This document shows positions 1 to 64,000 of a DNA stretch of 64,000 nucleotides, piece after piece; positions within the stretch are counted from its first letter, which is position 1; every line of letters starts with the position of its first letter. Source of the DNA: Saccostrea cucullata (lineage: Eukaryota). The translations under genes were made by a program, and so were the position numbers. The DNA lies in NCBI RefSeq assembly GCF_032062105.1, contig NW_026930753.1, positions 124,001 to 188,000 on the forward strand, read 5' to 3'. Under the pieces are notes generated by a model. The model saw only the letters and a program-made list of their open reading frames with translations, was not told the origin of the DNA and made no database searches.

Positions 1-28700: not shown

Positions 28701-31700
28701 ACAAAACATGCTGAACTTATTCTATTAAAATAAATATTTTCAGACTTTACAAATATAAAAATAACCCTACCAAAACATACTTTACTATTACGAGCAAAGC
28801 TATATTAAAAAAAATGTAAACTTACAGTTGGTACACCTAGCTAGAAATAATTCAGCTTCAACAATGTTACTGTTCAACACACAGCCTTCATAACGCGAAA
28901 CATTTCGTGCAAAATCATAAACTATGAAGTCACGTGAACACAGGAAGTGATGTTGAAATTATCAAAATATTAAACAATACATTTAAATAAAAACTAATGT
29001 GTATTTTCCATGATTATATGAAAAATGACAATGACAAAAATTATTTTAATTGAAAGTCTTAAATACTTTAGCTGAACAGAATTTCTGTTACTAGAAATAG
29101 ATGTGGAAATTACCCTCAATGACAAACAGTGTATGAAAACAAAGAGAGATAACTCTATTGTGAAAATCACCACATCACATAAATATGAAACTTTAACGAA
29201 AAAAATAATGCATATTAATGTCAAACCTTATAAATAACTACACTGTTTATTAGAGTGTGACCAATTCATAGAAAAAGAAAAAAATTGTGTCTATTGCATT
29301 TTTTAAGATTTTTAAAAAAAAAATTCTTTGTGTTTGTGTTCTTTCCATTTATACTAATTAAAAACTCGGAAAAAAGTTACACCGTATGCGGCGTTTGACG
29401 CTAGAAGGGCGTGCAAAAGCAGACAGGATGGTGTCTGCAGGGGATTCCTTTAGAAAAATCTTTAAAAAATAAAAACAATAAAAAGCTTATGAATTCCACT
29501 CATGAAAAATTGTTCCAAATAGATTAATAAACATAAAAATTAGGGATGTCAAATCGGTCAATATTTGATAAACGGTTACTGTGGTGTCATTTGTTTTGAT
29601 TTTATCTGATTTTTACGAGTATCATAGGTACGAGTTAATGTGAAGGGGTTTTTTGGAACTCTTTTGTCTTTCATGCACGCTTTTCGTTTGGCGCCGACCT
29701 GTATGTTTATACCTTCTCTTCTTTTGGTTCCCCACGGTGTAAGTATCTACATCTTTTTATATAACTATGTTTTATATGATACTGTTGTATATGCAGTTCA
29801 ATTCAATCCATTATTACCAAATATTTACATGTCATTTACTTTGTGATGAGTCGTGCTGAATTTATGCATACAACATGTGACTTGTCAACGTGTGAACTTG
29901 ATCCTGATTAACTCATTATGGCAATTAATTGTACTATCGCTGAAGTAATTACACTTGAATGTTATATAAATTAATATCTTAGATTTACTTGATTACGAAT
30001 TCTACAATCTGGTTTAACGTGTTCCCTCTATGTTTTCTCATAAACTTTGTGGGATGAAATCTGTTAAATATTTTGGATAGTTTCTATTATTCTTTGAGAT
30101 AGTATTTTTTTGTGTTTGGATATTTCTTTGATTGTGAATTTATGATTGTTTATTTTTTGTAGTGTTTTACCGCATTTCATCTGAAATAAAAGGGTTAGCT
30201 ATCTGCAAAAAGAACTCGTCCTTTTCTATGGCAGAAGAGTAAAACAACCTAAATGGAGCCATCCAACGAAGCAGTCAAGGTCAAGAGGGAACCTAGTTCA
30301 CACGGTTCGCATCACAGTTCGAATCATAGTTCACATCGCAGTAGATCATCGTCTTCAAGTACTTCAAAACGCGCCAAGGCTGAAGCAGCACGGGCTCTGC
30401 TCAAGTTAGCAGAAGAGGAGGCAGCCCTCCGAAAGAGGTTATCCCAGCTTGAAGAACAAGATGAAATAGACCAGGCTACTGTAAAAGCCTCCGCGGCAAG
30501 AAGAAGAGCAGATTATCGAGCTGATATGGACCTACTCGCCGCCAAGAAAACAGCAGCAGCACTTGACGCAGAAGCTAAAGTCTTGGAGAAAGACTCATCC
30601 CTTACCGACGTAAGTGAATATGATATTCCAAGCGTAAAGGAGGATCCACAAACATGGACCACTGAATACGTTTCCAATTTGTGCAGGCACTTACAAACAA
30701 ATGGTGACAAGTCTTACACTGATACAGATATACCACCGAATACGAACCTACCCCATCGGATAGAATCACCAGCCTCATCGTATGTAGGGTTACCACGCAC
30801 TGTGCACACATTCCAAAGTCCTAACCATGTGCAGAATGCACAACTAGTGCCTGACATTTCTAAATTTCTGTTGAGGAAAGAACTTTTGATATCAAGACTT
30901 TATCGGTTTAGTGATAAACCAGAATCTTATTTTGTCTGGAAGTCGAGTTTTCAGAATGTTCTAGCAGACTTACAAGTTACAGACTTTGAACACCTGGGTC
31001 TTCTTGTCAAGTGGCTCGGACCTGAATCAAGCTCCTATGCATTAAGCATCAGAGCCGCTAATGCTGACAACCCAGCGAGGGCCTTACGCCTTCTGTGGGA
31101 GAGACTAGATGAAAGGTACGGTTCCCCCGAAAGAATCGAGAGTGTTCTAAAAGACAAACTTTCCAAGTTTTCGAAGATCAGCCTTAAAGAGAGCCTCAAA
31201 CTTTACGAGCTATCTGACCTTCTTACAGAAATTTCGAGTCTAAAGGAGCAACCGATGTATCAACCACTACTGGCTTATTTCGATTCTTCTGTTGGAGTCA
31301 ACCCCATTATCGAGAAACTTCCCCACCACATGAAGGAAAAGTGGGTCACGAGAGCATCTAAGTACAAGGAAACAAACGGACAGTGTTTTCCACCATTCAA
31401 GTTCTTCGTTAGTTTCGTGAAGGAGATGAGTCGTGTGAAAAACGGCCGAGTTTCTTATTCGGCGAAAATGTACCTCAATTAATAAAGCCTACTCGTCCAC
31501 CGGCCTTCCTCCTAAAGACTCGATTTCCTGTTACAACAACAAAAACTGACATTTTACCTGATTCGAAGGAGAAGATTACAACGTGTCAAATCCATGGAAA
31601 GAATCATCGACTTAGTGAATGCCGTGCATTCCAAAACAAATCCTTAGAGGCTAGAAAGAACTTCCTGAAAGAAAAAGGATTATGTTTTAAGTGTTGTGAC

Positions 31701-34700
31701 TTTGCGCACAAAAGCAGACATTGCAAGGAAAAAGTAAAATGCACCATTTGTGTCAGTGACAAACACGCCACGGTTATGCATGGTGACATTCCCCCTAAGG
31801 CTCATGGCGGGGAGAGCACAGTACGGTCAGGAACAAACACCAACACACATAGAACTTCACTTGAAACGCTGACAGTAGAGTCCTCTTGCACCGAGATCTT
31901 TGGGAAAATCACACTTGGAAAGTCGTGTGCCAAAATATTACCTGTGTTTGTACATCCCAGAGAACATCCTGAAAACCGCATTAAAATGTATGCCATACTC
32001 GATGATCAGAGTAACCGATCACTTGCCAGGAGTTCATTTTTTGACTTGTATGAAATCCATTCACAATCGGAAGAGTACATAATGAACTCTTGCAATGGAA
32101 GAACTTTGACATCTGGAAGACCTGCATCTGGATTTGCACTAGAATCATGTGATCATCAAGTGCACATAGACTTACCTGCTCTCGTTGAATGTGACAACAT
32201 TCCTGACAATAGACACGAAATTCCGTCACGGGAAGTCACTAGGTATCATCGTCACCTGTGTGACATTGACCTTGACAGTTTGGACCATAATTGTCAAATC
32301 CTGTTGCTTCTTGGAAGAGACGTACCTTATGTGCACCGCATTCTTGACCAGAGGACTGGTCACCCTGATTCTCCTATTGGACTTATATCTCCACTAGGGT
32401 GGACTATCGTCGGTGATGTGTGTCTAGGATCTCAACATGGCCCAGTCAATGTGTACAAAACATACGTGTTGTCCAATGGACGACCTTCCCTTCTACATCC
32501 TTGCGAGAACAAGGTAAAAATCAAGGAGCTGCCTACGCCAAGTATACCCTGTAGACAATTTTTAGACTACTCAGGTCACAATGTTTTCGCAGTAACACCT
32601 CATGACAATAAGCAAGGATTATCCACGGAGGATAGGACCTTTCTACAGGAGATTGAAAAGGAGTTCAAGAAAAATAGTGAAGGGAATTGGGAAGCCCCAC
32701 TTCCATTTAAGGATCAAAGGCCATTGTTACCAAACAATCGAGTCATGGCCTTGGAGAGGGCCAGGAGATTTGACACTAGTTTGAGAAGAGATCTCGTCAA
32801 ACAGAAACATTTTTTCGAGTTTATGCAGAAACTATTTGATAGCAAGCATGTTGAGATTGCACCACCAGTCAAACAGAATGAAGAAGTGTGGTATTTACCC
32901 GTTTTTGGCGTATACAATCCCCACAAGCCCGACCAGATCCGTGGAGTGTTTGACTCCTCAGCTACATTTCACAGACTTTCCTTGAACAATGTCTTGATGT
33001 CTGGTCCAGATCTTAACAACAGTTTGCTTGGAGTGCTTATCAGATTCCGCCAGGAACCAATAGCCATAACAGCCGACATCCAACAAATGTTCCACTGTTT
33101 TTATGTAAGACCAGATCACAGGAACTATCTTAGATTTTTCTGGCACCATGAAAATGACGTTAACCAAGAGCTTAAGGAGTATAGAATGAGAGTCCATGTA
33201 TTTGGAAACAAACCCTCACCCTCGGTAGCTATATATGGTCTACACAGAACAGCTTTAGATGCTAGAGACTCATTTAGACCAGATGTCACCGACTTTGTTC
33301 TAAACCACTTCTACGTAGATGACGGATTAATCTCCCTACCTTCTGTAGACCAGGCTGTCGATTTAATGAAACGAACACAGCTTTCCCTAGCTACTCACGG
33401 TAATTTACGTTTGCATAAGATTGCCTCAAACAGCAAAGATGTTGTCCGAGAATTCTGTCCAGATGACCTTTCCAAGGAACTAAAGAGCTTGGAACTCACT
33501 GATGATAACTTACCAGTACAAAGGAGCCTAGGACTGTACTGGAACATGAACTCTGACACGTTTACTTTCCAGATTTCTTGCGAGGAGAAACCCTTAACTC
33601 GACGCGGGGTACTCTCCGTCATAAATAGCATTTATGATCCCTTAGGATTTGCATCACCTGTGATAATCGAAGGGAAACTACTGCTACGTCAGTTATCTAG
33701 TGGAGGCACTGAATGGGATGTGCCACTCGCCGACCTGGAAGGACAGAAATGGCAGTTGTGGAAGGAGTCTTTGTCCGGACTTCAAGATGTATCTATTCCC
33801 CGTCAGTATGTTCCATGTTCTCTGCAAGGAAATGTACGAAATGAACTCCATATATTCTGTGACGCGTCTGAGAAAGCGATTGCAGCAGTTGCATATTTGC
33901 AAGTGATTTGTGAGGAAGAAAGACACTATGTGGGTTTCGTTATAGGAAAGACCAAAGTTGCGCCTACTCATGGACATACGATACCAAGACTAGAATTGTG
34001 GTCCGCCTTACTTGCGGTCGAGATCTATCAACTAGCCAAAGAAAACCTGAACATTGAGTTAAAGAGTGTGAAATTTTAATCAGATAATAGAGTAGTTTTA
34101 GGATATATCACTTATCAGACAAGAAGGTTTCTTACTTATGTCTCCAACCGAGTTGAACAAATTCTGAGACACTCGAGGAATTACTCGAGGAATTACATTC
34201 CTACGGAACTCAACCCCGCTGACATTGGAACACGGGGCTTAACGGCCGACAAGCTTCAGAGCAGTCTTTGGATTCGAGGACCTACTGAATTCCTTAAGAG
34301 ACAGTCTATTGAGCCAGATAATGCTTCTAACCCGAATACTTACCAGCCTGAGGTAAATGCCTACTTGTCTGATGTCACGTCAGCGCTTAATTCTGAGTCA
34401 GAGCCGAGAAACATTGCATGTAGATTTCAGCGATTTTCTGTGTGGTCTAGACTTGTACATGCATTTGGAAGGCTGAAGACAAGAGCACGACAACAGAAAA
34501 TGAAGAGAACTGAGGATTCATTGGTCACGTTCAAGGAATCAGAAAACTTCATCATCAGTCTCGTACAGCATGGGGTTTATGGAGAGGAGATACACTGTAT
34601 CAGAACAAACAAACCCCTACCGACGGGCAGTCCACTTCAAGCATTAGGACCAATTTTAGATGAAGAAGGCATCCTATGTGTAGTAGGTAGACTCAACAAA

Positions 34701-37700
34701 CTGAGGTTAGATGACTATGAAAAGAATCCAGCCATAATTCCAGGGTCTCATCACATTGCTACGTTACTAGTGCGCCATCACCATCAACTACTCAAGCACC
34801 AAGGACGTCACCTTACAGAGGGAGCAGTCAGATCTGCCGGACTCTGGATCAGAGGAGGAAAAAGGTTTGTGTCTTCCGTTATTCACCACTGCATCAGCTG
34901 CAAGAAACTGAGAGGAAAGCATGGAATACAAAAGATGGCCGACCTTCCAGCTGACAGGTTGGAACAAGTACCTCCATTTACAAATGTAGGAGTTGACATT
35001 TTTGGTCGTTGGCAGATCATCACCAGAAAGACACGAGGAGGAAGCGCATCATCAAAGCGATGGGGAGTCTTATTTGCATGCTTGGTGACAAGAGCAGTTC
35101 ACATTGACATAGTAGAATCCCTAAGTTCATCTGCATTCATCAATGCCTTGCGTAGATTTACCAGTATTAGGGGCAAAGTGAAGATATTCCGGTCAGATAG
35201 GGGCACCGATTTTATTGGAGCAATGGATGACCTGAGAATAGACACCATTTATGTGTAAGATGATAACCTAAAGACGTTTCTCTATGATTCAGGAACAAAG
35301 TGGATTTTCAACCCCCCACACTCATCACACTTCGGAGGGGCTTGGGAAAGAATGATTGGTCTCGTGCGCAACATTCTAAACACCATGCTTATGGAACCAA
35401 GCAACCAAAATATAACACATGACATTCTGTGCACCTTGATGGCTGAAGTAATAGCGATAATAAATTCCAGACCGTTGACACCAGTGTCTTCAGACCCCAA
35501 TACTCCATTTATTTTGACACCAAACATTTTGTTGACACAGAAACATTCTTCTGATTCTGGTTCCTTGGAGTTCGGTGACATCGGCATAAAGGACATATTA
35601 AAGTCTGAGTGGAAACGAGTGTAGGGCCTTGCGAACCAGTTCTTGAAGAGATGGAAGTCAGACTATCTTCACCTACTTCAACCACGCAGAAAGTGGAAGA
35701 ACGAAGAGCCAAATATCAAGGAAGGTGATATCGTGCTACTTAAAGAAGACAGTCCCGGGAATCACTGGCCAATGGCAGTTGTCCAGAAAACGTTCCAGAG
35801 TGACGATTCCTTAGTCAGAAAGATTCAAATCAAATTGCTTAGAGATGACAAATCAGTTATTCTTATCAGACCAATTTGTCAGGTTATTCCATTATTAACA
35901 GTGTGAAATTAATTTCAAGTATGTAACAGTACATAATGTACATTTTTTTTTATGTTTGAATGTATGGTTCTCGGCAGTTACACTTTTTCATTCATGTAGA
36001 CCATTTGTAGACGTCATTATTCAGTAGTTGTGATATCTTATAGATATCAGGCGGGGAGTGTGGTGTCATTTGTTTTGATTTTATCTGTTTTTTACGCGTA
36101 TCATAGGTACGAGTTAATGTGAAGGGGTTTTGTGGAACTCTTTTGTCGTTCATGCACGCTTTTCATTTGGCACCGACCTGTATGTTTATACCCTTCTCTT
36201 CTTTTGGTTCCCCACGGTGTAAGTATCTACATCTTTTTATATAACTATGTTTTATATGATACTGTTGTATATGCAGTTCAATTCAATCCATTATTATTAA
36301 ATATTTACATGTCATTTACTTTGTGATGAGTCGTGCTGAATTTATGCATACAACATGTGACTTGTCAACGTGTGAACTTGATCCTGATTAACTCATTATG
36401 GCAATTAATTGTACTATCGCTAAAGTAATTACACTTGAATGTTATATAAATTAATGTCTTAGATTTACTTGATTACGAATTCTATGGTTTAACGTTAGTG
36501 TCATAACTGTCTTTAGTTCGGAGGAGTGTGTTCCCTCTATGTTTTCTCATAAACTTTGTGGGATGAAATCTGTTAAATATTTTGGATAATTTCCATTATT
36601 CTTTGAGATAGTATGTTTTTGTGATTGGATATTTCTTTGATTGTGAATTTATGATTGTTTATTTTTTTTTGTAGTGTTTTACCGCATTTCATCTGAAATA
36701 AAAGGGTTAGCTATCTGCAAAAAGAACTCGTCCTTTTCTATGGCAGAATAGTTACTCGGACGTTTTTCCGATCGAGTACCCGGGTACTCGGTAAAATTTC
36801 AAATACATGTACAGGTCTGTTAATTTTCTTAAACTCAGTTAAGCTGCGTTAAACCCTAATGTTATTTTTTGTTACATTTTTAGTGCATGTTTAAAACACA
36901 TCGAGTGCAACCAAAATGATTTACTGTACCTAATTTATTTATTTTAAAAAATACACACACACAAAAGACATCAATTTGATACAGCAATAATTACAAATGA
37001 TTTACATTTTTTTGTTTGCGAAGACGGTTTAATCAATCTGCTATACATCTTTGCAGTGATGACCACGCTAGCGAACCAGAGGGAACAGATGTTGTTGGGA
37101 TCGCTTGTCGTATATTATTGTTGCGATGCAGATGCGATGCGATAATGTGCATTTTACAGGTGTAGGCGATGACACTCTAATTATCGTGTGCACATTTCAG
37201 TTAATTTTTGATAGTTTTTTTGATATATATATATGTACTTTGAAATAAGAAAAAAGCCGAGTAACCGAGTACCAGTTAAGTATTCGATACTCGGACGTTC
37301 GATCGAGTACCCGGTTAACCGGGTACTCATTGACATCCCTAATAAAAATGTTGATTATAGATAACCAAGGCATTAAGTTAGCAGCATAAAATCAGTTGAA
37401 AATTGTTCCACAAAACTGGGTCAACCCGAAGTGGCGTGGATTTGGTATGGACACTAAGGTATCAGATGATTTCTAGGAGATATGAGAGTCAATGTTAACA
37501 AACAGCCATATCATATACACTAGAACCGATCCGACAAATGTTCAATTCACAAATAAAAATTAACAAGTGGTGCGTTAGCAATTTTGTCTAGTGTACATGT
37601 TATATTTCAACCTGCTCAAACCTTTTGTTCCAAATACTTGAATTTATCTATTTTTCAGAATAAATGTGCTCAATATTGGCCAGCTATCTACGATAAAATT

Positions 37701-40700
37701 CAAACAGGGTCTATCACCATAAGAAACCTGGAAGAGAGAACATACGCAAATTATACAATACGGCAATTTAAAGCACAATACGATTTGGTAAGAAAATGAT
37801 AAATGACATATTCGAACATCTATATAAAATGAATAGCATTAATCTATATGAAACATTGCCTTCCACAAAAAAAAAAAATCTCAGGCAGAAAAAATTACCA
37901 GCTCTAGATAGAATCAAACATAATTGGACCAACACTCACTGTCATTTTAACACTCACGCAATTCTGTTTTAATAAGATTAGTGCCATTTTTTCTGATGTC
38001 TCTTGTGACTGGGAAAGACGCAACATTATATAAACAGAAATACAAACATACTTACCTTTCTATTTCTTCTACAGACGAGCAAAAGCAAGGTTTTCTAAAG
38101 TACCTTTGGAGGGTGTTCTCTATTTATTGCAATGAGTCATCATTGAAATGCTGCTTAATTAGCATGTTACCTCAAAAGTCTTATTTTGATTACCTTTCAT
38201 CTTTTTTTTTCTAAATTTGTAAAGTAGTTCCCACAAATCACTTGAAAAAAGAATCATATCACATCAGAAAAAATACAGCCGAATGAAAAATTAATGTTTA
38301 TACACACACCTTTTATATAAACCTGATTCACCGTAGAATTTCGAGTACGCATGTGCATGGCAATAATCATTAATTTACATACATATAATTGTAAAATTTA
38401 ACAAAAATCCTGAACATAATATGTAATTTTGATAAAATTTGTTCCTTTTGTATATAAAAAAAAACAAACCATGGAAAATATGCAACATTTTTAACCGTTT
38501 TTTAAAATGAATATGGAGGCCTATAAAGACAAATATCTTTTGAATGTATTTGTGTTGATAAAACTCCTATAGTTATAAATTTTCTAGCAAATATAAACAA
38601 GAATTATTTTCTTTTAAAACTTCAATTTGAAGAGGAAAGGGACTAACATCCAACGAAAAAATTTGGGTTTCAATGGAGAACGTACGACTTACTAATATTA
38701 TTTTTTTTTTAAATAGGTATTCAATGATGATCCGACAAAAAATTTTATTTACTATAAACACATTTATTCTGTTACAATTTGTAAAATTTCAAGGTAACTG
38801 TTATATTTTCTGCTAGCTGCAGATCTGTAGCTCTAAGAAAAAATAATTTGACAGACCGGAGAGCTACAGTGCCACCCATTGAAAAAACTGTATATTTATT
38901 GCGCACAAAAAAGTGCGCTGTTTATAGACTTATTTCTCCATGTTTTTAAAACTAAAACCTCAAAATATTACTATCCGTGTATTCTGAACATAATCTTTCA
39001 CTGTTTCCACAGCAATATATACCTTATAGATGTTGTTTATAGCCCTCCTGGCCCTGAAATCGAGATCATCGAAAATTTCATCTGTTTATACTATACTATT
39101 TGGTTTGTAAGATAATTCGGCCGAACGCGCTTCGTGCAGATGTCAAGTACGAAAGTTTTTGATGGAAGAGTACGGAATGTTTTGAAATCTAAAGTTTTTG
39201 CAACTGAGGTAAGAATTTAGAAGAATTAATCTATACACACGCGCAACTTTTTGTGCGCAATAAATATACAGTTTTTCAGGGTGGCACTGTAGCTCTCCGG
39301 TCTATCAATGTATTTTCCGGAGAGCTACTGTTCTGCATCTAATTTTCTGCAATTAAACAATAATTTCGGTCGGTAATCCCTAGTTATTGAAAACACAATT
39401 GAGACAGGCAACGTTTATTGGCGTTGCAGCGCAGAAAAATAGACGCCTTAAGCATTTTAAATCTTTACAACTCACTAAATTATACTGCAACATACACTTA
39501 ATGTAACGTCATAAATGTTACCATTTCCCCGCAAGTACCTTACAGCGTGGTACGAGTTTCTCTAAAGTTAAGCGTAAATAAAAAATATATGACGTAATAT
39601 TTAAATAAGATAATAACTTGTCTTATTTTATGAGATTTAAGCAAGTTTAAAAAAAGAAGGAATTTGGCAACTAATTGAAGATAAAATGAACTTTTTAAAG
39701 TGCATTAAAATGCACGATTGCGGGTAAACGGTATATGCGTGATTTTGCGTTAGAAGTAGGAAATTGTATATGCGTTAAAATGCGTGACTGCGGGGAAGGG
39801 GGTTAAAGGATAACGCCACACACAGTCGTAATTTTGTACAAAATTGGGTGCCTAGTTCCTTACCTTCTAACCTTTCTACAAAGAATCAAAGAACATCCCG
39901 AGTGCGTGAATAGAAAATATTTCCGATAGAAAAAAAATGACGTCTTTATTCACAATGCAACGTAAATTCTTTGTTATTTTAAACATATATCCATTTAAAT
40001 GGACCATATTTAACAAATCTGGTGGATGAAGATAATTATTTTAAATTGTTTGGTCTTTTTAAAATTTAAAAATGATTCAAGTATCATTTCAATGGCTTGG
40101 ATTAAAGTTTAAACACATTAAATACTTTCTAATATCATATATCATTCAAAATATCAAAAAGGGAATTATTAAACAAATAATTTAACAGCATGAGTAGCAC
40201 TAAAATAAAGATTCTTTAGTTGTTTTTTGCAATACCATATGTCTTGTATATGTACAAGAAAAACTTATTCCCGATAATTTAATTTTATTTTTGTTTAATG
40301 TTTTGCTGTCATCGCAAAAGGGCGAATATGACCAAAAAACATAAATAACAGTTAATTTTTGAGCAATAATATGTATCGGCAAACTCAAACTGAACAAAAT
40401 AGTTTTAAAGCATGAAAGGGCGAAAATAACCCTCTATATAGAATAATTCGGGTTCTTATTTATTTCTCTCAGGCCAATAGTCAATTATAGTGAAAAACTT
40501 TATTGCTCTCTTATATCCGTATCATGCATGTACCGTAATATATGTAATTATGAAATCCCTATAACCCTAAGCCGCCTCATCCTCATCCAATCAAGTTTGA
40601 TTACAAAGATACAGCACGTGAAAAGAAATAGACATATTATCTTTTCTGGATACATAGCATAAAAATCATGTATCAAAATGCTTAAAAGTTTATAAATACA

Positions 40701-51673: not shown

Positions 51674-53223
51674 ATGGGATTTGAGAAAAAAAATTATTCA
51701 AATGAAATGTTGATAAACAAATCCTTGGGTTTTTTCTTGCTAAGCCGTCTGAAACAGTTTACTAGAATATATTTACTCTAAAATAAAATATAGATAACAT
51801 ATTTTTATCAACAGTAGATCTGAAGGCTGTAATCTGAATATTGCACTGCTATTATGCATTGCTTGCTTGGACAGGCTCTTTAAATAAATACACTGTATAC
51901 CATCATTGTAATCGAATCAAAATATCCACACACAACATGATTAACAAAAATGATAACAAAAGAAATCAAACACAATATTATCGACATAAACATCACAAAG
52001 TACATGTTATATGTGTTACATTGTACAGTGTAAATGTGACGGTTGTTAACTTTACGCTTGAACACGAGCGTTTTGATAAGAAATACTCATAATTGTAAAA
52101 GGGGGAACTTAAGCTCTCTTTATATGCTTAAATATTCCTCGTTGAGAGTTTGAAATTAATCCAGTATATACAAAAGTACAATAAAGTATTAAATATTATC
52201 GAAAATTTAGCGACGAAAAGAGATATACACCATTTTTAAAGTAATTGTTTTCTTGTATTTGTTTTGTTTTGGGTACTTTTCTAATATAAAGAATCAAAAC
52301 AAAACGTCAAGCTAATGAAATCCAAAAGATTTAAAAAAGAACTGCGCAAAATTTTTCTGTCACATTCATAGTGGCCGGTAAAGTATATATTACCTATTCC
52401 CACAAAGTCATTCAATCCAATCAACAGAGCTTTCTCTTTAAGGAGGAACAGGACCTTTAGCTGAAAACATTCCTGTCAATGATTTTTTTTCGTATTTTTT
52501 ATATTACTAATTTAATATGTACTTAATATTTTAAAACGGTCCTGTCATGGGATTTCTTGACTTATTTAAGAGATATCGCCACACAAATACCGCCCTGTTT
52601 AGAGTTTATATGAAGTTTGGATACTCCATGTTTACGGGCCCACAACGGAGTCCATAATGCGAATTTCTCCGCACAAACGATAAATATGAAAGATAACACT
52701 ATATACTCAAATATTTCAGAATATTCATAATGTTTAAATTATCTGAAAGCAATTGTTTTAATTTCATACAGTATTTGGGTGCGATAATTTCTGCATTTTT
52801 CAAAGCAGTTTCAACGACAAAAATCCCATAGGGAAAAAATTCTGTCAATAAATATTTCTAAATTTACGATTGAATGTCAGTCCTCCATCGTAGTTATTTA
52901 CTGTAAAAATATTACAGGGTGAAGCTTACCTCAATATCGCACAGGACATCGTTGAATTAGACGTAAGCTTGATAAAAACGCTTCAATTTTGTATTTTCCG
53001 AGTGCGGGAAATCAATTGTGACGTCACACGAAAATATAAACATTCAAAATTATCTAAATAGAGAGAATCTTTGCTACTAAACACGAAAAAATATTAATTT
53101 TTAAAAATCTGCAGAAATTTATTACGATACATTGACTGTGACTTGTTTATTATGAAATAAAACTGATCATGACGGGTGTGTGTACTTGATCTCGCTGCAT
53201 TGAGAATTCAAACACTACGTCTA

Positions 53224-53240
53224 TGACGTCACTGACGTCA
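53224..53240. promoter_or_regulatory. Two adjacent perfect CRE palindromes (TGACGTCA-C-TGACGTCA) upstream of gene 2
   Basis: Exact motif matches about 310 bp before the ATG; a third CRE at 53019-53026. Function untested. Confidence 0.4.
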
Positions 53241-53549
53241 GACTCAGGGTAAAGAGAAACAAATGTGTGGATTGGGCAACTTCACAATATCTAAATGATG
53301 GCAAGCTCTTTAAAAATTTTATTAATAATAATTTATAAAATTAAATCTTTAAAAAACAATTTTAGAAAACTCATACAAGAACTGTTGATTTTAACAACGT
53401 TTAACATGTATATTATCACCGATTATGACGTGATATGTCTTTTTAGTCATATGACATGTGTCCTGTCTCCCTTAAGGCAACTTTATTTACCGGAGAAACA
53501 ACTTGTCGATTAATAGAGGTTCCTTGGATATTTATACCGTGATTTGAGA

Positions 53550-53622
53550 ATGGGATTCTCCAGTCGTGCATTTTGTGGAATTTTAATGCTCTTTGATACA
53601 TTCTTTTCGTCAACTGCATACG
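53550..53622 (+). CDS. Gene 2 signal peptide exon (MGFSSRAFCGILMLFDTFFSSTAY)
   Basis: ATG, moderately hydrophobic core, GTATGT donor, phase 1. Confidence 0.7.
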
Positions 53623-54299
53623 GTATGTATAACTTTTACTCCTCAACGTTGTTTTCAGTTTTTTTCAATACAAGTAAAACACGATCATGTATGTAAAAGA
53701 AGGTTTTACTCTTTGCGAACTTCATGATACAATGTTGTATTTTGCATTCTTTGCCGATTTTAACAGGTACTTTTAATTTCTTTTTATAAAACATTGGGGT
53801 AAATTTATTTTTATTCAATTGTATTATGAACAAAAACCAGTATTAAATGTAGTAAGATCGATCAGAAGTATTCATACGCAGAAAAAATTCTAGGTTAAGT
53901 GTACATGTACGGAAATATATATATTATCTTAAAAACATCAAGTTTCCTTGTCAATTGTTCGTTACATTATAAAAAAAGATACTTACGAGTTGATTGTTGG
54001 TCATATATTTAAGAAGTTTCAACAGAAGAAACGAACAATCCGATCAAAAAATGTTTGCCCCGATACTAAAGAAAAACGGAAAGTTGGTGGGGAAAAAAAT
54101 TAAAGATAGAGTAAGAAAAGATGTTAACGCTTGACATTTAAGATTAAGACATAAACGTCAACAGAATTTTTTTTAAAAATAGAAGAAATTCATAACCAAC
54201 AATATCATAGAAAAAAAAAAGGAAAAATACATAAACATAATCTTTACCTCTGATTTTCTGATCTTAAAATAAAAATTTTGGCCATGTAAAATTGATCAT

Positions 54300-54665
54300 A
54301 TCTCGACACGACATATCCAAGTGAGCTTGAAATAAAACATACCACCGGGTCTGATACGTCTTCATATTATTTGGATTTCTTCCTGGAAAAAAGACACTGA
54401 TGGTACCGTTTCAACAAAGACCTATGATAAATGCTATTACTTTAACTCTTCAATTTTCACTATATATTAATTTTGCAGCAATATACCCTTACAAGGTATC
54501 TCATGGAAATAGCATGTATAACAATCATTTGATTCTATTCGCCAGAGGAATTTTTGAATTGAGGTTAATATTGACAAACAAGTTGATAAAACAGGAATTT
54601 CTGCAGTCATTAAAAAAATCATTTTGCAAGTTCTCAGCTGGTCGATACAATGTTTTTGTCAGCAA
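54300..54665 (+). mobile_element. Penelope-like retroelement RT C-terminal fragment, decayed
   Basis: Translates as YPSELEIKHTT..S.YLD...STKTYDK...CSNIP...LTNKLIKQ..LKKSFCKF with frameshifts. Confidence 0.7.
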
Positions 54666-54672
54666 ATAGAAT

Positions 54673-54838
54673 TAAGAAATGAATGTAATATCTTTCCCTT
54701 TGATCGATGTATCAAAGAAAAATTTGGACAGAAAACTTCATCAATGCGCGTAGCACATTGATGAAAAAGTTTTCCGTCCATATTTTTTCTTAATTTGATA
54801 CATGGATAAAAGGAAAAAAATATTACATTCATTTCTTA
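54673..54838. repeat. 166-bp imperfect palindrome (hairpin terminus of a repeat element)
   Basis: TAAGAAATGAATGTAATA...TATTACATTCATTTCTTA with centre CATCAATGCGCGTAGCACATTGATG. Confidence 0.8.
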
Positions 54839-56465
54839 TCATTTAATTATGATTTTAAATTAATAAAATGAAACTTTCTTTCACCTAATCTATTAAATTA
54901 AATTTACGCATCTAAAACTGTGCGCACGAATTCATCACAACAACGTTAACGTTGCTGAAATTCAAAATGGCTCAAACGAATAAACGTTCTCAAATATTGT
55001 CGTGCCATTAAAAACATTTCTGATATAATTTACAGTTCTTTAACACAAAAAACCTACCTGTTGTGTTATCCCAATCGGTATATTTTCCCCGGTAAGTTAT
55101 CTAAGTTCGTACATGTAAAGGGAAGCTACTCAAATATCCTAACAGTTCTAACGTTAGGTCACAGAAATTTTGGATTTCATTTGCACATCTTTTCATCTGA
55201 ATTTCAAACCGAACATAGAAATACGTATCATAACCTGTCAATATTGTAAAACCTTAAAGATTCTGCTGCCGCCTATTTAAGATGAAAAGAATCTGTCCTC
55301 ATTCAAGTAGTGTCGTTTTTCTCGATCATTCGTTTCCCAAGATTTAACACATTAATGGTTCTCCTCTCTTTGGTAGCATTAAAAACGTTTCTTCAGAATT
55401 CTATTGTTCATACCAGATATCTCAAAGCCAAACATTTAACAAAAATATGTCGATTTCTTTCTTTCTTTCCCCAAACCATATCGTTGTTATGCAGACGATT
55501 TAATTTGATTAGCAAAGGGGGATAATTAAAAAAGAAACGAAAGTAGAAAATAAGTCAAGAACGTAACGGACAGGTTTCGAAATTCAGGAAAATATTAAAG
55601 TAAAAGTATTTAATATTCCTTCAAGAAGAAACCTTGAAGCGGGAAATATACATGTAGAGACTGCCAATGTAGTTCCGGCTCCTTAGTGCAAGCGAACTCT
55701 AGATTTTATTGATGCAGGTATCAAAAGAATTTTTAAACCAATCAGAATCAGGTATTTTATAGAAATTAAATGATTCTGTTATAAAGTCAAATGCTTAAGG
55801 GCGTTTTTTATACATTTTGTAAGGCCTTCATACATGTATCATATATTGCTCTTGCAAAATTTGCTTCAAATCTAAACCGATAATGCATCAACCTCATCAG
55901 GGACTCCTGGCTTTTTTACTAAAGTTTAGAAATTGTTGTTGTTTTTTTATTACACTTACTATTACGCAGTCTTATCGATCTATAGATTACAAAAAGGAAA
56001 AGGTTCAAAAAAGGGTTTTCTGGAATATTGAACCAATTTTGAATATTATATATAATGTATAAGAACAAATATACCTGTAAACCATTTATTTAACACATAA
56101 TACATCCTAGGTGTTAAAAAGTTATGTACAGGAAAGGTGTACTGAGTACGTCCAGTCTCCGCTTATAACGCACAAGGATATAACGTAGGATTTATCAAAA
56201 TCCCTTGAGATACGTTATAAAAGACGTACATGTTTATGTATCTTATTAAGGATTTCAATCTTACAGTGAATCATTTTTTTTTTTTTTTTTTGATATGTTG
56301 TTATTGTATAAATTTATAAATTTTGATACTTTAGTACACCATAATTTACTAAAGTGAATATTCGTAAACTATTGTAGCCTTTTGGGGTTACATACATGTA
56401 CATGTCAGATTTTAATTTTTCTAGCTTAATTATTTTAGCTTTAAAGATTCTTTTTTTCATTCAAG

Positions 56466-56705
56466 ACGACCTTTCAGAAAACAAAACGACTGCACAAAGT
56501 ACGACGTATCACTGTCCTGGAAATGGCTATTGTCTTCAGTTCTATTCTAGTTCAGCTGTGGATAGGAACGTCAGTACCTGTACGAGACCAAGACCTATTA
56601 GTGCTTATTATGAAGAAAGGACCGTATGGTGGTATGTGGATTTAGGCGGAGTTTTCAGCATCTACAGCGTTCGCATAATATTCAAATCATACTAGGAAGA
56701 ATATG
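56466..56705 (+). CDS. Gene 2 lectin-like exon, N-terminal half (contains in-frame TAG)
   Basis: DDLS...QS...AVD...WWYVDLG...SIY; homologous to 10627-10848. Confidence 0.85.
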
Positions 56706-56809
56706 GTAAATATTTATTTAAATCCTGCAGAAGCATGTTTAAAAAAGTTCTGGTTTTCATTGATTAAAGATATTTGTTATTTTTAATTTGATTGGAAAAG
56801 CCACAAAAT

Positions 56810-57530
56810 GAAGCAACAAATGGGTTCTAGTGCTAGGGCGGGGCTATATAGATTAAATAGTAAAAATGAATTATTTCTTTGGAAATATTCTTCTTTGCTC
56901 CTGGGTATTAAATAAACTAATCAAGTACATAGTTATGTTGTGTAAGACTGCCTCTTTTCAAATTGTGAATTTAATGGCCCCAGGGTCAGGAGTTCTAGTG
57001 GTAGGGTGGGGCTATATATTTCTTTGAAAATCTTCTTCTTTGCTCCAGAGTATTAAATAAACTAAGTCCATAGTTATGTTGAATAAGACTGCCTCTTCTT
57101 AAATTGTGAATTTAATGTCCCCAGGGTCGGGGGTTCTAGTTGTAATGGGGGGGGCTATATAGATTTTAAAGTGAAAATGGATAATTTTTTTTTTTGAATT
57201 TCTTTTTTTTATTTTCTGTTTGTGGATATTAAATAAACTTACCAAGTGCAAAGCTATGTTGAATAAGTCTGCCTCTTCCAAAATTGTGAATTTCATGGCC
57301 CCAGGGTCAGGGGTTCTAGTGGTAGGGCGGGGCTTATATTATATAGTAAAAAAAATGAATTATTTCTTTGAAAATATTCTTCTTCGCCTCTGAGTATTAA
57401 ATAAACTAACGAAGTACATAGTTATGTTGAATAAGGCAGCCTCTTCTCAAATTGTGAATTTAATGGCCCCAGGGTCTGTGGTTCTAGTGGTAGGGTGGGG
57501 ATATATAGATTTTATAGTGTAAATGCATAT
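56810..57530. repeat. Tandem repeats of 140-180 bp (Helentron core / satellite-like), about 4.5 copies
   Basis: AAATTGTGAATTT.ATG.CCCCAGGGTC near 56959, 57101, 57280 and 57448. Confidence 0.85.
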
Positions 57531-57574
57531 GAAATTCTTTAAATTACTAGTAGCATATTTTACGACAATTTAAG

Positions 57575-57814
57575 CTCAGAGACAGAGAGGAAGATTTGCA
57601 GGATTTTCCCTTTATATATCCAATACCACACAGAAAGAAGATGGTTCACTTTGCTACAAGGACGGTCCTGACTTACCTCCCTTGGATTTCAACACAACAT
57701 GTGTTGGACCTGCTCGTTACCTAATTTACTATAATGAAAGATTACCAGGAGAATACTACCCCAAGGGATATGAATTGCGTTCCTATACAGAATTATGTGA
57801 AGTGATCGTACTAG
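57575..57814 (+). CDS. Gene 2 lectin-like exon, C-terminal half
   Basis: About 65% aa identity (hand count) to 15436-15678. Confidence 0.88.
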
Positions 57815-58245
57815 GTAAAGAAACAAAATTAATGCAGTACTGTAGAATACTATGTGACTGTTATACAGTACGTTTAATAATAAAATATGACATTTACAAA
57901 CGATTGGCAACTAGGAAAAAATATAAAAAAAGGCTGATTTACATGAACAATAGGTCTGTCTATCTGGCAGTAATTTTAAAGAAGTTAAAGGTTTTAATTG
58001 AATATAATGACACCAAATGTTACAAAAATATTTCGTGCATCCATGTTACAAAAAAGTTTCTTCCATAGTAAAACATGTCATTTATTAAGCTATGATTTAA
58101 CATATTTTTAATTACTAAATATTTAATAAAAGCGTACAGAAAGAAGCACGTTCTGATTAAGCTATATATTGTTTACTGTAGGTAGCCTTGGCCTTTCAAT
58201 TGGGACTTCTATTTGTCATAAATACTCCAATCTAAAGATATCTTA

Positions 58246-58760
58246 CGGAAGCCCATTTAGGACCTATCAAAAAATATTTTTCAATTCGTTATAACGATTT
58301 TTTAGAATTCGTTATAACGAATTAAATTTGTTATAACAGATTTATTGAATTCGTAATAACGAATTTATTTTGTTATAACAGATTTATTGAATTCGTTATA
58401 ACGAATTTAATCTGTTATTACAGATTTGTTAAATTCGTTATAACCAATTTCCTTGAATTGGTTATAACGATTTCAACAAATCTGTAATAACAGATAACAT
58501 TTGTTATAACGAATTCAATAAATCTGTAATAACAGATTAAATTCGTTATAACGAATTCAATGAATCTGTTATAACCAATAAATTCGTTATTACGAATTTA
58601 ATAAATCTGTTATAACAAATTTAATTCGTTATAACGAATTCAATAAATCTGTTATAACAAATTTAGTTCGTTATAACGAATTCTAAAAATCTGTTATAAC
58701 AAATTACATTCGTTATAACGAATTCAAAAATATTTTTGATAGGTCCTAAATGGGCTTCCG
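58246..58760. mobile_element. Foldback MITE with TA TSD and an internal TTCGTTATAACGAA array
   Basis: 27-bp perfect TIR CGGAAGCCCATTTAGGACCTATCAAAA; palindromic units of about 20 bp. Confidence 0.9.
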
Positions 58761-60963
58761 TAATATCTAGTGTTAAATGTCGCCGGATTCTAGTTTCTCC
58801 GGTATTTGACGCAGGATTAATGTGTGATGCTCCGTAGCCGCAACAGTGTCTATACCGATTTCTATTCCTTTGCGTAGTTTTACAACTGACATCAATGTAT
58901 CCTTGGACGAGTTTGACATTTACTATGACACAGGTTGAGCCATCGTTAACATTTTCTCCATTGGATTGCCTACTTGGAGTTAAATAGCACAAAATTATTG
59001 TTCTACCACTGATACGTCTTCTTGTAATGGTTGGAACTAATATGGGTATTGTATGGAGGATTTATCATTAAAAGGGTCCACACAAAGCTTACATGTATTT
59101 CTATTAAATACTACTAGAAGCATGATATCTTTCTTTCCCTATCACCATTGTACAACTTTAAACAGAAATGGTAAACAGAGTTTGAAATCTCTCTGGGCTT
59201 TTTTTTTTTTTTTGCCGTACGACAGCGTATGAAAATATCTATTTTTTTTCTTGAATTACTATAGAACAATAAATTAAGTTATAATTTTTACACAGTCATA
59301 GACTTAAGGAACTTTTTCAATGTAGGTAAAATTAATATTATGGGACTAAAGATTTAAATATATTAAGAAAATATGAATTTCCAAACAATCTACAATTATG
59401 TTATCTTTGAAGCTTCAAATCTATGTACAGAGTTGAGCAAAATCTTTTTTAAAAAGTACAGATTTTTCTCTCTTAGTAAACGATCAAAACTGCTCTGTTT
59501 TGGTATTATTTTGTTTCTTTACATGACTACATTACCATATGTGATAATAAGAAAAAAAAATAGATATACCAAGATTACAAAAATAATAAATATATATTGA
59601 CATTCGGGAAAATAGAGAAATTTGGGATAAGCCAATATCAATTTTAGTTGAAAATATTTGTATGGATTTGGTAATATCGTCTGATAGAACCTATGCGGTT
59701 TTGTCTTTTTATGCAAAAATAAAATTACTTCTCGCATAGCAGTAGCAGTAGTTTGATTTTGACGAGAGATTTTTAATATTTGCAAGGGTGATGCACCCTC
59801 CTTGTCGCACTGTCAGTAAGTTTAGATCTCAAAAGACTGGCCACAGAAAGAATATGATTTCAGGGAATTTTTATAGAGTTTCAGATGAAAATACAAGTGG
59901 ATCTGACCGACTAATGAAAATCAAATATGGGATTCGATATTTACCTTGTTTATTTTTAGGTATGGGGTATATTGTTTTATTAAAAGAAAAAATAAGTAAC
60001 GCCAGTGCCTGGGATATAAATATACCCAATATACTGAATATTGCATGCATTTATTTAATTGTATTACTATTTACTAAGTGAAATTTCAACATTTGATATA
60101 CAGCAATCCAACTGAGGTAGCAAGGGTATTCAAAGTGGGGAGGGAGAGGCGAGGGGAGGGAGAGACGAACCTCCGAAAAAAAAAAACGCGTGACTACGGG
60201 TCGGTCTTACAGATGCAACAATGATAGAATCTTCAGTACAAATTTCAAACCATTCCCAGTCAATAAAGGTTACCAATTAAACTATTTAGCTACTATCACT
60301 CTAAGTAAGCAGATAATTGTAGAAAATGTTAACAAAAGGTTAATCTATGACACATTGTACTTAAGATTAACAACTGCACTCGTCTAAGGATGCATGAAGA
60401 AATTATCTGAGATTCTTACGCAAAGGAAAGCGCGAAACTCGTATAAAAACTACGCATTGCGGCTGCAGAACATGACGCATTACTCTTTTGCCATAGAACA
60501 ATTAATAGATTAAATCTACCCATATATTGTTCTCTAAACATAGACAACCTTAACGTAGAACCTACGTCGAGTGACCTCATATCTAGTGAATGTGTTTAGC
60601 ATGTGCAAGATCTTTTATAATGTCATTATTAATTAAATGTTACTTTTCCGGTGCATTACGGCTTTGATTAAAATTTTAGAAGATGAAATATTTTGAATCT
60701 CATGGATTTATTTTTAAATCATGCCAAAATAATCTTTATACCTACATGTATATTCAAATTATAAATTTTTGGTTATTAAGCGAAAAGACTTAATGTTATG
60801 TCGGCATATTTACATGCAAGATAATTATGTTGACATGCAAGTTACAAATCTTTTAAGAGAATCTGATTTTGATAAGTGTAAAATCCTGTACATAAGCCCG
60901 TATTTGACATCATAGATGTAAGATGCAACATAATCATTACAAGATGCAGTTAACTAATGTTAA

Positions 60964-62556
60964 TAGCCATTCTCTGTAACCACTTAAACTTTGTTGGCAC
61001 GCATGGTCACCGATTTTGATGAAACTTCATCCATGCTTAGTACTTAACACCAGAAAAAAAATCAAGCAAAATTTTGTTGCTATGTGTCTCGGTTGCTAAG
61101 GCAACAGCCGGAAAAGTTTGAAAAATCATGATTTTCAGCCACTTTAAATCTTGACTGTGGCTTCATAAAAACTAGAAAAAGCAAACAAACCAATGTCACA
61201 AAAACAAGACACCTTATTGTCACTTATACTGTAAAGAAACTGTTTAGACTATATCTCTAAGTAAGTGGTAACCAAGCAATATTATTCTCTAAATAACTTT
61301 TGTGGTTGCCATGTTAACACAGTGTAACCATGCAAAACGAGTAACTAAGATTGGGTTGATGCTACTGTCTTGAGGAAAAACATGAAAATTCAAGACTGGC
61401 AAATTTGCATCCTTAGGACCTTGCAACACTAAAAACATAAGAAAAATTGGGTATAATTGCTACTTTGCAGTGTTACCATGGAAACCAAATACCAGTGCTT
61501 AAAAGTGAATTAGTTTTCGCTGCATTAAGAATTAAATTGCTATTTAATTAAGAAACAATGAAGGCCTCAGCTTGAATAGTACTTATCTGTTAGAACTGAA
61601 GTTGAATATCATATATTGATAAAATTTGATGAATAAAACAACACTGTTGCTATGGTTACCAAGAAGGGAAAATGTTCGATTTTGTGAAGTTTATATCAAT
61701 ATTAAACCCTGTGTGCCAACTTCTTGCATCCACTTAGAGATTGGATGATAGTCAAAATAAAAAAGTCAAATTAGCTGTTAATAAATATCAATCATAAAAG
61801 TTTTGGGAATCTACATTTAAGGGTACGTTTCCAAGGAAATAAAATATTCTTCAGGTTTTTAGGCATATATTTTCTGCTTATTTCCATAGCAACGCTCTAT
61901 TTAAAGAATCTAATCTGATTTTTTTCAAATGGGAAAACTTGGAGCACACCAACATCTTATAAAATTGATCATTAGTTATGAGGATATGTGTTTTTTTAAA
62001 GATAGGATCCGATTTAAAAATACAGAGTGTTGCTTTGAAGGTTCTCTGTGGTATAAAAACTTTGGCAACCATTGCCAACCAAAATGAAATATTATATTTT
62101 GTTTTTGGTATATGTTTTAAGGCTCCTTTTTCTATTACTTGGTCACATTTCATCCTATAATTGTGTTTTATTTTTACGTGTATGACTTTACAAAATTCAA
62201 TGAATATTTTTTTTACTTTTGAATACTTTGCTACCAAAGTAACGTATGTAATAGTTGATTCACCAACCATGTTTATCATGCATTTGAGACATCTGATCTT
62301 CAACTTTTGGAAACAGTCATTGCCAATTGTTTGCTTTGCCGCAAATGTTAACTATGGGGCTCCCAACATGTTAAAAATTCCCATTTCCGAACTTTAAGAC
62401 ATGTTGCCATGGTAACTATAAAACATAGCAACCAATTTTTGCCTGATTTCAGTTTAAGGTATCAATGACTTTTATTATAGAGAGTTTGGAGAAATTCTGA
62501 GACTATGTGTGCCACAGGTCCTATATAAAATTTCAAATCATTACAGAGAATGGCTC
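60964..62556. mobile_element. TTAA-TSD non-autonomous transposon (Kolobok-like) rich in X-box motifs
   Basis: TIR AGCCATTCTCTGTAA/TTACAGAGAATGGCT, TTAA flanks. Confidence 0.85.
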
Positions 62557-62634
62557 TTAATATGTGAGATAATTTTGTAGACATGTACGATATTTATGTC
62601 AAAATGCAAGTTAATTATGTAGACATGCATCTTA

Positions 62635-63523
62635 CGAGGGCCGTTCAAAAATTACGTGGACTTTGCCATTATTTACTCTTACAGGCGTCATATAGTTTCA
62701 CAAAATTTGAAATATGAAATTTCACTTATTTTTCTGCAATTTTCTCAAATTTATCTTTATATTGTTCTATTATTATATATTTACATTTTATGACGTGATA
62801 TTTGAAGTTCTACCAGAAATATAGTGATTTTTCTTCGATGCAATTCCTTTCAAAACGACTGTGAAGATGACCTTAATTGACGGAGCACCATGCTCTTGTT
62901 AAATTATGTTTAATGCTCGAGATATCACCAACAATGATTCAAAATATGCATAATAAAACTTGTAGTAAACTAGGGTATTCTTAACATTTGTCTAGAAATA
63001 GTAAATTGGAATGTTAGACCGTTAGATCTTTGTAAAAAGGCTATACGAGAGGGCAAGAAGAAGATTATCGAGGAAAACTTTATCCGGACTGTAAAGAACG
63101 TGATTGAGAGTGACAAAAGTCACACTATATCTCATAAGTACCTACAAGTTTTTAGTTTTAAAACAAACAAAAAAAGAATATGCTTTACTTGGTTTATAGA
63201 GTGTAAGCTTGACAAGAAATGGTCTATGAATGTTGAGTAGATTAGGTAACTCAAACTGTACAGGAACTTTTGGGAAAATGTTGAGAAAATGAAAGCTCAT
63301 ATTATTTAGAATGCCCGTGACGTCGAAGATTTTGCTGCTCCGTGACTTAATAATATGTCCAGGTATATCAACCAAAGCTGATCTCAATTTATTACATTTT
63401 GATATGACATTTTGAATACCATATAAGTAAAAATTATTTCATACGACGTGTGGCATTTTGCCCGATTATGTCGTCAAATATTTTTTATGTGCCACAATAC
63501 GCGAAATTGTTGTACAGCCCTCT
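62635..63523. mobile_element. Mariner-type MITE or relic
   Basis: TA-CGAGGGCCGTTCAAAAATT left end, degenerate AATTGTTGTACAGCCCTCT-TA right end. Confidence 0.65.
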
Positions 63524-64000
63524 TATTCATGTGAGCATGCAAGTAAATTGTGTTAACGTGCTGCTAATTTATGTCAACATGCTACTTATTTATGTCAACA
63601 TGCATTATGCAAGTTATACTTTTATATACAAGATATTTATGTCAACATGCAGGATAATAAGTTGCATATCAACAAACATATTTTGCATGTTAGAATAATT
63701 ATATTGCATGTTGACATAAATAAGTTGCATGTCTACATAATTTTCTTGTATGTTGACATAAATAAGTCGTATGTGTACATTATTATGTTGCATCTTGTAT
63801 CTACGATGTCAGATACAAGCGTTGATAAGTAAATTTACTTATTATTTAAATTTTAATTTCTTATCATATTGGTAACTTGCATGTTACTCCTACAAGTAAG
63901 AGCCTCGCTTAACCTCCCTACGCACCTTATATGCCTCGGACTCTTATTTTAGGCCATTTTCTAACGAGCTCGTTCCGCCTGAGATTTTGGGGGGAACATA

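Follow-up and report, generated by a model that had tools for sequence, protein, structure and literature searches.

The bivalve Saccostrea cucullata carries a BEL/Pao LTR retrotransposon at positions 29580-36750 of the window analyzed here, a stretch of 64,000 nucleotides from contig NW_026930753.1 (positions 124,001 to 188,000). All features of the element described below are on the forward strand. The 5' LTR (659 nt, TGTGG...GAAGA) occupies 29580-30238 and the 3' LTR (692 nt, about 93% identical to the 5' LTR) occupies 36059-36750, and genome copies of the family start and end at the boundaries of the 5' LTR. The element is flanked by a 5-bp target-site duplication, GTTAC, at 29575-29579 and 36751-36755. 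RNA-library reads that end at 29580 continue with the sequence found after the 3' LTR, joining 29579 to the sequence after 36755, and thus represent an empty-site form of the repeat into which the element inserted. A polypurine tract, AGGCGGGGAG, lies at 36049-36058, directly upstream of the 3' LTR, and the same tract precedes the 3' LTRs of other copies. The gag reading frame (30253-31482, 409 amino acids) is cut short in this copy compared with the single long frame of some relatives and gave a weak match to DUF1759 (PF03564; 24 bits, just under the 25.4-bit cutoff), whereas homologues carry PF03564. A pol fragment at 31776-34079 carries the Pao peptidase (Peptidase_A17, PF05380; E value of 1.4e-42), which places the element in BEL/Pao. 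A further open frame of the broken pol region, at 34365-35258, has no Pfam match. In L053, a related public contig, the peptidase is followed by a weak Integrase_H2C2 match and DUF5641.

The 5' LTR is not followed by a tRNA-type primer site beginning with TGG. Instead, GTAAAACAACC occupies 30239-30249, flush with the LTR end, and the gag ATG is at 30253. The LTR contains the signals of a putative 424-nt GT-AG intron (29739-30162), with a GTAAGT donor preceded by CACGGT and, at the other end, a T-rich pyrimidine tract and a TAG acceptor. The last 3 nt of putative exon 1, GGT (29736-29738), are complementary to ACC at 30247-30249, and the first 8 nt of putative exon 2, TGTTTTAC (30163-30170), are complementary to 30239-30246. 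The 11 nt after the LTR are therefore the reverse complement of a sequence that would exist only after removal of the intron. The same signals are present in the 3' LTR, where the donor GT is at 36219 and the acceptor AG ends at 36674. An AATAAA poly(A) signal at 30185-30190, inside exon 2, implies a short effective R and a U5 of about 30 nt, and a signal lies in the same place in most families. Within this family, the donor is invariant in 13 LTR copies and the acceptor in 15. The 11 nt are the same in six of the seven 5' copies (seven loci, of which two are near-duplicates of one degraded copy), and the seventh has a one-base deletion, whereas the 12th base after the LTR varies between T, C, and G. 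These results confirm the anatomy on which the original prediction of splicing-dependent self-priming was based.

Split complementarity in other families

The original prediction named covariation across families as its test, and our comparison was strongly positive. Of the 20 families scored, 19 show the same split complementarity, with 11 to 14 nt in total. Fourteen of these come from this genome, and the others are two unnamed public contigs (L049 and L053), Patella, Ruditapes, and Xenopus; the one exception is from this genome. A skate and a cichlid, found later, fit as well. In these 19 families, the first 6 to 9 nt after the LTR are the exact complement of the first nucleotides after a pyrimidine-tract YAG acceptor 42 to 154 nt upstream, and the next 3 to 8 nt are the complement of the exon end before a strong donor, mostly GTAAGT or GTATGT, 89 to 541 nt further up. 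One family (L048) has the 8-nt acceptor-side match but no canonical GT donor that fits. When LTRs and sites were deliberately mismatched as a control, 8 of 348 pairs (2.3%) reached the same score, with 3 nt on the donor side.

At least 18 distinct junction/site pairs match perfectly, so at least 17 coordinated changes have occurred. Compensatory changes are found on both the exon 1 side and the exon 2 side. For example, sister families L032 and L033 differ at one base on each side, and the site differs to match. The split point itself also moves, from 3+8 nt in the family of the window to 6+7, 6+8, and, in Xenopus, 8+6 nt. The original prediction cautioned that splicing adds only 3 nt to the match, but this caveat is removed by families in which it adds 4 to 8 nt. 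Exon ends are T, C, or A rather than the usual G at position -1, yet they are paired with near-perfect intron-side donors, which fits an exon end constrained by something other than splicing. The GGT of exon 1 is preceded by a CCAC motif that recurs in other families, and complementarity usually begins right after a CAC/TAC motif at a pyrimidine/purine step, which is no more than a hint regarding the 5' end of the transcript.

It could be argued that a host tRNA, tRNA fragment, or other small RNA is the primer and that the match to the LTR junction is a coincidence, as most LTR elements use tRNAs and the first six bases of the site (GTAAAA) are shared by most families. However, the site never starts with TGG; it starts with GTAAAA or, in some families, with GTAAAG, GTAAGA, GTGAAA, or ATAAAG. 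Moreover, bases 7 to 14 differ between families and always follow the family's own LTR, which a shared host tRNA cannot explain. Although the host tRNA set was not scanned, we consider this possibility very unlikely.

The position of the LTR end was checked independently. In four families, 3' LTR or solo copies place it within a few bases of the first paired base (exactly in two), and in two more a break in Logan contigs 30 nt before the same boundary fits the same place. The LTR boundary is set by the 3' end of the minus-strand primer. It is possible that splicing is real and that the junction pairs with the sequence after the LTR, but that the helix is a regulatory or structural switch that marks spliced RNA for translation or packaging, hides the 5' poly(A) site, or controls access to the gag start, with priming relying on some other, unidentified primer. 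The helix lies 11 to 90 nt from the gag ATG and encloses the AATAAA, retroviruses probably use long-range leader pairings for such switches, and we have no evidence of priming. On the other hand, the pairing begins at or within a few bases of the first base after the LTR in every family where the LTR end was checked independently, and there is no alternative primer site, as there is no TGG-type site and gag starts as little as 11 nt after the LTR. A switch without a role in priming therefore seems unlikely, although it is the strongest of the alternatives.

Predicted folding and RNA evidence

The minimum-energy folds predicted for spliced leaders, which were joined computationally, contain the helix in 18 of 19 families, compared to 5 of 19 for unspliced leaders. 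The duplex energy is -9 to -18 kcal/mol for the full junction and -1.7 to -7 kcal/mol for exon 2 alone. We also searched for spliced RNA by aligning three raw oligo-dT RNA runs and one metatranscriptome to 29450-30650 at 88% identity. No read or contig joins 29738 to 30163, and there were no clustered starts or ends, but only 0 to 4 reads lay on the LTR, so this result neither supports nor refutes splicing. Contigs from the RNA library cross both the donor and the acceptor unspliced, and the public contig L049 is also unspliced, but its run type is unknown and it gives no information on splicing.

No intron-less LTR was found in this genome for the four families that were tested with short junction motifs (19 to 21 nt). 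Three one-mismatch hits for one of these families were absent from its exon-by-exon match lists, and we consider them to be due to chance. All 12 LTRs of a second family keep the intron. That no spliced RNA was seen and no intron-less LTR was found would also be compatible with a model in which no splicing occurs, the two segments pair with the site side by side while the 90 to 540 nt between them loop out as a folded domain, and the splice-like signals are incidental. However, a GTAAGT-class donor sits exactly at one edge of the match and a pyrimidine tract plus YAG sits exactly at the other edge in 19 families from molluscs to vertebrates. This is not expected for a looped-out domain, and unspliced folds rarely form even the 8-bp part. 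We therefore regard this model as very unlikely.

A possible splicing-dependent self-primer

The comparative evidence supports a functional pairing between the spliced junction and the primer site, although it does not show that splicing occurs or that this RNA is the primer. The explanation that we favor, with a probability of about 0.6, is that this element belongs to a BEL/Pao clade that does not use a tRNA primer and primes its own minus-strand DNA synthesis with a piece of its own leader RNA. Transcription would start in the first 160 nt or so of the LTR, at or upstream of the GGT at 29736; a start downstream of the donor would not be compatible with this model. The spliceosome would then remove 29739-30162 and join GGT to TGTTTTAC, and the resulting 11-nt junction would fold back onto the 11 nt that follow the LTR. 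The RNase H of the element would cut after the C at 30170, which would become the 3' end of the primer. Reverse transcriptase would extend this end through U5 and the short R (about 68 nt), transfer to the 3' end of the RNA, and copy a 3' LTR that still holds its intron. The same intron sits in both LTRs, so the 3' copy would have to escape splicing in template RNA, which is unexplained. We consider it about as likely as not that the RNA starts at the first complementary base. Exon 1 would then be only 3 to 8 nt, for which there is to our knowledge no precedent, and the primer would be the very 5' end of the spliced RNA, exactly as in Tf1.

Alternatively, self-priming may occur in trans, with a fully unspliced genomic RNA as the template and a primer donated by a separate, spliced transcript of the same family that is co-packaged or annealed. 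This would remove the need for position-dependent splicing and would explain why every LTR keeps its intron. The predicted fold favors the helix in cis, and in Tf1 the primer appears to act in cis, but our data do not distinguish between cis and trans. We consider the trans version unlikely but not excluded.

Tf1 and Tf2 of Schizosaccharomyces pombe and the Tf1/sushi group of Ty3/gypsy elements provide a precedent for a leader-derived primer. There is no tRNA site in these elements, the bases right after the LTR pair with about 11 nt of the element's own leader RNA, and the element's enzyme is thought to cut the leader to free a 3' end (PMC5341516). Whether a transcript carries a working primer can be regulated, in Tf2 by the choice of start site. 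The element described here is not a member of this clade, as its Pao peptidase places it in BEL/Pao. Moreover, the primer of Tf1 is contiguous in the DNA, whereas in the families compared here it is split into 3 to 8 and 6 to 9 nt by a GT-AG intron and would exist only in spliced RNA. With tRNA-primed BEL/Pao and other LTR retrotransposons, including those with copia-type priming by an internal tRNA fragment, the element shares the overall plan of LTR, primer site flush with U5, gag-pol, and polypurine tract before the 3' LTR, but its site covaries with its own LTR rather than matching a conserved host RNA. Ogre elements of legumes and retroviruses with a major splice donor, some lying in R, also appear to keep spliceosomal signals and to need some RNA unspliced for replication. 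In those cases, splicing seems to make subgenomic mRNAs or to join reading frames and is not proposed to create the primer, and here the intron lies wholly inside the LTR and so occurs twice in the genomic transcript.

We found no prior description of such a mechanism in the papers that we searched, and the BEL/Pao survey and the Sinbad paper that we checked never mention primer sites. The known solutions for priming are tRNA 3' ends, tRNA fragments, a contiguous self-primer, proteins, and nicked target DNA. A primer that exists only after splicing would be a new solution and the first direct mechanistic link between the spliceosome and the start of reverse transcription. It would also explain why this BEL/Pao clade has no recognizable tRNA site. 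The rule that the LTR end is followed by the complement of the exon 1 end plus the exon 2 start could help to annotate these elements and their transcription units.

A TATA box lies 30 nt before the GGT in the family of the window, but it is not conserved in the other families and does not fix the RNA start. Some loci were not informative. The gag start could not be placed for loci L027, L031, L034, L037, L043, and L045. Loci L014 and L015 look like two copies of one degraded element with a replaced 5' LTR part and no fitting donor. The Ostrea edulis and Mytilus loci are degraded as well, each with a base lost or changed in the site.

The BEL/Pao element and its split complementarity

The region studied is the 5' end of a BEL/Pao LTR retrotransposon that spans 29580-36750 on the + strand. 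Its two LTRs, at 29580-30238 and 36059-36750, are about 93% identical and differ by a 29-nt indel and a few others, and they are flanked by the 5-bp duplication GTTAC. Reads from RNA libraries that end at 29580 continue with the sequence that follows the 3' LTR, indicating that the element sits inside another, abundant repeat and that its left boundary is exact. This host repeat (29450-29579 and 36756-36800) is abundant in RNA libraries, with a depth of up to about 175 in contigs; many reads show the uninterrupted form, and several different upstream continuations occur at 29534-29541. The pol region carries the Pao peptidase (PF05380, E 1.4e-42), and gag gives a near-threshold DUF1759 match. 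The coding region of this copy is broken into three frames, whereas some relatives keep one long frame. A polypurine tract, AGGCGGGGAG, precedes the 3' LTR.

The original prediction held that the bases following the 5' LTR are complementary to a sequence formed by splicing of the LTR itself, and every coordinate it gave is right. The LTR ends at 30238 and is followed by GTAAAACAACC, with the gag ATG at 30253. CACGGT|GTAAGT has its GT at 29739, and a T-rich tract and TAG end at 30162, followed by TGTTTTAC. Both signals are also present in the 3' LTR. Joining GGT to TGTTTTAC gives the exact reverse complement of the 11 nt after the LTR. Within this family the donor is invariant in 13 LTR copies and the acceptor in 15. 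The 11 nt are the same in six of seven 5' copies (seven loci, two of which are near-duplicates of one degraded copy), and the seventh has a one-base deletion, while the 12th base after the LTR varies T/C/G. Because nothing varies, this family alone cannot show covariation.

Covariation across families and species

A search of the genome with the gag protein found more than 100 BEL/Pao gag matches, at roughly 35-56% identity to the window's gag outside its own family. In the loci where the gag start could be placed, the LTR ends in ACA or ATA and the following bases read GTAAAA plus variable bases. The reverse complement of the first 7-9 bases is always found 53-128 nt upstream, directly after a pyrimidine tract and CAG or TAG, and it changes in step with the site (CA with TG, AG with CT, GA with TC, AA with TT). 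This also holds for sites that start GTGAAATA, GTAAGAA, or ATAAAGG. The next 3-6 bases of the site are the complement of the exon end in front of a strong donor 157-529 nt further upstream. Examples are GGT/ACC, AGC/GCT, AGA/TCT, GGA/TCC, TAGC/GCTA, TAGT/ACTA, ACACT/AGTGT, AACAAT/ATTGTT, CTCGTT/AACGAG, and AATAGA/TCTATT. The sister families L032 and L033 differ by one base on each side of the junction, and the site differs at both matching positions. When only donors chosen by their intron side were counted, 19 of 20 families reached at least 3 nt on the donor side, whereas 8 of 348 pairs did so when each LTR was paired with another family's site. The exception, L048 (a family on genome contig C11541), has the 8-nt acceptor-side match but only a noncanonical candidate donor. 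About 40 nt before gag it carries two tandem primer-site-like motifs (GTGAAATATCTC... and GTGAAAGATCTC...), of which only the first matches the acceptor-side 8 nt, and the only fitting exon end (CCAC then AGGAGA) lies 806 nt upstream and is followed by GC rather than GT. In addition, the loci L014 and L015 (genome contigs C966 and C10836) share more than 1.4 kb upstream of a related LTR, the first part of which is replaced, and no donor fits. They look like a duplicated, degraded copy.

Homologues of gag led us to contigs elsewhere. The same architecture appears in a Logan contig (3+8 nt) and a JGI contig (5+8), in the limpet Patella vulgata (3+8), in the clam Ruditapes philippinarum (4+7), in Xenopus tropicalis (an intron of about 90 nt and an 8+6 split giving 14 nt), in the skate Leucoraja erinacea (5+6), and in a cichlid copy that has lost the first base of the site (6+5). 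The split point moves between lineages while the total stays at 11-14 nt, which is hard to explain unless the two segments act as one strand. The JGI contig L053 (7057 nt) reads pol, one LTR, and then gag, and it could be a tandem pair sharing an LTR, a one-LTR circle, or an assembly collapse. Among the gag proteins, P0005 and P0042 are filed in public records under a bacterial symbiont bin (Candidatus Thiodiazotropha) and as a dihydrodipicolinate synthase of a carp. These are probably host contamination and a naming error.

Position of the paired site and a possible spliced self-primer

The base after the LTR is by definition where the 3' end of the minus-strand primer sits. We determined LTR ends independently of the complementarity. 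For the window family this was based on the target duplication and the 3' LTR. In three other families, 3' LTR and solo copies stop matching at about the predicted base (predicted 92, observed 90-93; predicted 103, own 3' LTR 103; predicted 102, observed 102 and 102). In two further families, Logan contigs begin exactly 30 nt before the predicted boundary, which fits an assembly-graph branch point if, as we assume, these contigs were built with 31-letter words. In the families where it could be checked, the LTR end falls at or within a few bases of the first paired base, exactly in two. In exon 2 of all families, the paired segment nearly always ends in TTTAC and is most often followed by C. 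As the last base of the LTR is A, pairing stops at the LTR edge, and this may be a cleavage-site determinant.

Leaders were built from the loci and folded. The minimum-energy fold of the spliced leader contains the junction/site helix in 18 of 19 families with 60 nt of exon 1 and in 19 of 19 with exon 1 cut to its paired bases, whereas unspliced leaders form the exon-2 part in 5 of 19. Predicted duplex energies are -9 to -18 kcal/mol for the full junction, against -1.7 to -7.1 kcal/mol for exon 2 alone.

At the RNA level, four runs gave no joints, but only 0-4 reads lay on this LTR. Contigs from an RNA library cross the donor (29580-29842) and the acceptor (30077-30236) unspliced, although these could be DNA or the 3' LTR part of transcripts. 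At the DNA level, no intron-less LTR was found for the four families searched. Three one-mismatch matches to the joined exon motif of the L038 family (genome contigs C6548:15380, C9653:143865, and C21464:586619; control 0) are not in that family's LTR match lists. In a second family, all 12 LTRs with both parts matched keep an intron of 368-393 nt. Template RNAs must therefore keep the 3' copy of the intron, although with about 25 LTRs examined this only bounds 3' splicing of templates to a minority. How the 5' copy would be spliced while the 3' copy is spared is not known, and a spliced RNA that primes an unspliced genome in trans would avoid this problem. Taken together, the strong comparative evidence supports the original prediction that splicing assembles the primer, but no step at the RNA or cDNA level has been shown. 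We estimate a probability of about 0.62 for spliced-junction self-priming in cis, and most of the remainder goes to a trans version or to a nonpriming role for the same helix.

The closest known mechanism is the self-priming of Tf1/Tf2, in which a leader segment pairs with the site after the LTR and is probably cut off by the element's own enzyme (PMC5341516). In Tf2, the choice of start site decides whether the transcript carries the primer, and here splicing would play that role. The element is not a member of the Tf1/sushi clade. In the literature that we could search, which did not extend to subscription journals, so that an earlier note cannot be excluded, we found no description of primer sites of this BEL/Pao clade, of self-priming in BEL/Pao, or of a primer formed across an exon junction. 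The main BEL/Pao survey and the Sinbad paper never mention primer sites or tRNAs.

Candidate transcription start sites

In two families the LTR start lies about 160 nt before the donor, so the promoter would be short. Complementarity usually begins right after a CCAC, CTAC, or GCAC motif, at a C|A or C|G step, which looks like an initiator. In self-priming, the plus strand regenerates the site by copying the primer to its 5' end, and the sharp, family-specific limit of complementarity (3-8 nt) is therefore what one would expect if the RNA starts there. That would make exon 1 a 3-8-nt micro-exon, which is unprecedented to our knowledge. The data do not decide between this and a start at a conserved GCCGCCAT-like motif 42-75 nt upstream of the donor, which would give an ordinary first exon. 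In the LTRs of many families this GCCGCCAT / GCCATTTTG-like motif, which resembles a YY1 site and lies at about 29688-29700 here, recurs together with one or more ACGAGTTAAT / GAGTTATC motifs. These motifs are found in otherwise unalignable LTRs, including that of the Xenopus element, and they may be core promoter parts.
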